Below are positions 1 through 64,000 of a DNA stretch of 64,000 bases, one piece after another. The stretch covers positions 196,486-260,485 of the forward strand of contig JAXGPF010000009.1 in NCBI GenBank assembly GCA_040767085.1. The letters run 5' to 3'. Position numbers and translations under genes: made by a program. Within the stretch, counting starts at the first letter, position 1; every line of letters starts with the position of its first letter. The stretch comes from Kiritimatiellia bacterium. Lineage in GTDB: Bacteria > Verrucomicrobiota > Kiritimatiellia > JAAZAB01. The notes beneath the pieces are model-generated. The model saw only the letters and a program-made list of their open reading frames with translations, did no database searches and had not been told where the DNA came from.

Positions 1-2226
1 CATGTAGCGGCGCAGGGCCTCACGGTTATGCACGATCGCCATGGCGCGGCCGCCCAGCACAAAGGAAGGCCGCATCAACACCGGGTAGCCGATGCGCGCG
101 GCAATTGCTTCGGCGCCGGCCGCGTCCGTGGCCATGCCGCTTTGCGGCTGCCGGATATCCAGTTTTTCCAGCAGACGTTTGAATTGCTCCCGATCCTCGG
201 CCGCCTCGATGCTGGCCGGCTTGGTGCCGATGACGGTGACGCCGTTGTCTTCCAGCGCGCGGGCCAAATTGAGCGGAGTCTGCCCGCCGAACTGCACAAT
301 CGCCCCGGCGCAGCCTTCGCGGCGGTAAATGTGCAGGACGTCTTCCAGGGTCAGGGGTTCGAAATACAGCCGGTCGCTGGTGTCGTAATCGGTGCTGACG
401 GTTTCGGGATTGCTGTTGACCATGATGGCCTCGAAACCGGCCGCCCGGAGCGCGAACACGGCATGCACGCAGCAGTAGTCGAATTCGATGCCCTGGCCGA
501 TGCGGTTCGGCCCGCCGCCCAGGATCATGATTTTGGGCCGCCCGCCGGCGCAGGGCTCGTCCCATTCGCCGTAAGTCGAATAATAATACGGGGTATAGGC
601 CTCGAATTCCGCGGCGCAGGTATCCACCAGGGCGTACACCGGCAGGAGTTTTAATTCCTCGCGGACGCGGCGCACGGCGTTTTCATCGGCGCGCAGCAGC
701 CAGGCGATCTGGCGGTCGGAATAACCGAATTCCTTGGCCTGGCGGAACAGCGCGGGCTGCCGGCGCAAGCCCTCCAACGATTGCGCTCCCGCGATTTCAT
801 CCTCGAAGGCCGCCAACTCGGCCAGGTGCCGCAAAAACCAGGGATCGATGCGCGTCAGCCCCTGCACCCGCGCCACCTCCCAGCCGCGCCGGAATGCGGC
901 GCGGATATGGAAGAATCGCTGGGATTGCGGCCGCGCCAGTTCCGCCGCCAGCCGGTCGTCCGCCAGCGCTTCAAACGGCGCATCGCGCCCGTCGGCGCCG
1001 AATCCGGCCCGGCCCTGTTCCAGGGAACGCATGGCTTTCTGGAAGGATTGTTTGAAAGTCCGGCCGATGCTCATCGCCTCGCCCACGGATTTCATCTGGG
1101 TTCCCAGCGTGGTATCGGCGGAGGCGAATTTTTCGAAGGCGAACCGCGGCGCCTTGGTGACCACGTAATCCACCGCCGGCTCGAAGCAGGCCGGCGTCTC
1201 GCGGGTAATGTCGTTGCGCAACTCGTCCAGGGTGTAGCCCACCGCCAGTTTCGCGGCAATCCGCGCGATGGGAAATCCCGTCGCCTTGGAGGCCAGGGCG
1301 CTGGAGCGGGACACGCGCGGGTTCATTTCGATAATCACCATCCGCCCGTCGGCGGGATTGACCGCCCACTGCACATTGGCGCCGCCGGTTTCCACGCCGA
1401 TGGCGCGCATGACCGCCAGCGAGTCGTCGCGCATCTTCTGATATTCGCGGTCCGTTAAAGTCTGGGCCGGGGCGACGGTGAAACTGTCGCCGGTGTGCAC
1501 GCCCATCGGATCAATGTTTTCGATGGAACAGACAATGACGCAGTTATCCTTGCGGTCGCGCATCACCTCCAGTTCGAATTCCTTCCAGCCGGCAACGGAC
1601 TCCTCGATCAACACCTCCGAGTTGGGACTGTAATACAATCCGCGTTCCACGATCCGCCGGAAGCCATCGTCATCCCCGGCAATGCCGCCGCCGGTGCCCC
1701 CGAGGGTAAATCCCGGCCGGATCACCAGCGGATAAGCGCCGATCCGTTCCCGCACCCGGCAGGCTTCCTCCAGCGAATGGGCGGCGCCGCTGGCCGGCAT
1801 GTCCAGGCCGATGCCGCGCATGGCCTCCTTGAACAGGTTGCGGTCTTCGGCGCGGCGGATCACCTCGGCGTTGGCGCCGATCAATTCCACGCGGTAACGG
1901 CGCAGGATCCCCTGGTCGTGCAGCGCCACCCCGAGGTTGAGGGCCGTCTGGCCGCCCAGGGTCGGCAGGAGCGCGTCCGGGCGTTCGCGGCGGATGATTT
2001 CATGCAGGACATCCGGGATCAGCGGTTCGACATAGGTGCGGTCGGCAAATTCCGGGTCCGTCATGATTGTCGCCGGGTTGCTGTTCACCAGCACCAGTTC
2101 GTAACCTTCTTCCTTCAGGGCCTTGCAGGCCTGGACGCCGGAATAATCGAATTCGCAAGCCTGGCCGATGACGATCGGCCCGGCGCCGATGACCATGATT
2201 TTTTTGATGTCTTCGCGTTTGGGCAT
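1..2226 (-). CDS. carB: Carbamoyl-phosphate synthase large subunit (3' part runs off the window)
   Basis: Not in the ORF track because no stop falls in the window. Reading from the ATG at 2226 gives [30 protein letters not shown], the canonical CarB N-terminus; later motifs [19 protein letters not shown] and [16 protein letters not shown]. Confidence 0.97.
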
Positions 2227-2323
2227 AATTTTCCTGTCCTGGTCTGCGGTGTTCGGTATTTGCAGTCAATGCGTGCCTCTGCGCCTTTGATCCTTTGCCC
2301 CTTCTGATCGCAGTGTTCAGTGT

Positions 2324-3937
2324 TCAGCAACCATCGCGGCGGGCGCGGGCCGCCGCCACAAAATCGCGGAACAATGGATGGGCGCGCAGCGGTGTGGATT
2401 GAAATTCCGGGTGAAACTGGCAGGCCACAAACCAGGGGTGGTCGCGCAATTCCATGATTTCCACCAAATCGGCGTCCGGGTTAACGCCCGTGAAAGACAT
2501 GCCCGCCTGTTCCATCTGCAACCGAAAACGATTGACGAACTCGTAGCGGTGGCGGTGGCGTTCCCGGACCGATTCCATGCCATAGGCCTGCCGCGCGCGG
2601 CTGCCCGGGCTCAAGCGGCAGGGATACGCGCCCAGGCGCATGGTGCCGCCCTTGGCGGTGGCTGCCACCTGGCCGGGCAGCAGATCAATCACCGGGTGCG
2701 CGGTAGCGGGATCGAATTCGGTGCTATGGGCGCCCGCCAGGCCGCAAACGTTCCGGGCATATTCGATGGCCGCGCATTGCATGCCCAGGCAAATCCCGAA
2801 AAACGGCACACCGGCGGCGCGCGCATGCCGTACGGCGTGCAGCTTGCCTTCCACGCCGCGGTCGCCGAATCCGCCCGGTATCAGAATGCCGTGGACGCCC
2901 GCCAGGCGCTGTGCCGCGCTGTCCGCGCCCACCAGTTCCTCCGATTCTACCATGCGGATCTTGACCCGCAGGCGGTTGGCCAGGCCGGCATGGTGCAGCG
3001 CTTCATAGACGCTTTTATAGGCGTCCTGCAGCCGGATGTATTTCCCGACCACGGCAATCTCCACCGCGCCGTCCGCCGGATCAAGCTGTTCGGCCAGCAT
3101 GCGCTTCCAGTCGTCCAACTGCAGGGGGCGCACATGCAGCCGGAGCATCTCCAGCAGGTATACGTCCACCCCCTGTTCCGCCAGCGCCACCGGCACTTCG
3201 TAGATGGAGTGCTCCACATCGCGCTCTTCGATCACCAGGTCGGTTTCAACGTTGCAAAACAGCGCCAGTTTTTCCCGGTGTTCGCGCTCCAGCCGCCGCT
3301 CGCACCGGCACACCAGGATGTCCGGCACAATGCCGATGGTCCGCAGGATGCCGACCGACTGCTGCGACGGCTTGGTTTTCATCTCGCCGGCGGCCCGGAT
3401 GAACGGCACCAGCGTTAAATGCACGAACAGCCCGTTGGCCCGGCCGATTTCCTGGCGGTACTGGCGGATGGCTTCCAGGAACGGCAGCGACTCGATATCG
3501 CCCACCGTGCCGCCGATTTCCGTGAGGGCAATGTCCACGTCGGGGGCATCCAGCGCCCGGATGGCGGTTTTGATTTCATCCGTCACATGGGGAATCACCT
3601 GCACGGTCTTGCCCAGGTAACCGCCTTCGCGCTCGCGCTGGATCACCGCGCTGTAAATCCGCCCGGCGGTGTAATTGCTGTCGCGCCCGCAGACCACGCC
3701 GGCAATGCGTTCGTAATGCCCCAGGTCCAGGTCGGTTTCCGCGCCATCCTCGGTGACGTACACCTCGCCATGCTGGAAGGGCGACATCGTGCCGGGATCG
3801 ACGTTCAGGTAAGGATCTAATTTCTGCATTTTGACGCGGTACCCGCGCCGCGTCAACAGCAAACCGAGGGAGGCGGCCGTCAAGCCCTTGCCCAGCGAGG
3901 ATACCACGCCGCCGGTGATGAAAATATGTTTAGTCAT
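2324..3937 (-). CDS. pyrG: CTP synthase
   Basis: [59 protein letters not shown]. Confidence 0.98.
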
Positions 3938-3948
3938 ATGGGTAGGCG

Positions 3949-6537
3949 CTAATGCAGTTCCACGGTTAATTCGTCCTTTTTCAAATCAATTTTAAGCGTT
4001 CCGGCGCCGCCCCGCTGGCCGGCCAACAAGGCGCGCGCCGCCGGCGTCTCCACGGCCTGCTGGATAAAACGCTTCAGAGGGCGCGCGCCGTATACCGGAT
4101 CGTACCCGCGTTGGGCGATAAACCGGCGCGCGGCGGGCGTCGCGGCCAGGCTCAACCGCTGCTCCGCCAGCCGCTCGCCCAGTTCCGCCAGTTGCAAATC
4201 CACGATGCGTTCCAGTTCCGCCTGGGTCAGGGGCTTGAAGAGCACGATTTCGTCCACGCGGTTGAGAAATTCCGGACGGAACCGCTCGCGCAGCGCCTCC
4301 ATCACCTGCCGGCGCGCGCCTTCGCGGAGCTGACCGTCGCGTTCGATGCCCTCCAGCAGCACATGCGACGCAATGTTGCTGGTCATGATCACCACACAGT
4401 TTTTGAAATTCACCGTGCGCCCGTGGGAATCGGTCAACCGCCCTTCGTCCAGCAGTTGCAGGAGGATGTTGAAAACATCCGGGTGGGCTTTTTCAATTTC
4501 ATCCAGCAGCAGCACGCAGTAGGGTTTGCGGCGCACCGCCTCGGTCAATTGCCCGCCTTCCTCGTAGCCGATGTAGCCCGGGGGGGAACCGACCATGCGC
4601 GACACGGCATGCTTCTCCATGTATTCGCTCATGTCCAGGCGCACCAGGTTGTCCGCCGCGTCAAACAGGGTCAGCGCCAGCGCCCGCGCGAGTTCGGTCT
4701 TGCCCACGCCCGTGGGACCGAGGAACAGGAACGAACCGATCGGCCGCTGGGGATTCTTGATGCCGGCGCGCGCGCGCAGCACGGCGTCCGCCACGGCCTG
4801 GACGGCCTCATCCTGTCCCACCACGCGTTCATGCAGCACCTTGTCCAGCCGGAGCAGTTTTTCGCGTTCGCCCTCCAGCAGGCGGGTCAGCGGAATGCGG
4901 GTCCAGCGCGCCACGACCTCGGCGATTTCCTCCTCGGCGACCTCTTCGCGCAGCATGGCCGCGGCAGCCGCGCCGTCGAGTTTCTGCAGTTGGCGCTCCA
5001 GGCCGGGGATGACGCCATGGCGCAACTCCGCCACGCGCTCCAAGCGGTAAGCGCGCTCGGCGCTTTCGCACTCCTGGCGGGCCTGCTCGATTTTTTCACG
5101 CAACACCTGCTTGGCGGCCAGCGCGCTCTTCTCCTCCTCCCATTGGGCGCGCATGGCGGCGGCCTGCCGCTTCAGCCCGGCCAGTTCCTTGCGCAAAACC
5201 TCCAGGCGCTCGCGGCTGGCCGGGTCTTTTTCCTTCTTCAGCGCCGTTTCTTCAATTTCCAGGCGCAGCGCCTTGCGCGTCACCTCGTCCAGCTCCGCCG
5301 GCATGGAATCAATCTCCGTACGGATGGAGGCGCAGGCCTCGTCCACCAGGTCGATCGCCTTGTCGGGCAGGAACCGGTCGCTGATGTAACGGTTGGAGAG
5401 CGTGGCGGCGGCCACCAGCGCGGCATCCTGGATGCGCACGCCGTGGTGCAGTTCGAAGCGTTCGCGCAGACCGCGCAGGATGGAGATGGTGTCTTCCACG
5501 CTCGGCGGCTCCACCATCACCGGCTGGAACCGGCGCTCCAGGGCCGCGTCCTTTTCAACGTGCTCGCGGTATTCATCCAGGGTAGTGGCGCCGATGCAGT
5601 GCAATTCCCCGCGCGCCAGCATGGGTTTCAGCATGTTGCCGGCATCGGACGATCCTTCGGTCTTGCCCGCTCCCACAATCATGTGCAACTCGTCAATGAA
5701 CAGGATGATCCGGCCGGCGGCCGCCTTGATCTCATTCAGAACCGCCTTCAACCGCTCTTCGAACTCGCCCCGGAATTTCGCGCCGGCCAGCAGCGCCGTC
5801 AGGTCCAGCGCGAAAATCGTGCGGTCTTTCAATCCTTCCGGCACGTCGCCGCGCAGGATGCGGTGGGCTAATCCTTCCACGATCGCCGTCTTGCCCACGC
5901 CGGGCTCGCCGATCAGCACGGGGTTATTCTTGGTCTTGCGCGACAGGATGCGGATCACGGACCGTATTTCCTGGTCGCGCCCGATCACCGGGTCGAGCTT
6001 GCCCTGGCGCGCCAGCGCCACCAGGTCCAGGCCGTATTTTTCCAGCGCCTCGTAGGCAGTCTCCGGGTTGGCGCTGGTCACCCGCTGATTGCCGCGCACG
6101 GCCGTCAAGGTTTCCAGGAAGCGCGCCGCGGTGACGCCCATTTCCTTCAACAACCGCCCGGCCGGAGTGCGGTCTTCCTCCTGGATCAGCGCCGCCAGAA
6201 TGTGTTCCGCCGAGACGTACTCGTCCTTCAGGCGGCGGGCTTCATCCTCCGCCGCCAGCAACAGGCGGCTCAGGCGCTGCGTGACATATATTTTGCCGGC
6301 TTCCGTGCCGCCGCTGACCCGCGGCCGGCGGTCCAGTTCCTGCTCGAGCCGGGCTTTCAAGGTCGGCGTCGAGACGCCCATGCGTTCCAGCAGCCTGGCG
6401 GTCAGCCCGTCTGTCTGCTCCGCCATCGCCAGCAGCAGGTGTTCGCCATCCACTTCCTGGTGGCCGCGGCGCAAGGCCAAAGCCTGGGCCGCCTGCAAGG
6501 CTTCCTGAACTTTTTGCGTGGTGCGATTCGCGTCCAT
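3949..6537 (-). CDS. clpB: ATP-dependent chaperone ClpB
   Basis: True start MDANRTTQK at 6537 after an AGGAGG RBS. Two Walker A motifs ([16 protein letters not shown]), coiled-coil middle domain, [13 protein letters not shown]. Confidence 0.96.
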
Positions 6538-6747
6538 TGAAAATCCTCCTTGCCGACAATGAATTTGCGCCCGGACCGTCAGAGGGATACGGCGCGCATT
6601 GGGAGTGCAGTTTATCAAGTATAGTGGAGTTTTCAAGATAAATCTTTTCAAACAGGCTGGCATCGCGTATAGTTCCGCGGCAAGGGCTGAACGGCGCGGA
6701 CCCGCGCGCCCGGCGCCGCCGGCCGCAGCCCCATACGGAAATGCGCC

Positions 6748-7695
6748 ATGCCTGAATTGCAGAATAATTTTTCCTGGTCGGTCTCCGCGCGCGAGGATTT
6801 CCAGGAATGCCATCGCCGGCGCTACTGGGCCAAGTACGCCATGTGGAACGGCTGGCAGCCATCCGCCGCGCCGCTGCAGCGCACGGCTTACCGCCTGACC
6901 AAGATGGAAAACCGTTTTACCATCCAGGGCAATGCCGTCGAACGCGCCGCCATGTGGCTGCTGGCCGAAAACCGCGCCGGACGCGCCCCGGGAGTGGAAA
7001 GCGCTTATGCCGGAATTGCCCGGCCTTACCTGAACCGCTGCTGGAGCGAATCCCGCAACCGGCTCTGGCAATCCAATCCCAAGCGCTTTTGCTGCCTGCA
7101 CGAGCACTATTACCCCGAGCACCACCAGACGCCCGAGCCGGAAATGACCGTGCGGATGGTGCAAACCATCAAGGACTGCCTGGCGCACTTTCACGCGGCC
7201 CTCCTGCCCCGCCTGGCGCGGATCAGTCCGGACGCGGATGTGCCCATTGCCGCGGCGGGCGCGGGCGATCCGGAATTCTTCCTGCTGGATGAAATCAAGA
7301 TTTACGCCATCCCGGATTATGTCTGCCGCGCCGGCGCCAACCTGGAAATTTTCGACTGGAAATCCGGCGCGCCCCGTCCCGCGCACAGCGACCAGATGGC
7401 TGTTTACGGTTTGTGGGCGCACCGCAAACATAACCAACCGCCGGAAAACATCCTGATCCGCCTGGAATACCTGGCCGCCGGCAAATCGCTCCAGACGGCC
7501 CTCTCTGCCGCCGACATCGAAAAAACCGAACATATGATCCGGAGTTCCACCGCCGAAATGGCGGAGTACCTGGAAAATGGCGACATTCGCCGCAATCTCC
7601 CCCTCCCCTGCGAAGAATGGGAATTGTCGGCCGACATGCACGTCTGCCGCCACTGCAATTTTTATGAATTGTGCAAACCGGAATTGGATGCCTAG
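6748..7695 (+). CDS. PD-(D/E)XK nuclease family protein (RecB/AddB/Cas4-like, probable Fe-S cluster)
   Basis: IPDY...IFDWKSG, QMAVY, one N-terminal Cys (FQECHRRRY) and a C-terminal [10 protein letters not shown]. Confidence 0.8.
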
Positions 7696-10600
7696 TCTGA
7701 ACATGACCGTCCCGAAGCCGGTGTTGCGGCGGATGCTGCCGCTGGTGACGGGCGCGCTGCTGATGCTGATCGCCGGCGCGGGCGCGGTGCTCTGGCTGCA
7801 GCACCGCCATGCGCAGGCAGTGGAAATCGCCAACCGGATTAAAGATGTCCAGCTCGATCTGCAATTCGACCTGGCCAATCATGCCGCCGACCTGCGCATT
7901 GCCCTCCAGTTCGTCGCCGCCGACCCGGCCACCGGCCAGGCGCTGCAAGACCGCCAGCCAGCCGCCTTGCTGGATAAATGGCGGCCCGTGTACGAAACTC
8001 TCCGCCAGCAGCACCAAATCACCGCGTTCAATTTCTTCAATACCGGCCAGGTCTGCATCTTGAGCCTGCAGGCGCCGGAGCAGGCCGGCGCCCTGGTCAA
8101 CCGCCTCACTGTCCGCGCGGCGTCGCAAACCGGCCAACCCGCCACCGGACTGGAACTCAGCCCCGGCGGCGCTTTCGCTTTACGCGTGGTATATCCCGTC
8201 CATCACCACGGCGAGTGCGTCGGCTACGCGGAACTGGGCAAGGATTTCGTGGACATCCTGCGGACGCGCGAACTTTCCCCGGGCACGCACCTGGCGCTGG
8301 CCCTGCACAAACGCCACCTCCGCCGCGCGGAATGGGAGTCCGCGGCGCGCCGGCGCCGGCATGCCGTGGGCTGGGAACACCTGGCCGACCGCGTCATCCT
8401 GTATGCCACGCATACCGCTCTGCCCGGCGCCATCGCGAAAGCGGCGCAAGATTCCGCAGACGCGCCCGACAGCGACATTGCCTTCGACCAACGCCTCTGG
8501 CGCGCTTCCGCCGTGCCCCTGCGCGACGCGTCCGGCTCTGAAATCGGCGCGCTGCTGGTCTGGTGCGAACTCACCACGGAGCGCGCGTATTTTTACCGCA
8601 ACCTCATCCGCGCCGGCGCCGGCGCCGGCCTCCTCCTGGTCGCCCTGCTGACATTCGTCTTCATCCTGCTCCGCCGCACCGACACCGGCATCCGCGCCCA
8701 GAAACTGGAGCTGCTGGACCAGGAAATGCAGCATCGCATGCTTTTTGAGCACTCGATTTCCGCCATCGCCCTGCATGAAATTGTGACCGACAACGCCGGG
8801 CGGCCCGTAGATTACACCTTCCTTCACGTCAACCCGGCCTTCCAGAATCACACCGGGTTGCGCGCGGATGATATCATCGGCCGTGCCGCCAAGGAGGTGC
8901 TCCAGGGCTTCGACCAGAGCTCGTTCCTCAAGATTTACGCCGAGGTTGTCGCCAGCGGCAAACCGGTGAGTTTCGAGGAGTACTCCAAACCGCTCGAACG
9001 GCATTTCATGATCAACGCCTACCCGATGGGCGGCAAACGTTTCGCCACGGTGTTCTTTGACATCACCGAACGCAAGCAAACCGAATACGCCAACCAACTC
9101 GCCAACACCATCCTGTCCATTCTCAACACCGCCGGCCCACTCCAGGATACCATGCGGCAAATCCTGCTGACGCTCAAGCAGCACACCGGCTGCGATGCCG
9201 CCGCCATCCGCCTGCAGCAGGGCGAGGATTTCCCATATTACATGCAAGACGGCTTCACCGGGGAATTCCTGCTGACGGAAAACTCCCTGCTCCACCTGGA
9301 CCCCCGGAACGGCGTCTGCCGCCAAACCGACGGCTCGGCCGAACTGGAATGCACCTGCGGCATGGTGCTCGCCGGCAAAACTGATCCCGCCAGTCCTTTC
9401 CACACCGTCGGCGGCAGTTTCTGGTGCAACGACACCGGCAAATTGAAAAATCCGCCCAACGGCGCGGCGTACCCCCGCCACCTGCGCAACCAATGCTTCC
9501 GCCATGGCTACTCCTCCCTGGCGCTGGTGCCGATCCGCGCCGGCGACCGCATCATCGGCCTGCTGCAATTGAATGGACGCAAGCCGGGATTATTCACATT
9601 AAGCGCCATTCACGCGCTGGAAGCTGCAACCGGCCATATCGGCGAAATGCTGCTGCGCTGGCGCGCGGAAGAAACTCTGCGCGAAAAAAGCGCCGAACTG
9701 GACCGCTATTTCACCACCAGCCTCGACCTGCTTTGCATCGCCGATACCGACGGCCACTTCATCCGCCTGAATCCTGAATGGGAAAAGGTGCTGGGCTACT
9801 CCGTCGCGGAACTCGCCGGGCGGATTTTCATGGATTTCGTCCATCCCGACGACCTTGCCGCCACCCGGGCGGCCGTCGCCCAACTGCAATCCCAGGTTGA
9901 AGTATTAAGCTTTGAAAATCGGTACCGCCACAAGGACGGCAGTTACCGCTGGATCGAATGGCGTTCGCACCCGCAAGACAAGTTGATTTACGCCGTCGCC
10001 CGGGATGTGACCAATCGTATAATGGCGGAGCAGGCCCTGCGCGCCGCCAATAAGCAGCTCGAAGCCGCCATCGCCCGCGCCCGCGCCCTGGCTGCCGCGG
10101 CGGAAGAGGCCAACCAGGCCAAGGGCGACTTCCTGGCCAACATCAGCCATGAGATCCGCACGCCCATCAACGGCATTATCGGCATGACCAGCCTCCTGCT
10201 CGACAGCCCGCTGGATCAACAGCAGCAACACTTCACCGAAAGCATCCGCGCCAATGGCCAGTCGTTGCTGAGCCTGATCAACAATATTTTGGATTATTCC
10301 CGGATCGAAGCCCGTAAACTCGACCTGGAAGAGATGGATTTCAACCTGCCGGAATTGCTGGCGGACCTGGATTCCGCGATGTCATGGCAAGCCCGGGCTA
10401 AAAGCATCGCCATTACATGGTCCGCCGCTCCCGACGTGCCGGCGCGCGTGCGCGGCGACGCCACCCGCCTGCGGCAGATTTTGACAAACCTGGCGGGCAA
10501 TGCCATCAAGTTCACCGAGTCCGGCTCGGTGTCCATCCACGCCGCGCTCGACCATGCCCGCCTGCCACAGCCGGAGGATAAAGCCGCTGCGGAAGATTGC

Positions 10601-11686
10601 ATTTACCTGCGCTTTGCCATCCGGGACACCGGCATCGGGGTCGCCCCGGAAAATATCAGCCGCCTCTTTGAGCGTTTTACCCAGGCGGACGCCTCCGCCA
10701 CCCGCAAACACGGCGGCAGCGGGCTGGGCCTGGCTATCGCCAAGCAGTTGGCGGAGTTGATGGGCGGCGCCATCGGTGTCTCCAGTGTCCCGGGCCAGGG
10801 TTCGGAATTCTGGTTCACCGTCCGCCTGCGCCGGCCGCTTTCCGATGCCGGCGAGGATGATTCGGCGCCGCAAGCATTTCATGCCATCCAGCCCGTATTC
10901 CAGGGACGCAATGCGCGGGTGCTGCTGGCGGAAGACAATCCCGTCAACCAGGAGGTGGCGCTGGGGATGCTGGTGAAAATGGGATTGCAAGCCGACACCG
11001 TCTCCGATGGCGCCGAAGCGGTCCATGCCGTGGCAACGGGCGGATATGACCTGATCCTGATGGACATTCAAATGCCCTTCATGGACGGGCGGACTGCCGC
11101 CAGCAAAATCCGGGATTGGGAAAAAACCGCCAAGCCCGCTGCCCGCCCTCCCATCCCGATTATTGCCATGACCGCGCACGCCATGCCGGATGACCGCGAT
11201 CAATGCCTGGCAGCGGGCATGAACGACTATTTGCCCAAGCCGGTCACCCCGCAGGTCCTGGCCGCCATGCTGGCCAAATGGCTGCCGGCCGGCCCGGCGC
11301 GCGGAAGCGGGGATGCTGCCTCCGCCGCGTATCCGCCGATCCGGTCCGCGGATGCGCCGCCGGTATTCGACCGGGCCGGCATGGCCGCCCGGCTGCTGAA
11401 CGATGCCGACCTGATCCGCCGGGTGCTGGACACCTTTTTAAACGATATGCCCCGCCAACTGGCGCGCTTGCGCGAGTTGCTGGAGACCGGCGATAACGCG
11501 GAAGCGGCGCGCCAGGCCCATACCATCAAGGGCGCCGCCGCCAGTATCGGCGGCGAACGCCTGCGTCAGCTCATGGATGAGATTGAAAGCGCGGTTACCG
11601 CCCGCCCGGCGGCCGGCGGCCCGGCCTGGATCGCCCGCGCGGAAAAAGAATTTGATTTATTGCGCGCGGCGATGGAACAACGCTGA
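7688..11686 (+). CDS. Hybrid sensor histidine kinase (TM, Cache-like, PAS, GAF, PAS, HisKA, HATPase, REC, Hpt)
   Basis: [13 protein letters not shown]-box, [18 protein letters not shown] receiver, AHTIKGAA Hpt. Start is 7688 or 7703. Confidence 0.93.
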
Positions 11687-11710
11687 TCTGAACGAAACGC
11701 AAAGGGTGTC

Positions 11711-12343
11711 TTGATGAATATTTTAATTGCCGATGACGATCCTACTTCCCGGGCCCTGATGAGCGGCATCCTGGAAAAAAGCGGGCATACGCCCGTCATC
11801 ACCATGGATGGCGCCGCGGCATGGGCGGCGCTGCAAGCGCCGATGGCGCCGCGCCTGGCGATCCTGGACTGGATTATGCCGAACCTGGACGGCATGGAAG
11901 TCCTGCGCCGCGCCCGCGCCCTGCCGCCCAACGCCATACCGTTTATCATCATCCTCACCACCAAGGGCGAAAAATCCGACATCGTCGCCGCCCTGGACGC
12001 CGGCGCCGACGACTATTTGACCAAGCCCTGCGACGCCGGAGAACTCCGCGCGCGCATCGAAGTCGGCCGGCGGATGATCGAGATGCGGGACGCCCTGGCC
12101 GCCAAGGTCGAAGAATTGCGCCAGGCCCTGGAGCAGATCAAAACCCTGCGCGGGATTGTGCCCATCTGCGCCAAATGCAAGAAAATCCGGAACGACCGCG
12201 GCTACTGGGAACAGGTGGAAGTGTATATCCACAACCATTCCGAAGCCGATTTCAGCCATAGCATCTGCCCGGATTGTCTGCGGAAACTTTACCCGGAATT
12301 TGCGTCGGAAATTGAAAACCGCCCGCCGGACCAGCCGTCATAG
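11711..12343 (+). CDS. Response regulator with C-terminal Cys-rich (CxxC...HxxCxxC) domain
   Basis: ILIADDD, LDWIMP, DDYLTKP; C-terminus PICAKCKKIR...FSHSICPDC. Confidence 0.9.
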   Translation: MMNILIADDDPTSRALMSGILEKSGHTPVITMDGAAAWAALQAPMAPRLAILDWIMPNLDGMEVLRRARALPPNAIPFIIILTTKGEKSDIVAALDAGADDYLTKPCDAGELRARIEVGRRMIEMRDALAAKVEELRQALEQIKTLRGIVPICAKCKKIRNDRGYWEQVEVYIHNHSEADFSHSICPDCLRKLYPEFASEIENRPPDQPS

Positions 12344-12398
12344 TCCGGCGGCGCGCGACATGCGCGCCGGCCGATCGGAAAATGCGAACCCGCGCCGT

Positions 12399-12480
12399 GC
12401 ATCCGGATTGCGCCACTGTAGCGGTCCGGCTTTGCCGGACATCCGGCATCCCAACTGTAGCGGCCGAACTGTGTTCGGCC
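12399..12480. repeat. REP-like cluster (18-mer plus two GTAG-headed hairpins)
   Basis: GCATCCGGATTGCGCCAC, then GTAGCGGTCCGGCTTTGCCGGAC and GTAGCGGCCGAACTGTGTTCGGCC, between convergent genes. Confidence 0.6.
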
Positions 12481-13740
12481 TTACAAGCCGCGATCGCGCA
12501 GGAATTTTTCTTCATCCGGCTTACGCCAGCCGGCCACCTTGGCCAGGGGCGTCGGGCGCGCATGGGGATACAGCACAACTTTGCCCTCGACGACCGCGTC
12601 TTTAACCGCCGCCAGGGCCGCCGGGAAGCAGTCCAGGCTGCCAACCATGTCCAGGTGGATGCCCGGGTCAACTTCGCCGGCCGCCACCATGCGCAAGGCC
12701 TCGGCCACATCCGCCGGGCTGCCCCCGCTGGAACCGCAGAGGCGGATTTCGTCATAATGCACTCGCAGGGTATCCAGTTCGATCAGGTGTTCGCCGCGTT
12801 TTAACCCGCCAAACAGGTTCAGGACGCCGCCGCGCGCCAGCCATTGCTGGCTCTCGGTCTGCACCTGCCGCACGCCGACGGCCGCGATAATGTCATCCGC
12901 GCCCCGCCCGCCGCTCAAGTCGCGCACAAGCGCCGGGCCTTCCGCCGCGGTGACGGCATGCAATTGCGTGCCAGCGCGCCGGGCCTTGTCAAACAGTTTG
13001 GCTTGAATCCAGCCCAGCCGCGCCGCGGCAATGTCCATGACCACCAGATGCGCCGGCTGGTAACGCAAGGCCGCCTCGGCATGCAGGCGCCCCATGGGCC
13101 CGGCGCCGATGATCAGCGCCACGCCGCCGCGCAGCAGGCCCAGCCGCGGCACCCGCGGGGCCAACGGCGTTTCCTGGGCAATATGAATGTGGCGGTCCTG
13201 GGCGGAAATCACGCATGAAAGCGGCTCGCACAAGGCGCCGGCAAAAAACGGAATGCCATCATCCGGCAGCGGCACCAGGCAATCGGCCGCGATCGTTTCC
13301 TCGGTGATGAGCATGTACTGCGCCAGGTGCCCGGGCAACGTGTAGCCTACCGCCACCTTGCTCATTCCCTGCGCCCCGCGGCGGTAACGCTCACGGTGGT
13401 TGACCGGCGGATGGTCCACCGCGGGCTGGGTGGCATAGCGCCGGCCGACGGGATACCGGCCCGCCACGTCCCGGCCCGCCTGGACGATGGTCACGCAGCC
13501 TTCATCCCCCAGCGTCACGGGAAAACTGGCCAAATCCCACCCGTTGATGAAAGTATGGTCCTCGCCCTGCGCCACAAGTTTCAGGATGGAAGAACAGACC
13601 CCGGCGGCTTCCACCCGCGCCAGCAACTGGCCGGGCCCCGGCTGCGGGACCGGCACGGTATCCACCTTGATGTTTTCAAATCCGCGCCCATGCAGGCGCA
13701 CCGCCAGCATGGTTTCCGGTATCTGCGCTGGTGTATTCAT
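12481..13740 (-). CDS. Medium-chain (zinc-type) dehydrogenase/reductase, sorbose-1-phosphate reductase-like
   Basis: AGVCSS, TLGDEG (GHE variant), LCEPLSCV, IIGAGPMG Rossmann motif; lacks the structural-Zn Cys cluster. Confidence 0.8.
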   Translation of the reverse strand: MNTPAQIPETMLAVRLHGRGFENIKVDTVPVPQPGPGQLLARVEAAGVCSSILKLVAQGEDHTFINGWDLASFPVTLGDEGCVTIVQAGRDVAGRYPVGRRYATQPAVDHPPVNHRERYRRGAQGMSKVAVGYTLPGHLAQYMLITEETIAADCLVPLPDDGIPFFAGALCEPLSCVISAQDRHIHIAQETPLAPRVPRLGLLRGGVALIIGAGPMGRLHAEAALRYQPAHLVVMDIAAARLGWIQAKLFDKARRAGTQLHAVTAAEGPALVRDLSGGRGADDIIAAVGVRQVQTESQQWLARGGVLNLFGGLKRGEHLIELDTLRVHYDEIRLCGSSGGSPADVAEALRMVAAGEVDPGIHLDMVGSLDCFPAALAAVKDAVVEGKVVLYPHARPTPLAKVAGWRKPDEEKFLRDRGL

Positions 13741-13756
13741 ATCCTTATCGCCGCTC

Positions 13757-15160
13757 CTACTTCTTGCGCCGCGGCGGCGCATGCACGCAATGGCCAAGCG
13801 CCGCATGCGCCGCTTCCATCCAGGCTTCCGACATGGTGGGATGCGCGTGGATCGTCCGGGCTACATCGCGCAAGGTTAATTCCGCCTGCACGGCCATGGC
13901 GGCTTCGGCGATCAATTCCGTCGCGTGCGCGCCGATCGCCTGGGCGCCCAGCACCTGCCCGGTGCCGGCATCGGCAATCCACTTCACGAAACCGGCCGCG
14001 GCATCCGCCGCCAGCGCTTTGCCGAGGGCCGCGAAGCTGAATTTGCCGACTGTCACCGCGCGCGACTGTTGCCGGGCTTCCTGTTCGGTCAACCCCACCG
14101 CGCCAATCTCCGGCGCCGTGAAAATGCACGACGGCGTCACGCCGCGGCGCGCCGGGGGCGCGCCGCGTTCAATGGTTTCAACCGCCGCCAGTCCCTGGGC
14201 GGTGGCGGCATGCGCCAATTGCACTCCGCCATTGACGTCGCCGATGGCGAAAATCCCGGCCACGCTCGTCCGGCAAGCTTCATCCGTCTCGATGTAGCCG
14301 CGCGCATTGGTCCGGACGCCCGCCGCGGCAAGCTCCAGCGCGGCCGTATCCGGCACGCGCCCCACGGCCGCCAGCAGATAATCCGCCGCCAGCCGCTCGC
14401 CGCCGGCTTCCGCCTCCACGCCGCGTTCCGCCCCGGCGGGCGCGACCCGTTCCATTTTAACGCCCGCAAGGATGCGGATTTTAAATTCCTTCTCCATGTG
14501 CCGGCGCAACTCGGAACGCGTATCGCGGTCCAGCATCAACAGGATGTCTTCCAGCATTTCCACCACCGTCACCCGCGCGCCCAATTGCGCGGCCAGGCAT
14601 GCCAGTTCGCACCCGATAATGCCGCCGCCCATGACGATCAGCGAGGCCGGCAAGTCCGTCAACTCCAGAAACGACCGGCTATCCAGCACCGCCGGGTGCC
14701 GCGGCAGAAATCCCGGCCGGGCCGGCACGGTCCCGGTGGCAATGATAACATGCTCCGCCTCCAGGCGGGCTGCTTCGCGGCCGTCATCCAGGACCGCCAC
14801 GCCACGGCGGGATTCGAACCGGCCCGTTCCCCGGTAAACCGATACGCCATGGGCTTTCAGCAATTGCGCAATGCCGTGCTGTAATTGCGACACCACCTGC
14901 CGCTTGCGTTCCGCCATGGCGGCATAATCCGCCTCCGGCGCACCGACCCGCACTCCCATGCGCGCCGCGCGTTGAATTTCATGGAACACGCCCGCCGATG
15001 CCAGCAGGGCCTTGGTGGGTATGCAGCCCCAGTTCAGGCAGGTGCCGCCCAGCGCTTCCCGCTCCACCAGCGCCACACGCATCCCCGCCTGCGCCGCGCG
15101 GATGGCGGCCGGATAGCCGCCCGGACCGGCGCCCAACACCGTCAGATCATATTTTTCCAT
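13757..15160 (-). CDS. lpdA: Dihydrolipoyl dehydrogenase (E3)
   Basis: GAGPGGY, GGTCLNWGCIPTK redox motif, HAHPTMSE. Confidence 0.95.
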   Translation of the reverse strand: MEKYDLTVLGAGPGGYPAAIRAAQAGMRVALVEREALGGTCLNWGCIPTKALLASAGVFHEIQRAARMGVRVGAPEADYAAMAERKRQVVSQLQHGIAQLLKAHGVSVYRGTGRFESRRGVAVLDDGREAARLEAEHVIIATGTVPARPGFLPRHPAVLDSRSFLELTDLPASLIVMGGGIIGCELACLAAQLGARVTVVEMLEDILLMLDRDTRSELRRHMEKEFKIRILAGVKMERVAPAGAERGVEAEAGGERLAADYLLAAVGRVPDTAALELAAAGVRTNARGYIETDEACRTSVAGIFAIGDVNGGVQLAHAATAQGLAAVETIERGAPPARRGVTPSCIFTAPEIGAVGLTEQEARQQSRAVTVGKFSFAALGKALAADAAAGFVKWIADAGTGQVLGAQAIGAHATELIAEAAMAVQAELTLRDVARTIHAHPTMSEAWMEAAHAALGHCVHAPPRRKK

Positions 15161-16467
15161 GCTTCCAAATCCTCAATCAGACTGCGGACTTTGTTGACAA
15201 ACCGCGCGGCCATGGCCCCATCCACCACCCGGTGGTCGGATGACAGCGTAATTTTCATCAGCGATCGGACCGCCACGGCCTCCCCGCGCGCAACCGGCTG
15301 GGACAGCACCGAGGAAACCGCCAGAATGCCGCTCTCGCCGGGATTGATGATCGCGGTGAAATTTTCGACATCCAGCATGCCCATGTTGGAAACGGTGAAG
15401 GTGCCCCCCGTCATTTCATCCGGCGCCAGTTTGCCATCCCGGGCCCGCCCGGCCAATTCCACGATCCGCGCATGCAATTGCGGCAGGCTGAGCCGGTCGG
15501 CCCCGCAAATGACCGGCACCAGCAGGCCGTCGGGCACGGAGACGGCCATGCCCACATTGATCCGGCTGCGCCAGCGGATGGTTTTGCCGTCGGTGCTGCT
15601 GTTCAGCGCGGGGAAATCGCGCAAGGCCAGCGCGACGGCCTTGATGATGCAATCGTTCAGGGAATAATTCCGGCCGGTTTTTTTCATTTCCTTGCGCCAG
15701 CCGAGCAAATCCGTGACATCCACGGAGACTGTGACATAAAAATGCGGGATGCCGGTCGTGCTCTGCAGCATCCGGCGGGCGATGACCTGGCGCATGGAAC
15801 TCAACGGGCGCGGTTTTTCCGCGACGGCCGTCTGAATTTCCGCCACCCCGATCCGCCCGTCGGCATCCGCCGGGACTTCCAGCACGTTGATTTTTTCGCG
15901 CAAGGCCAGTTCCCGGGCCGCCGGCGTCAGGCGCAGTTTGCGGTAACCGCTGGCTTCCATGTAAGCGGTCACGTCCTTTTCGGTAATGCGCGCGCCGGAC
16001 GCCGGCACAGCGCCGGGATCGATCGGCGTTTCCTTCAGCAAACGCCGAGCGCGCGGAGAGTAAGCCCGCCGCGGCGGTTGGGCCGGCATGGCGGCGGGGG
16101 GCGCGGCCGCCGCAACCGGGACGGCGGGCGGCGGCGCGACGGGCGCCGGGGCCGTCGGCGCGGCAGCCGGGACCGCCGGGGCCGGTTGGGTCTTGGCGGC
16201 AGGCGGCGTGATTGCGGGAATCTTCTCGCCCGGTTGTCCGACAAACGCCACCGGGGCGGTTACCGGCACCGTCTGGCCCTCGGACACGACGATGGCCAGC
16301 AGGGTGCCGTCAAAAAAGCTTTCCACCTCCAGCACCGCCTTGTCCGTCTCGATTTCAAACAGCACATCGCCCTTGGCGACCGGATCGCCGACCTGCTTGT
16401 GCCATTTGACGATGGTGGATTCCTCCACGGTCTGCCCGAGCTTGGGCATGATGATGGTGTGCGGCAT
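15142..16467 (-). CDS. Dihydrolipoamide acyltransferase (E2)
   Basis: Lipoyl domain IETDKA, Ala/Pro linker, DHRVVDGA catalytic motif. Confidence 0.93.
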   Translation of the reverse strand: MPHTIIMPKLGQTVEESTIVKWHKQVGDPVAKGDVLFEIETDKAVLEVESFFDGTLLAIVVSEGQTVPVTAPVAFVGQPGEKIPAITPPAAKTQPAPAVPAAAPTAPAPVAPPPAVPVAAAAPPAAMPAQPPRRAYSPRARRLLKETPIDPGAVPASGARITEKDVTAYMEASGYRKLRLTPAARELALREKINVLEVPADADGRIGVAEIQTAVAEKPRPLSSMRQVIARRMLQSTTGIPHFYVTVSVDVTDLLGWRKEMKKTGRNYSLNDCIIKAVALALRDFPALNSSTDGKTIRWRSRINVGMAVSVPDGLLVPVICGADRLSLPQLHARIVELAGRARDGKLAPDEMTGGTFTVSNMGMLDVENFTAIINPGESGILAVSSVLSQPVARGEAVAVRSLMKITLSSDHRVVDGAMAARFVNKVRSLIEDLEAWKNMI

Positions 16468-16484
16468 GATATTTTCCCCCCTCC

Positions 16485-18773
16485 TTATCCCAGCACCGCG
16501 CGCGCCGCCGCGACAATGTCGCCGGCATTCGGCAGGAAGGCGGCTTCCAGGATGTGGGATTGCGGCGCAATGCCGTTCTTGGCGTCCACCCGCAGCACCG
16601 GGGCGTCGAGGAAATCAAAAGCCCGCTCCATGATCGTGGAGGCGATTTCCCCGGTAAAGCTGCCGTTATGCACGCACTGGCTGGCCACCACGCACCGGCC
16701 GGTTTTCCGCACCGACGTCAGCACGGTTTCGATGTCCAGCGGCACCAGGCTCCGCAGGTCCACCACCTCGGCCGATTTGCCCTCCGCCGCCAGGGTCTCC
16801 GCCGCGCGCAAGGCGTCGTGCAAGGCGGGCCCCCAGGCGACAATGGTCAAGTCCTGGCCCGGACGCTTGACCTCGGCCTGCCCGAGCGGCACCAGGTAAT
16901 CATCCTCCGGCACAACGCCCTTGGTGTTGTAAAGCAACTGCGATTCCACAAAGAGCACCGGGTTGTTGTCGCGGATGGCGCTCTTGAGCATGCCCTTGGC
17001 ATCGTAGGGCGTCGCGGGATATGCCACGTATATGCCGGGGATATGCGCAAACATCGATTCCAGCGTCTGCGAATGCTGGCCGCCATAGCCCTTGCCGCCC
17101 CCGACGGAGGCGCGAATCACCAGCGGCAACTCGACGTTGGCGCCGGACATGTAGTGCCACTTGGCCGCCTGGTTGCCGATTTGATCCGAAGCCATCAGGG
17201 CGAAATCCATGTACATCAATTCCACCACCGGGCGCAATCCCGCCATGGAAGCGCCGACGGAAGTGCCGCAGATGGCGGCCTCGGAAATCGGCGTATTGAA
17301 AACGCGCTCCCGGCCGAAGGCTTCCAGCAGGCCCTTGGTGACCTTGAAGGCCCCGCCGTAGTCGGCCACATCCTCGCCGTAAAGCATCACCCGGCGGTCG
17401 CGCAGCATTTCCTGCACCATGGCTTCCTTGAGCGCATCCTTGTAGGTCAATTCACCGGCAGCCGTGCGCTTGATTTCAGGGAGCTCCAGCGCGATCGGGC
17501 TGTGCTGGAATTCCGCCGGCACGGTTTTGGCCGCGGTGTCGGTGTAAATGTACTTGATCACATCCGCCGGGGAAGGATCGGGCGCGGCGGCGGCGCGCTG
17601 GGCGGCGCGCGCGTTGCGCTCGCTGACCTTGCGCTCCAGGCCGGCTATTTCCGCTTCCTGCAACACGCCCGCCGCCAATAGCTGGGCGCGATAAACGGCG
17701 ATCGGATCCACGGCCTTCCACGCGGCTTCTTCATCGCGCGTGCGGTATTCCGTGCGGGGATCGGTCAGGGAATGGCCGTAGTAACGATAAGTATCCAGTT
17801 CCACCAGGCAGGGTCCTTCACCCGCCCGGCAGCGGTCCGCGGCCCGCCGGATGGAGTCCAGCACGGCCAGGACATCCATCCCGTTGACCACCTCGGCGTG
17901 CATGTTGTTATTCGCGAAGCCCGCGGCGCGGCGCGCCAGGCGGGTAACGCCGGCCACCTCTTTTTCCGCCCTTCCGGTCATGCCGTAATGGTTGTTCAGC
18001 ATGATGAAAACAATCGGCAAGCCGCGCGGCTTGCGGGACATTTCATTGGCGAACTGGCTCATGGCCGCCCAATTCAGCGATTCCAGGACCACGCCGTTGG
18101 CATAGGCGCCGTCGCCGGCGAAACAGCAGACAATCCGGCCGTTTTCCAGGTAACGGCAGGCGGTGGCCGCGCCGGCGGCGATCGGCACGCCGCCGCCGAC
18201 AATGGCGTTGGCGCCCAGGTGCTGCAGGGTAAAATCGGCGATGTGCATCCCGCCGCCGCGCCCGCGGCAGTAGCCGGTTTCCTTGCCGAACAACTCGGCA
18301 ATCGTGCGGTAAATATGATCTTCCAGGACGGCCTCCAGCAAATCATCGTCGCCGCCGCGGTAATCCGGCACGCGCTGGCGCAGCCGCTCCGGCGGCAGGG
18401 CGCGGATCGCCGAGCAGCCCTTGGCGATGCTGTCGCCGTGCCCGCGGTGCGTGCTGGTGATGTAATCCGTGGGGGCCATGGCGGCGCAGGCCCCGGTCGA
18501 AGCCGCTTCCTGCCCGATCGACACATGCGTCGGGCCGCGGTAATTATAATCGGGCAAGGGCGTGTAGGCGCCGGAACGCAGCTTGACAATCATCTCTTCA
18601 AACTCGCGGATGGTCAGCATGTCTTCCAGCAGGCGCGCCGCCGCGGCGCGGTCCAACCGCCCCGCCTGCATTTCACCGGCCAGATCGCCGTTGAAAGTAT
18701 AACAGGGGATTTTTCCGCAATCTATGACCATCGGCTTGAAAACCGGCCGCATGTCGCTTAAATAATGTGGCAT
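16485..18773 (-). CDS. Fused E1 alpha/beta 2-oxoacid (pyruvate/acetoin-type) dehydrogenase
   Basis: STHRGHG, GDGA TPP motif, TYRYYGHS, then the beta domain (GEDV, NTPISE, GQHSQ). Confidence 0.9.
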   Translation of the reverse strand: MPHYLSDMRPVFKPMVIDCGKIPCYTFNGDLAGEMQAGRLDRAAAARLLEDMLTIREFEEMIVKLRSGAYTPLPDYNYRGPTHVSIGQEAASTGACAAMAPTDYITSTHRGHGDSIAKGCSAIRALPPERLRQRVPDYRGGDDDLLEAVLEDHIYRTIAELFGKETGYCRGRGGGMHIADFTLQHLGANAIVGGGVPIAAGAATACRYLENGRIVCCFAGDGAYANGVVLESLNWAAMSQFANEMSRKPRGLPIVFIMLNNHYGMTGRAEKEVAGVTRLARRAAGFANNNMHAEVVNGMDVLAVLDSIRRAADRCRAGEGPCLVELDTYRYYGHSLTDPRTEYRTRDEEAAWKAVDPIAVYRAQLLAAGVLQEAEIAGLERKVSERNARAAQRAAAAPDPSPADVIKYIYTDTAAKTVPAEFQHSPIALELPEIKRTAAGELTYKDALKEAMVQEMLRDRRVMLYGEDVADYGGAFKVTKGLLEAFGRERVFNTPISEAAICGTSVGASMAGLRPVVELMYMDFALMASDQIGNQAAKWHYMSGANVELPLVIRASVGGGKGYGGQHSQTLESMFAHIPGIYVAYPATPYDAKGMLKSAIRDNNPVLFVESQLLYNTKGVVPEDDYLVPLGQAEVKRPGQDLTIVAWGPALHDALRAAETLAAEGKSAEVVDLRSLVPLDIETVLTSVRKTGRCVVASQCVHNGSFTGEIASTIMERAFDFLDAPVLRVDAKNGIAPQSHILEAAFLPNAGDIVAAARAVLG

Positions 18774-18843
18774 TATATATTCCTCAGGATTAGTTTAAAA
18801 ATCGGATGGCGCAGCGCCGGCCGGCCGCGCCGCAATCCGGCGG

Positions 18844-18886
18844 AAAAAGGCGCAGGCGGCAACCCCGGGGGATTGCCGCCTTCGCC
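18844..18886 (-). terminator. Probable intrinsic terminator after rpoZ
   Basis: GGCGGCAA/TTGCCGCC stem followed on the minus strand by TTTTT. Confidence 0.55.
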
Positions 18887-18916
18887 AGAACACCGCGCCG
18901 CGCGATTTCGCCGCGC

Positions 18917-19123
18917 TTAAGCGCCGGCAAAATCTATCTCCGCGACGATTTTGCCATCCGCAACTTCGCGCAGGGAGATGTCTTCCAGTTCCTCGTCGGA
19001 ATCCGGCTTGAGCAATGGACGCTGACCGGCGATCAATTGGCGCACCCGCATGGAGATCATATTGATCAGCACGGACGTGCCTGGCACCCGATGTTTGGCA
19101 GTTTGCAACAAATCAGTCTGCAT
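18917..19123 (-). CDS. rpoZ: RNA polymerase omega subunit-like protein
   Basis: 68 aa: LINMISMRVRQLIAGQRPLL...DISLREVADGKI fits the omega pattern (R.RQL..G..P; ALxEIxxGK). Confidence 0.8.
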   Translation of the reverse strand: MQTDLLQTAKHRVPGTSVLINMISMRVRQLIAGQRPLLKPDSDEELEDISLREVADGKIVAEIDFAGA

Positions 19124-19228
19124 ACGCAACAACCTCCGTAAAAAACCTGATACATTATGCATAAGCCGCGCCGTATTTCAAGTTGTTTTTCAATTAATCT
19201 TTCCCCGGCGAAACGCCGCACTTCCTGT

Positions 19229-19257
19229 TTGACGCGCCGGCGGCGATCCGTTATATT
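19229..19257 (+). promoter_or_regulatory. Sigma70-like promoter of the ABC operon
   Basis: TTGACG-N17-TATATT. Confidence 0.55.
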
Positions 19258-19332
19258 TGCGCGCATCGTTCGGCGACAACCCCAAGCGCGGAAAACCAGC
19301 GCCCGGCCATCCAACCGCGGCAAATCAAAACC

Positions 19333-20133
19333 ATGAAAAACTTTCACCCGGCCATGCGGCTTCGCCCATGCCTTGCATTGTCATTGCCGCTGGCACTCCT
19401 GCTGTTTTGCGGCTGCGCCGCCAAGCGCGAGCGCATCATGGATATCGCACAGCTTCACGACAAGGAATTCGCCGTGCCGGCCGGCACGGTGGCCGATCAA
19501 CTGGTGCTCTCGCGCTTCCCCCGCGCCCGGTTCAAATACTTCAACAGCGTCATGGACGCCTGTATGGCCGTCCAAGCCGGCAAGGCGGATGCCGCGGCCT
19601 ACGACGAGCCGATCCTGCGCAATTTTGCCGCCATCCATCCCGGTCTCAAGGTGCTGCCCGGCATGATCACGGTGGATCAATACGGCTTTGCCGTGCGCCC
19701 GGCCGACACCCGGCTGAAACAGGCGATCGACGGAGTCTTAACCGAATTGAAAGCCAGCGGCGAGTACGACCGGATGCTCGCGCGCTGGCTGCCGGCCCGG
19801 GGCGCGCCCGGGCCGATGCCGGACTTCGCCGCCGGCGGCGGCCAGGGCGTGTTGCGCTTCGGGACTTCGGCGGTGACGGAGCCCTTTTCCTTCATGGACG
19901 GCAAACGCAATGTGGTCGGACTTGACATTGAACTGGCGCGCCATTTTGCGCGCAAATTGGAGATGCAACTGGAAGTGGTGAACATGGAATTCGGGGGCAT
20001 GATTCCAGCCCTGGCCGCCGGCAAGGTGGATGTCATCGGCGCCTGCATCACCATCACGCCCGAGCGGGCCAAGCAGGTGCTCTTCTCGGATTCCTATTAC
20101 ACCGGCGGCATCGCGGCCATGGTCAGGGAATAG
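19333..20133 (+). CDS. Polar amino-acid ABC substrate-binding lipoprotein (circularly permuted family-3 SBP)
   Basis: Lipobox-like LFCGC; GLDIELA, GKVDVI..ITITPER, FSDSYY. Confidence 0.88.
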   Translation: MKNFHPAMRLRPCLALSLPLALLLFCGCAAKRERIMDIAQLHDKEFAVPAGTVADQLVLSRFPRARFKYFNSVMDACMAVQAGKADAAAYDEPILRNFAAIHPGLKVLPGMITVDQYGFAVRPADTRLKQAIDGVLTELKASGEYDRMLARWLPARGAPGPMPDFAAGGGQGVLRFGTSAVTEPFSFMDGKRNVVGLDIELARHFARKLEMQLEVVNMEFGGMIPALAAGKVDVIGACITITPERAKQVLFSDSYYTGGIAAMVRE

Positions 20134-20205
20134 CCGCCGCAAATTCAAAACCAATCATCTCCGGCGCAGAGCGCGGCGGCATGCAGCGCGGGCGGCGATA
20201 CCAAA

Positions 20206-20895
20206 ATGCACAACACCTGGATTGAAGGCTTTTACCGCAATGTGCTCCACGAACAGCGTTACCTGTTGATTCTGGACGGCATCAAGACCACGGCCGAAAT
20301 TTCGATCTGGGCGCTCCTCCTGGGCACGGCCCTGGGCATCCTGGTCTGCCGCCTGCGCATGGCGCGCTCCCCCTGGCTGGCCCTGCCCGCCCGGGCCTTT
20401 ATCGCCGTCATGCGGGGCGTGCCGCTGCTGGTCATCCTGATGATCAACTTTTACGTGGTTTTTGCCGCCGTTAATATTGATGCCGTCCATGTGGCCATTT
20501 TGACCTTCGGCTGCAATTTTGCAGCCTATGTCGCCGAAATCTACCGCGCCGGCATTGTCAGCGTTGACCGGGGCCAAACCGAGGCAGGGCTGGCCCTGGG
20601 GTTTACCCGGATGCAGACCTTTGTGTATATCGTCGCGCCGCAAGCTTTGCGCTACATCCTCCCGGTTTATAAAGGCGAAGCGATTTCCATGATTAAAATG
20701 ACCTCCGTGGTCGGTTATATCGCCGTGCAGGATCTGACCCGGGCGGCGGACATCATCCGCAGCCGCACCTTCGACGCATTTTTCCCCCTGATCATGGTGG
20801 CTATCCTCTATTTTCTCTTTGCCTGGCTGCTGCTGGCCGCGCTCACCGGATTGGAGGCGCGCCTGCATGCCGGACGTTCGGGGCGGCGGAGTTGA
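20206..20895 (+). CDS. Polar amino-acid ABC permease
   Basis: RGVPLLV, AYVAEIYRAGI, GQTEAGLALG (EAA motif). Confidence 0.92.
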   Translation: MHNTWIEGFYRNVLHEQRYLLILDGIKTTAEISIWALLLGTALGILVCRLRMARSPWLALPARAFIAVMRGVPLLVILMINFYVVFAAVNIDAVHVAILTFGCNFAAYVAEIYRAGIVSVDRGQTEAGLALGFTRMQTFVYIVAPQALRYILPVYKGEAISMIKMTSVVGYIAVQDLTRAADIIRSRTFDAFFPLIMVAILYFLFAWLLLAALTGLEARLHAGRSGRRS

Positions 20896-20899
20896 AACA

Positions 20900-22021
20900 A
20901 TGATCCGGATACTGAACCTGACCAAGTCTTTCGGCGCCGAGCGCGTTTTGAGAGGCGTCACCGAAACCATCCGGCCCGGCGAAGTGATTGCCGTCATCGG
21001 CCCCTCCGGCTCGGGCAAAAGCACGCTCTTGCGCTGCATCAACCTGCTCGAACGTCCGGATGGCGGGGAAATCCTGGTGGACGGCCGGAATATCCTCGCG
21101 CCGGACGCCAACCAGGCGCGCGTCCGGCGGAAAATCGGCATGGTGTTCCAGTCCTTCCACCTTTTCCCCCACCTCACCGCGCTGGAAAATGTCGCCATCG
21201 GACCGGAGAAAATCCTGCGGCAGCCCCGCCGCGCGGCGCTGGCGCGGGGGCGGGAATTGCTCGCAATGGTCGGCCTGGCCGGCAAGACCGCGAGCATGCC
21301 CAGCATGCTTTCCGGCGGCCAGCAACAACGCGTGGCCATCGCGCGCTGCCTGGCCATGGATCCCGACGCCATCCTGTTCGACGAACCGACTTCCGCGCTG
21401 GACCCCGCCATGATCAGCGAAGTGCTGGCGGTCATCCGCCGCCTCGCCCGGGATGGCATGACCATGATGATCGTCACCCACGAATTGAATTTCGCCCGGG
21501 ACGTCGCCAGCCGGATATGCTACATGGACGAGGGAGTAATTTACGAATCCGGGCCGCCCGCCCGGATCATGGACAATGCCGCGCGCGAAAAAACCCGCGC
21601 CTTCATCAACCGGCTGCGCAATTTCAGCTATCGCATCGACAGCCAGAATTTCGACGCCTTCGCCATGAACGCCGCGATCGAATCCTTTTGCGAGAAGCAC
21701 TTCTTCAGCCCTAAATTGATCCAGCACACCCTGTTGGCGGTGGAAGAATCGCTGGCTTTGCATTTCGCCCGGCCGGACCCGGCCGCCATCAATGTGACCA
21801 TATCCTACGCCGAAAAATCGGGGACAGTCGAGATCTGCTTCGACGACCGCCAGCCGCTGCACAATTTTCTCGAGGACACCGGCGCGCATGACGGGCTGGA
21901 ATTGAAAATTCTGCGCGGCATCGCCCACGACGTCGCCTGGGAGCCCCTGGCCGATGGCAACCGCGTGCGGCTGACCCTGAATGCCGTCAACCGAGGCCTG
22001 CCCGAGACGGACGGAAAATGA
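20900..22021 (+). CDS. Polar amino-acid ABC ATPase with ~130-aa C-terminal extension
   Basis: GPSGSGKS, LSGGQQQR, LFDEPTSALDP, VTHE. Confidence 0.92.
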   Translation: MIRILNLTKSFGAERVLRGVTETIRPGEVIAVIGPSGSGKSTLLRCINLLERPDGGEILVDGRNILAPDANQARVRRKIGMVFQSFHLFPHLTALENVAIGPEKILRQPRRAALARGRELLAMVGLAGKTASMPSMLSGGQQQRVAIARCLAMDPDAILFDEPTSALDPAMISEVLAVIRRLARDGMTMMIVTHELNFARDVASRICYMDEGVIYESGPPARIMDNAAREKTRAFINRLRNFSYRIDSQNFDAFAMNAAIESFCEKHFFSPKLIQHTLLAVEESLALHFARPDPAAINVTISYAEKSGTVEICFDDRQPLHNFLEDTGAHDGLELKILRGIAHDVAWEPLADGNRVRLTLNAVNRGLPETDGK

Positions 22022-22073
22022 TTGGGCGCATTTTTGATGGAGCCGGGACGGGCGCCCCATGCGGCCGCCGCCG

Positions 22074-23429
22074 TCAAAGCATGTCCAAATCCAGAATCCG
22101 CGCCAGCCCGCGCAGCGCGCGCCGTTGATCGCCATAGGCCAGGATGTAATGCTGGCTCATGACCCGCTCCTGGAACGCGGACATCGGCGTCTCGAAATCG
22201 ATCCGCAGACTGGGCAATTGCGGCGCCGGCGGCTGCCAGCCGGCTTCTTCCCAGGCCGGCGGCGGCACGGCGTTGCCGCAGACGGCATGCAGGCCGTAAC
22301 GGCCGCCGGCATGCGCCAGCCGGATCAGGGTCGCCGGCCCGGTCTTGATTCTGGACACATTCAACAAGCCTTCGCCGAAGCCGCCGAAGGCCGTCGGCGT
22401 CACGCGCACCGGCCCATCCACCACCTGGGGCGGCACGTAATCCGGCACCCCCATCAACACGCCATTATCGAAGAAATCGTAAAACTCCAGGTAGGCGCAG
22501 GCCTGGCCGGTCAAGTCCCGCGCCAGCAACTGCGTCACGGCGCCCAGGGTGTCGTTCTCGGGAATGGTGCAGATATCCGGGTTGGCGTCATGCAGCAGGG
22601 TCAGGGCGCCGGCGGGCGCGAATTGAAAAAACTTCTTCACGCCGTCCACATCCTTGAACGACAGCGCCTGGTAGCCGCGTTCGCGGATTTTGCGCTGCAG
22701 CGCCCAGCACAAGCGGATGGTGTTTTCCAGGGTGGCGGGTTGGGCCGGCCGGGTGAATTCCCACGCCTGCAGCCGCGCGCGCAGCGCGGCCAGGTCTTCC
22801 GCGCCGCAGGACTCCATGGCGCGCGCTATTTCCAGCATCTCGAAGAACTCCACTTCCACGCCCAGCCGGCCGCGCAACGAAACCCCGTCGAACATCGTGC
22901 CGTAGAGGTTCATGTCGCGGTAGCCCATCTGGCCGATGCGCGCGCCGCGCAGCATGGCTGCCGCCCGGGCCGCCCGGGCAAAATCAAGGATGGCGGGCAG
23001 CGGCGCCGGCCCGCCAGGCGCCTGGGTAACGTATTCGAATTTAAACCCCATTTCCGACAGGGGATGGCGTAAAGCCGTGGTCCCGGCCTGGGGCGCCGTG
23101 GTAATCAAACGCCCGCCTTCCTGCCAGCCGGCCAATCCCCAGAGCACCAGCGGGCGATGGCGGAAGCGATCAATCACATCCAGCACGGCGTGGGATGGAA
23201 TCCAGCCGGCAATGCAAACCAGCAGCACATCGAAATCGTGCCGGCTCAATTCCGCCCCCGCGCGCTGCGCCTCGCAGCCCCCGGGATCGTCGCTGACGGG
23301 CGCGGTTTCAAACACTTCAAATTCCGACGCCGGCAACTGGGCGCGCGCTTCCCGGCACAGCCGCTCGATCAATTCGCGCGGGGTGTTGATTTCACCGAAC
23401 CCAACAAAACCTGCCTTGATTTTTCGCAT
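22074..23429 (-). CDS. L-fucose/L-arabinose isomerase-family protein
   Basis: Start MRKIKAGFVG; ARIGQMG, PENDTLGAVT, SQHYILAYGD resemble FucI-like proteins; adjacent to an FGGY kinase. Confidence 0.7.
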   Translation of the reverse strand: MRKIKAGFVGFGEINTPRELIERLCREARAQLPASEFEVFETAPVSDDPGGCEAQRAGAELSRHDFDVLLVCIAGWIPSHAVLDVIDRFRHRPLVLWGLAGWQEGGRLITTAPQAGTTALRHPLSEMGFKFEYVTQAPGGPAPLPAILDFARAARAAAMLRGARIGQMGYRDMNLYGTMFDGVSLRGRLGVEVEFFEMLEIARAMESCGAEDLAALRARLQAWEFTRPAQPATLENTIRLCWALQRKIRERGYQALSFKDVDGVKKFFQFAPAGALTLLHDANPDICTIPENDTLGAVTQLLARDLTGQACAYLEFYDFFDNGVLMGVPDYVPPQVVDGPVRVTPTAFGGFGEGLLNVSRIKTGPATLIRLAHAGGRYGLHAVCGNAVPPPAWEEAGWQPPAPQLPSLRIDFETPMSAFQERVMSQHYILAYGDQRRALRGLARILDLDML

Positions 23430-23434
23430 GATTA

Positions 23435-24946
23435 TTAACTCCCTGTTGGTGGCGCGCCTTCGCACTCCTGCAAGGCCCGGCGCTCCAAGTCGCAATATCG
23501 CCGGTACACCGGCTCGTACAAATCGGCCGCGGCGGGATCGTGGCGCACAACCCGGCCGGCCCGGATCATGGCGGCGCAGGCCGCCGCATGGTCCGCGTGC
23601 ATTCCGACCGCGACGGCCGCCAGCAACGCCAGCCCCAGGCTGGTGGCTTCGGAACATTCCATGGCCACCAGGTCGCGCCGGCACACGTCCGCCTTGATCT
23701 GGAGCCAGGTCCCGCTGCGCGCCGCGCCGCCCAGCGACCGCAGTTCCGCGCCCGGCACCCCCATCTCCGCCAGCATCTCCAGGTTGCCGCGCACCATGAA
23801 CGCCACCGCCTCCATCAGGGCGCGCACGATGTGCGCGCGGGTGTGCGCAAGGGTCAGGCCATGCAGGGACGCGCGCGCCCGCGGCGATACGCGCGGACAC
23901 CCGGCGCCGCTGAAATGCGGCAGCAGGATCAATCCGCCGGCGCCGGGCGCAATGTCCGCCGCCGGCCGGCAAAGGGCTTCATAATCGGCGCCGCCGCCGA
24001 ACTCATCCCGGAACCAGCGCAACGCCATGCCGGCGGTTGGCGCCCAGGGCAGCAGCATGTAGCGGCCCGGCACGCCATGCAGATACAGGCCGACACGCCG
24101 GCGCGAATCCAGCACCGGATGCAGCGTAGTCGCAGCCAGCGCCAGGGCCGCGCCGGTATTTTCCGTGATGACTCCCGGCGCGATGCTGCCGGCGCCGATG
24201 GCGCCGCAAACCTGGTCAATCGGACCCGGCACGACCGGAATGCCGGCCGGCAACCCGGCCGCCCGGGCGGCTTCCGCATGCACGCGGCCGGCCGCCGCGG
24301 CGGGGCCGGTCAGTTCCGGCAACTGCTCCGGGCGCAGTCCCAGGTATTCCAGCATGGCCGGCCACCAGCCGCCGGTATTCAAATCGAAATAAAGCGTGGA
24401 TGGATTCAAGCCCCGGTCGGATGCCAGGCGGCCGGTCAACCGGTAAACCAGGTAATCGCCCACCAGCAGGTACCTGGCGGCGCGCGCATAAATTTCCGGC
24501 TCGTGCCGGCGCAGCCACATCACGCGCGTCGCCGGCCAGGCGGGAATCATTTCCTGCTGGCCGGTCACCCGGTACACTTCCGCCGGATCGAACGCCTCCG
24601 CCAGTTCCGCCGCTTCCGCCGCCGAGCGCGTGTCGAGCCAGACGATCGCTGGCCGCAATGGCCGCCCCTGCCCATCCAACACGATCAGGGTTTCGCCCTG
24701 GCTGGTGACGCCCACGGCCCGGATTTCCACCCGCCCGCCGCCGCAGGCGGCCAGCGCGGAACGGATGCCCTGGCAGGCGGCTTGCCAGTAAACTTCGGGG
24801 TCCAACTCCATCCAGTCGGCGCGCGGCTTGTCCGGCTGATATTCACAGGAGCCCGTGGCGCATAGCCGGCCCTGCCCGTCAAAGAGCGCGGCCTTAATGG
24901 ACGTCGTCCCCACGTCCAGGGTCAAAATGTGCGCCGTGTGTTCCAT
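23435..24946 (-). CDS. FGGY-family carbohydrate kinase (xylulokinase-like)
   Basis: LDVGTTSIKA, AIVWLDTR, LPHFSG, LGGAARS...QIKADV. Confidence 0.9.
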   Translation of the reverse strand: MEHTAHILTLDVGTTSIKAALFDGQGRLCATGSCEYQPDKPRADWMELDPEVYWQAACQGIRSALAACGGGRVEIRAVGVTSQGETLIVLDGQGRPLRPAIVWLDTRSAAEAAELAEAFDPAEVYRVTGQQEMIPAWPATRVMWLRRHEPEIYARAARYLLVGDYLVYRLTGRLASDRGLNPSTLYFDLNTGGWWPAMLEYLGLRPEQLPELTGPAAAAGRVHAEAARAAGLPAGIPVVPGPIDQVCGAIGAGSIAPGVITENTGAALALAATTLHPVLDSRRRVGLYLHGVPGRYMLLPWAPTAGMALRWFRDEFGGGADYEALCRPAADIAPGAGGLILLPHFSGAGCPRVSPRARASLHGLTLAHTRAHIVRALMEAVAFMVRGNLEMLAEMGVPGAELRSLGGAARSGTWLQIKADVCRRDLVAMECSEATSLGLALLAAVAVGMHADHAAACAAMIRAGRVVRHDPAAADLYEPVYRRYCDLERRALQECEGAPPTGS

Positions 24947-24955
24947 GCCTGCTGA

Positions 24956-26458
24956 TTAAAACAATTGTTTTATCGCCGCCAGGATTTCCTCGACCAGCAT
25001 GTCGCCGCCCGCCGGACCGACCTGGCCGTTGATTACCAGCGCGCCGTAGCCGCCATGCGCGACCGCTTGCGGCGTCGGCAGGTAGCCGCCCTGGCCGCCG
25101 GCCAGTTGCACCAGCATCGTGCGGCGCGCGGGGCTGCGAGCCTTGATCCGCTGGCTGTATTCCAGAAACAATTCAAACGGGTTGGAAGCCAGGGCGGTTT
25201 CGCCCAGGCGCAGGCAATGCAACTCGCAGTCATAAACGGGCTGTGTTTCCTGCGTTTCCAAGCGCTTCAATACGGCTTGATTGTCATGCCAACGGACAAA
25301 ATCCTCGTTTTTATTGTCATACGGACCATGTCCGCCGGCCTGCTCCCGGGCCAGGGTCCGCGCGGTAAAAGCGGCATACGCCTGCCGCAGGTCGCCGGCC
25401 AGGTCGGGATGCTCCGCCTGCAGCCGCTGGATGTTGGCCCGGGCTTGCTCGACTTCCGCTTCCGACACCCGGCGCACCGGCAAGGCCAGGGCTTTTACCG
25501 TATGCCGGAAAACCGGATGCCAGTCAATCGGCGGCGCTCCCGGCGCATCGCCCGCCGCGGCGGTAGCCGCCGGCATGACTTCCAGCACGGTGCGCGCCAG
25601 CCGCCGGGCCAGGATCAACATGCCGGCTTCATCCCAGAAATGCGCCGGACCAACCCGGTAATTGCGCGTCAGATCGCGCGGCGACAGATCGCCCGCCGGC
25701 GCGACCTGGTACATTACCGGCACATCCCGGCCCCAGGCCTCCCGCAGCAACCGGCGGAGTTCGCCGGCCAGATCCGCGGAAACGACCCGGCAAGCTTCCA
25801 TGACCTGCGCCGGGCAGGCGGCATTCACCACCGCGCCCGTTAATTGGCGGCGCTCGTTCCACGTGAAAATCAACTCCACGCCCCCATCTTCGCCGCCTTC
25901 CATCCCGACAAAGTCGGAGCGGTCAACCGCGCCGTACATTTCCGATGAGCCATCGGCATAAACCGGCCGGCGGCAATGCCCGAGCACGGCCCACGCGAGG
26001 GCGAAGCTGACGCCGCCCCGGGCGCGCCCCTGCCAGGCGGCGGCGGCGGCTTCCGCCAGGCGCTCCACCAGCAGGCGGCGGTAGGATTCGACCGTCATGG
26101 CCCGCGCATCCGGATTCCACCACCGGCGGAAAGCTTTGGGCGAAGGCGCCGTATGCGTATGAATGGCGCTGAGCAACAGGCGCGCGGGATCGAAATCCGG
26201 CAACAGCCCGCGCAAACGCGCCCGGACATCGTTCTGCAGGTCGCTCGAGACCCCGACCAGGTCCACCCCCACCAGGATCGCCTGCTCCGCGCCGGCCGCA
26301 CCCTTCGCCTCAATGGCCCAGGCCACCGCGGACAGCGGATCGCGCATCCGGTCCGCCAGCCTTTGATAATATTGCCCGGATAATTCCACCGGCAAGTCCG
26401 GTGTAATCTCCCGCACCGCCCAACCCGTCAAAAAATCACGCGTATTTTCTTTTGCCAT
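24956..26458 (-). CDS. Neutral/alkaline ceramidase-like hydrolase family protein
   Basis: REITP, DPL, SAIHTHTAP, PFELF, GYLPT..A...GGY motifs. Confidence 0.65.
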   Translation of the reverse strand: MAKENTRDFLTGWAVREITPDLPVELSGQYYQRLADRMRDPLSAVAWAIEAKGAAGAEQAILVGVDLVGVSSDLQNDVRARLRGLLPDFDPARLLLSAIHTHTAPSPKAFRRWWNPDARAMTVESYRRLLVERLAEAAAAAWQGRARGGVSFALAWAVLGHCRRPVYADGSSEMYGAVDRSDFVGMEGGEDGGVELIFTWNERRQLTGAVVNAACPAQVMEACRVVSADLAGELRRLLREAWGRDVPVMYQVAPAGDLSPRDLTRNYRVGPAHFWDEAGMLILARRLARTVLEVMPAATAAAGDAPGAPPIDWHPVFRHTVKALALPVRRVSEAEVEQARANIQRLQAEHPDLAGDLRQAYAAFTARTLAREQAGGHGPYDNKNEDFVRWHDNQAVLKRLETQETQPVYDCELHCLRLGETALASNPFELFLEYSQRIKARSPARRTMLVQLAGGQGGYLPTPQAVAHGGYGALVINGQVGPAGGDMLVEEILAAIKQLF

Positions 26459-26635
26459 GATGTCTCCTGTAGCAACAGCGCCGATGTAAAAAACGGCACC
26501 GTGGAATGTTATATTCAAACCCTGCGATAAAGCAAGCCGCAAAACCCGCTAAATTTTGCATTCCACTGGAAATCGCCTTGCTATTTGTCAGCCCGCATGA
26601 TAAATAGCGAAGCTGTTTTTTCGGGGCGCCTATCC

Positions 26636-27789
26636 ATGCATAACCTATACCATTGGCAGAACCAAAGACAGCGGGCGGCATTCCTCGCCTTGCAGGACGG
26701 ATCGCTTTTCCGGGGGTACAGCGTCGGCGCGCCGGCGGACGTGCTGGGCGAAGTGGTCTTCAATACCGGGATGACCGGCTACCAGGAAATTCTCTCCGAC
26801 CCGTCATATGCCGGCCAGCTGGTGACCCTGACTTACCCGGAAATCGGCAATTACGGCCTGGCGGCGGACGACATGGAGTCGGCCCGCATGCGCGCCAACG
26901 GATTGATTTTGCACGAACTGAACGAGCCCAGCAACTGGCGCGCCGCGGATACCCTGGCCGGCGCCCTGCGCGCTGGCGGCATCCCGGCGCTGGCCGGCGT
27001 GGACACGCGCGCGCTGGCATCCCATTTACGCCGCCAGGGCACGCAGCGCGGATTCCTGTCCGTCACCGGCGCAGTCTCCGAAGCTGAAGCCGTGCACAAG
27101 GCGCAAGCCTGGGAAGGATTGGACGGCCAGGATTACGCGGCGCGGGTTACCTGCGCGGCGCCGTATACCTGGGATGCCGACGGCGCACAGAGTTCCGGCT
27201 GGGGCTGGCAGGAACCGTTGCCGCCAGCGGATTTGAAAATCGCGGCTTACGATTTCGGCATCAAATGGAACATCCTGCGCTGCCTGAGGCGCGCCGGCAT
27301 GGCGGTCACCGTGCTGCCGGCGCGGACCTCCGCCGACGCGGTGCTGGCGCTGAAGCCCGATGGCGTCCTGTTTTCCAACGGGCCGGCCGACCCGGCGGCC
27401 GTGACGTACGCCATTGAAGCGGCGCGCGCCCTGCTGGGCAAGACCCCGCTGATGGGCATTTGCCTGGGCCACCAACTGCTGGGGTTGGCGGCGGGCGGCG
27501 CCACCCGCCGGTTGAAATTCGGCCATCACGGCTGCAACCATCCGGTCAAGAACCTGGCCACCGGCGCGGTGGAAATCACTTCCCAAAATCATAACTTTAC
27601 CCTCGATCCCGATACACTGCGCGACGGCCCGCTGGAGATCACCCACATCAATCTCAACGACGGCACCGTCGAGGGCATCCGCCATAAAACCGCGCCGATG
27701 TTCGCGGTGCAATACCATCCCGAGTCGGCCCCCGGCCCCCACGACCCCTGTTATTTGTTTCAGCATTTCCGGGAGATGATCGCGCATTC

Positions 27790-27793
<4 letters not shown>
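26636..27793 (+). CDS. carA: Carbamoyl-phosphate synthase small subunit
   Basis: [33 protein letters not shown]. Confidence 0.97.
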
Positions 27794-29334
<1,541 letters not shown>

Positions 29335-29351
29335 ATACCGCGAGCGATGCC

Positions 29352-30653
29352 ATGCCAAAAAACGTGATCGTTGCCCAGTCGGGCGGACCGTCGCCGGTTA
29401 TCAACAATTCCCTGCGCGGGGTGCTGGACGCCTGCCGCGATATGCCTTCCGCGTTCGGCCGCGTTTATGGCGCCTGGCACGGCATCGAAGGCGTGCTCCA
29501 GGAAGAATTGCTGGATTTGTCCGCCCAGGACCCGCGGGAAATCGCGCTGCTCGCCACGACGCCCGCCGCCGGCGCCGTCGGCACCTGCCGCTACAAGTTG
29601 AAAGACCGCCAGCAGTCGGATTTTCAGCGGGTGGTGGAAGTTTTCAAGGCGCATGACATCGGTTTTGTCTTTTATATCGGCGGCAATGACTCCATGGACA
29701 CCGCCCACAAAATCAGCCGGGTGGCCCATGAACAGGGCCTCGAATTGATTGCCACCGGCATCCCCAAGACGATTGACAACGATGTCGGCGACCAGGAGTT
29801 CAAGTTGATTGACCATACGCCCGGCTACGGCTCGGCGGCGCGCTACTGGGCGTGCAGCATCCAGAATGCCAACGAGGAAAATGCCGGGTCCTGCACCTCC
29901 AGCCCGGTGCTGGTGCTGCAAATCATGGGCCGCAAAATCGGGTTCCTGCCGGCCGCCGCCCGCCTGGCCGACCCGGAACGCGCCCTGCCCCTGCAAATTT
30001 ACCTGCCGGAAGCCGGCTGGACCCTGCCGGAACTTGCGGAAAACGTCAACGCCGAATTAAAACGCCGGGGCCGCTGCATCGTCGCCGTCAGCGAAGGATT
30101 TGACGCCGGCGATATCGGCCCGGTGCATGACGATTTCGGCCACGTGGAATACGGCGCCAGCCGGTCCAATGTCCAGCAGGCCGTGGTGAATTACCTGAAT
30201 TCCCGCAAACTCGCGGCGCGCGGGCTGGTGTTCGGCCAGATCGCCGGCACCGACCAGCGCACCACCAGCCTGCACGCCTCGGTCGTGGATATCGAGGAGG
30301 CCTACCAGGTCGGACAGCATGCCGCCGTCATCGCCGCGCGCCAGGGCAATGGGTGGATGGCCACCATCCTGCGGCAACCCGGACCGGCCTACGCCGTGCG
30401 CTACGACAAGGCGCCGCTGGAATTGGCGGCCAACAGCGAGCGCCGCCTGCCGGCCGCCTGGATTGCGCCCAACCGTCTGGACGTAACCGATGAGTTTGTG
30501 CAATACGCCCGGCCGCTGATCGGCGACACCTGGAACGCGGTCCCGCTGGAAAACGGATTGCAACGGTTCGCGCGGCTGCGGCCGATTTTCGCCGGAAAAA
30601 AATGCCCCCCCTACCTGCCGGAAGCCTGGCAGACGCGGGCCGCGCCGGCCTGA
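29352..30653 (+). CDS. Phosphofructokinase family protein, probably PPi-dependent
   Basis: AQSGGP, GGNDS, PKTIDND, MGR. Confidence 0.88.
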   Translation: MPKNVIVAQSGGPSPVINNSLRGVLDACRDMPSAFGRVYGAWHGIEGVLQEELLDLSAQDPREIALLATTPAAGAVGTCRYKLKDRQQSDFQRVVEVFKAHDIGFVFYIGGNDSMDTAHKISRVAHEQGLELIATGIPKTIDNDVGDQEFKLIDHTPGYGSAARYWACSIQNANEENAGSCTSSPVLVLQIMGRKIGFLPAAARLADPERALPLQIYLPEAGWTLPELAENVNAELKRRGRCIVAVSEGFDAGDIGPVHDDFGHVEYGASRSNVQQAVVNYLNSRKLAARGLVFGQIAGTDQRTTSLHASVVDIEEAYQVGQHAAVIAARQGNGWMATILRQPGPAYAVRYDKAPLELAANSERRLPAAWIAPNRLDVTDEFVQYARPLIGDTWNAVPLENGLQRFARLRPIFAGKKCPPYLPEAWQTRAAPA

Positions 30654-30685
30654 CCGGCGCGGCCCGTGCAACAGCGAGCGGCACC

Positions 30686-31846
30686 ATGCGCAACGAAAAC
30701 TGGATTGCGAACGAGTTGGAGCAATTGCGGCAGGCGGGTCTGGAGCGCCAATTGCGCGAAATTCCCCTGCCCGGCGCGCGGCCCGGCGAAAGCGCGCCGC
30801 TGCTGAATTTCGCCAGCAACGATTACCTCGGACTCTGCCGGGCGCCCGAACTGGTGGCCGCGGCGCAGGATGCCGCCGCGCGCTGGGGCGCCGGCGCCGC
30901 GGCTTCCCGGCTGGTGACCGGCACCCTGCCGGTCCATACCCTGCTGGAAAACCGGCTGGCGGTTTTAAAAGGCTACCCGGCCGCCCTGCTTTTCGGCAGC
31001 GGTTACATGGCCAACCTGGGCATTATCGCCGCCATTGCCGGCCGGCGCGATTGGGTGGTGGCGGATAAACTGGCGCATGCCAGCATCCTGGATGCCGCCA
31101 TGCTCAGCCGCGCCGAACTGCGCCGGTTCCGCCATAACGATCCGGGGCACCTGGCAGCCATCCTCCGGGAACGTCCGGCCGGGACGCGCTGCCTGGTGGT
31201 GACGGAATCGGTTTTCAGCATGGAAGGCGATTGCGCGCCGCTGGCGGAAATTGCCGCCGCCTGCGCCGGGCATGACGCTTTGCTGATGGTGGATGAAGCG
31301 CATGCGACCGGCGTTTTCGGGCCCGGCGGCGCCGGCCTGGCCGCCGCATTGGATCTGAATGGCGCCATCAATATTTCCATGGGCACTTTGAGCAAGGCGC
31401 TGGGATCTTACGGCGGTTTTTGCGCTTGCTCGGCCGGCCTGCGCGACCTGCTGGTCAACCGCGCGCGCGCGCTGATTTTCAGCACCGCGCCGCCCCCGCC
31501 GGCGGCGGGTGCGGCCCTGGCGGCCCTGGACTTTCTGTCCGCGCACCCCAACGCCGGGCAGGAACTGCTCGCGCGCGCCGCAACCTTCCGCGCCCGGCTG
31601 CAAGCCGCCGGCTTCGATACCGGCGCCTCCAACAGCCAGATTGTTCCGGTGCTGCTGGGCGATAATCAGCGCGCGCTGGATACCGCCGCCGCCCTGCGCC
31701 GCCGCGGCATCCTGGCGCCGGCTATCCGCCCGCCGACGGTTCCCGCCGGCTCCGCGCGCATCCGTTTCAGCGTCACCCTCGCGCACACGCCCGCCGACCT
31801 GGAACGGGCCGCCGCCGCACTGGCGGAGAGTGTGCCGCCGGCTTGA
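30686..31846 (+). CDS. bioF: 8-amino-7-oxononanoate synthase
   Basis: NFASNDYLGL, SGYMAN, HASILD, DEAHATG, TLSKALG, IRPPTVP. Confidence 0.9.
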   Translation: MRNENWIANELEQLRQAGLERQLREIPLPGARPGESAPLLNFASNDYLGLCRAPELVAAAQDAAARWGAGAAASRLVTGTLPVHTLLENRLAVLKGYPAALLFGSGYMANLGIIAAIAGRRDWVVADKLAHASILDAAMLSRAELRRFRHNDPGHLAAILRERPAGTRCLVVTESVFSMEGDCAPLAEIAAACAGHDALLMVDEAHATGVFGPGGAGLAAALDLNGAINISMGTLSKALGSYGGFCACSAGLRDLLVNRARALIFSTAPPPPAAGAALAALDFLSAHPNAGQELLARAATFRARLQAAGFDTGASNSQIVPVLLGDNQRALDTAAALRRRGILAPAIRPPTVPAGSARIRFSVTLAHTPADLERAAAALAESVPPA

Positions 31847-32270
31847 CCGATTCCCAGGCGGCCACCCCGCCGGGCACGGACCGGAATAACGGGTGGGGGC
31901 GCGGCTGCGCGATCATCCTCCAGCGGGCCAGCCACCGCGGATCGCGCGCGCGTAGTTTCCGGACCAGGTGCTCCCATTCATACGCCAACTGGCCCCGGCT
32001 GACCGTCAATTTTCCGGTCCGGCAGCCCGGGCCGATCTTCCGGGCATCGAACTGATAACCGCGGCGCGCCGCTTCCGCCTGGACCGCCCGCAGGTAATCG
32101 GCGATGTATTGGCGCGGCGCATCCGTTTCCTGGAAACGCCGCAATTGCGGATGGCGCGTATAGCCGCGGGTGCGCCCGGCCAGCACCGCCTGCGCCAGCA
32201 GCCCTTCCCGCCACACCGCCGTCAATCCCTTCTGATCGAGATACCGCGGATGCAGGGACCAGAGACGCAT
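31773..32270 (-). CDS. Pyrimidine-dimer DNA glycosylase/endonuclease V family protein
   Basis: MRLWSLHPRYLD..GL.AVWREGLLAQ.VL.G...GY..HPQL family signature. Confidence 0.82.
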   Translation of the reverse strand: MRLWSLHPRYLDQKGLTAVWREGLLAQAVLAGRTRGYTRHPQLRRFQETDAPRQYIADYLRAVQAEAARRGYQFDARKIGPGCRTGKLTVSRGQLAYEWEHLVRKLRARDPRWLARWRMIAQPRPHPLFRSVPGGVAAWESVKPAAHSPPVRRRPVPGRRACARG

Positions 32271-32285
32271 AGGATTGACCTTCCA

Positions 32286-32921
32286 TCAAAACAACTTCAA
32301 TTGCGGTTCCGGCGGCGGCGCCAGCGGCGTCACCCGCAGGCCCTCCGGCGGATACGGCTGCAGCATCCGCCCGGGATCGGCCGTGCGCGGGTCGAGCCAG
32401 GCCCGCCAGGCATCCGGCGGCAGGATGGCCGGCATGCGGTCATGCAAATCCCGCACGGCGGCGTTGGCGGGCACGGTCAAGATCGTGCAACTGCGCAATG
32501 CTCCGCCCGCCCGGCCGCGCCCCGTCTCCCACAAACCGGCAAACACCATCGGCGCCTCCGGCAGGTCAATGTAATACGGCAGACGGCGGCGGCCGTCCTT
32601 CCGCCATTCGTAAAAACCATCGGCGGGAATCAGGCAGCGCCGATCCTGGAAAGCGGCGCGGAATGCCGGCTTGACCGCGGCCGTCTCCGCCCGGGCGTTG
32701 AAAAGCAGGCCGCCCGCGGCGGGCGGCCGAGCCCAGGGCGGCGTCAATCCCCAGCGCAACCACTCGCAGGTAATGCGGTTGGAAGGCGCGGTGCGGAGCA
32801 CCGCGCATACCGGCATGGATGGCGCAATATTCCGGCGCGGCTCGAACTCCGCCGGCGGGGGCGCGTCCAGCAGTTCCGCCAGGATTTTCGGGATTTTCGA
32901 ACAGGCAAATCTTCCGCACAT
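32286..32921 (-). CDS. SOS response-associated peptidase (SRAP/YedK/HMCES family)
   Basis: N-terminal MCGRF, NARAET, GFYEW, HDRMPAIL. Confidence 0.93.
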   Translation of the reverse strand: MCGRFACSKIPKILAELLDAPPPAEFEPRRNIAPSMPVCAVLRTAPSNRITCEWLRWGLTPPWARPPAAGGLLFNARAETAAVKPAFRAAFQDRRCLIPADGFYEWRKDGRRRLPYYIDLPEAPMVFAGLWETGRGRAGGALRSCTILTVPANAAVRDLHDRMPAILPPDAWRAWLDPRTADPGRMLQPYPPEGLRVTPLAPPPEPQLKLF

Positions 32922-32966
32922 GGCAGTCTCCCAACCGGGGCGCAGCCCGCCTCCGGCCGCGGCCGG

Positions 32967-34235
32967 TCACACGGCCGCGGCCCGGGGCAATTCGTTCCAC
33001 CGCGTGGTATAGCGCGGACTGCGCATCTCCGCGCGCAGGGCCCAGGTCCGCGCAATCCCCTGGGCGGCAAAGGCGACGGTATCGCGGCCCAGCGCGCGGT
33101 TCAACCCGTCCACCGCCGCCATCAGGGACCGGTCGCGCTCCGGACGCGCCGGGGCTTGAAACAAATCGCCCTGGACGGCCCGGCTGTCCTGCAACTCCAG
33201 GAGGATCACGCCCGCCTTTTTGTACAAGTAACCGGGGCGGTAGATACGCCGCAAGCCGGACAACGCCGCGCCGATGATGGCGGCGGTATAGGTGGCCGGG
33301 ACGGGAAAATCGGCCGTCCAGGCGTTGGCATACTGCGCGGCGCCGGCGTTGAAGCCGTCGGTGCGCAGATAGACATAAATGCCGCCGGCAGCGCTGCCCT
33401 GCGCGCGCAATTTTTCCCCGGCGCGCGCGGCGTAACAGGCGACGGCTTCCTCCAAGTCGGCCAGGGCCTCCACGCGGCGTCCGAACGAGCGTGAGACCGA
33501 AATGTTTTTTTTGGGCGGCGGCGCATCTTCGAGCGCGAGGCAGCTTTCGCCGCGCAATTCCCGCGCCAGCCGTTCCAGCACGATGGAAAATCCGCGGCGG
33601 AGCATGCCCGGGTCGGCATCGCGCAATTGGCCGGCGGTTCGGATGCCCAGGCGGCGCAGCCGCGCCCCCCACCCGTCCGACACGCCCCAGACCTCTTCGA
33701 CCGGCAACCCGTCCAGTTCACGGCGCTGATCGGCCGGATCAAGCAACACCCGCACGCCACCCGGCAGGCGCTTGGCGCAGCGGTTGGCCGCCTTGGCCAG
33801 GGTTTTCGTGGGGGCGATGCCGATGGAAACGGGAATGCCCGTCCACTGCCGGACCGTCTGCGCCAGCCGGCGTCCGAAATCTTCATCCGCCGCGGCGCGG
33901 ATGCCGGTGAAGTCCAGGAACGCCTCGTCAATGGAATAAACTTCCAGGCGCGGCGTCCAGCGTCCCAGGACGTCCATGACGCGCCGGCTCATATCGCCGT
34001 AAAGCGCATAGTTTGAGGAAAAAACCGCCACGCCGGCGCGCCGGCAGAGCGGACGCACCTGGAAATAATGGACGCCCATGGCGATGCCCAGCGCCTTGGC
34101 CTCGGATGAACGCGCCACCACGCAACCATCGTTGTTGGAGAGCACCACCACGGGCCGGGCGCGCAACTCCGGCCGGAACACTTTTTCGCAGGCGGCGTAA
34201 AAGCTGTTGCAATCCACCAGGCCCAAGATGCGCAT
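32967..34235 (-). CDS. umuC: Y-family DNA polymerase V catalytic subunit
   Basis: VDCNSFYAACE, LSNNDGC, YSIDEAF, C-terminal SPRYTTRWNELP. Confidence 0.93.
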   Translation of the reverse strand: MRILGLVDCNSFYAACEKVFRPELRARPVVVLSNNDGCVVARSSEAKALGIAMGVHYFQVRPLCRRAGVAVFSSNYALYGDMSRRVMDVLGRWTPRLEVYSIDEAFLDFTGIRAAADEDFGRRLAQTVRQWTGIPVSIGIAPTKTLAKAANRCAKRLPGGVRVLLDPADQRRELDGLPVEEVWGVSDGWGARLRRLGIRTAGQLRDADPGMLRRGFSIVLERLARELRGESCLALEDAPPPKKNISVSRSFGRRVEALADLEEAVACYAARAGEKLRAQGSAAGGIYVYLRTDGFNAGAAQYANAWTADFPVPATYTAAIIGAALSGLRRIYRPGYLYKKAGVILLELQDSRAVQGDLFQAPARPERDRSLMAAVDGLNRALGRDTVAFAAQGIARTWALRAEMRSPRYTTRWNELPRAAAV

Positions 34236-34253
34236 ACCGCCTCCTCCGCCATT

Positions 34254-34703
34254 TTAAACCTGGTGAATAGCGTATTTCACCACACCCCAGATGTCGAGTT
34301 CCATTTCGCCCGCCAGCCGGATCGGCGGGAAGGCGGGATTGGCGGCGCGCAATTCCACCTGCCCGTTGCGTTTCCAGATGCGCTTGACGGTCAACTCGCC
34401 GTTCAGCACCGCAATCACCACGCTGCCGTTTTTCGGCTCCAGGCTGCGGTCCACCACCAGTAAATCGTTGGGGAAAATGCCGGCGTCGCGCATACTTTCG
34501 CCAGTCACCCGCACGAAAAAAGTCGCCGCCGGATTACGCACCAGGTGTTCGTTTAAATCGAGGGCGCCCTCCATGTAATCGTCCGCCGGCGAAGGAAACC
34601 CCGCGGCGACCTTGGCGCCGAAAAGCGGCCGCGGGCGGCTGACCGCAACGCGGGCCGGGTGGATGGCGGCAATCACGGCATTGGGTTTGGATTTGCTGCG
34701 CAT
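34254..34703 (-). CDS. umuD: UmuD autopeptidase (S24)
   Basis: VAAGFPSPA cleavage site, GESM catalytic Ser, TVKR catalytic Lys; no DNA-binding domain. Confidence 0.92.
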   Translation of the reverse strand: MRSKSKPNAVIAAIHPARVAVSRPRPLFGAKVAAGFPSPADDYMEGALDLNEHLVRNPAATFFVRVTGESMRDAGIFPNDLLVVDRSLEPKNGSVVIAVLNGELTVKRIWKRNGQVELRAANPAFPPIRLAGEMELDIWGVVKYAIHQV

Positions 34704-34763
34704 GAAGATGATCCCCCGCCGGCGGCCCCGCGCATCGCGGGGGAAGCCGGCCTGCTTGCAAGG

Positions 34764-35558
34764 TCAGCCCGAGTCCAGAAGGCGGGCGGCATTGCCGCCG
34801 AGGAGCAATTCCTCGCGCGGCGCGCCCAGGTTCAACCGGCGCACCTGGGCGATTGCCTGGGCCTGGTCGGTCCAGGGCGAATCCGTGCCGAACATCAGGT
34901 ATTCCGCCGGGTGCCCCAGCAGCAGGGCGCGGGCGGAACCCGCGTCCATGCATTCCAGGGAGAAGGCGGTTTCGATCCACACCGGCTGCCCCAGCAAATG
35001 CCGGCGCACCTCTTCCCAATCGCACCACGCGCCGCAATGGGTGCTGATGAAGCACAGCCCGGGAAACCGCCGGACCACGTTCATGATCCGGCGCGGGTCC
35101 GCCCGGCGGTCGCGCGGATAGGCCATGTCAAAACCGGTGTGGCAAAAAAGCGCCAGGCCGCAGTCGCGGACCGCTGCGTACAGCGGCGCCATCTCCGGGG
35201 CATCCAGCACAAAATCCTGGTAATAAGGGTGGAGTTTGAGGCCGCGGAACCCGGCTTCGCGAATGCGCCGGATATTATCCTCAGCCGCCGGGTCGGCGGG
35301 GTGGACGGATGGGAAAGGGATGATGCGGTCGGAACGGATTTTTTCCGACCACTGCAAAATCGGCAGGAATTGCGCAGGGCGCGTGGCAATCGAATGCACG
35401 GCCGAGCGGGCGATGCCGGCGGCATCCATGGATTCCAGCAGCGCCTTGACCGTGCCGTTCAAAAAGGCGCGGGTAGTGGCGCCGGCCTCCAGCGCCGCCA
35501 GGGCGCGGGGCGCCAGGGCATCGGGAAAGGCATGCGTATGAATGTCAATGATTTCCAT
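34764..35558 (-). CDS. Amidohydrolase family metal-dependent hydrolase
   Basis: IDIHTH, GLKLHP, HTG, FGTDSPW. Confidence 0.85.
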   Translation of the reverse strand: MEIIDIHTHAFPDALAPRALAALEAGATTRAFLNGTVKALLESMDAAGIARSAVHSIATRPAQFLPILQWSEKIRSDRIIPFPSVHPADPAAEDNIRRIREAGFRGLKLHPYYQDFVLDAPEMAPLYAAVRDCGLALFCHTGFDMAYPRDRRADPRRIMNVVRRFPGLCFISTHCGAWCDWEEVRRHLLGQPVWIETAFSLECMDAGSARALLLGHPAEYLMFGTDSPWTDQAQAIAQVRRLNLGAPREELLLGGNAARLLDSG

Positions 35559-36381
35559 TTTGGCAAACCGGACAAATATGTGTGCCGCGCTGCGCTACCA
35601 CCAACCGCTGAATCACGGCCCCGCACCGCCGGCAGGGCCGGCCGGCGCGGTGAAACACCTGCAGCCAGCGTTGATGCCCGCCCTGGCGGCCGGAAACCAG
35701 CTTGAAATTGCCCAACCCTTCGCCCAGCGTCGTGCCGCCATGGCGAATCCCCTGCGACAACACCCGGCGGATGGCCAGGCGCAGGCGCGCCGCCTCGGCG
35801 GCAGTCAGGCTGTCAGCCCGGCGCATCGGCCCCAGGCGCGCCGCCCAGAGGGCTTCATCCACGTAAATATTGCCCAACCCCGCCAGAAACGCCTGGTCCA
35901 GCAACAGCGGTTTCAAGCGCCGGGCGGTGTGGCGCAACCGGCCGCGCAGCCAGGCGGCGGAAAAATCCCGCGAAAGCGGTTCCGGGCCCAGGCGTGACAA
36001 AATGGCCCCGGGGTCGTCGGTCACCAGCCAGCGCCCGAACTTGCGGGTATCGCGGCAACGCAATTCCAGACCGCGGTCCAAGCCGATCACCAGGTGCTGA
36101 TGCCGGTCGCGCGGCGCGCCGGATGCCAGCGCCGCCAGTTGGCCGGTCATCCGCAGGTGGCCCAGCAAGGTCCAGCCCCCGGAGAGGCTGATCACGATAT
36201 ATTTGGCGCGGCGCGCCACGCCCGTGATGCGGCGGCCCTGCAGCCGCCGCGCGAATTCCGCCGGCGCCAGCGGGGCGACCATGGACGGGCAATCCAGCCA
36301 AACCCGTTGAATCCTGCGCCCCGGCAACCGCAGCGCCTGTAAACCGCGCACCACCGTTTCAACTTCCGGCAATTCGGGCAT
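35545..36381 (-). CDS. mutM: Formamidopyrimidine-DNA glycosylase
   Basis: MPELPEVE, HLRMTG, GLGNIYVDE, C-terminal zinc finger CRRC...CPVCQ. Confidence 0.96.
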   Translation of the reverse strand: MPELPEVETVVRGLQALRLPGRRIQRVWLDCPSMVAPLAPAEFARRLQGRRITGVARRAKYIVISLSGGWTLLGHLRMTGQLAALASGAPRDRHQHLVIGLDRGLELRCRDTRKFGRWLVTDDPGAILSRLGPEPLSRDFSAAWLRGRLRHTARRLKPLLLDQAFLAGLGNIYVDEALWAARLGPMRRADSLTAAEAARLRLAIRRVLSQGIRHGGTTLGEGLGNFKLVSGRQGGHQRWLQVFHRAGRPCRRCGAVIQRLVVAQRGTHICPVCQNGNH

Positions 36382-36398
36382 GGCTGGTCCGCGCGGGC

Positions 36399-36437
36399 AA
36401 AAAAAATGCGCCGGCGCGGTTGTAACCCGCCGGCGCA
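36399..36437 (-). terminator. Intrinsic terminator after the RRM gene
   Basis: TGCGCCGGCG/CGCCGGCGCA stem followed by T8 on the minus strand. Confidence 0.75.
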
Positions 36438-36460
36438 CAAGGTCGAAAAAACTGGTTTAA

Positions 36461-36772
36461 TTAACGGCGATACCCGCCGCGGGAGCCGCCGCCAAAATCG
36501 CCGCCACCGCGGGGCGCGCGTTCCTCGCGCGGACGGGCTTCATTGACCGTCAGGGGGCGGCCTTTGAAATCCTGACCGTTGTATTCGGCGACAGCCTTGG
36601 TGCCATCTTCTTTCGATGCCATTTCCACAAAGGCAAAGCCGCGGGACTTGTTCGTGAACTTGTCGACAATCAACGTGCAATCCGAAACCGTGCCAACCTT
36701 CTCGAACAACTCGCGGATATCCGCCTCGCAAATGTCAAAAGGCAGATTTCCCACATACAACCTCGTACCCAT
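36461..36772 (-). CDS. RRM (RNP-1) RNA-binding protein with Gly/Arg tail
   Basis: LYVGNL (RNP2), SRGFAFVEM (RNP1), LTVNEARPR. Confidence 0.95.
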   Translation of the reverse strand: MGTRLYVGNLPFDICEADIRELFEKVGTVSDCTLIVDKFTNKSRGFAFVEMASKEDGTKAVAEYNGQDFKGRPLTVNEARPREERAPRGGGDFGGGSRGGYRR

Positions 36773-36959
36773 ACTGATCCTCCATGCGCCGCCGACGACC
36801 CGGTGACTGTTCCCGACTTATTCGGGTTTCGGAAGCCCAACCCAAGGGGCATTGGGCTTCCACCATCTCACCAAACCGCACACTGACAGCTACTAAAGCG
36901 GAACTCTATCAACTTTCAAACAGGACGCAAGCTATTTTTTTGTTTTTTTTCGCGGGGGC

Positions 36960-37298
36960 TCAGGCTGGTTTCTGGCGGATCATGGTGAGCAGCATCTTAA
37001 AACGCTGCACGGCCCGCAAGGAATGGGGCACGCCCGCTGGCATAATGAAGAACGCCCCGGCGCCGACGACCGCCGGCCGGCCGGCCAGCGATATTTCCGC
37101 CGCGCCATCCAGGATCTGCACCACGGCGTCAAACGGCGCCGTATGCTCGCTCAACCCCTGCCCGCGATCGAAGGCAAACAAAGTAATGGTGCCCGCCGGG
37201 TGGTCCACCAGCGTCTTGCTGACCACCGCTTCTGCGGCATAATCCACGGCGCCCAACAAATCCAAGGCCTGCCCTGCCGGAATGTTATTGCCGGACAT
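36960..37298 (-). CDS. Cupin domain protein
   Basis: LFAFDRGQGLSEHTAPFDA...MPAGVPHSL. Confidence 0.88.
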   Translation of the reverse strand: MSGNNIPAGQALDLLGAVDYAAEAVVSKTLVDHPAGTITLFAFDRGQGLSEHTAPFDAVVQILDGAAEISLAGRPAVVGAGAFFIMPAGVPHSLRAVQRFKMLLTMIRQKPA

Positions 37299-37372
37299 AT
37301 TCCCTGCCCTTCCCGTCGTTTGCGGCCGCCCGGGCGGGATGACGCCCGCGCCCGCCGCAGCCGCTGAAAAAA

Positions 37373-37449
37373 TGGTGGAGGATAAGGGAGTCGAACCCTC
37401 GACCTCTTGAATGCCATTCAAGCGCTCTAGCCAACTGAGCTAATCCCCC
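37373..37449 (-). tRNA. tRNA-Ala (GGC)
   Basis: GGGGGATTAGCTCAGTTGGCTAGAGCGCTTGAATGGCATTCAAGAGGTCGAGGGTTCGACTCCCTTATCCTCCACCA: full cloverleaf, G3:U70, A32-U38, encoded CCA. Confidence 0.98.
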
Positions 37450-37509
37450 CTGAAAAATCCCGTCATTAATACCACAACCCCGGCAGCGGCGCAATGGTTT
37501 TTTTAAATG

Positions 37510-38895
37510 TGTCGTAAACAAATGACTTGGCCGCATAATTAACAAATGATTTGTCCGCTTAAAGCTGTCAGGATGGTGCATTCAAAGGGGGGTTATATGG
37601 ATGAATATCCGAAGGCAGCACTGGAGCGGGCAATGAAGGTACAGGAAGTGATCTTGCGTGCGATTGAAGGGCGGTTAATGTGGTGGGAGGCGGCGGAGAT
37701 ACTAGGTGTGAGCTACCGGACCATGCGGCGCTGGAAAGGGCGCTACGAGCGGTATGGTTACGACGGGCTGCTGGATCGTCGGCGGAAGATACCGGGGCCG
37801 CGGCGCGTGCCCCTTGCGACGGTGAAGCAGGTGCTGAGGTTGTACCGAGAAGAATACATGGATTTCAATGTGAGGCATTTTCACGAGAAGCTGCAGGCGG
37901 AGCATGGGATCGAGCTCAGTTATCAGTGGGTCAAGAGCGCCTTGCAGACGGCCGGGTTGGTGGCGAAGGCCCGGAAACGAGGGCCGCATCGGCAGCAGCG
38001 GGAACGGCGACCAATGGCGGGGATGATGTTGATGGTGGATGGCAGCACCCATGCCTGGTTGCCCCTGCTGGCGGGCCAGAAGCAGGATCTGATCCTGGTG
38101 ATGGACGATGCCACCAGCGAAGTCTACACGGCCTATCTTGTGCCCCAGGAAGGGACATTAACGGTGATGAAGGGGTTGAAAGAAGTCATTATTAAACATG
38201 GGGTTTTCTGCAGTCTGTACACGGATCGTGGCAGTCATTTCTTTTATACGCCCAAAGAAGGCGGGGCGGTGGACCGGCGTCAATTGACGCAAATTGGACG
38301 GGCGTTGCAACAGTTGGGGATCGAACATATTCCGAGCTATAGCCCCCAGGGACGTGGGCGAATAGAGCGGATGTTTAAGACCTGGCAAGGGCGCCTGCCG
38401 CAGGAATTAAGGCAGGCGGGAATCCGGACGATGGCCGAGGCCAACGTCTATATTCAACAACAGTTTCTGCCTTCCTTCAATCGCAACATGAAGGTGAAGG
38501 CGCGGGAAACAGGAACGTGTTTCGTGCCTTGCGGTGAGCAGGATTTGGACAGCATTTTCTGTGTGCAGCATGCGCGAGAGGTTCAAAATGACAATACCGT
38601 GGCTGTCGGGAGTCGCCGCTTGCAGATTGGACCATCAAAATGGCGTTTCAGCTTCGCCAAGTGCCGGGTTAAAGTCTGCGAGCACCTCGATGGCACGGTG
38701 TCCATCCGTTATGGCCCGCATGTGGTTGGCCGCTACCAAGGACCGTTGAACATTTCGGCGTCGCTGGAGGACGTCGCATAAACTTTTTCCTCCCCCGCGG
38801 GGGAGGAAAATCCTCACCCCAGGAGCAACAACACACAATAACAAATCGGACAGATCACTTGTTACAAAAAGCGGACACTTGACTTGTTACGAACA
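37510..38895 (+). mobile_element. Insertion sequence, IS1202-family-like (formerly ISNCY)
   Basis: TGT...ACA ends, imperfect IRs (TGTCGTAAACAAATGACTTGGCCGC vs TGTTCGTAACAAGTCAAGTGTCCGC), 15-bp direct repeat TGGTTTTTTTAAATG at 37495-37509 and 38896-38910. Confidence 0.9.
37597..38781 (+). CDS. DDE transposase (HTH plus integrase core)
   Basis: EAAEILGVSYRTMRRW HTH; VDGSTH, YTDRGSHF, GRIERMF triad. Confidence 0.93.
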   Translation: MDEYPKAALERAMKVQEVILRAIEGRLMWWEAAEILGVSYRTMRRWKGRYERYGYDGLLDRRRKIPGPRRVPLATVKQVLRLYREEYMDFNVRHFHEKLQAEHGIELSYQWVKSALQTAGLVAKARKRGPHRQQRERRPMAGMMLMVDGSTHAWLPLLAGQKQDLILVMDDATSEVYTAYLVPQEGTLTVMKGLKEVIIKHGVFCSLYTDRGSHFFYTPKEGGAVDRRQLTQIGRALQQLGIEHIPSYSPQGRGRIERMFKTWQGRLPQELRQAGIRTMAEANVYIQQQFLPSFNRNMKVKARETGTCFVPCGEQDLDSIFCVQHAREVQNDNTVAVGSRRLQIGPSKWRFSFAKCRVKVCEHLDGTVSIRYGPHVVGRYQGPLNISASLEDVA

Positions 38896-39220
38896 TGGTT
38901 TTTTTAAATGGAGCCAATTTCAAAAGTCCCCCGGCGGGTTTATCCCGCCGGAGACCAAGGTTATGCAAAACGCCACGTGTTGCTCAAAAACAACATCTTG
39001 TATTTTTGCATGACCTTTCGTTCCTGCCACGCAAGGTGGCAGGGGACGACTTTTGAAATTGAATCACTGGTTTTTATATAATAATTCGCGGCATTTTCCC
39101 GAATGCATTCCGGTTTTCCCTTGCCGTTTACGCATGCCGCTTGCGGGCAAAGTTTTGCGCTTGCCGCGCCCTGGCGTGGATTGAATGATCCGGCTCCGAG
39201 CGCCATTTTTGGCGGCGGCT

Positions 39221-39463
39221 TCAATCGTCAAGCTTCCCGGCTTTATCCAGTGGGATCGGTTCATGCTTCTGAATTTCAATGGCGCTTTGCCGCTGGCGAT
39301 CATTCGGCTGAAAGGCATCCACGAGCGCCATCGTGACATCCACCAGCTCCGCCGACTTGTACCTCGCCAGGGTATCCTTGTCCCACTTGGAGACAATTAA
39401 GCCGACGTCCGCAGCCTTGGCAATCTCCGGCATCTGATCCTTGATGTGCAATTGACTGGTCAT
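39221..39463 (-). pseudogene. 80-aa ORF, possibly the C-terminal remnant of a larger (OmpH/Skp-like?) protein
   Basis: ATGA overlap with the GAF gene stop; HIKDQMPEIAKAADVGLIVSKWD...VDVTMALV reads like a C-terminal half. Family assignment is from memory only. Confidence 0.3.
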
Positions 39464-40143
39464 TCCCATGCCCCCATCTCCATTTTGTAGCATTCCGGGC
39501 AGATTCCGTGCGAAAGCATGGTGCCGGAGATATCACAGACGTATTCTTCCACCGTAACCCATTTGCCTGTTTTCCCTCTGATTTTCTTGCAATAGCTGCA
39601 TATCGGATATATTTTACTTAAATCATCGAGCAAACGGTCGCGGCGGTTTATTTCCTCTCTTGCTAAAATGATTCGAAGCGATAATTCAATCATTTTTTTA
39701 ATCTGCTCGACCAGTCTGATGTGCAGGTCATTATGCGCATTCTGCTTGTTGTCTATGAAACAGACTGTCCCGAACTGCCCTCCATCGGGGCGGTTGATCG
39801 GCAGCCCAAGATACGAGATCATATGCAGGTCGACGGCAGCAGCATTATCCTTCCAACGGACATCTTGTGTTGCATCAGGAATCAGATTAAGGCCTTTGCT
39901 CTTCAGTGTATGTTCGCAGAACCATCCGGAATTCGGGTAGCGGGATTTGAACGCTGTGGAATATGGATTGTTTTCCGTCTCGCTGGATAGAAGAATCTCG
40001 ATTTCCTCCCCGTCCACGCGGGTAATCAGCCCGGCCGGAACACATATAATCTTAGCCGTATCGTTAAGCATGTTTTGCCATTCTTGCAAAACATCCTCGG
40101 TAAGCGTTTTATGATCGAAAGGGTTCGCATCCAGATTCTTCAT
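39460..40143 (-). CDS. GAF-domain protein with C-terminal Cys-rich domain
   Basis: SYLGLPINRPDGGQFGTVCFID GAF motif; PICSYCKKIR...LSHGICPEC; GAGGAGG RBS. Confidence 0.85.
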   Translation of the reverse strand: MKNLDANPFDHKTLTEDVLQEWQNMLNDTAKIICVPAGLITRVDGEEIEILLSSETENNPYSTAFKSRYPNSGWFCEHTLKSKGLNLIPDATQDVRWKDNAAAVDLHMISYLGLPINRPDGGQFGTVCFIDNKQNAHNDLHIRLVEQIKKMIELSLRIILAREEINRRDRLLDDLSKIYPICSYCKKIRGKTGKWVTVEEYVCDISGTMLSHGICPECYKMEMGAWE

Positions 40144-40278
40144 ATCCTCCTCTCAACAACAGGTTTGTCGGCAATCAGGACAAGTTCAGCCTTCACGCGC
40201 TGAGGAAGCCGTACCCGGCGCATTTGCCGGAGCGTAGCGCGCCGGGGAACGGCACGGCTTGGTCCCTGGTTCTGCAGT

Positions 40279-40791
40279 TTACCGCTCTTGCTCCGTCGCC
40301 GGCTTTGCTTGTTTGAGTTCTTTGGTCAGGGCTTGGATTTTTGGCATGATCTGCATCATTATCTTCTGGGTTATTTCCATGGACCGTTGCATCAATTCCG
40401 GCTGCTTCTTGATGAATGCCTGGCCGGCCGGGGATTTGTAGAAGGCGACCGTGTCCTTCAACTCCTGCTCGGTGAACGTTTCCGCATAAAGAGCAATGTA
40501 GTCGCCCTTCATCTTCTCCCAGCTCAATTCCGCGGCGATCATGTCCATCATCTTTTCCATGTGGCCGATCGCATTTGCGGGCATGTTCGTCGCGCCCGCG
40601 GTCTCTTTCATTTTTTCCATCTGCGCCGGGATCATTTGCTTCACCATTGCGAATGACTTTTCAATGGTGTCCTGCATGTTCATGAGAGTCAGGAGTTCTT
40701 CCGCTATTGCACGGCGCTGCGTCTCTTGCGCATGCACTCCGCACACTCCCATCACCAAGATCGCCGCGATCGAGCTGACCATCCTGATCAT
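40279..40791 (-). CDS. DUF2059-like exported protein
   Basis: Signal peptide; LYAETFTEQELKDTVAFYKSPAGQ motif. Confidence 0.8.
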   Translation of the reverse strand: MIRMVSSIAAILVMGVCGVHAQETQRRAIAEELLTLMNMQDTIEKSFAMVKQMIPAQMEKMKETAGATNMPANAIGHMEKMMDMIAAELSWEKMKGDYIALYAETFTEQELKDTVAFYKSPAGQAFIKKQPELMQRSMEITQKIMMQIMPKIQALTKELKQAKPATEQER

Positions 40792-40960
40792 ACCGCCTCC
40801 TCTTTTCCGACTCCGGGACCTTCTCGTTTTCGGCCAGGCACATGGGTCCCTTGCATGTTGCTGTCGCAGGCGGCGCGTTGCGGTGTACGGTCCGGCCGCC
40901 GGCTTAATGCTCGTCTCTCTTTTATATTTGCTTCCCGGCAATTACACAGAGTCATGCCGA

Positions 40961-42025
40961 TCAAACGCGGGCATAATGGATGGTGAACAGGGCAAAATAC
41001 TCATCGTCATAACAACTGGAATCGCACCGGCATTCGAATTCCGGCCGTAATTCCTGCTCGAACAATGCCAACCATTGCCGGCGCAGCATGTGGTAATCAT
41101 TGCGGCAGCCGCGCGCCTGGGTCAGCAACGAAACCACCTCGGTCATCAGGAACCGGTCAACGCAATCCCGGGCGACTTCCACCGGGGCGTCATGCGAGAA
41201 CACAAAATCGGTCATCCGGGCATAGGATTGATAAATTGAGAGAGCCAATTCCGGCGTGTGCAGTTCAGGCAAATCATTATTGGCATCCAATTCGAACAGG
41301 ATCAAATTATCCAGATGCGGTTTTAATTCGCGCAAATGCGCAATTTTCTGTTCATAAGTCATATGGTGATAGGAAAGCGAACAGACGGCCAGATCGAACA
41401 TCCCTTCCAACCGGCCGGCGATTTCTTCGATCCGACCTTGCAGCACATTGATTTTCGCGCCGGGCAACGCCCCGCCCACCGTGCGGCGGGCCAGTTCCAG
41501 CATGCCGGCGGACGGATCAACCAGCAGAATTTCACCGATGTCGCCTACCCGCCCGGCATCGCGGAGATGTTGAAGCAGGCGGACGGTGAGGCCGCCGTCG
41601 CCGCAGCCAATATCCAGCATGCGCAGCGGTTTTTTCCGCGCTGACAGCGAGTGGGCGCATTGCTCCATAAATTTCCGGCGCGATTCGCGCATGACCGGCA
41701 CGGTGGTAAAATGCACATACGGCCGCGGATCGGCAAACACCTGTTCGGGCATTGCCAGGCGGCCGGCGTGCCGCTCAAGGAACCCGGTCAAAAACGTGTT
41801 CAAAAACAGTCCGTCATCCTCAATCATGGCGCCGGCGGTCATCCAGGCGCGGCCGGCGTCGGTATTGCCACCGGCCGCCAGCATGGTTCCGCAGTAAAAA
41901 TCGAATGCCGGACGCAGGTTGTTCCGCGCGGCATAAGGCGATTGCCCGGGCGCCAGGTTGTTTGCGCGGATTTCATCGAACCAATCAACCCATTGTTTTT
42001 TTTCAGCTGAAGACAAAAACAACAT
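40961..42025 (-). CDS. Class I SAM-dependent methyltransferase
   Basis: MLDIGCGDG, VDPSAGML, SLSYHHM. Confidence 0.85.
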   Translation of the reverse strand: MLFLSSAEKKQWVDWFDEIRANNLAPGQSPYAARNNLRPAFDFYCGTMLAAGGNTDAGRAWMTAGAMIEDDGLFLNTFLTGFLERHAGRLAMPEQVFADPRPYVHFTTVPVMRESRRKFMEQCAHSLSARKKPLRMLDIGCGDGGLTVRLLQHLRDAGRVGDIGEILLVDPSAGMLELARRTVGGALPGAKINVLQGRIEEIAGRLEGMFDLAVCSLSYHHMTYEQKIAHLRELKPHLDNLILFELDANNDLPELHTPELALSIYQSYARMTDFVFSHDAPVEVARDCVDRFLMTEVVSLLTQARGCRNDYHMLRRQWLALFEQELRPEFECRCDSSCYDDEYFALFTIHYARV

Positions 42026-42065
42026 GCCGGTCTCCTTGTCTTAAGCGCAATCAGACTCACGGCCC

Positions 42066-42122
42066 GGCCAGGCACTGCGCGCCTGGCCGGCAAGCCGGAC
42101 ACGCGGTGCCCGGCAGTTCGGC
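42066..42122 (-). repeat. Truncated attC (outer arm of the long family) closing the mazEF cassette
   Basis: Inverse core GCCGAAC (42122-42116) about 10 bp after the mazF stop; adjacent ~50 bp homologous to 47320-47370. Confidence 0.7.
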
Positions 42123-42132
42123 CTCCATTTTC

Positions 42133-42474
42133 TCAAAATTCGAGCAGTGCCCCGACTTTGTTCAGAACCTCCTGCACGGTTTCTTCCGGGACGCGACACA
42201 GAAACGTTGCCCCGCGCATATGCCAGTCCATGCTCTTGACCTGATCGGAGAGTGCTGCTCCCGATGCCTTTAGCCCCGCTGGAATCAGTACCTCGAAAGG
42301 ATATCCCTTGATTTGATTTGTGAGGGGGCATAGGATTGCCAGACCTACCTTGCGGTTGTAGGACTCGGGCGACAGGACGAGGGCTAACCGATGACCTGCT
42401 TGCTCATGTCCTGCCTGCGGGTTGAATGAAATCCACACAACGTCACCTCGCTTCGGGCAGTACGCGGGCATCAC
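42133..42474 (-). CDS. mazF: MazF endoribonuclease toxin
   Basis: PKRGDVVWISFNPQAGHEQAGHRLALVLSP..YN, KGYPFEV, DQVKSMDW. Confidence 0.93.
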   Translation of the reverse strand: MMPAYCPKRGDVVWISFNPQAGHEQAGHRLALVLSPESYNRKVGLAILCPLTNQIKGYPFEVLIPAGLKASGAALSDQVKSMDWHMRGATFLCRVPEETVQEVLNKVGALLEF

Positions 42475-42716
42475 CAGACCTCCCGTCCCACAGCCGCGCC
42501 GGTCTTGACCTCCGAATGGACATTACGTTCTGTCACACCTTTGAGCAGATCTTCCAACCGGGGCTTTGGCTCCGCATGCCGGGGTTCAATAACGATCTTC
42601 CCATCGTTGAGGAACAGATTGACCGGTGTCCCATAAGCAACGCGAGCCTCTTCGACAAACGCCTTGGGAATTCGAACCGCCAAGCTGTTTCCCCACTTTT
42701 GAATCTTCGTTTGCAT
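42471..42716 (-). CDS. mazE: MazE (AbrB-fold) antitoxin
   Basis: MQTKIQKWGNSLAVRIPK, C-terminal VGREVW; overlaps the mazF start. Confidence 0.93.
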   Translation of the reverse strand: MQTKIQKWGNSLAVRIPKAFVEEARVAYGTPVNLFLNDGKIVIEPRHAEPKPRLEDLLKGVTERNVHSEVKTGAAVGREVW

Positions 42717-42731
42717 GATCCCCCCCCTTCC

Positions 42732-42772
42732 GTGTCTACAAAGAAGATACGACAAAGCGCACCGAGAAACAA
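42732..42772 (-). promoter_or_regulatory. mazEF promoter/operator
   Basis: TTGTTT-N17-TATCTT with an overlapping imperfect palindrome GTATCTTCTTTGTAGACAC. Confidence 0.65.
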
Positions 42773-42785
42773 GAACTTTCCTCCC

Positions 42786-42845
42786 GCCGAACGTCCCGGC
42801 ATCATGCTGAGCGCGTAGCGCGATCGCATGATGCCATTATTCGGT
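42786..42845 (-). repeat. Short attC site (60 bp)
   Basis: ACCGAAT-AAT-GGCATCATGC...GCATGATGCC-GGGAC-GTTCGGC; begins at the stop of the upstream ORF. Confidence 0.72.
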
Positions 42846-43741
42846 CATTTTATTTGTCGGATACCTAGGCCTGGCCCTTGTTCCTGCAATGAAGTTGTTG
42901 AGCGCCCCTGCTTCTGTTTTGCACCAAGCGTTTTAATCTTTGTTTGGCCTGCTGCGCATGGAGGGGTACGGGTTCCATAGATGATGTAATTGTTGACGTC
43001 GTCAATCGTAAACCCGGCGGGAGTCATGTCGGCGATAAAAACACCAAGCGGGTGGCGGTTGGAGCCGAATTTATCACGGCCTGCTTTTTTGGCAACATCA
43101 ATTTGGAGTTTCATCAACTCCCAGCTAACGGCGGTTTTCATATCGTGTCCCGTGTACACGCTTAGCCCGATCACAGGTTTCGTCCCGGCGCTGTAGTTTG
43201 TAAGGCATAATATTATCCAATCATAGATTTCGGCCGCGGTTGTTTTCTTTTCGCAGGTCGGGTATGTCATCTCCACAAGCTGAAGCCGCGGATGGTTCGC
43301 GATAATGGCGAGCGCGGCGGGATCCCAGGTCAGCCTGTTATTCCATTGAATCACCGAAAGCCCCGCCCGCTCGTCAATGCTGTTAACAAACTCCTGCGCC
43401 TGCTCTGCGCCGGTCTTTGCCGACCAGTTCTCATGGTCGGTGGCCAGGAGCCGGGCATTTTGAGCGTAATTATCCTTGATGCCCTCGATGCAAGTGTTGA
43501 TCTTGTCGGTGTCGCCAACCTGCCTGTGCATGCGCCGCGCTTCATACTCTTTCTTGTATGGGCCTTGATACGCAATGGTCCACGATGCCACCATGTTCGC
43601 GGTTTTACAGTTGGCCCGGCCATGCGCGTTGCCAATCCACCAATGAACAGGATATGCCGCGGTATCGTCCGCCGGCGCGGGCATCGTAAGCATCGATACT
43701 GACAGAACCACCGCTATTCCAGCGCGCCATAATGTTTTCAT
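42845..43741 (-). CDS. Hypothetical secreted protein (cassette ORF)
   Basis: 298-aa ORF with signal peptide and lower GC; no recognised family. Confidence 0.7.
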   Translation of the reverse strand: MKTLWRAGIAVVLSVSMLTMPAPADDTAAYPVHWWIGNAHGRANCKTANMVASWTIAYQGPYKKEYEARRMHRQVGDTDKINTCIEGIKDNYAQNARLLATDHENWSAKTGAEQAQEFVNSIDERAGLSVIQWNNRLTWDPAALAIIANHPRLQLVEMTYPTCEKKTTAAEIYDWIILCLTNYSAGTKPVIGLSVYTGHDMKTAVSWELMKLQIDVAKKAGRDKFGSNRHPLGVFIADMTPAGFTIDDVNNYIIYGTRTPPCAAGQTKIKTLGAKQKQGRSTTSLQEQGPGLGIRQIK

Positions 43742-44060
43742 ATTTGTCTATCTGAAACAATCAACTTCCCGACGCTCTTAACGCATTCCTGATTTATTTC
43801 ATTCGAACCGTATTATCATTTTATAGGACCCTCTGCCTGATCATTTTAAATAACCCTCTGTCTGCCCTCTGTCTGCAAATATGCTTCACGTCTTGACGCG
43901 CCGCCGGTAATTCAACAGTTACGCTGGCCAATTCCGCGCGCTCCATCCCGAACCATTACCCTATAGGGCGCGTTGTCCCACACGCGTCTTCATGAACCAT
44001 GGATTAGTCACCGACCCCTCGCGGACTCGGAGTTGGAACTAATCCTTGTTTTGTTGAGCC

Positions 44061-44534
44061 TCAGTTGTCATCGGTGTAGACGATCTGAGGCTTTCCGTCG
44101 CGTTCTTTGAGCACAAGCACCAGCAGTCCATGCCCCGATCTCTCGGACACGCTGAAAACCAGGAGGCAGCCGATCGCGTCCTCCATCTGTCCGGCGACGC
44201 GCGTGTCTTTCCACATATTGTCAGGATAGCGTCCGTCAAGAGTGGCCACGTCATCACCTCGAAAAAATATAATCTCCTCGATTTGGAAGAGGCGGAACAT
44301 GGCCGGGTCCTGGTTGCGCAGGGATTCAACCGCGGATCCCTTGCCTCTTCCTTTTATCTGGGCATCCGGATGAAAGAATTGCAGAGCGTACTCCCGGTCC
44401 CCCTCCAGGATGAGAGCGTTTATCGTCGCCAAGGCAACGCGTCGGGCGACACGTTCATCGGGGACACCCGCGATAGCCTTGGACACGATCACTCCTGTCA
44501 GCATGATGGCGGTCAACATACGAGCATGGTTCAT
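44061..44534 (-). CDS. Hypothetical exported protein (cassette ORF)
   Basis: [10 protein letters not shown], signal peptide; starts just after the GTTGGAC core site. Confidence 0.7.
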   Translation of the reverse strand: MNHARMLTAIMLTGVIVSKAIAGVPDERVARRVALATINALILEGDREYALQFFHPDAQIKGRGKGSAVESLRNQDPAMFRLFQIEEIIFFRGDDVATLDGRYPDNMWKDTRVAGQMEDAIGCLLVFSVSERSGHGLLVLVLKERDGKPQIVYTDDN

Positions 44535-44557
44535 TCCTGTCTCCTTTCGTTCCTGTG

Positions 44558-44707
44558 GTCCAACGGTGAACTGTTGATCGCAACTGACGGAGACCGGAAG
44601 CTTGGCTTCCGGGCGCACGTCAATTGATCTCAACGGCTATTTAGACCAGGCGCTACTCGCCTGGCAGGCAAGCCGTGCAAGCTGTGCTCGCAAGTTCGCC
44701 GTTAGGC
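44558..44707 (-). repeat. Long attC site (150 bp)
   Basis: GCCTAACGGCGAACT...AGTTCACCGTTGGAC; homologous to 46773-46920 and 47233-47379. Confidence 0.8.
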
Positions 44708-44849
44708 GGCGGTCAGGCGTGTGGTAAAGCGTCGCCTGCACCGGCTAATTCGGCTGTGGCTTCTGTTTCCACGGGTTATCTTCAATGCGCCCGCCGGTGT
44801 CACCCCGGATCGAAGCGCCGTCAAATCAGCCACCATGGCGTACGGGCGA

Positions 44850-45977
44850 TTAAGGCAACCACTTTTTGACCATTATACTTGCAACTTCATCAACAGCTTG
44901 CTCGGCATCTGAGCCGCCAATGTTGGTTGCGATGACGACGGCAAAATCCTTCTCCGGCGCGAGCCAGATACTCATGTACCAGAACGTATTTGAGCCGTTG
45001 TGCCAAAGCGCCTTCCCGCCTGCCCAGTCGCGTTTGAAGCAGAGCCAGCCGCAGGCATAATCACCGCCTTCCGGCGGGGTGTGCAGTTTCCGAACGGTCT
45101 CCGCCTTCAATAAGCCGTCTTCCCTCTCGCCTTCCATCGGGAAGATCGCGTAGCGCGCAAGGTCGTCCAGCGAACAATGCACTCTACCGGCAGGCGCAAT
45201 CGCGGGCGGATTGTCCTTCTGACTCGGAGTCGTAAAACACAGCGTCTTGGTATGGCCCCAAGGCTGATCAACTTGGTTCTTCGTTCCGGGAGGGCCGAAT
45301 CCCGCGGACTCCATGTGCAGTGGCTTGAAAAGCTTCTCGATGATGAGAGACTCCCACGAAAGACCGGATATCCTTTCCAGCATCGCGCCAATGATCGCGT
45401 AACCTTGGTTTGAGTAGATCATCTTCGTTCCCGGCGGAGCTGCTAGCGGTTTGGCAAGAACGGCTTGTATGAACTGCTGACGTTGTTGTGCCGGCGTGCC
45501 ATTCTCCTCCCAAGCGCGCACCCACGCGAGCGTGGGTGGCTTGCCCGGAACGCCGCCACGATGCGTGAGCAACTGCTCGACTGTCACGGTCTCATACTGC
45601 TTGTCCATTTTGCCTTTCCAATCTGGGAACACCTCGGCAATGGCGGTATCCCAGCGCAACCGGCCTTCCTCGATGAACATGGCCGCAAGCGTTGCCGTCA
45701 TGGACTTGGTGCAGGAGCCTATGTGGAACTGGTCATTGGTTGTAACCGGAGTGGGATTGCCGTTCTTGCGGACGCCCAAGGCGCCGCGGTCGCAGATCTT
45801 GCCGTCTTTCACGACAACGACGGCCAGTGCAGGTAATTTGTGCTTGTCGCGAATCCCCGCCAATGCCTGCATGGTATCCAGAGATGATGCTGGCGTGACC
45901 GGGACTTGAGCCGCTACCTGGAACGACAGGCACAGCGCCACGACCGGAATTCCATACAATCCTTTTCGCGATCTCAT
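44850..45977 (-). CDS. Serine hydrolase, beta-lactamase/AmpC-like family (cassette ORF)
   Basis: SCTK (SxxK), YSN, HNGS; signal peptide. Confidence 0.88.
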   Translation of the reverse strand: MRSRKGLYGIPVVALCLSFQVAAQVPVTPASSLDTMQALAGIRDKHKLPALAVVVVKDGKICDRGALGVRKNGNPTPVTTNDQFHIGSCTKSMTATLAAMFIEEGRLRWDTAIAEVFPDWKGKMDKQYETVTVEQLLTHRGGVPGKPPTLAWVRAWEENGTPAQQRQQFIQAVLAKPLAAPPGTKMIYSNQGYAIIGAMLERISGLSWESLIIEKLFKPLHMESAGFGPPGTKNQVDQPWGHTKTLCFTTPSQKDNPPAIAPAGRVHCSLDDLARYAIFPMEGEREDGLLKAETVRKLHTPPEGGDYACGWLCFKRDWAGGKALWHNGSNTFWYMSIWLAPEKDFAVVIATNIGGSDAEQAVDEVASIMVKKWLP

Positions 45978-45997
45978 TTACTGCCCCATCCCTGCGC

Positions 45998-46052
45998 CGC
46001 CCACGTTCCGGCGCACCAGCGGCGCGATGAACGACGCAGGCGCCGGTTGTTG
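45998..46052 (-). repeat. Short attC site with damaged core (GT-GGGC)
   Basis: CAACAAC 3 bp after the stop, CCGGCGC/GCGCCGG stem, ends ...GGAACGTGGGCGGC. Confidence 0.6.
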
Positions 46053-46055
46053 GTC

Positions 46056-46760
46056 TTACGGGTTCCCTAAGTATGTCGCAGGAATCTTCGTCTCCTCAAT
46101 GGCGCCTTCAACCTGCCGGACTCTATACGCCAGCGCGCCAGGCCTGGAACTCACAATATGAGCAAGTTTCCGCCCTATAAAGTGCAGAGCCACACCATCG
46201 TCTGCAGCCAGACCGGCCTTCATGCGCCCTTGCATGATGAATCCCTGGTACGCAGGCCGTCGTGTTGACTCGCCGTCATAGTGAGGACTGTGGCTGCCGC
46301 GCAGAAAACCAAGGCACGGCAGGACCGTCAACTTGCCCGGGACAGAGTCCGTCAGCCCCTCATCAAACCAGCAAATCGAACCGGCGCTGATGCCGCCAAG
46401 GAGCACGCCCTTCCGCCAAGCCTTGCGGAGAATCCGGTCCAATCGCCATTCGCGCCAGAGGGCGAGCAGGCTTTTCGTGTTCCCGCCACCGACATAGATG
46501 GCGTCTTGCGACAGGATGAAGCCCTCCAGGTCTGCGGGCGGGCGAAACATCGAGAGGTGGGTGGGCGTGCAGGGCAACTGGTTGAACGCCTCATAGAATT
46601 TCACGATGTAGCAGTCAGCATCGCCCGATGCGGTAGGCACAAAACAGACGGCAGGTTTCCTCTTCCCGGTTTGCGCAAGGAAATATCGGTCCAGAAGCGG
46701 GTTATCGGGTTCCATCGAGAACCCGCCGCCACCCATCGCAATGATCTGTTGTCTTTTCAT
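46056..46760 (-). CDS. Peptidase S51 (dipeptidase E-like) (cassette ORF)
   Basis: IIAMGGGGFS, FVPTASGD, IYVGGGNT, GISAGS, PHYD. Confidence 0.9.
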   Translation of the reverse strand: MKRQQIIAMGGGGFSMEPDNPLLDRYFLAQTGKRKPAVCFVPTASGDADCYIVKFYEAFNQLPCTPTHLSMFRPPADLEGFILSQDAIYVGGGNTKSLLALWREWRLDRILRKAWRKGVLLGGISAGSICWFDEGLTDSVPGKLTVLPCLGFLRGSHSPHYDGESTRRPAYQGFIMQGRMKAGLAADDGVALHFIGRKLAHIVSSRPGALAYRVRQVEGAIEETKIPATYLGNP

Positions 46761-46772
46761 TTTTGTCGTCTC

Positions 46773-46920
46773 GGACAACGGTGAACTGTTGAGCGCAATT
46801 GACGGAGACCGACAACTTGGCTTCCAGGCGAACGGCAGTTGATCTCTAACGGATTGTTAGGCCAGGTGCTGGTCGCTTGGCCGTCAAGCCGGTCGAGTGG
46901 TGCTCTGCACTTGGTTCTGC
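46773..46920 (-). repeat. Long attC site (148 bp)
   Basis: GCAGAAC...internal GCCTAAC...AGTTCACCGTTGTCC; overlaps the 3' end of the upstream ORF. Confidence 0.8.
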
Positions 46921-47216
46921 GATTCCTCTTGTCTGATTGCCTGTTGCCTTCGGTTGCCACAAACAATGCCAAGAGGCAGCAAAATACTGTATGGAATCCA
47001 CATGAACCAGCGGTATGGATTGGGCAATGCAATAAGCAACCCGAGGAAGAGCAGGATAGCGATCCAGCACACGAGTGCCGATTTGATCATGAAAGAATGC
47101 TCGCGTGGCCCGTTGGTGTGTTTGATACTGAAATAGGTTCCGGCGATTCCGCCGGCGAGTCCGATAACGCTCCCGGCGAGTCCGCCAATCCATCCCCACA
47201 TTGCTCCAGTGTTCAT
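46884..47216 (-). CDS. Small 3-TM membrane protein (cassette ORF)
   Basis: GWIGGLAGSVIGLAGGIAGTYFSIKHTNGPRE; three hydrophobic segments; AAAGGA RBS immediately after the core site. Confidence 0.75.
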   Translation of the reverse strand: MNTGAMWGWIGGLAGSVIGLAGGIAGTYFSIKHTNGPREHSFMIKSALVCWIAILLFLGLLIALPNPYRWFMWIPYSILLPLGIVCGNRRQQAIRQEESQNQVQSTTRPA

Positions 47217-47232
47217 TATCATCATCCTTTCC

Positions 47233-47379
47233 GCAGAACGGCGAACTGTTGAGCGCAACTGACGAAGACCGGGAACTTGACTTCCGGGCTAATGGCAGTT
47301 GAGCTCGAAAGGCTTGTTAGGCCACGCACTGCGCGCCTGGCCTGCAAACCGGGCAAGCGGTGCTCGGCAATCTTTGTCG
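47233..47379 (-). repeat. Long attC site, first in the array (outer inverse core degenerate)
   Basis: Internal GCCTAACAAGCCTTTCGAG...CTCAACAGTTCGCCGTTCTGC. Confidence 0.75.
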
Positions 47380-48008
47380 AAATTAATGATGCGCCTGTTT
47401 TCCGAATCTGTCCAGCGTAATTTTTCGCCATTATCCCAGTTTTGAGATGCCTGTGCCTTTTGTGACTAAATATTTCCGGTTTCGGGCTTTTCCCATCTAT
47501 CTGAAACAAACGATAAACACCCACACACTTTATTTTCCGCTCCCTCCTTCGTGCCCTTCGTGTTCTTCGTGGTTAAATCAGAAAAGGGGCAGTATCTGGC
47601 TCTTTCGCGTTCCTTGTGTCTTTTGTGGTGAATTCCTTCCCTCCGTTGATCAAAGGCACAGAGGGGCAAAGTGTTCTGTTTTCAGGCGTAAAACCTTAAA
47701 ACGGTAAACCTTAAAACATACGCCGAACTTACGCCGCCCCCGGTTCGCCCTCCAGCCGGCGGCCGTGGCGCGGACCGCGCTGGCGATGCTGGCCGCGCTA
47801 ACCAACGTACCGGAAAAGAACGGCTCCGTCTTAGACGTCGCCCTACCCGCCCGGCTCCGCGGATCATGCCATGGGCATGACAAGGGCGTTTATCCCGCCC
47901 CTGGCGGGATCGCCCTGCCCGAAAATATCATTTGACAATCTGAAACAATTCCGCATGCTTGCTTGGTTCTTTGTAAATACCGGGACGCCGGATTTAGGTT
48001 CAACTGTC

Positions 48009-48773
48009 ATGCAAACAACTGCGCATTATTTCCGGTTTAAACTGGCATATGACGGCACGGCCTATGGCGGCTGGCAGGTGCAGGCGAATGCTGTCACGAT
48101 CCAGGGCGTGATCGAGCAGGCCCTGGGCCAACTGGCCGGCGCGCCGGTCAAACTGCACGGGAGCGGCCGCACCGACCGGGGCGTGCATGCCATGGGCCAG
48201 GTGGCGCATTGCGCCCTGCCGGCGGGCTGGCAGACGGCTAAACTGGTTCGGGCTTTGAATGCCCTGCTGCCGCCGGATATCCGGGTGATGGGCGCCGCGC
48301 GTTGTGGCCTGCGTTTTCACGCGCGCCGCAGCGCCGCGGCCAAGGAATACCGGTATTTCATATGGAATGCCGATATCCTGCCGCCGGTGCTGCGGCATTA
48401 CCGCGCGCATGTCCGGCAGCCGCTGGACGCGGCGGCGATGCAGACGGCCGCCGCGCGCCTGGAGGGCCGGCACGATTTTGCAGCTTTCGCCGCCAACCCC
48501 AACCGCCCGGTGGAAAGCACGGTGCGCGAACTGTACCGGCTGCAGGTGCGCCGGCGCGGCGCTGAAATCGTCATCATTGCGCGCGCGGACGGGTTCCTGT
48601 ATAAAATGGTCCGCAGCCTGGCGGGGTTCCTGATCCAGGTTGGCGCCGGCGCGGTACCGGCGGCGGCCGCGGATGCGATCCGGCGGAGCCGGGAGCGCAC
48701 CGCGCGCGTGCCCACGGCCCCGCCGCAAGGCTTGTTCCTCTGGCGGGTGTTTTACCGGCGCACCACGGGGTAG
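48009..48773 (+). CDS. truA: tRNA pseudouridine(38-40) synthase
   Basis: AYDGT.YGGWQ, GSGRTDRGVHA.GQ, FHAR, GFLYKMVR. Confidence 0.96.
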   Translation: MQTTAHYFRFKLAYDGTAYGGWQVQANAVTIQGVIEQALGQLAGAPVKLHGSGRTDRGVHAMGQVAHCALPAGWQTAKLVRALNALLPPDIRVMGAARCGLRFHARRSAAAKEYRYFIWNADILPPVLRHYRAHVRQPLDAAAMQTAAARLEGRHDFAAFAANPNRPVESTVRELYRLQVRRRGAEIVIIARADGFLYKMVRSLAGFLIQVGAGAVPAAAADAIRRSRERTARVPTAPPQGLFLWRVFYRRTTG

Positions 48774-49969
48774 TTGCGCAAAAACCCCTTGCGCGGCAGC
48801 GGCCCGACGATCGGCCGGGCATACTCCAGGAAGGCTTCGGTGACGTCGTTGCCGGCGCGGTTGATGAAAGCCGCCGGCATGCTCCGGGTATCCCGCGCCA
48901 CGCTGGACAGGGGCACGCGCTCGAAGGCGATCCGGTATTTCCGGCCGGGCCGGCGCCGCAGAGCGATTGAACCATCCACATCCTTGCCGACGGCGCATTG
49001 CACGGCCGCCGCGCCTGCGGCGCGGGCTTCGGCGGCATCCGCCGGGGCGGCGAGGCCGGGGAAAGACCTTTGCAGGTAGCCGAAGGTATCCGCGCGCACC
49101 CGGCTGATGCCGGCTTGGTCGCGCAGGGCGGCTGCCAGCAGGTCGCCCAGGGCGCCGGAGCCGCTAAGTTGCACGTTACCGTGCGAATCCTTTTCGCAGG
49201 TGAATTTAGCGGCAATGGCCACGCCTTTCGCGTCGGCGATGCCTTCCGACACCACCACCAGGCAGCGGCCCAAGCGGCGATAGACCTGCTGCACATCCTT
49301 GATGAAACGCGGGATGGCAAACGGGCGTTCGGGGAGGTAAATCAAGTGCGGGCCGTCATCCGGGCAACTGCGCGCCAGCGCGGCAGCGGCGGTCAGGAAC
49401 CCGGCATGCCGGCCCATGACTACGTCAATTTTCACCCCGGGGAGCGCGCGGTTATCCAGGTCGTCCCCCATCACCGCACAGGCCACGAACCGGGCGGCAC
49501 TGCCGAACCCGGGGGTATGGTCGTTTTCGCGCAGATCGTTGTCAATTGTTTTGGGAATATGGAAACAACGCAGTTCAAAACCGGACTGGCGGGCTTCTTC
49601 GTTGATGATATGGGTGGTTTCCGCGGAATCGTTCCCGCCGATGTAGAAAAAGTAACGCACATCGTACTTACGCAGAATATTGAAAATCCGGACGCAATCC
49701 TCGTGCGATGGTTTCTTCCGGACCGTGCCGAGCCCCGAGGACGGCGTCGCCGCCACCAGTTCCAGGTTCGCCGGAGTTTCCCGGCCCAGGTTCACCAGGT
49801 TTTCCTCCAGCACCCCGCGGATGCCGTGCCGGGAACCGTAAATCCGGCGGATTGCCTGGTGCCGGCGCGCTTCCAGGACCGCGCCGACCAGGCTTTGGTT
49901 GATCACCATGGTGGGGCCGCCGCTTTGCGCGATCAGCATGTTGCCGTACAATGTCTGCGTTTTACTCAT
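48752..49969 (-). CDS. Phosphofructokinase family protein, probably PPi-dependent (second paralog)
   Basis: AQSGGPT, GGNDS, PKTIDND, MGRHAG, FGYLQR. Confidence 0.9.
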   Translation of the reverse strand: MSKTQTLYGNMLIAQSGGPTMVINQSLVGAVLEARRHQAIRRIYGSRHGIRGVLEENLVNLGRETPANLELVAATPSSGLGTVRKKPSHEDCVRIFNILRKYDVRYFFYIGGNDSAETTHIINEEARQSGFELRCFHIPKTIDNDLRENDHTPGFGSAARFVACAVMGDDLDNRALPGVKIDVVMGRHAGFLTAAAALARSCPDDGPHLIYLPERPFAIPRFIKDVQQVYRRLGRCLVVVSEGIADAKGVAIAAKFTCEKDSHGNVQLSGSGALGDLLAAALRDQAGISRVRADTFGYLQRSFPGLAAPADAAEARAAGAAAVQCAVGKDVDGSIALRRRPGRKYRIAFERVPLSSVARDTRSMPAAFINRAGNDVTEAFLEYARPIVGPLPRKGFLRNYPVVRR

Positions 49970-50050
49970 ACACTGCTCCCTTCTGGCCGGCGGCAAACGC
50001 CGGGGGTGTTGCATGGGAACCGGCGGCTGCCGCCGGTTCCCGACGATTGG

Positions 50051-51352
50051 TCAGGCGGGCCGCGGCAGGATGCGCGGCGTGCCTTCGTAAGTGATTTGCA
50101 CGGGCAGACCGTCCTGCAAGATTGACATGCGCGCCGCTTCCACCACGAGTTCATTGATGTAACTGTTGGCAGGCGTGGCAATCAAGCCCTGCTCGTCCAC
50201 CGCGCGGATCAGGTCGCGGCGCCGGACGAGCGCGTCGGGTTCCGCGAGGCCGGCGGTTTCAGCCTCGACGCGCAGGATCGCGCCGACGATGCCGGCCACC
50301 GATTCAAAGCCGTAGCCCACCGGCTTGGCGCCGGGTTCCTCCCAGGGTACCAACCGGTAGAAATCGGGATTGACATAGTTGTAATGGGAGCCGGCGCAGC
50401 CGATGCCGCCCAGGTAACTGTGAATCACGCCCCGGAATTGATCGTCGTGCTGAATCAGGCCGCTTTTCCCCTGCCCTTCGCAGAACATGGTCAGGGATTG
50501 CTCGTTGCTGCCGGCGCCGGCGTCCGGGTAGCCCAGGCCGTCGGTCACGCTCAAGAGCGCCTGGTTTTCGAAGCGTACCCGGCCGTTGGCCCACATGTAG
50601 CCTTCCTTGCCGTTGGGAAACCGGCCCTTGACGCCGGCGACGGACACTTCCACCGGACGGAGGTTAGTAATGAAATAAACCAGGTCCACGTAATGGCAGC
50701 CGACGTAAACAAACGGGTCGGTCTTATCGGTGGTGAACCAATTCTGAAAATTGGAGGAACGGTAGTAATAGGGTTCCACCAGCTTGGCTTCGCCCATGGC
50801 GAATTCGCCGAAATGGCCGAGGCGGTACTGGCGGCGGGCCAGCAGCGCGCGGCGGTCAAAGCGCTTGTGGTATTCCACCCCGACGAACAGCCCTTTAGCC
50901 CGGGCCAGCTCCTCGATTTCCGCGGCCTGGCTGTATTGCAGCACCAGCGGCTTGACGCACAGCACATGCTGGTTGCGCCGCAGCGCCTCCATTACCACGG
51001 GATAATGCATTTGATCGGGCATGGCCACGACGGCAATCTGGCGCGGGGGCATGGCGGCCAGCAACTGCTTGTACAAGTCCGGAAAATTTTTTTCCGGCGC
51101 TTCCGACAGGGCGGGATGGGGCGTGAAAGTCTGGCCCGGAAACGCATCCAGGATATCGCGCGATTCCAGCAGGAAACGCAAGGGGGCGTTGTTGAGCGCG
51201 CAAACCTGGATGCGGCCGAGCGCGCCGGTCCGCTGCAAATGATAGAGGGAGGGCAGCAGCAGATCGTGGGTGATCATGCCGCCGCCGATCACCAGGACTT
51301 CGAGGGGGGATTTTTTATTGTGCACGAATGGACTCCTTGTTTCAGCGGCCAT
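50051..51352 (-). CDS. Gfo/Idh/MocA family oxidoreductase
   Basis: VIGGGMI, HVLCVKPL, YHKRFD, GCHYVD. Start uncertain by a few codons. Confidence 0.82.
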   Translation of the reverse strand: MAAETRSPFVHNKKSPLEVLVIGGGMITHDLLLPSLYHLQRTGALGRIQVCALNNAPLRFLLESRDILDAFPGQTFTPHPALSEAPEKNFPDLYKQLLAAMPPRQIAVVAMPDQMHYPVVMEALRRNQHVLCVKPLVLQYSQAAEIEELARAKGLFVGVEYHKRFDRRALLARRQYRLGHFGEFAMGEAKLVEPYYYRSSNFQNWFTTDKTDPFVYVGCHYVDLVYFITNLRPVEVSVAGVKGRFPNGKEGYMWANGRVRFENQALLSVTDGLGYPDAGAGSNEQSLTMFCEGQGKSGLIQHDDQFRGVIHSYLGGIGCAGSHYNYVNPDFYRLVPWEEPGAKPVGYGFESVAGIVGAILRVEAETAGLAEPDALVRRRDLIRAVDEQGLIATPANSYINELVVEAARMSILQDGLPVQITYEGTPRILPRPA

Positions 51353-51357
51353 GATCA

Positions 51358-53412
51358 TCACTGGGCGGACGGCTCGGACGCGTTGGGCGGCGCGGCGGGG
51401 ACGCCGCCGCTGCGCTCCAACTTCCGCTGCAGGTCCGGGCTGCCCGGGTTGGCGTGCCAGCTTTTCAGCCACCAGTCGCGCGCGGCGGAAAGGTCGCCCT
51501 GCCCCTCCAAAATATCGCCGTAATGCTCCATGACCGTCGAGGAATCGGGGTCCGCCTGCAGTGAGTTGTACACCTCGTCGGCCGCCTCGTTCAGGCGGCC
51601 CATTTTGAAGTAAACCCAACCCAGCGTGTCCAGGTAAGCGCCATTTTCCGGCTGCAATTCCACCGCATGCCGGGCGTGCAGCAGTGCCTGGTCCAGGTTG
51701 ATTCCCTGTTCCGCCCACATGTAAGCCAGGTAATTGGCGGCATCGGCATGGTCCGGGTCAAGTTGCAGGGCCTGCCGGAAGAGTTCCGCCGCCCGCGTGA
51801 AATCTTTTCCCCGTTCGCTGGCGGCGCCGTAATAAAAATAATAATCGGCATTCAGGATTTTTTCGGCATGCCCGGAAGCGGCCGCCAGTTCGCCGGCGCG
51901 CGCGAACGCTTCGCGCGCCCGGGCATAGTCGCCGTGCTGGCTGGCCATGATGCCGGCAAAATAGCGGACTTCCGCGCTCTCCGGCAGCGCGTCCGCCGCC
52001 CGCCGCATCACCGCGTCGGCCTCCCGGGTGGCGCCGCGCGCGGCATGCAGGAATGCCAGTCTCAAGAAAGCATCCACCTGGCGCGGATTGCCGGTGAGCG
52101 CCTTTTCATAAAGCGCGGCCGCTTCATTCGTCTGTCCGATTTGCTGGGCGGCGGCGGCATACCCCATCCAAAAACCATCCGTTAAAAGTTCCGGCGCAGC
52201 GCCGGCTTCCAGGCGGCCCTGGAGTTCCCTGTAAATTTCCCATGCATCCGACGCGCGTTTCGCCCGCAGGTACAGGCGGGCCAGCAAATCCTTGAGTTTG
52301 AGATCGCCGGGGATGCGCCGCAGACCATCCTCCACGACCTCAATGGCCTCCGGCACAGCCGCATCCGCCAGGAGCAAGGCCAGGGTTTCGTAGTGCCGGG
52401 GATTCTCCGGTTCGTCATGGATAGCCAAACGGTAAGCGGTGATCGCCATCTTTCTCGCGGCCACATCGTCCGGCGGTTGACCGAGGGCGGCCTGCGCCTG
52501 GGGATCGCCGGGGGCCAGTGCGGCAACCCGCTTCCATGCCGCTGCGGCTTCTTGCTTGCGGCCGGCGCCATTCAAGCTCATGGCCAGTCTTTTCCACAAT
52601 GTCAGGTTATCCGGCTGGCGATCGGCCAGTTCCGCAAAAATCTCGGCGGCCGGCGCGTACTGTTCGTCGGAGAGGTAAAGGTCGCCCAGTTTAATCTGGT
52701 AGTCATCCCGGAATTCATCCGGCGGATGCAGGGCCGCCTGACGGTAGCACTCAATGGCGCGGCGGAGGTAGCGCTCGCGCTGGTCATCGGAGACGCCATC
52801 CGGCTGCAGCATGCTCATGGCATACAGGTCGCCCAGGATGCGCAGCAATTGCAGGGGCTCATCGACCTGCGGCAGGGCGTCTTCCAGCACCGTGATGGCT
52901 TGCTCGGTATCGCGCCGCTCGCCGTAATAAACCGCCAGGTAAACATGGCTGGCGGCGCGGCGTGGATCGAGGGCAATGGCGCGCTCCAGGGCCTGGCGGA
53001 CCACCTCGGGCCGCTGCGCCTCCTGGGCTATGCGGGCTTGCAGGAGGCAGGCATCCGGGGAGTCCGGATTGCGCGCAACTGCCGCCGCTATCGCCTCCAG
53101 CGCCTGGTCGGCCTGGCCGCGCCCGAGGTATTGCATGGCCAGTTGAAAGGAGACGCGCACATTATCCGGCGCGAGGGCTTCCGCCTGCCGCAGGTTGTCG
53201 AGGGCGGCATTAGTTTCGCCGAGCCCGGCGCGGAGCACGCCCGCGCCGAAATTAGCCAAAGCTTCCGCCAGGGCGGGCGGCGTGGAATCGGCGGCGGCCC
53301 CGCCAGGCATCAGGCCGGGAGGGCGCGAACGGCAACCGGCGACAATGCCGGACGCCAGCACGGCGAGCGCCAAGGCCACCCGGCGGCTTGCCGGCAAACT
53401 TCGGAATTTCAT
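51358..53412 (-). CDS. TPR-repeat lipoprotein
   Basis: Lipobox VAGC, many TPRs, NYLAY.WAE...YLDTLGWV. Confidence 0.88.
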   Translation of the reverse strand: MKFRSLPASRRVALALAVLASGIVAGCRSRPPGLMPGGAAADSTPPALAEALANFGAGVLRAGLGETNAALDNLRQAEALAPDNVRVSFQLAMQYLGRGQADQALEAIAAAVARNPDSPDACLLQARIAQEAQRPEVVRQALERAIALDPRRAASHVYLAVYYGERRDTEQAITVLEDALPQVDEPLQLLRILGDLYAMSMLQPDGVSDDQRERYLRRAIECYRQAALHPPDEFRDDYQIKLGDLYLSDEQYAPAAEIFAELADRQPDNLTLWKRLAMSLNGAGRKQEAAAAWKRVAALAPGDPQAQAALGQPPDDVAARKMAITAYRLAIHDEPENPRHYETLALLLADAAVPEAIEVVEDGLRRIPGDLKLKDLLARLYLRAKRASDAWEIYRELQGRLEAGAAPELLTDGFWMGYAAAAQQIGQTNEAAALYEKALTGNPRQVDAFLRLAFLHAARGATREADAVMRRAADALPESAEVRYFAGIMASQHGDYARAREAFARAGELAAASGHAEKILNADYYFYYGAASERGKDFTRAAELFRQALQLDPDHADAANYLAYMWAEQGINLDQALLHARHAVELQPENGAYLDTLGWVYFKMGRLNEAADEVYNSLQADPDSSTVMEHYGDILEGQGDLSAARDWWLKSWHANPGSPDLQRKLERSGGVPAAPPNASEPSAQ

Positions 53413-53504
53413 TTGTTGATGTTTTTGTGGCGATTGGCCTTTAAACGTTTGCTGCGTTTATGCTTGGCCATTTTCTTACGCCGCCATTTTTTGAGGGAAC
53501 CCAT
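53409..53504 (-). CDS. Small basic protein, bS22/AURKAIP1-COX24 family
   Basis: MGSLKKWRRKKMAKHKRSKRLKANRHKNINK (31 aa); ATGA overlap with the TPR gene; upstream TTGACA-N18-TATAAA. Confidence 0.8.
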   Translation of the reverse strand: MGSLKKWRRKKMAKHKRSKRLKANRHKNINK

Positions 53505-53621
53505 ATTATTTTGCACCTGTTACGTATTGGGCGCTCCAAACTGCCAGCCTGCCCGGCAGGCCGCATTCAAAGCGCGGCTTTTATACCGCAATCCGCGCGG
53601 CAATGTCAATGACAACCGCGG

Positions 53622-54494
53622 TTATTCGATCACCTTGTTCAAGGGTATCTCGATAATGCCTTCCGCACCGGCCTGCCGCAATTGGGGGATAATTTCCCGC
53701 ACAACGCTTTCCTCAACGACCGATTCGATCGCCACCCAACCGTCCGCGCTCAGCGGATTGATGGTAGGCGCGTGCAGCGAAGGCAGAATGCCGGAGATGT
53801 CCCGGGCTTGATGCTGGCGGGCATTCATTTTTAAAAGCACCTTGGTTTCCGCCGCCAGGGCGCCCCGCAACAGCATCGAAACCTGGTTGATCTTGGCTTG
53901 CTTGCCGGGGTCCGCCCAGGCTTGTTTATTGGCAATCAGCTTGGTGGTGGACTCCAGCACCGTCTCGACGATGCGCAGATTGTTGGCGCGCAGGGACGAG
54001 CCGGTTTCCGTCAATTCCACGATGGCATCCACCAGTTCCGGGGCCTTGACTTCGGTGGCGCCCCAGGAAAACTCCACTTCCGCCTCCACGCCGTTACGCT
54101 CGAGGAACCGCCGGGTCAACCCGACTGCTTCCGTGGCGATGCGCTTGCCTGCCAGGTCCGACACGCTGCGGATCGGCGAATCGTTCGGCACGGCCAGCAC
54201 CCAGCGGACGGGCCGCAAGCCCTGCTTGGCGTAAATCAAATCGGCCACTTCCACCACATCGGCGCCGTTTTCCATGATCCAGTCATACCCGGTGATCCCG
54301 GCGTCCAGCAAGCCGTGTTCGACATAACGGCTGATTTCCTGCGCGCGGATCAGGCGCGCCTGGATGGCGGGATCGTCAACATTCGGCATGTAGGAACGGG
54401 AGCCCACCGACACATTGAAGCCGGCTTTTTTAAACAGCAGGAATGTGGCTTCCTGCAAGCTGCCTTTCGGCAAACCTAACACAATTTTTTTCAT
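53622..54494 (-). CDS. hisG: ATP phosphoribosyltransferase (long form)
   Basis: [34 protein letters not shown]-terminal regulatory domain. Confidence 0.95.
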
Positions 54495-54658
54495 ATTCAC
54501 CCTGTCACCCGGGGTTGGTTGTGATAAAGTCGCGCACTATAAGAAAAAGCGTTGTAAAATGCAATCCAAAACCTTTATTTTTCGATCAAACAACGAATTA
54601 GACCGCCAAGACGGGCCGGCAGGCATCCGGATTGCGCCACATCCCGCTGCGTTATAGA

Positions 54659-56632
54659 TCACTCGTCCGGCCGGTCGAGTTCCTGGCGCACCAGGCGGGC
54701 AAGTTCCTCCGCGCTGTAAGGTTTTTGCAGATATTGGCCGGCCCCGAGTTTCAGGGCTTCCTTGATGCGCGAATTAACGGCAAAGCCGCTGACCATGATG
54801 GCGCGCTGGCGCGGATGGAGTTCCAGGATGCGGCGGTAGGTATCCAAGCCGTCCATCTCATCCGCCATGATCATGTCCAGGAGAAGCAAGTCAACGTTTT
54901 TGTCGCCGGCAAGCGCGGCGGCGTGCAATTCCACGGCCGCGCGCCCATTGGCCGCCACCAGCACCTGGTATCCCAGCGAACGCAACCAGCGGGCGGCGAA
55001 ACGGCGCTGCTCGTCATCGTCGTCCACCACCAGAATCGTTTCCGTGCCCCGGGAGTCCGGCGCGGATGGCCGCGGTGCGACCGCGGTTTCCGGCGCCGCG
55101 CCGGCCAGCGGCAGGTACACGGTGAAATCCGTGCCCTCGCCGGGAGTGGAGCGGATATTGACAAAGCCGTTGTGTTCCTTGACGACGCCGAACACCACCG
55201 CCAGGCCCAAGCCGGTGCCCGTTTGCAGATTCAGGCGTTTTTTGATGTAAAACGGTTCGAAGATCCGGTTGAGGTCGTCCTCGGATATCCCCGTGCCGGT
55301 ATCCATCGCATGCAGCACGGCGTAATCGCCGGCGGGCACGGTTTCATAACCTTCCAGCGGCTGGCCCAGCCGTTCGCCGGCGGTGGACAATTGCAGGCGT
55401 CCGCCGGAAGGCATCATGGCGTAGGCATGCCAGATCAGGTTGGCGGCCATGGCCTGCAGATGGTTGGCGGATCCCATGACCATGCCCGGATCCTGGGCCA
55501 GGTTCAAAGACAGTTCAACCAGCGGCGCCTGTTCCATGGCCGTCATAGAAGAAATGGATTTAAGGCTGGCCTCGACGATGCGGCTGAGGTTGACCGGCTG
55601 CGCGGGCGTTTTCCCCGTACGGCCAAGGGTCAGCAAGTCGCGAACCACGTCCAGGGCCTTACGGGCGGAATTCTTGATGATTTCCAAGTCGGCGCGGATG
55701 GCGCTGTCGGGCGGCAGCAATTTCATGATCAAGTCCGGGTACCCGACAATCGGCCCGAGGATATTGTTCAAGTCATGCGCCACGCCGCCGGCCAGCGCCC
55801 CCAGCGATTCCATCCGCTTGGAACGCGCCAGGCGTTCCGAAAGGCTGCGTTCGCGTGCGGCCGCCTGTTTGATTTCCGTGATATCGCGGAAGATGATTAC
55901 CACGCCCATGATCCGGCCGTCGCTTTCGCGAATGGGCGCGGCGGTATAATCCACCGGGGTGTGCTTGCCATCGCGCGCAATTAAAACAACATTTTTCCCG
56001 CCGCGGAGTTCGCCGCGGCCGGCCAGCAGTTCTTCCACGTCCGCCCGCGCCGGCGGCGTCCCATCCGCGGCTTGCAGGCAGAAGATGTCCGGCGCCGGCC
56101 GGCCCAGGGCGTCAGCCTGCCGCCACCCCGTCAACAGTTCCGCCTGGCGGTTGACGACCTGGACGCCGGCCGCGGCATCCGTGGCGATCACGGCATCGCC
56201 GATGCAGCGCAAGGTGGTGGCGAACCATTCCCGGCTTTCCTGTAATTTGCGCTCCATGGTGTGCTTGTAGAGGGCCATTTCGATCGTGGTGCGCAGTTCG
56301 CGGTCTTCAAAAGGCTTCAGGAGGTAGCCGAAGGCCTCGGACACTTTCGCCCGGCGCAGCGTATCGTCGTCGGTGAAAGCCGTCAGGTAAACCACCGGTA
56401 CCGGGCCGGCGGCGCGGAGGCGCTGGGCGGCTTCAATTCCGTCCATCTCGCCTTTGAGCTTGATATCCATCAGTACCAGGTCCGGCCGCAAGGCCGCGGC
56501 CTGGGCGAGGGCCTCCTCGCCGGTGGCGGCCATCCCCGCCACGGTGTATCCCAGGGTATGCAGGCTGGCCCGGATATCCTTGGCCACAATGCTTTCATCT
56601 TCCACGATCAGAATACGCGCCGAATCGCTCAT
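54659..56632 (-). CDS. Hybrid kinase/regulator (REC-PAS-HisKA-HATPase-REC)
   Basis: ILIVEDE, VAHDLNNIL, GTGLGLAVV, LLLDMIM. Confidence 0.92.
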   Translation of the reverse strand: MSDSARILIVEDESIVAKDIRASLHTLGYTVAGMAATGEEALAQAAALRPDLVLMDIKLKGEMDGIEAAQRLRAAGPVPVVYLTAFTDDDTLRRAKVSEAFGYLLKPFEDRELRTTIEMALYKHTMERKLQESREWFATTLRCIGDAVIATDAAAGVQVVNRQAELLTGWRQADALGRPAPDIFCLQAADGTPPARADVEELLAGRGELRGGKNVVLIARDGKHTPVDYTAAPIRESDGRIMGVVIIFRDITEIKQAAARERSLSERLARSKRMESLGALAGGVAHDLNNILGPIVGYPDLIMKLLPPDSAIRADLEIIKNSARKALDVVRDLLTLGRTGKTPAQPVNLSRIVEASLKSISSMTAMEQAPLVELSLNLAQDPGMVMGSANHLQAMAANLIWHAYAMMPSGGRLQLSTAGERLGQPLEGYETVPAGDYAVLHAMDTGTGISEDDLNRIFEPFYIKKRLNLQTGTGLGLAVVFGVVKEHNGFVNIRSTPGEGTDFTVYLPLAGAAPETAVAPRPSAPDSRGTETILVVDDDDEQRRFAARWLRSLGYQVLVAANGRAAVELHAAALAGDKNVDLLLLDMIMADEMDGLDTYRRILELHPRQRAIMVSGFAVNSRIKEALKLGAGQYLQKPYSAEELARLVRQELDRPDE

Positions 56633-56666
56633 CGTCCCATCCTCGAATAGCTCCGGATTCCCCGCG

Positions 56667-57854
56667 TCATATCCGCGGGGCCGGCGTTTCCCGCCCTTCC
56701 ATCTGCGCGGACAGATACCCGGCGTACAGGACGCCGATCGTGTCTGCCGCCAGCATGACATCGCTTTGCGGGTCGCGGTCTTCCCGCAGGCATAGCATGA
56801 AATCCTGCAACTCCTGGGGGTAGCCGGTCATCCAGTTCTCGTCCGGCGCGGGGAAACTCCAGCCTTGCTTGGTGCCCAGTTTCTCTGAAAGATAAACATT
56901 GGCGAGTTGTTTTTCAGCCGGGTTGTAAAGCACGTTAGCGTCAGTGGGATTGATGTTGCAGCGCATGCGGTGGTTATTGGCGTAGATTTCCATCCAGTTA
57001 TGCACGCCGCCCATGACCAGCTCGCAGGAGAAAATGTCCGCCGGCATGCCGTCGTCGAAGACCACGTGCAACTGGACAAAATCCTCCACGTCCCGGTAAT
57101 CGGTGCGCAGGAAGCCGGCATCGCGGAAACGCGGATTGCGGGTGACTGCATGGGTGCGGCAACTGACGGAGCGGGGCCGGATGGGGGCGCCGCCCGCGGC
57201 CAGTCCTTCGACGCGTTTCAGGTACAGCGCCGCGGTCAAGGGATGGCAGCCCTTGCCGACGAGCGAGCCGCCGCCCGCCAGCCGCCAGTCGCCGTAAGCC
57301 GCACTGGCGCTGCCGCTGTGGCTTTCTTCGCCGTGAATCCATAGAATCTGGCCGCGGGTGGCGCGCAAAATTTCCACTTCCTTCTGGATGGAAGGGGCAT
57401 AGACCCAGTTTTCGGCGTACATGATCCGGACTTCGTGCTTGCGCCCGGCCTGCACCATGCGGCGGACCGACGCGGCGGCCTCGTTCAGCAGCGCCTGCTT
57501 GTCGGCCCGGTCGCCGCGCCAATCGTCCGTCCCCGGACCGTAGGCGCCGGTGAACGGTTTCTCCACAATCACATGGCGCTGGAGTTCCGCCGCGCGCACG
57601 CAGAACGGCTCATGCAGGGCGCCCGGCACGCACAAATCCACCACATCCACGGCGCGGACCATATCATCGAAACTATCGAACGCCCGCAAGCCGCGGCTGT
57701 GCGCGAACTTGTCCCGGCTGTCCGCGTTTTTGGAAAAGACGCCCACAACTTCCACGCCCATCCCGCTCAACTGGCGGTAGGACTCAAAATGAAAGCCGGC
57801 CGCAAAGCCCGCGCCCGCGATTCCGACCTTGATGTTTTGCATATTACCCGGCAT
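56667..57854 (-). CDS. Gfo/Idh/MocA family oxidoreductase
   Basis: GIAGAGF, HVIVEKP, GGGSL...GCHP. Confidence 0.85.
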   Translation of the reverse strand: MPGNMQNIKVGIAGAGFAAGFHFESYRQLSGMGVEVVGVFSKNADSRDKFAHSRGLRAFDSFDDMVRAVDVVDLCVPGALHEPFCVRAAELQRHVIVEKPFTGAYGPGTDDWRGDRADKQALLNEAAASVRRMVQAGRKHEVRIMYAENWVYAPSIQKEVEILRATRGQILWIHGEESHSGSASAAYGDWRLAGGGSLVGKGCHPLTAALYLKRVEGLAAGGAPIRPRSVSCRTHAVTRNPRFRDAGFLRTDYRDVEDFVQLHVVFDDGMPADIFSCELVMGGVHNWMEIYANNHRMRCNINPTDANVLYNPAEKQLANVYLSEKLGTKQGWSFPAPDENWMTGYPQELQDFMLCLREDRDPQSDVMLAADTIGVLYAGYLSAQMEGRETPAPRI

Positions 57855-57967
57855 GATGAAAAACCTTTCTGCTGAATGTTCTGATGGAAGTCTTAAACTA
57901 CAGCAACTACCGGCAAAAACAAGCAAAAATGCCGGCGCTGCCAAAGATGATTTGCGCGGTTTCAAGC

Positions 57968-57995
57968 TTGACCTGCCCGCGCCGTGCGGTATATT
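57968..57995 (+). promoter_or_regulatory. Sigma70-like promoter of the prepilin cluster
   Basis: TTGACC-N16-TATATT, 6 nt before the ATG at 58002. Confidence 0.5.
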
Positions 57996-58001
57996 GGTTG
58001 C

Positions 58002-58592
58002 ATGAAACGGATTAGGTGCCGCAACATATTTCACCGGCCAGACCGGGCAGGCTCCGGTTTCACCCTGGTGGAGATGATGGTCGTAATGATCATCATTGTC
58101 ATCCTGTCGACGCTGCTGCTGCCGGTGGTGTTCCGCGCGCGCGAGCGCGCCTTGAAACGCCAGGCGCAGGCGGAAGCCAGATCCCTGGTCCTGGCCATCA
58201 AGTCCTACCGCGCGGTCTTCGGTAAATGGCCGGCGCAAACCAACAGCCAGGACAAGTATTATTTCACCAACAACCACATGGTGGTCACCCAGTTGATGGG
58301 GTACAACCCGCGCAGCAACTCCTTCATCAGTATTTCCGCAAACCAGCTCGATTCCCGCTCGAATTTTCTCGATCCGCGGGGCGTGCCCTACGTGATCTCC
58401 ATCATCCAATCCGGCGCCGAAAAGCACTGGATCAATTTCACCAACGAGTACGTGTGCGAGCGGGAAAGCGCGCCGACCTATGGCGAGACCATCTCCTACG
58501 AGATCAACATCACCAACCGCGTCGCTGTCGGCGCCGGCGCGTTTTTGGAGGCCAGCAAAGCGCTCTCGGTGAATTCATGGAGCGACTTCTGA
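58002..58592 (+). CDS. Prepilin-type (T2SS G-like) N-methylation protein
   Basis: G|FTLVEMMVVMIIIVIL; Y...G.WP; LDPRG.PY. Confidence 0.88.
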   Translation: MKRIRCRNIFHRPDRAGSGFTLVEMMVVMIIIVILSTLLLPVVFRARERALKRQAQAEARSLVLAIKSYRAVFGKWPAQTNSQDKYYFTNNHMVVTQLMGYNPRSNSFISISANQLDSRSNFLDPRGVPYVISIIQSGAEKHWINFTNEYVCERESAPTYGETISYEINITNRVAVGAGAFLEASKALSVNSWSDF

Positions 58593-59077
58593 TGCGCGCT
58601 GCATTGACAACACGGCCGCCTCCCGGCGGCCGGGCCGGTGTGACCCTGCTGGAACTGCTCCTGGTGATCGCGGTCATGGCGATCGTGCTGACCATTTCCA
58701 TGCCGGCCTTCACGAGCATGGGGCGCGGCGCGGGCATGCGCGGGACCGTTGCGGAAGTCAAATCCACCTTATCCCTGGCCCGGCAATGGGCCATTACCAA
58801 GCGCGAGCGGGTGACGTTTGAATACGGCCAGGATACCACTGCCACCAACGCCGCATTCTACGCCGTGCGCCTGGCGGATGATCCCTACTCAGTCATACAA
58901 ACCACCAATTTCCTGCAAAAGGGATTCGGTTTCACTGACGCCAACAGCTTGACTTTTAAATCTTCCGGGGACGTGGACGGCGATATCAATGAGCGTACCA
59001 TCACCATTACCAACCTGGCTGGCGCCGGAAGATCCATAAAAATTGAACCAATAACTGGCGGTATCCGTGTTGAATGA
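58592..59077 (+). CDS. Prepilin-type (FimT/GspH-like) protein
   Basis: G|VTLLELLLVIAV; LARQWAI. Confidence 0.85.
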   Translation: MRAALTTRPPPGGRAGVTLLELLLVIAVMAIVLTISMPAFTSMGRGAGMRGTVAEVKSTLSLARQWAITKRERVTFEYGQDTTATNAAFYAVRLADDPYSVIQTTNFLQKGFGFTDANSLTFKSSGDVDGDINERTITITNLAGAGRSIKIEPITGGIRVE

Positions 59078-59621
59078 TTTGTGTACAATACGCAGGCAGC
59101 CGCCCCGGGGGCGCGCCGGGTTCAGCCTGGTGGAAGTCACCCTGGCCCTGATGGTGGTGGCTATTGGAGTTTTATCGGTGATGAGCCTGTTCCCGGTCGG
59201 CCTGGACCAGAATGTGCGGTCGATCGCCGACACCCACACGGCTCTGTTCGCTGAGGATGTGTTGAACGGCCTGCAAGCCTGGGCGGAAGATGGCTGGTCC
59301 AATCTGCACGAGGCGATCGTACCCCCGGCGGCGGAAGCATCCTGGGCCACCAATGCCATGCCGTTTGACATGAAAAATGACGATCCCTGGCCCGCGGTTT
59401 GGACCAATGCGTATTACCTGCCGGATTCCAGTGGAAGCCGCCAACCGCTCGTCCACGGTGAAAAACAGCATTTGCGTTTCAGTTTCGCCCTGACCACCAA
59501 CGACCACCGGACCATCAAAGCCGCTACTTTGTTCATCTGGAGCGGTGAATTCGGCTCCACCGGCAACCCCACGATTTTCTACACCGAGTTCTTCACCAAC
59601 TGGCTGGCCACTGGTCCTTGA
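59067..59621 (+). CDS. Prepilin-type (PilV/GspI-like) protein
   Basis: G|FSLVEVTLALMVVAIGVLSVMSLFPVGL. Confidence 0.85.
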   Translation: MLNDLCTIRRQPPRGRAGFSLVEVTLALMVVAIGVLSVMSLFPVGLDQNVRSIADTHTALFAEDVLNGLQAWAEDGWSNLHEAIVPPAAEASWATNAMPFDMKNDDPWPAVWTNAYYLPDSSGSRQPLVHGEKQHLRFSFALTTNDHRTIKAATLFIWSGEFGSTGNPTIFYTEFFTNWLATGP

Positions 59622-59660
59622 TCCTGTCCCCTTGTGCCTTGCCCCTCCGCCCTCTGTTCG

Positions 59661-59770
59661 GCATCCGGATTGCGCCACGCCGTGGCGCTACTACAGTAGG
59701 AGTCCATTTTTAGGTAGCAGCCGAACGGCTTGCCTAGCATTAGCGAAGCAGGGGTGTTCGGCAATCCGAA
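59661..59770. repeat. Pair of oppositely oriented REP-like elements
   Basis: Minus strand GTAGTAGCGCCACGGCGTGGCGCAATCCGGATGC; plus strand GTAGCAGCCGAAC...GTTCGGCAATCCGAAT. Confidence 0.6.
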
Positions 59771-59799
59771 TCAGCGGCGCGCGGCTACACGGAGCTGAT

Positions 59800-61113
59800 T
59801 CAGGGCTGTGCTTCGTTGGACTGCTGGGCAGCGCCCTGGCGGATATAGACTTCCACGCGGCGGTTGACGGGATTGCCTGCCACTGGATCATTCGCGGCCA
59901 TCGGCCGTGTGAAGCCGTACCCCACGGGCGTCATGCGCTCGCGTTCGATATTGCCTTGCTGGTGCAGGTATTCCAGCACCGCCTTGGCGCGGCGTTCGGA
60001 AAGCTGCATGTTGTACTTGGCGGATGAAGTCCGGCGTTTGTCGGCGTGGCCTTCAATCCGGGCCATGGCTTGCGTATCGCGCGCCAAAACCTTGGCGATG
60101 ACGTTCAAGTCATTGAAATACTGCGGTCGGATCACGTCCTTGTCGGTGTCAAATTCGATATGCAGGGTGAAGAGCATCAGGTCGTCCGCGGGATCCAGCG
60201 GATTGGTGCTGTCCTCGATTACTTCATGGCCATCGGCCACCCCGCCGTTGTCCGTGTCGCGCAGGAGTGGATTGGTCTTGTAGTTATGCACTTCTTCGCC
60301 GTCGGTCAAACCGTCGTAATCCGTATCGGGATTCAGGGGATCGGTGCCATGCACCCGCACTTCCTCGTAATCGGTCAAGCCGTCGCCGTCGGTATCCAGA
60401 TTGTTCGGGTCCGTGCCCAGTGCCAGTTCTTCGGCATCGGTCAAGCCGTCGCCGTCGCTATCCACGGCGCCGCCGGAGGCGCGGTATTTTACCGGCACAT
60501 GCGCGCCCCAGCGCCAGGAAATACCCGCGCTGGGCAGCAGGTTGAACTCAGTGTGTTCGGCGGTGATATATCCGATCAAATCGGCGCGCAGGGACCATTC
60601 GCGGTTGATGTGATAGGCCATCCCCAGGCCGGCGCGGAACTGCACGTCGGCGCGGTCGCGATTTTGGCGTTCCTTCTCGTAATACAGCACGCCCAGCCCG
60701 CCGATCAGGTACGGATCAAAATGCTGGTTATCCATGTTGCGCAGATGGAACAAGGCATCCACGGCCGCGCCCAGCGCAAAGGTGTCTTCGCCATCCAAGC
60801 CCTTGCGCGGCACCGGTACGCCGGTGGCATAATCGTAAACCTCGTTGCGGTCCAACTTGGGGATGTAGGTGGCCACACCCTCGAACGACCAGCGCGGCGA
60901 ATAATCATATCCCAGGCGCAGTGACCCGGCAAAACCGTCCTTGACGGCTTCGTCGCCCTCGTAGTGGATGATGCCGCCGTTCAGGCTGACATACCAGGGC
61001 GCATGGGCTTCCCCGGCAACGGCTTCCTCCTGCTGCGCCCAGGCCGCGGTAGCCCCCAGCAACACACAACTTATTCCCGCGACCGCCGCCAGCTTGCCAA
61101 TCTTGCAACTCAT
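59800..61113 (-). CDS. OmpA-family outer membrane protein (beta-barrel, Asp-rich Ca-binding repeats, OmpA-C)
   Basis: Signal peptide, four D(S/T)DxxGxxDxxE repeats, IEGHAD, LSERRA, NRRVE. Confidence 0.9.
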
Positions 61114-61508
61114 CGCCCTCTCCTCTTTAGAATAACGTTTAATCTGTAACATACATCATGCAACCGCCATTACTGTGATTGATGAATAGCACAAACCATA
61201 TCAGGATTGCAAGAAAATTATACGTATGGGGACACGACTGCGTCATTCTCGGAAAAGACGGCCATTCAACCGGGCGCATGGCAGGCTTGGCAGGGATCAC
61301 GCCGATGGCGTGACAAGCGTCTTTATCCCGCTGCGCGGGATCGTTCTGCCATTTTGGCCAATCGGCCTGAGGTGGGGGAACCGCCAGCCTGCCAAGTCGC
61401 GGGCAAGTCCCGGGCGCGCCGCAAGCATGACGCAGCCGTGGCGTATTGGGCGGATGCGGTGGCCTTGGGCTTGACAATCCGCATGGCGTCTGTCAAATTC
61501 CACGCATT

Positions 61509-63653
61509 ATGAGTTATGCCAGAGCTGCCGCCCCGGAATTTTTCAACCGGCCCGATCAACTGATCCGGGCGGCGCTGGCGTCCGCCGCCGGGTGCGACCT
61601 GGCCACGTTCGACCTGTTCGATACCCTGCTGGTCCGGCGGATCGCGGATCCCGATTGGATCAAGGATGGCGTCGCCCGTTACATCGCCGCCCGCGCCGCG
61701 CAATGCGGGCTTGACTGCCCCTGGCAGCAGGCGCTCCAGTCGCGCGCGGCGGCCGAGCGCCGGCAACGCGCCGCCAACGGGCGCAGGCATCCGGATTGCG
61801 AAGCCGTCTATCCCGAATTTATGGCAGCCGCGCTGCAGGAAATTTTCGGCGCCCGGCAGCCGCCCAACCTGCTGGCGGATGTGACGGATTTCGAATTACG
61901 CCTGGAAAGCGCCCTGCTGGCGCCCCGGGCGGCCATGGTGGGATTGCTCCGCCAACTGCGCGCCCGCGGCTTGCGTATCTGGGCGATGACGGATATTTAC
62001 TTGCCGTCGGAGCATATCCGCGTCCTGCTGGAACGCGCCGGCCTGCTGGCGGATCTGGACGGCCTGGTTTCCTCGGCCGACTCCTGCCGGGCCAAGGCTT
62101 CCGGCGCGGCTTTTGAGGATTTGCGGGCGCGGCTGCAAGCGGATCCCGCCCGCTGGCTGCACATTGGCGACAATCCCTTCTCCGACGGACAGCGCCCGGC
62201 GGCGCTGGGCATCCGCGCCCTGGTGCTGCAGGATGCCGGCGAGGCGCACCGCAAGCGCGTCTTCCAGTCTTATGCCGCCGCGGCCGTGCGGCGGCCTTTC
62301 TGGCGCGGCCGTCTCTGGCAGCAAATGGCCATGCCCCTGGAACGCGAAAACCGCGGTGAGTCGCCCCTGTACCAGGACGGCTATAATTTTTTCGGACCGC
62401 TGGCGACGGCGTTCGTCCGGCATGTGGCCGAACAGGCCCGGGCGCGCGGGCTGCGCCGGATTTATTTCTTTTCCCGCGAGGGGCACATGTTTCTCCGCAT
62501 CTGGGAAAGCGCCCGGCCTTACTGGTTTCCAGCCGGCGGCGCGCCGGATGCGCGCTACCTGTGCGTCAGCCGTCTGGCGCTGGCGCCGGCCGCCTGCGCC
62601 CGCCAGGGATTGATACATGCCAACGCCCCCATGGCGCTCCTGCCCGCGCGCAACCGCGACCTGCGCGATGTCTGCCGGGTTTTCGGCCTGAATCCCGCGC
62701 CATTGGACGCCGTCTTCCGGAAACACCATCTGGCGCCGGATACGCCCTTGAATCCCAATTATGCCGGATGGACCAGCGCCGGCTGGGACAATTTTGACCG
62801 GCTGCTGCAGGACGTAGAATTTCAGGACGCCGTCCGCCGTCAGACGGCGGAACGCGGGCGCCTGCTGGAACGTTACCTGGAGCAGGAAGGTTTTTTTGAG
62901 CACCCGGAACTCGCCGTGGTGGATATCGGATGGCTGGGTACCATCCAGCGTTTTCTGTTCGACGCCATCGCCCATCGGCCCGATTGCCCGCGTCTGCATG
63001 GCTTCCTGCTGGCCGCCACCCACGGCATCCCCTATCCCACCGGCCCGCGGAACGATATCGACGGATTCATTTTCGACCGCCGGCGTCATAACGGGGCCGG
63101 CGGATTCATCGCCAACGCCCTGAATATTTTTGAGGAAGCCTGCCGCGAACCGGCGTCGGGAATCACCGGTTACGCGGAAACCGGCGGGCGCATCAGCCCC
63201 CTGCGCATGACCGAAGACCGCCCGGCCCGCCGGGAAGAAGCGGCGCAGGATGCCTATTACGCGCCCCTGCAACGCGGGATGCTCGATTTCGCCGCCCGCG
63301 CCGCCCCGGCCCTGGCAATCACAGGTCACCCTGCTGATGACCTGCTGCCATGGCTGAAACATATGCTGGCCATGCGCATGGCGTTCCCCGCCGCAGCGGA
63401 GGTCCGGCGCCTGCGCTGGCGCCACCACCTGGATGAATACGATGGCCGCCACAAGCCGCCTTTGCGCGTCCGCCTGCGCCTGACCGGGCTCTGGGATTTG
63501 CCGCCGGGCGTGTTGCAATGGACGCCGGGGCTTCGCACGGTGTTCTTCCTGTGGCATGCATTGGTGTGGCGCGGCCTGATTTGGCTGCGCAAAATGCTCC
63601 ACCACTTGCGCGTCCGGCGCGCTGAACGCGCCGCGGGAGGGCTGCGGGAATAG
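61509..63653 (+). CDS. HAD-superfamily hydrolase of the type found in surface-polysaccharide loci
   Basis: TFDLFDTLLVR, HIGDN..SD, FFSREG, VDIGWLGTIQ. Confidence 0.8.
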   Translation: MSYARAAAPEFFNRPDQLIRAALASAAGCDLATFDLFDTLLVRRIADPDWIKDGVARYIAARAAQCGLDCPWQQALQSRAAAERRQRAANGRRHPDCEAVYPEFMAAALQEIFGARQPPNLLADVTDFELRLESALLAPRAAMVGLLRQLRARGLRIWAMTDIYLPSEHIRVLLERAGLLADLDGLVSSADSCRAKASGAAFEDLRARLQADPARWLHIGDNPFSDGQRPAALGIRALVLQDAGEAHRKRVFQSYAAAAVRRPFWRGRLWQQMAMPLERENRGESPLYQDGYNFFGPLATAFVRHVAEQARARGLRRIYFFSREGHMFLRIWESARPYWFPAGGAPDARYLCVSRLALAPAACARQGLIHANAPMALLPARNRDLRDVCRVFGLNPAPLDAVFRKHHLAPDTPLNPNYAGWTSAGWDNFDRLLQDVEFQDAVRRQTAERGRLLERYLEQEGFFEHPELAVVDIGWLGTIQRFLFDAIAHRPDCPRLHGFLLAATHGIPYPTGPRNDIDGFIFDRRRHNGAGGFIANALNIFEEACREPASGITGYAETGGRISPLRMTEDRPARREEAAQDAYYAPLQRGMLDFAARAAPALAITGHPADDLLPWLKHMLAMRMAFPAAAEVRRLRWRHHLDEYDGRHKPPLRVRLRLTGLWDLPPGVLQWTPGLRTVFFLWHALVWRGLIWLRKMLHHLRVRRAERAAGGLRE

Positions 63654-63706
63654 CCTTGTTTACCCGCGCCGGGGATGTATTATACTGGGTAGATTGCAAA
63701 ACTAAC

Positions 63707-63985
63707 ATGCCTGCCGACACCACAGCATCGAATGCCGCCCCGGTCACGCGCGATTACGACCTGGCCGGACTCGGCAGCAGCCGCACCCTGCGCCATTTCC
63801 TGGCCTTGCGTCCGCTCCTGCTAGGCCGCCGCGAATTTGCCGGCGGCGCCGGCTGGGTCATGCCCATGAAACTCTGGCTGGTCCACCGCTGCGGACGGCT
63901 GGTCAGCCGGCCGCGCCAATGGGCGGCCCGCCTGGCAGCGCGTCTGGGTCAATTGACACGCATAGTCCGCCCGGCAAAATCATGA
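63707..63985 (+). CDS. Hypothetical protein
   Basis: 92-aa ORF preceded by TTTACC-N16-TATACT. Confidence 0.4.
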   Translation: MPADTTASNAAPVTRDYDLAGLGSSRTLRHFLALRPLLLGRREFAGGAGWVMPMKLWLVHRCGRLVSRPRQWAARLAARLGQLTRIVRPAKS

Positions 63986-64000
63986 GAGTCTCCCGCGAAA

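What the first reader, a model, noticed from the sequence alone, without database searches (positions are those of the whole stretch)
42066..47379. Integrase-less integron cassette array (CALIN) of about six cassettes
Seen: co-oriented minus-strand ORFs separated by hairpin sites. Each unit's leading GTT core matches the inverse core just after its own ORF: GTTCTGC (47239-47233) with GCAGAAC (46920-46914); GTTGTCC (46779-46773) with CAACAAC (46052-46046); GT-GGGCGGC (46004-45996) with GCCGCCTAAC (44710-44701); GTTGGAC (44564-44558) with TTCCAAC (44038-44032); GTTCGGG (43953-43947) with ACCGAAT (42845-42839); GTTCGGC (42792-42786) with GCCGAAC (42122-42116). Established: this within-cassette R'/R'' complementarity is the signature of circular cassettes integrated at G|TT by IntI. 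Inference: a relic array carrying a membrane protein, S51 peptidase, serine hydrolase, two exported unknowns and mazEF, with no intI in the window.
Basis: partly seen in the sequence, partly recalled or inferred. Interest (0 to 1): 0.85.

Follow-up and report, generated by a model that had tools for sequence, protein, structure and literature searches.

The report
Decayed cassette array with mini-cassette relics
This is a real but worn-out integron gene-cassette array with no working integrase found in the genome, and four of its supposed recombination sites are broken copies of a tiny, gene-free, self-folding cassette found in integrons of many uncultured bacteria.

Summary
The CALIN call is right in kind but several site assignments are wrong. 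All twelve motifs are at the stated coordinates. No intact intI was found in the 95%-complete genome, only a deleted, frameshifted remnant on another contig. Two core pairs (5/7) are no better than chance, and site E shows no attC fold. The repeated sites A, B, D and G are 80-84% identical relics of a 164-bp gene-less cassette. It is intact, exactly at a G|TT crossover behind a complete attC, in two metagenome contigs. Its layout is hairpin, inverted mini-attC, hairpin, attC. I found it in 46 contexts across several phyla, with outer arms that vary together. One copy interrupts an acetyl-CoA-synthetase-like gene at G|AT. Best reading: a selfish IntI passenger that fused onto gene cassettes and decayed. 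Boldest reading: a portable attI-like landing pad that seeds CALINs. I did not find it in print (8 searches), but this scan had already noted what reads as the same family on other DNA.

The parts
47237..47369 (-). Relic A of the gene-less mini-cassette (inverted mini-attC, second hairpin, attC; first hairpin lost); head of the array; crossover G|TT at 47239
   Evidence: 84% over positions 35-167 of intact L228 element, E 9e-36; top hit of family profile R2, 21.6 bits
46884..47239 (-). Cassette 1: small membrane-type protein of about 112 aa, no Pfam family; own cores GTTCTGC / GCAGAAC (46920-46914)
   Evidence: homologue is a canonical cassette in G022:C42
46777..46912 (-). Relic B, fused to the native R'' plus 4 spacer bases of cassette 1's own attC
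   Evidence: 83% over 32-167 of intact element; native attC start seen in G022
46056..46779 (-). Cassette 2: peptidase S51 (234 aa)
   Evidence: PF03575 E 4.9e-52; a 71% homologue in G177 has no attC
45998..46055 (-). Site C: degraded ordinary attC (GTT reduced to GT)
   Evidence: R1 9.9 bits, E 2.8, right strand, full model length; z -1.1
44850..45977 (-). Cassette 3: exported serine hydrolase of the beta-lactamase fold (375 aa), far below class C cut-offs
   Evidence: PF00144 E 8e-55; NCBIfam; best homologue (G271, 44%) is followed by a canonical attC
44709..44757 (-).
   Evidence: R1 12.4 bits over model 12-62; z -2.6; sequence
44559..44711 (-). Relic D, the most complete copy; begins in the right arm of the first hairpin
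   Evidence: 83% over 17-170 of intact element, E 1e-39; R2 14.1 bits; alignment A3
44032..44564 (-). Cassette 4: exported unknown protein (157 aa, 44061-44534) with lone R''-like box at 44038-44032; site E has no attC body
42845..43741 (-). Exported unknown protein (298 aa); family of 18 proteins without Pfam match; 5' cassette boundary not recognisable
42786..42845 (-). Site F: slightly degraded ordinary attC (AAC changed to AAT, extrahelical base lost)
   Evidence: R1 20.8 bits, E 0.012, best hit in window; z -5.4
42116..42792 (-). Cassette 6: mazE (42471-42716) and mazF (42133-42471)
   Evidence: PF04014, PF02452; NF007386 over cut-off; cores 7/7
42041..42120 (-). Relic G: inverted mini-attC and second hairpin, attC body deleted, short L' remnant at 42050-42041
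   Evidence: 80% over 30-84 of intact element; alignment A3
40190..40791 (-).
   Evidence: PF09832; cassette with attC in G011 and G001, followed by a mini-cassette relic at the same locus in G002

Best explanation
A decayed CALIN. IntI once inserted gene cassettes here, upstream of tRNA-Ala, alternating with copies of a 164-bp gene-less cassette. The genome's integrase, at another locus, then broke and the array froze and eroded. SHOWN: the sites' sequences; homology of A, B, D and G to an intact element that sits at G|TT crossovers; the element's layout (hairpin, inverted mini-attC, hairpin, attC); its wide spread and multi-copy state; the deleted intI. INFERRED: the element is a selfish passenger that is excised and re-inserted by IntI at the R' crossover; its ends are held complementary so the single strand folds into an almost fully paired three-way junction; short deletions between shared core or spacer words removed its first hairpin and sometimes the neighbour's attC, leaving gene cassettes that end in a borrowed site. 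Confidence is about 0.88 for identity (CALIN plus relics) and about 0.55 for the selfish role.
For: Intact copies in L227 and L228 begin exactly at the GTT of a complete attC (R1 35.8 and 51.0 bits). Window relics match them at 80-84%. A profile built from 24 other members, without window or L227/L228 sequence, ranks A, D and B 1st, 3rd and 5th of 78 window hits. G027:C34, an intact integron, holds three near-identical full copies (first position and two internal) plus one fused to an ORF; G027:C65 holds one joined at AAC to a toxin-antitoxin-like cassette. G002's intact integron at the locus orthologous to the dead intI holds another member, and this genome holds a further member on C11. One copy interrupts an acs-like ORF at G|AT with no base lost, matching the GWT off-site target of Loot et al. 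(10.1101/2022.09.11.507474, passages). Arms match 111 of 120 positions in 10 arm types against a permutation mean of 78.9, 0 of 20000. The bottom strand is the more stable in 39 of 39.
Against: No excised circle or any joint was seen in 4 runs laid on the G027 array (contigs only). At equilibrium the canonical attC fold of the element is predicted to be suppressed in 39 of 39 (1e-5 to 1e-18), which does not obviously fit high mobility. The detector and the pattern both select for arm pairing, so the covariation figure is inflated, and related genomes are not independent. The 2nd and 4th R2 hits in the window are chance ORF matches, and the filtered whole-genome R2 search missed the window relics. 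Junction B lies 4 bases into the spacer, not at the IntI cut. IntegronFinder's own model could not be run.
Confidence: 0.75

Rival explanations
1. Portable landing pad: the fully paired outer fold imitates a double-stranded attI/attG core. After one off-site insertion the element would capture later cassettes right behind itself, seeding CALINs, and could also swap itself onto gene cassettes by top-strand cutting at its left AA|C.
For: 19 of 46 contexts have an AT-rich (65% or more) upstream stretch, read as the head of an array. In the 27 loci checked, an IntI hit within about 1.5 kb was found only in L151, plus a 33% recombinase hit in L112. Relic A heads this array. In the predicted circle the cut site lies inside an unbroken helix (39 of 39 take the outer fold; 5 structures printed). 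Sites without extrahelical bases can recombine on both strands (PMC5027507, section 13). An exact AAC junction exists in G027:C65.
Against: The AT-rich heads resemble the real attI ends of G002, G003 and G027 (by eye), so they may be orphan attI sites. There is no matched control for first-position frequency. Repeated internal copies fit plain re-insertion. No inverted neighbour cassette was noticed in the loci read.
Confidence: 0.17
2. Host-useful regulator: the element is kept because it tunes expression of downstream cassettes (promoter, road-block or small RNA), as shown for some ORF-less cassettes.
For: Frequent first position; promoter- or RNA-bearing ORF-less cassettes are known (PMC8876359, section 2.4.3 passage); Boucher et al. 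raise the same alternative (PMC1382264, passages).
Against: Promoter-like sites in 38800-48000 number 7 against 5.1 expected, and none lies inside a relic. The bottom, not the coding, strand is the better-folding one in 39 of 39. Insertion into an acs-like gene looks harmful.
Confidence: 0.13
3. The roughly 148-bp sites are simply one long, species-specific attC type (like Vibrio VCRs) belonging to each gene.
For: A, B and D are about 80% alike; B starts at the 7/7 partner core of its own cassette.
Against: The intact form stands alone between two crossovers. ORF1's native attC is a short canonical one. The hydrolase has its own attC before D. DUF2059 carries different 3' sites in four genomes.
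Confidence: 0.05
4. Not integron-related: REP/MITE-like repeats spread by a HUH (RAYT) or other transposase among unrelated island genes.
For: RAYT-like and IS91-like transposase ORFs neighbour some members (L114, L098, L167; labels recalled, not scanned).
Against: Insertions are exactly at attC crossovers or directly behind attI next to intact intI, with no target duplication at the acs-like site.
Confidence: 0.04

Closest known systems
[quoted passage not shown] 2016, PMC4889954)
   Same: At least two attC-type sites, co-oriented promoter-poor genes, a toxin-antitoxin cassette, no intI nearby; about the usual size (the paper gives 5 sites on average).
   Different: Most sites are too decayed for a canonical model; four junctions are relics of one gene-less element rather than each gene's attC.
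Paralogous non-coding cassettes of Vibrio chromosomal integrons (Boucher et al. 2006, PMC1382264) and ORF-less promoter cassettes (review PMC8876359)
   Same: No ORF, an attC at the 3' end, several copies per array; selfish versus regulatory role left open.
   Different: The passages read describe Vibrio-restricted or promoter-bearing cassettes. This family spans several phyla, and all its content is recombination-site-like: an inverted mini-attC whose arm pairs with the cassette's own R' end.
Empty cassette SuezGC14.1 (Elsaied et al. 2011, PMC3146285)
   Same: An attC-only cassette at first position in a sediment integron.
   Different: One case, called non-functional in the passage read; no double architecture described there. 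Its sequence (supplement) was not seen, so it could be a member.
Off-site insertion at attG sites (Loot et al., 10.1101/2022.09.11.507474)
   Same: One member sits at a GWT target inside a chromosomal gene; offers a route for arrays away from intI.
   Different: Shown there for ordinary cassettes in the laboratory; here inferred from one natural site near a contig end.

Membership tests
CALIN | At least two attC sites in a cluster | tested here: met
   F (E 0.012), weak C and hydrolase body with a model from relatives; relic attC halves homologous to an intact attC-ended element. Only F passes clearly on its own.
CALIN | No integron integrase nearby | tested here: met
   No TIGR02249 match over cut-off among 5 matches in G000; nearest tyrosine recombinase on C28 is over 200 kb away; remnant on C23. 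Genome 95% complete, 28 contigs.
CALIN | Detection by IntegronFinder's own attC model | not testable with these tools
   Model not available; substitute model R1 used.
Canonical attC (sites C, F, hydrolase body) | R'' and R' cores, paired L boxes with extrahelical base, bottom-strand hairpin | tested here: inconclusive
   Each has lost a feature: F the extrahelical base and AAC, C the GTT, the hydrolase body its R'.
Canonical attC (site E) | L boxes and hairpin between the cores | tested here: not met
   No R1 hit, z -0.5.
ORF-less integron cassette (intact L227, L228 and kin) | Short unit without its own gene, attC at 3' end, bounded by G|TT crossovers | tested here: met
   164 bp, between crossovers, inner attC with 6.5-8 of 8 L-box pairs.
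ORF-less integron cassette (window copies) | Complete unit from crossover to crossover | tested here: not met
   All four lack part of the first hairpin; G also lacks the attC body. They are relics.
ORF-less integron cassette | Moved by IntI | not testable with these tools
   Indirect only: crossover-exact insertions and near-identical copies; no circles seen.
Promoter-bearing ORF-less cassettes | Carries a functional promoter | tested here: inconclusive
   No sigma-70 match inside the relics; intact members not scanned; no assay.
Group IIC-attC introns / IS1111-attC insertions | Reverse transcriptase or transposase gene inside the attC | tested here: not met
   Sites are at most 154 bp and the ORFs between them match no such family.

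The most novel reading that the evidence does not exclude
The gene-less element is a self-contained, switchable recombination module. One fold is an attC that lets IntI insert it at attI or at GWT sites anywhere. The other is a bulge-free duplex that imitates attI and can be cut on either strand, so it founds integrase-less arrays and re-caps existing gene cassettes with its own site. This would give a concrete route for the unexplained abundance of CALINs and for attC replacement.
Probability: 0.17. Interest if true: 0.8.

Novelty: new variant of a known kind. Interest (0 to 1): 0.42.

Why it matters
The array itself is an ordinary, decayed CALIN. The useful part is the mini-cassette: a 147-199-bp natural IntI substrate seen across several phyla whose preferred fold lacks the bulges said to define attC. 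It is cheap to synthesise and test, it can be mistaken for attC sites when arrays are read, and it bears on two open questions: how CALINs arise away from intI and how cassettes change their attC. This window shows the decay products; better study material lies in intact integrons such as G027:C34, G002:C38 and G011:C130.

Tried and rejected
Rfam: only tRNA-Ala in the window. A 27-base exact pattern of the window's site found 0 in genome contigs. Class-wide gapped pattern: 26 of 401 genomes against 9 genomes for the reversed control; only G000, G011 and G027 looked real. Of 105 genome-contig hits, 80 were listed; about 32 of those 80 are members (22 new detector calls, 6 repeats of counted contexts, 4 by eye) and the rest are chance ORF hits, palindromes or an unrelated Bacteroidales repeat. 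Circular partition-function values were all zero (faulty) and were dropped; minimum-energy circles were used instead. Alignment A4 has one row in the wrong orientation and was used for no count. Read-laying on the G027 array gave no joints; loose ends at the element's left arm are ambiguous because the arms are palindromic; small-share runs are no evidence of habitat or transcription. ORF4 and ORF5 were not found in 250 other class genomes with these queries; Atlas hits for ORF4 are unnamed clusters; PADLOC gave only a methyltransferase-domain hit outside the array. 8 of 9 hydrolase homologue loci and the S51 homologue have no attC hit. The methyltransferase at 40961-42025 has no attC after it and occurs in several relatives: treated as not a cassette. 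My early idea that the inner GCCTAAC was a second R'' of a 'nested' long attC was replaced once the intact form was found. Papers: passages only of PMC4889954, PMC8876359, PMC8946536, PMC3146285, PMC1382264, PMC4792948 and 10.1101/2022.09.11.507474; passages and section 13 of PMC5027507; abstract and outline of PMC12901181; no supplements opened.
Full report
Observation. The ORFs are co-oriented in a stretch of 56% GC, against 64% and 68% in the flanks. Pfam confirms peptidase S51, a beta-lactamase-fold serine hydrolase, MazE and MazF; three ORFs have no family. The core pairs are uneven. ORF1 and mazEF match 7/7 (chance 0.006 and 0.018 within 100 nt), ORF4 6/7 (0.06), and S51 and ORF5 only 5/7, which occurs by chance 43% of the time.

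Integrase. No match in the genome reaches the TIGR02249 cut-off. The best one, on contig C23, keeps residues 394-484 of the intact 484-aa IntI of G002 with a frameshift. It lies before the same downstream gene as that intact integron, so the native integrase decayed in place. IntI over cut-off is present in 28 of 61 genomes searched. The genome is 95% complete, so a second integrase cannot be fully excluded. A model built from 51 attC sites of relatives' intact integrons gives 17 hits at E up to 1 on nine contigs of this genome, none inside the window (filtered): it holds several scattered arrays.

Sites in the window. E has no fold (z -0.5). A, B and D are about 80% identical over 130 bp, and G matches their left half.

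What the repeated sites are. A 25-base pattern from their right end found 2 metagenome contigs. Both hold the intact form: 164 bp that start exactly at the GTT of a complete attC and end at the next GTT, with no gene. The layout is a short hairpin bounded by R' and R'' cores, an inverted mini-attC, a second hairpin and a forward attC. The window copies match it at 83% (D, positions 17-170), 84% (A, 35-167), 83% (B, 32-167) and 80% (G, 30-84). This corrects three assignments. The 10-mer at 44710-44701 is the right arm of the first hairpin, joined to the hydrolase's own attC by a deletion. B keeps the native R'' and four spacer bases of ORF1's attC, whose full form is seen in G022. G is a relic with its attC body deleted. 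Further partial copies lie on C23 and C2, in G001, and at the same tRNA-Ala locus in G002 behind DUF2059.

The family. The same layout with other sequence appears four times in the intact integron G027:C34, once directly behind attI. It also appears in G011, G010, G042, G128, in G002's intact integron and on C11 of this genome. A gapped pattern over genome contigs gave 105 stretches, 80 listed, about 32 of them members. Their record titles include Deltaproteobacteria, Desulfobacterales, Smithellaceae, Syntrophales, Planctomycetota, Kiritimatiellae, Desantisbacteria, Auribacterota and one Thermoplasmatota bin, which may be mis-binned. A sequence-independent detector found 46 contexts (39 distinct bodies, 147-199 bp) in 1.45 Mb counted on both strands, and 0 in 0.43 Mb of shuffled loci. 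A profile from 24 members, with no window sequence, ranks A, D and B 1st, 3rd and 5th of 78 window hits; the 2nd and 4th are chance ORF matches. The left arm tracks the right end through substitutions, spacer-length changes and a GTT-to-ATT change: 111 of 120 positions pair in 10 arm types, against 78.9 under permutation, and RNAalifold shows one outer pair at 18 UA to 6 CG. Pattern and detector select for this pairing and kin are not independent, so the figure is an upper estimate; the variant arms were, however, first found by a profile or motif that did not require it.

How it most likely works. Folding predicts that on the bottom strand R' pairs with the left arm, not with its own R'', in 39 of 39; the canonical fold has probability 1e-5 to 1e-18, against a median 0.05 for the attC half alone. 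The bottom strand is the more stable in 39 of 39, and the predicted circle is a three-way junction with the cut site inside an unbroken helix. Both folds give the same crossover. That IntI moves it is inferred from crossover-exact ends, near-identical copies alternating with gene cassettes, and one copy inside an acetyl-CoA-synthetase-like ORF (family recognised from memory) at G|AT whose flanks join to an open frame (near a contig end). GWT is the reported off-site target (10.1101/2022.09.11.507474, passages). Bulge-free sites can still recombine, and on both strands (PMC5027507, section 13). The simplest reading is a selfish passenger. Against it, no circle or joint was seen in four contig sets, and the suppressed attC fold could equally be a lock. 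In this window, deletions between shared words fused the element to its neighbours, and loss of intI froze the array (inferred).

Position. 19 of 46 contexts have an AT-rich upstream stretch, mostly with no intI within about 1.5 kb, and relic A heads this array. This motivates the landing-pad reading, but those heads look like real attI ends and there is no matched control.

Comparison with what is known. CALINs are common and of this size (PMC4889954, passages). ORF-less and paralogous non-coding cassettes are known, with selfish and regulatory readings both proposed (PMC1382264, PMC8876359, passages), and one attC-only cassette was reported from sediment (PMC3146285, passage; supplement not seen). 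Eight full-text searches returned no description of a cassette with an inverted mini-attC pairing with its own end; most subscription papers are outside that library. Six earlier notes of this scan describe what reads as the same family on other DNA; they are unchecked and are not independent support.

Verdict. Its interest lies in four relics of an apparently undescribed but already scan-noted mini-cassette family. New variant of a known kind; interest 0.42.

Noticed in passing
G000:C23:157893-158045, C23:109505-109658, C2:219385-219537: A 150-bp element with a promoter-like pair of hexamers occurs three times at or in cassette arrays; twice it is fused to the attC half of the mini-cassette. 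Not found in 32 family genomes.
   Followed up: partly
window 37546-38781: IS481-type transposase between the array's far end and tRNA-Ala(GGC) at 37373-37449.
   Followed up: no
window 38910-39066: A REP/MITE-like hairpin repeat that recurs many times in this genome and genus, including directly after intI in G002 and after the intI remnant on C23.
   Followed up: no
window 47515-47755: Low-complexity purine-rich repeats that also precede the C23 array and recur in this genus.
   Followed up: no
window 40961-42025: Methyltransferase-domain gene inside the island, 96% identical to a G001 copy that is followed by cassettes, while the rest of the island has no close match there.
   Followed up: partly
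window 39221-39493: C-terminal part of a longer exported protein that is an attC-ended cassette in G001:C276.
   Followed up: partly
L039 6560-8014 and table: IntI in this class often sits in open frames of 430-490 aa; the G002 protein has about 170 residues ahead of the TIGR02249 match.
   Followed up: no
L098, L167: Two copies of the mini-cassette follow an identical IS91-like transposase end (label recalled) on two contigs of one genome.
   Followed up: no
L218, L222, L204: Members whose crossover reads A|TT rather than G|TT, with a matching change in the left arm.
   Followed up: partly
L206, L208, L226: Collapsed forms of the mini-cassette in which internal repeats have recombined, leaving one hairpin plus a bulge-poor stem.
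   Followed up: no
L093, L095, L101, L105, L109, L118, L122 and others: An unrelated AT-rich Bacteroidales repeat family with terminal inverted repeats that fits the search pattern.
   Followed up: no
L016 (G001:C63:1-1050): A CRISPR-like repeat array directly upstream of a small cassette array that begins with a mini-cassette relic.
   Followed up: no
window 42845-43741: Exported 298-aa protein of an unnamed family (18 proteins, 46-57% identity, no Pfam for the shared part).
   Followed up: partly

Follow-up and report, generated by a model that had tools for sequence, protein, structure and literature searches.

Sites of the attC type are recognised by shape and not by sequence, and those in which one arm allows two shapes are therefore of use as test cases. 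The closest described systems are the VCRs, which, according to the available text of two reports (PMC2727003, PMC5371416), are long attC sites whose copies in one genome share ~80-90% identity and whose terminal structure, large and branched, is closed by an R/L stem; for some VCRs the dominant fold is described there as non-recombinogenic, with a pfold of 1e-5 to 1e-7. When the extrahelical bases of a VCR were deleted and its spacer was paired, bottom-strand recombination was cut 8.5e4-fold, as given in the accessible part of PMC2727003. Two-state attC hairpins are likewise in print (PMC6393395, available portion). Clusters of attC sites that lack an integron integrase are termed CALIN, and the accessible text of Cury et al. 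2016 (PMC4889954) reports integrons in Verrucomicrobia, while integron cassettes without genes have been described from Vibrionaceae superintegrons in the part available of a preprint (bioRxiv 10.1101/2023.11.21.568050). The 11 taxon-specific attC models of PMC8352920 do not, in its available text, include Verrucomicrobiota.

We analysed a window of 64,000 nt, meaning the whole stretch of DNA under study, from a Kiritimatiellia bacterium. Three homologous full copies of a repeat of ~148 nt lie where the initial annotation had placed them, namely copy a (44558-44707), copy b (46773-46920) and copy c (47233-47369), and both the identity comparisons (80% over the 138-nt pair, 72-100% over the 90-nt triple) and blastn (80-81% over 130-133 nt) bear out their homology. 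All three read on the minus strand. Copy c is the first site of the array; its R' side core GCAGAAC occupies 47233-47239 in the plus reading, with crossover expected between 47238 and 47239, and its inner core GTTAGGC (GCCTAAC on the minus strand) lies at 47316-47322. Copy b combines GGACAAC as R' side core (46773-46779) with GTTAGGC again as inner core (46856-46862; GCCTAAC on the minus strand) and GTTCTGC as outer core (46914-46920), and in copy a the corresponding motifs are GTCCAAC (44558-44564), a degenerate TTTAGAC (44640-44646) and GTTAGGC (44701-44707). At a distance of 5 nt from each inner core stands an L''-like GTTAGAG/TTTCGAG, the pairing partner of CTCAAC, so that the inner cores with classic spacer and pairable L'' claimed at the outset are indeed present, in degenerate form in copy a. 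The further claim of two cores per full copy holds for a and b but in just two of the three full window copies, because copy c has no outer core: its outer arm is truncated and its homology ends at 47369 with no GTT after it. The additional segment at 42066-42115/42122, at first read as an outer arm alone, is a partial copy (d; 76-88% identity to the other copies), but it also keeps a left-arm remnant from 42041. Copy d (42041..42122, minus strand) can thus be described as a deletion derivative in which the R'-side arm is gone and the L' segment is reduced to a remnant; hairpin B, the outer L''-like segment and a core, GTTCGGC at 42116-42122, are retained.

That these repeats are attC sites is well supported. 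At the left boundary, 11 of 11 aligned copies have AAC, homology starts exactly there while the preceding 4 nt vary, and the start codon of the next gene follows ~5-25 nt past this boundary. Within 42.0-47.4 kb, four sites of the family and at least one canonical short site occur with no intI nearby, the sites stand at the 3' end of co-oriented cassettes, and in b and d the outer R'' is complementary to the first bases of the site's own cassette. A different origin, either as an intergenic repeat of MITE/REP type or as a structured 5' leader RNA belonging to the genes downstream, would accommodate the location of the elements directly 5' of start codons, the abundance of further dispersed intergenic repeats in the genome and the fact that no integrase is adjacent. 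We nevertheless consider it highly improbable, given that a scan with Rfam 15 of 38000-49000 and of two other loci returned no relevant match at E<=1, that promoter and terminator signals were at the level of shuffles, with none inside the elements in the window copies, and that the AAC-delimited boundary, the layout of core and inverse core, the canonical attC neighbours and the cassette-type cargo all fit attC. A dispersed repeat of MITE/REP type was also rejected on distribution, since the repeat is present in just 7 places of the source genome, all of them oriented with the downstream gene and free of flanking target-site duplication.

We regard it as somewhat probable that the repeats are the attC sites at the 3' ends of cassettes in a minus-strand CALIN, and that the intact site is one long attC of ~148 nt. 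The recombining bottom strand would then be the plus strand of the window, and strand exchange would presumably take place at the left end within xxxxAA|C (44558-44564, 46773-46779 and 47233-47239). The closing stem would start with the R box, continue through GGYGAACT and the L' segment GTTGAGCGC, for which the distant L''-like segment GTGCTCGGC is the pairing partner, and lead into a branched terminal structure of two hairpins, the distal part of hairpin A and a 62-nt hairpin B arm; the outer GTT core just past the conserved block would act as the R'' partner. The inner GCCTAAC and the GTTCGAG(C) 5 nt from it would sit in the hairpin B arm, where they mimic a second canonically spaced L''-R'' arm, and the same R'-L' arm could therefore also close a textbook 88-nt hairpin. 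An integrase would presumably use the outer three-way junction, and the second arm may have arisen by internal inverted duplication or by insertion of a hairpin.

The cargo of the array is typical of gene cassettes, the genes being co-oriented and unrelated (MazEF, hydrolases, unknowns), with structured spacers between them. The first cassette (46884..47222, minus strand) encodes a small predicted membrane protein of ~112 aa without a Pfam hit, whose final 37 nt overlap the outer part of attC b. Cassette 2 (44850..46778, minus strand) carries two ORFs, for a peptidase S51 (46056-46778) and a serine hydrolase of the beta-lactamase fold (PF00144, 44850-45977), with no convincing attC between them. 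A toxin-antitoxin cassette (42133..42755, minus strand) encodes the MazE antitoxin (42471-42755) and the MazF/PemK toxin (42133-42474), and more co-oriented cargo follows at 39460..42025 on the same strand, comprising a methyltransferase (40961-42025), a DUF2059 protein (40279-40941) and a GAF-domain protein (39460-40143). Between mazE and a 298-aa ORF lies a canonical attC-like hairpin of ~60 nt (42786..42845, minus strand; minimum free energy (MFE) -21.1 kcal/mol). Its R box spans 5 bp (CCGAA/TTCGG), its unpaired spacer measures 6 nt against 4 nt, and its stem has at least 10 bp. Two further minus-strand sites are tentative: a weak attC-like one after the ORF at 44061-44541 (43991..44060, ends CATGAAC and GTTGAGC), for which the MFE is just -9.0 kcal/mol and the R box is absent from the MFE fold, and a possible ~125-nt one between the GAF and DUF2059 genes (40151..40275, terminal GTTCTGC at 40269-40275). 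The scan of the remaining spacers for simple AAC...GTT hairpins yielded tentative sites only and itself overlooked the 42786 site, the 3' core of which is ATT. The array is flanked by truA and an IS481-like transposase, not by intI, and is headed by a conserved chromosomal segment (47381..47459, minus strand) containing the sole promoter-like match directed into the array (47414-47386), which is at chance level. DNA from 47381 onward is conserved chromosomal sequence common to a same-genus genome upstream of truA, and compared with same-genus genomes the array stands at a synteny break upstream of this gene. As a separate observation, a truly dispersed repeat family is found at 47480-47760, and the genome holds many other dispersed intergenic repeats.

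Folding the sites in silico as single-stranded DNA gave a three-way junction for the bottom strand (window plus) of the well-kept copies, with a closing stem of 12-20 bp formed via the outer core. Copy a reached -40.3 kcal/mol in its minimum-energy fold (z -5.1; 0 of 200 shuffles as good) with its outer arms paired over ~18 bp, in agreement with the pairing originally proposed for this copy. It was the sole window copy to fold in this way: copies b and c (z -1.6 and -2.8) folded without the outer stem, leaving one of the three window copies with an outer hairpin. The MFE fold of copy b contained no outer stem past the R box; judged from its letters, an outer fold of this copy would carry a canonical-like, unpaired 8/5-nt spacer. 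The related elements on two metagenome contigs, L074 and L075, folded at -61.1 and -67.8 kcal/mol (z -10.7 and -12.4) into three-way junctions with a 20-bp closing stem. For the copies whose arms are intact, namely a, L074 and L075, the Boltzmann probability of the outer R box was 0.92-0.98 (0.92 in copy a), and the predicted population of the inner canonical 88-nt fold was 1e-8 to 1e-16 where the outer stem is intact (1.6e-8 in copy a), the two folds being 11-22 kcal/mol apart in intact copies. The R and L boxes are pairable in the inner fold and, in a, L074 and L075, in the outer one. The inner fold leaves a spacer of 8/5 nt unpaired and has a G bulged out on the L'' side; the outer closing stem of the same three copies is paired throughout, interrupted by nothing more than G.T wobbles, and has neither an unpaired spacer nor a bulged base. 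The suggestion that the site has two alternative folds is consequently true in silico, where the two would share one R'-L' arm and exclude each other.

Strand preference followed the same direction in all copies compared, the plus strand folding more stably than the minus strand in 5 of 5 and G exceeding C on the plus strand in 5 of 5, both of which agree with the published bottom-strand bias of attC sites (PMC5371416, available text). Within the stem formed by L' and the outer L'' (columns 22-30), seven of nine pairs are kept in 5-6 of 6 full or near-full copies and the other two in 4 of 6. Covariation across the aligned copies did not rise above shuffle level in either fold: one pair changed on both sides in the inner fold (11 copies; 2.4 expected) and four in the three-way junction (6 copies; 2.8 expected), the copies being too much alike for a better result. 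As no helix shows real covariation, the basis for the structure is the complementarity found in copies that are ~85% identical. A lone change from C-G to T-A was seen in hairpin B.

Which of the two cores is used can be addressed by comparing each with the start of its own cassette. It had been proposed that the outer core covaries with the cassette start and is the one used. The outer core of copy b is complementary at 7 of 7 positions to its cassette start, GCAGAAC at 47233-47239, and that of copy d at 7 of 7 to the start of the mazEF cassette, GCCGAAC at 42786-42792, the chance of such matches being ~1.6e-3 and 4.3e-3, respectively, per 25-nt span at background frequencies; the covariation does not extend to copy a, which matches its presumed cassette start at 4 of 7 positions, the chance level. 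L074 and L075 also match at 7 of 7, but their inner and outer cores are the same 7-mer and therefore do not discriminate between the two. Copies a, b and d carry a GTT at the outer position, copies b and c carry one at the inner position, and L074 and L075 have it at both. The simple copies of 86 nt (C23b and C2) carry an outer-type 3' arm, GCTCGGCAG, and fold into plain attC hairpins; this arm is also alignable collinearly with the inner arm (14 of 22 positions versus 18 of 24). Use of the outer core is thus supported, on few data, by the matches in b and d, the kept pairing of L' with the outer L'', the arm of the 86-nt relatives and the R-box probability, and is weakened by the small number of sites, by copy a and by copy c, which has no outer core. 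The fully paired outer stem in a, L074 and L075 also counts against outer-core use, given the loss of recombination in a VCR stripped of its unpaired features (accessible part of PMC2727003).

These same observations bear on the alternative that the inner 88-nt hairpin is the real attC and the outer ~60 nt a cassette-borne flank, an inverted partial copy of the site's arms, which we consider rather unlikely. The canonical unpaired features, the 8/5-nt spacer and the bulged G, occur in the inner fold only, its R''-to-L'' spacing of 5 nt has the classical value, copies b and c retain the inner core yet lost the outer stem, and, as counted on L075, the 3' part of the element shares ~82% identity with the inner arms read as reverse complement. 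If so, the outer ~60 nt might lock the R'-L' arm in a 20-bp duplex, lowering the chance that the recombinogenic fold forms and freezing the cassette, in keeping with the poorly excising attC sites of low pfold on record in the available text of PMC5371416, or might simply be a neutral relic. The core comparisons speak against such a site, however: the outer cores of b and d match their cassette starts throughout, the inner core of b matches at 5 of 7 positions and d has none, copy a has a degenerate inner core (TTTAGAC) and the copy from the same-genus genome G021 has GCAGGC in its place, and the inner fold is predicted to be populated only at 1e-8 to 1e-16 with the outer arm intact.

Beyond the window, the family is small, with ~13 copies known in total and none adjacent to an integrase. 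It was found in 5 of 33 genomes of the taxonomic family, which are labelled Verrucomicrobiota, in 3 of 401 class genomes and on the two metagenome contigs; the order comprises the same 33 genomes as the family, and the 401-genome class sample yielded no additional copies. Two other small loci of the source genome contain PIN/Xre and AbiV cargo. A 17-mer scan of the genome contigs gave 54 stretches. Only two of them extend past the seed, with nhmmer E values of 9e-18 and 7e-8, and another 46 among those listed match it alone (E 3e-4 to 0.15). For the simple site in C2 no upstream partner core was found, and no attC boundary marks the end of the 225-nt homology that C23b and C2 share. The integrase model TIGR02249 scored above its cut-off in 15 of 33 family genomes and in 0 of 14 control genomes, and the genes beside same-genus integrases (G021:C38 and G019:C4) look operon-like. 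The source genome itself retains only a 96-aa C-terminal relic of IntI (101 bits versus a cut-off of 265), and since it has no intact IntI, its sites are probably decaying relics.

On L074 and L075 the full element forms a gene-less unit adjoining a canonical attC of ~60 nt. Homology between the two contigs runs from the AAC to the GCCTAA|C of the adjacent canonical attC, with different flanks outside both points, and delimits a cassette of ~175 nt that contains no ORF and consists of the attC plus 19 nt. A small membrane-protein ORF on L074 does not look like a homologue of cassette 1, the translations being unlike by eye. The existence of such gene-less cassettes that are nearly all element would suit an origin of the long site from two fused attC sites, the relic of a tandem pair or of a gene-less micro-cassette joined after deletion, in which an 88-nt site is followed by a minimal site with abutting L' and L'' (GAGC-GGT-GCTC); the outer segments GTTCGAGCG and GTGCTCGGC do resemble the L' and L'' of the inner site. 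This origin strikes us as improbable, because the putative R' of the second site (CGTCAAG) is without AAC, the inner core would match the start of the implied micro-cassette at just 3 of 7 positions, and separated sites are seen in no copy.

The coexistence of two mutually exclusive folds on one R'-L' arm also invites a functional interpretation, to which we assign a low probability: both 3' arms could be used as a bistable switch, an idea raised in the initial annotation, in which three-way junction and canonical hairpin gate excision or insertion, for instance by the amount of single-stranded DNA. Every window copy keeps at least one arm, with copy a holding the outer and having lost the inner, and b and c holding the inner with the outer weak or absent, and conformational choice has been described as tuning attC activity (PMC6393395, available portion). 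Set against this are the three copies in a genome without integrase, where neutral decay accounts for the same pattern, and the gap of 11-22 kcal/mol in intact copies, which speaks against an equilibrium switch. In its general form, a dual-arm attC, the R'-L' arm of which closes either the 88-nt hairpin with the inner arm or the ~148-nt three-way junction with the outer arm and whose mobility is set by the conformer, appears quite unlikely. If true, it would build a structural gate into cassette excision and capture, with the conformer chosen, for example, by a short versus a long single-stranded gap or by cruciform extrusion from either hairpin tip, and it would provide a snapshot of attC growth by inverted duplication.

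For the reading as one long attC, the architecture is a modest variant of described long attC sites, because long sites with branched tips and low folding probability have already been described. The initial annotation had regarded it as undescribed; this does not hold for long branched attC sites, low pfold and two-state hairpins, all of which are in print, but in the literature as far as its text was available our search found no description of a second, canonically spaced L''-R'' arm within the terminal structure of an attC. Such sites bear on the rules of recognition by the integrase (unpaired spacer, bulged bases, tolerance of branches) and on the idea that folding probability sets cassette mobility. 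Their practical value is modest, the family being small, confined to one lineage of environmental genomes labelled Verrucomicrobiota and represented here by an array without integrase. The finding also documents attC types for a phylum without a taxon-specific model in the available text of PMC8352920.

Compared with the VCRs as described in the accessible text, the present sites are alike in being long, repeated within the genome and built from an R/L stem around a branched tip. They differ in their length of ~148 nt, slightly over the 57-141 bp quoted in the available parts of PMC2727003 and PMC5371416, in the lack of an unpaired spacer or bulged bases in the closing stem of the best-kept copies, in the second canonically spaced L''-R'' arm held by the branched part, and in number, with ~13 copies in all and none beside an integrase. 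The classical short attC, or 59-base element, is matched by the inner fold in the order R''-5 nt-L'' ... L'-spacer-R', the unpaired spacer and the extrahelical G, a layout that we take to be that of the attC of aadA7, and the short type is also represented by the neighbouring sites in L074 and L075 and by the one at 42786-42845; in contrast to it, the spacer is 8/5 nt rather than ~6/5, and the inner core is embedded in another 60 nt that compete for the same arm. The ~175-nt cassettes of L074 and L075 resemble the gene-less cassettes of Vibrionaceae, as described in the available preprint text, in having no ORF and differ from them in that no promoter-like signal was detected in the element in the window copies. 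Finally, with at least two attC sites, no intI nearby, a small array and cargo not dominated by resistance genes, the locus agrees with CALIN as described in the accessible text, from which the present array, placed at a synteny break upstream of truA, shows no difference in kind.

The repeated units of this cassette array are a genuine attC family whose unusual dual-arm, three-way-junction form varies a known kind and is supported by few copies. Repeat finding and blastn placed three units in the window, a (44558-44707), b (46773-46920) and c (47233-47369), mutually 80-81% identical across 130-138 nt, which bears out the three homologous sites of the initial annotation. Its fourth, outer-arm-only copy proved to be a deletion derivative, d (42066-42115 by repeat search, 42041-42122 by alignment). 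The inner core lies where it had been reported, as GTTAGGC on the + strand at 46856-46862 (b) and 47316-47322 (c) and as TTTAGAC at 44640-44646 (a). An outer core is present in a (44701-44707) and b (GTTCTGC, 46914-46920), and d has the core GTTCGGC (42116-42122); the alignment contains no outer core in c, where family homology runs out at 47369, so that the proposal of two cores in each full copy holds for a and b only.

The left-edge AAC is invariant in 11 of 11 aligned copies while the four bases preceding it vary, and the start codon of the next gene follows a few to ~25 nt past it, which together form the signature of an attC R' junction. Two metagenome contigs, L074 and L075, share a complete unit plus 25 nt, from the left AAC through GCCTAA|C; from there on each has its own, different canonical ~60-nt attC, and flanking sequences differ at either end. 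The shared segment (L074 238-409; L075 reverse strand, ~963-1133 of the reverse-complement reading) is thus a ~175-nt gene-less cassette, a long attC with a 13-nt G+C palindrome, that has crossover-type junctions at both ends and is present in two different cassette contexts. Read by eye, the extra bases of the short attCs beside it fall on the same strand's 3' arm, and the window itself contains a canonical 60-nt hairpin site at 42786-42845. The + strand, here the bottom strand, is the more stable one and has more G than C in all five copies, in agreement with the published bottom-strand bias of attC sites (PMC5371416). Rfam gave no relevant match for the cassette region (38000-49000) or the two other attC loci of the source genome, and promoter and terminator scans gave counts at chance.

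We describe the anatomy on L075, the best-kept copy, with the + strand taken as bottom strand. It reads AAC, GGCGAACT, s1 (GTTGAGCGC), distal hairpin A, s2 (GAGCTCGAAC) and GGCTT, continues with the inner GTTAGGC leading into hairpin B, CAAGCA and s3 (GTTCGAGCG), and ends with s4 (GTGCTCGGC), AGTTCGCC and the outer GTTAGGC. Since s1 can pair with s2 or s4, and s2 with s1 or s3, ssDNA parameters predict two mutually exclusive folds, as had been anticipated. In Fold I, a three-way junction, a 20-bp closing stem joins AAC...s1 to s4...GTT, and the two branches are distal hairpin A and the arm s2-hairpin B-s3. Fold II corresponds to a textbook 88-nt attC: the R box uses the inner core, the unpaired spacer is 8/5 nt, the L box, s1:s2, has a bulged G, and hairpin B lies free alongside.

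With the same parameters, Fold I reached -61.1 kcal/mol (z -10.7) in L074 and -67.8 kcal/mol (z -12.4) in L075, with 0 of 200 shuffles as good in either case, and forcing Fold II on them cost 18-25 kcal/mol. A true switch between the two folds would be very unlikely. In pfold-style Boltzmann probabilities (after PMC5371416), the outer R box and the inner R+L fold scored 0.92 and 1.6e-8 in copy a, 0.97 and 1.7e-14 in L074, 0.98 and 2.2e-16 in L075, and 3.7e-3 and 2.7e-7 in copy b; copy c, which has no outer core, gave 5.9e-4 for the inner fold. Bottom-strand folding therefore supports a strong outer hairpin in three of five full copies (a, L074 and L075, not b or c), but in only one of the three window copies.

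On balance we lean slightly towards the outer core as the one that would be used. The outer core of b is complementary without mismatch to GCAGAAC (47233-47239), with which its own cassette starts, and the core of d likewise to GCCGAAC (42786-42792), the first bases of the mazEF cassette; from 7-mer frequencies in the window, the chance of such a match in a 25-nt span is ~1.6e-3 and ~4.3e-3. Of the nine s1:s4 pairs in the closing stem, seven are kept in five or six of the six full or near-full copies, and two in four of six. In addition, simple 86-nt sites elsewhere in the source genome (C23b and C2) have GCTCGGCAG, an s4-type arm, and fold as plain attC hairpins, which suggests that a 62-nt hairpin arm is what the long form has in addition to the simple one. 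Against this, an alignment of the simple-form arm to the inner arm is also possible, though less good. The covariation of outer core and cassette start that had been claimed is seen in b and d, but copy a matches its presumed cassette start at only 4/7 positions, inner and outer cores are the same 7-mer in L074 and L075, and no real covariation was found in any helix among the aligned family copies. Moreover, the closing stem of intact copies has neither unpaired spacer nor bulged bases, and in Vibrio cholerae repeats (VCRs) bottom-strand recombination fell 8.5e4-fold once the extrahelical bases were deleted and the spacer was paired (PMC2727003). Both features are present in Fold II, as would suit the inner 88-nt hairpin being the actual site and the outer part a clamp; we consider this doubtful, given that the outer cores of b and d exactly complement their own cassette starts.

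With distal hairpin A omitted, the reverse complement of the inner arms matches the element's 3' third at ~82% identity (counted on L075), a figure that restates Fold I. An inverted duplication within the element would give this inverted likeness, and so would a palindromic hairpin inserted into a simple attC. Deletions of hairpin size, in copy d and in another genome (G022:C10), indicate that the family is structurally plastic. The unit's left ~68 nt also occur at C23:106.5 kb, C23:109.4 kb and C2:219.5 kb of the source genome, in small attC loci with PIN/Xre and AbiV-type cargo. The two simple 86-nt sites share ~140 nt more of non-coding homology, ~225 nt in total (C23:109434-109660 and C2:219380-219608), which stops without a recognisable attC boundary; of the two, the C2 copy alone has a gene upstream.

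Between 39.4 and 47.2 kb every plausible gene lies on the minus strand, and functions are unrelated: a GAF protein, DUF2059, a methyltransferase, MazE/MazF, two unknowns, a PF00144 serine hydrolase, peptidase S51 and a small membrane protein. The array is flanked not by an integrase but by truA (47871-48773, +) and an IS481-like transposase (37546-38781, +, HTH_28/HTH_32/LZ_Tnp_IS481 domains), which is on the strand opposite to the cassettes and may mark a rearrangement edge. The first site of the array, copy c, is truncated and adjoins a segment (47381-47459) with a counterpart upstream of truA in a same-genus genome (L100 12525-12603; 79 nt, 77% identical), there preceding a different minus-strand gene. 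In two same-genus genomes truA is preceded by genes that the source genome has on contig C2 (199.5-204.3 kb), so the array sits at a synteny break. The same segment holds the sole promoter-like match aimed into the array (TGGACA-17-CATCAT, 47414-47386).

The spacer towards truA (47480-47760) contains short dispersed repeats, with CTTCGTG three times (47547/47556/47565), a block GGTTAAATCAG...TCTTTCGCGTTCCTTGTGTC, and AAACCTTAAAAC twice. They gave ~95 blastn matches on ~20 contigs of the source genome, often clustered (e.g. C2:10-23 kb, C7:4-7.5 kb, C26:9-18 kb), and are a genome-wide REP/MITE-like family, one member of which adjoins the attC at C23:109.66 kb. The 14-nt string TCTATCTGAAACAA occurs at 43749, shortly before ORF 42845-43741 begins, and again at 47494 in this spacer. 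Further along, four tandem ~66-69-nt repeats (60220-60464; 63-100% identity to a reference copy) inside a long minus-strand ORF (59800-61152) look like a repeated protein motif.

In the source genome (95% complete, 28 contigs) the integron integrase profile TIGR02249 had no match above its cut-off, the best reaching 101 bits against 265. That match, a 96-aa open frame covering model positions 225-303 (L001 1516-1806; C23:~307.1 kb), is by its sequence an intI relic that reads like an integron integrase C-terminus, with no upstream part detected, and is distant from all three attC loci. Because the genome lacks an integrase, the window copies look like decaying relics, and such decay fits the loss of one or other arm in each copy. 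TIGR02249 exceeded its cut-off in 15 of 33 family genomes versus 0 of 14 control genomes. The family-genome matches (L076-L087) are open frames of ~370-515 aa against 315 model positions, suggesting N-terminal extensions or in-frame sequence upstream; genes adjoining two same-genus intI copies appear operon-like rather than cassette-like.

The initial annotation took the architecture to be undescribed. This stands for the second, canonically spaced L''-R'' arm within the attC terminal structure, for which we found no description in open-access full text, but not for the broader features, as long, branched and two-state attCs are published. Reported attC lengths are 57-141 bp, VCRs have a branched terminal structure of 65 nt on a 31/34-nt closing stem, and attC sites that fold most stably into a non-recombinogenic form (pfold 1e-5 to 1e-7) were excised poorly (PMC2727003, PMC5371416). 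CALINs, attC clusters without a nearby integron integrase, and integrons in Verrucomicrobia have been described (PMC4889954), as have two-state attC hairpins in which the balance of states tunes recombination (PMC6393395).
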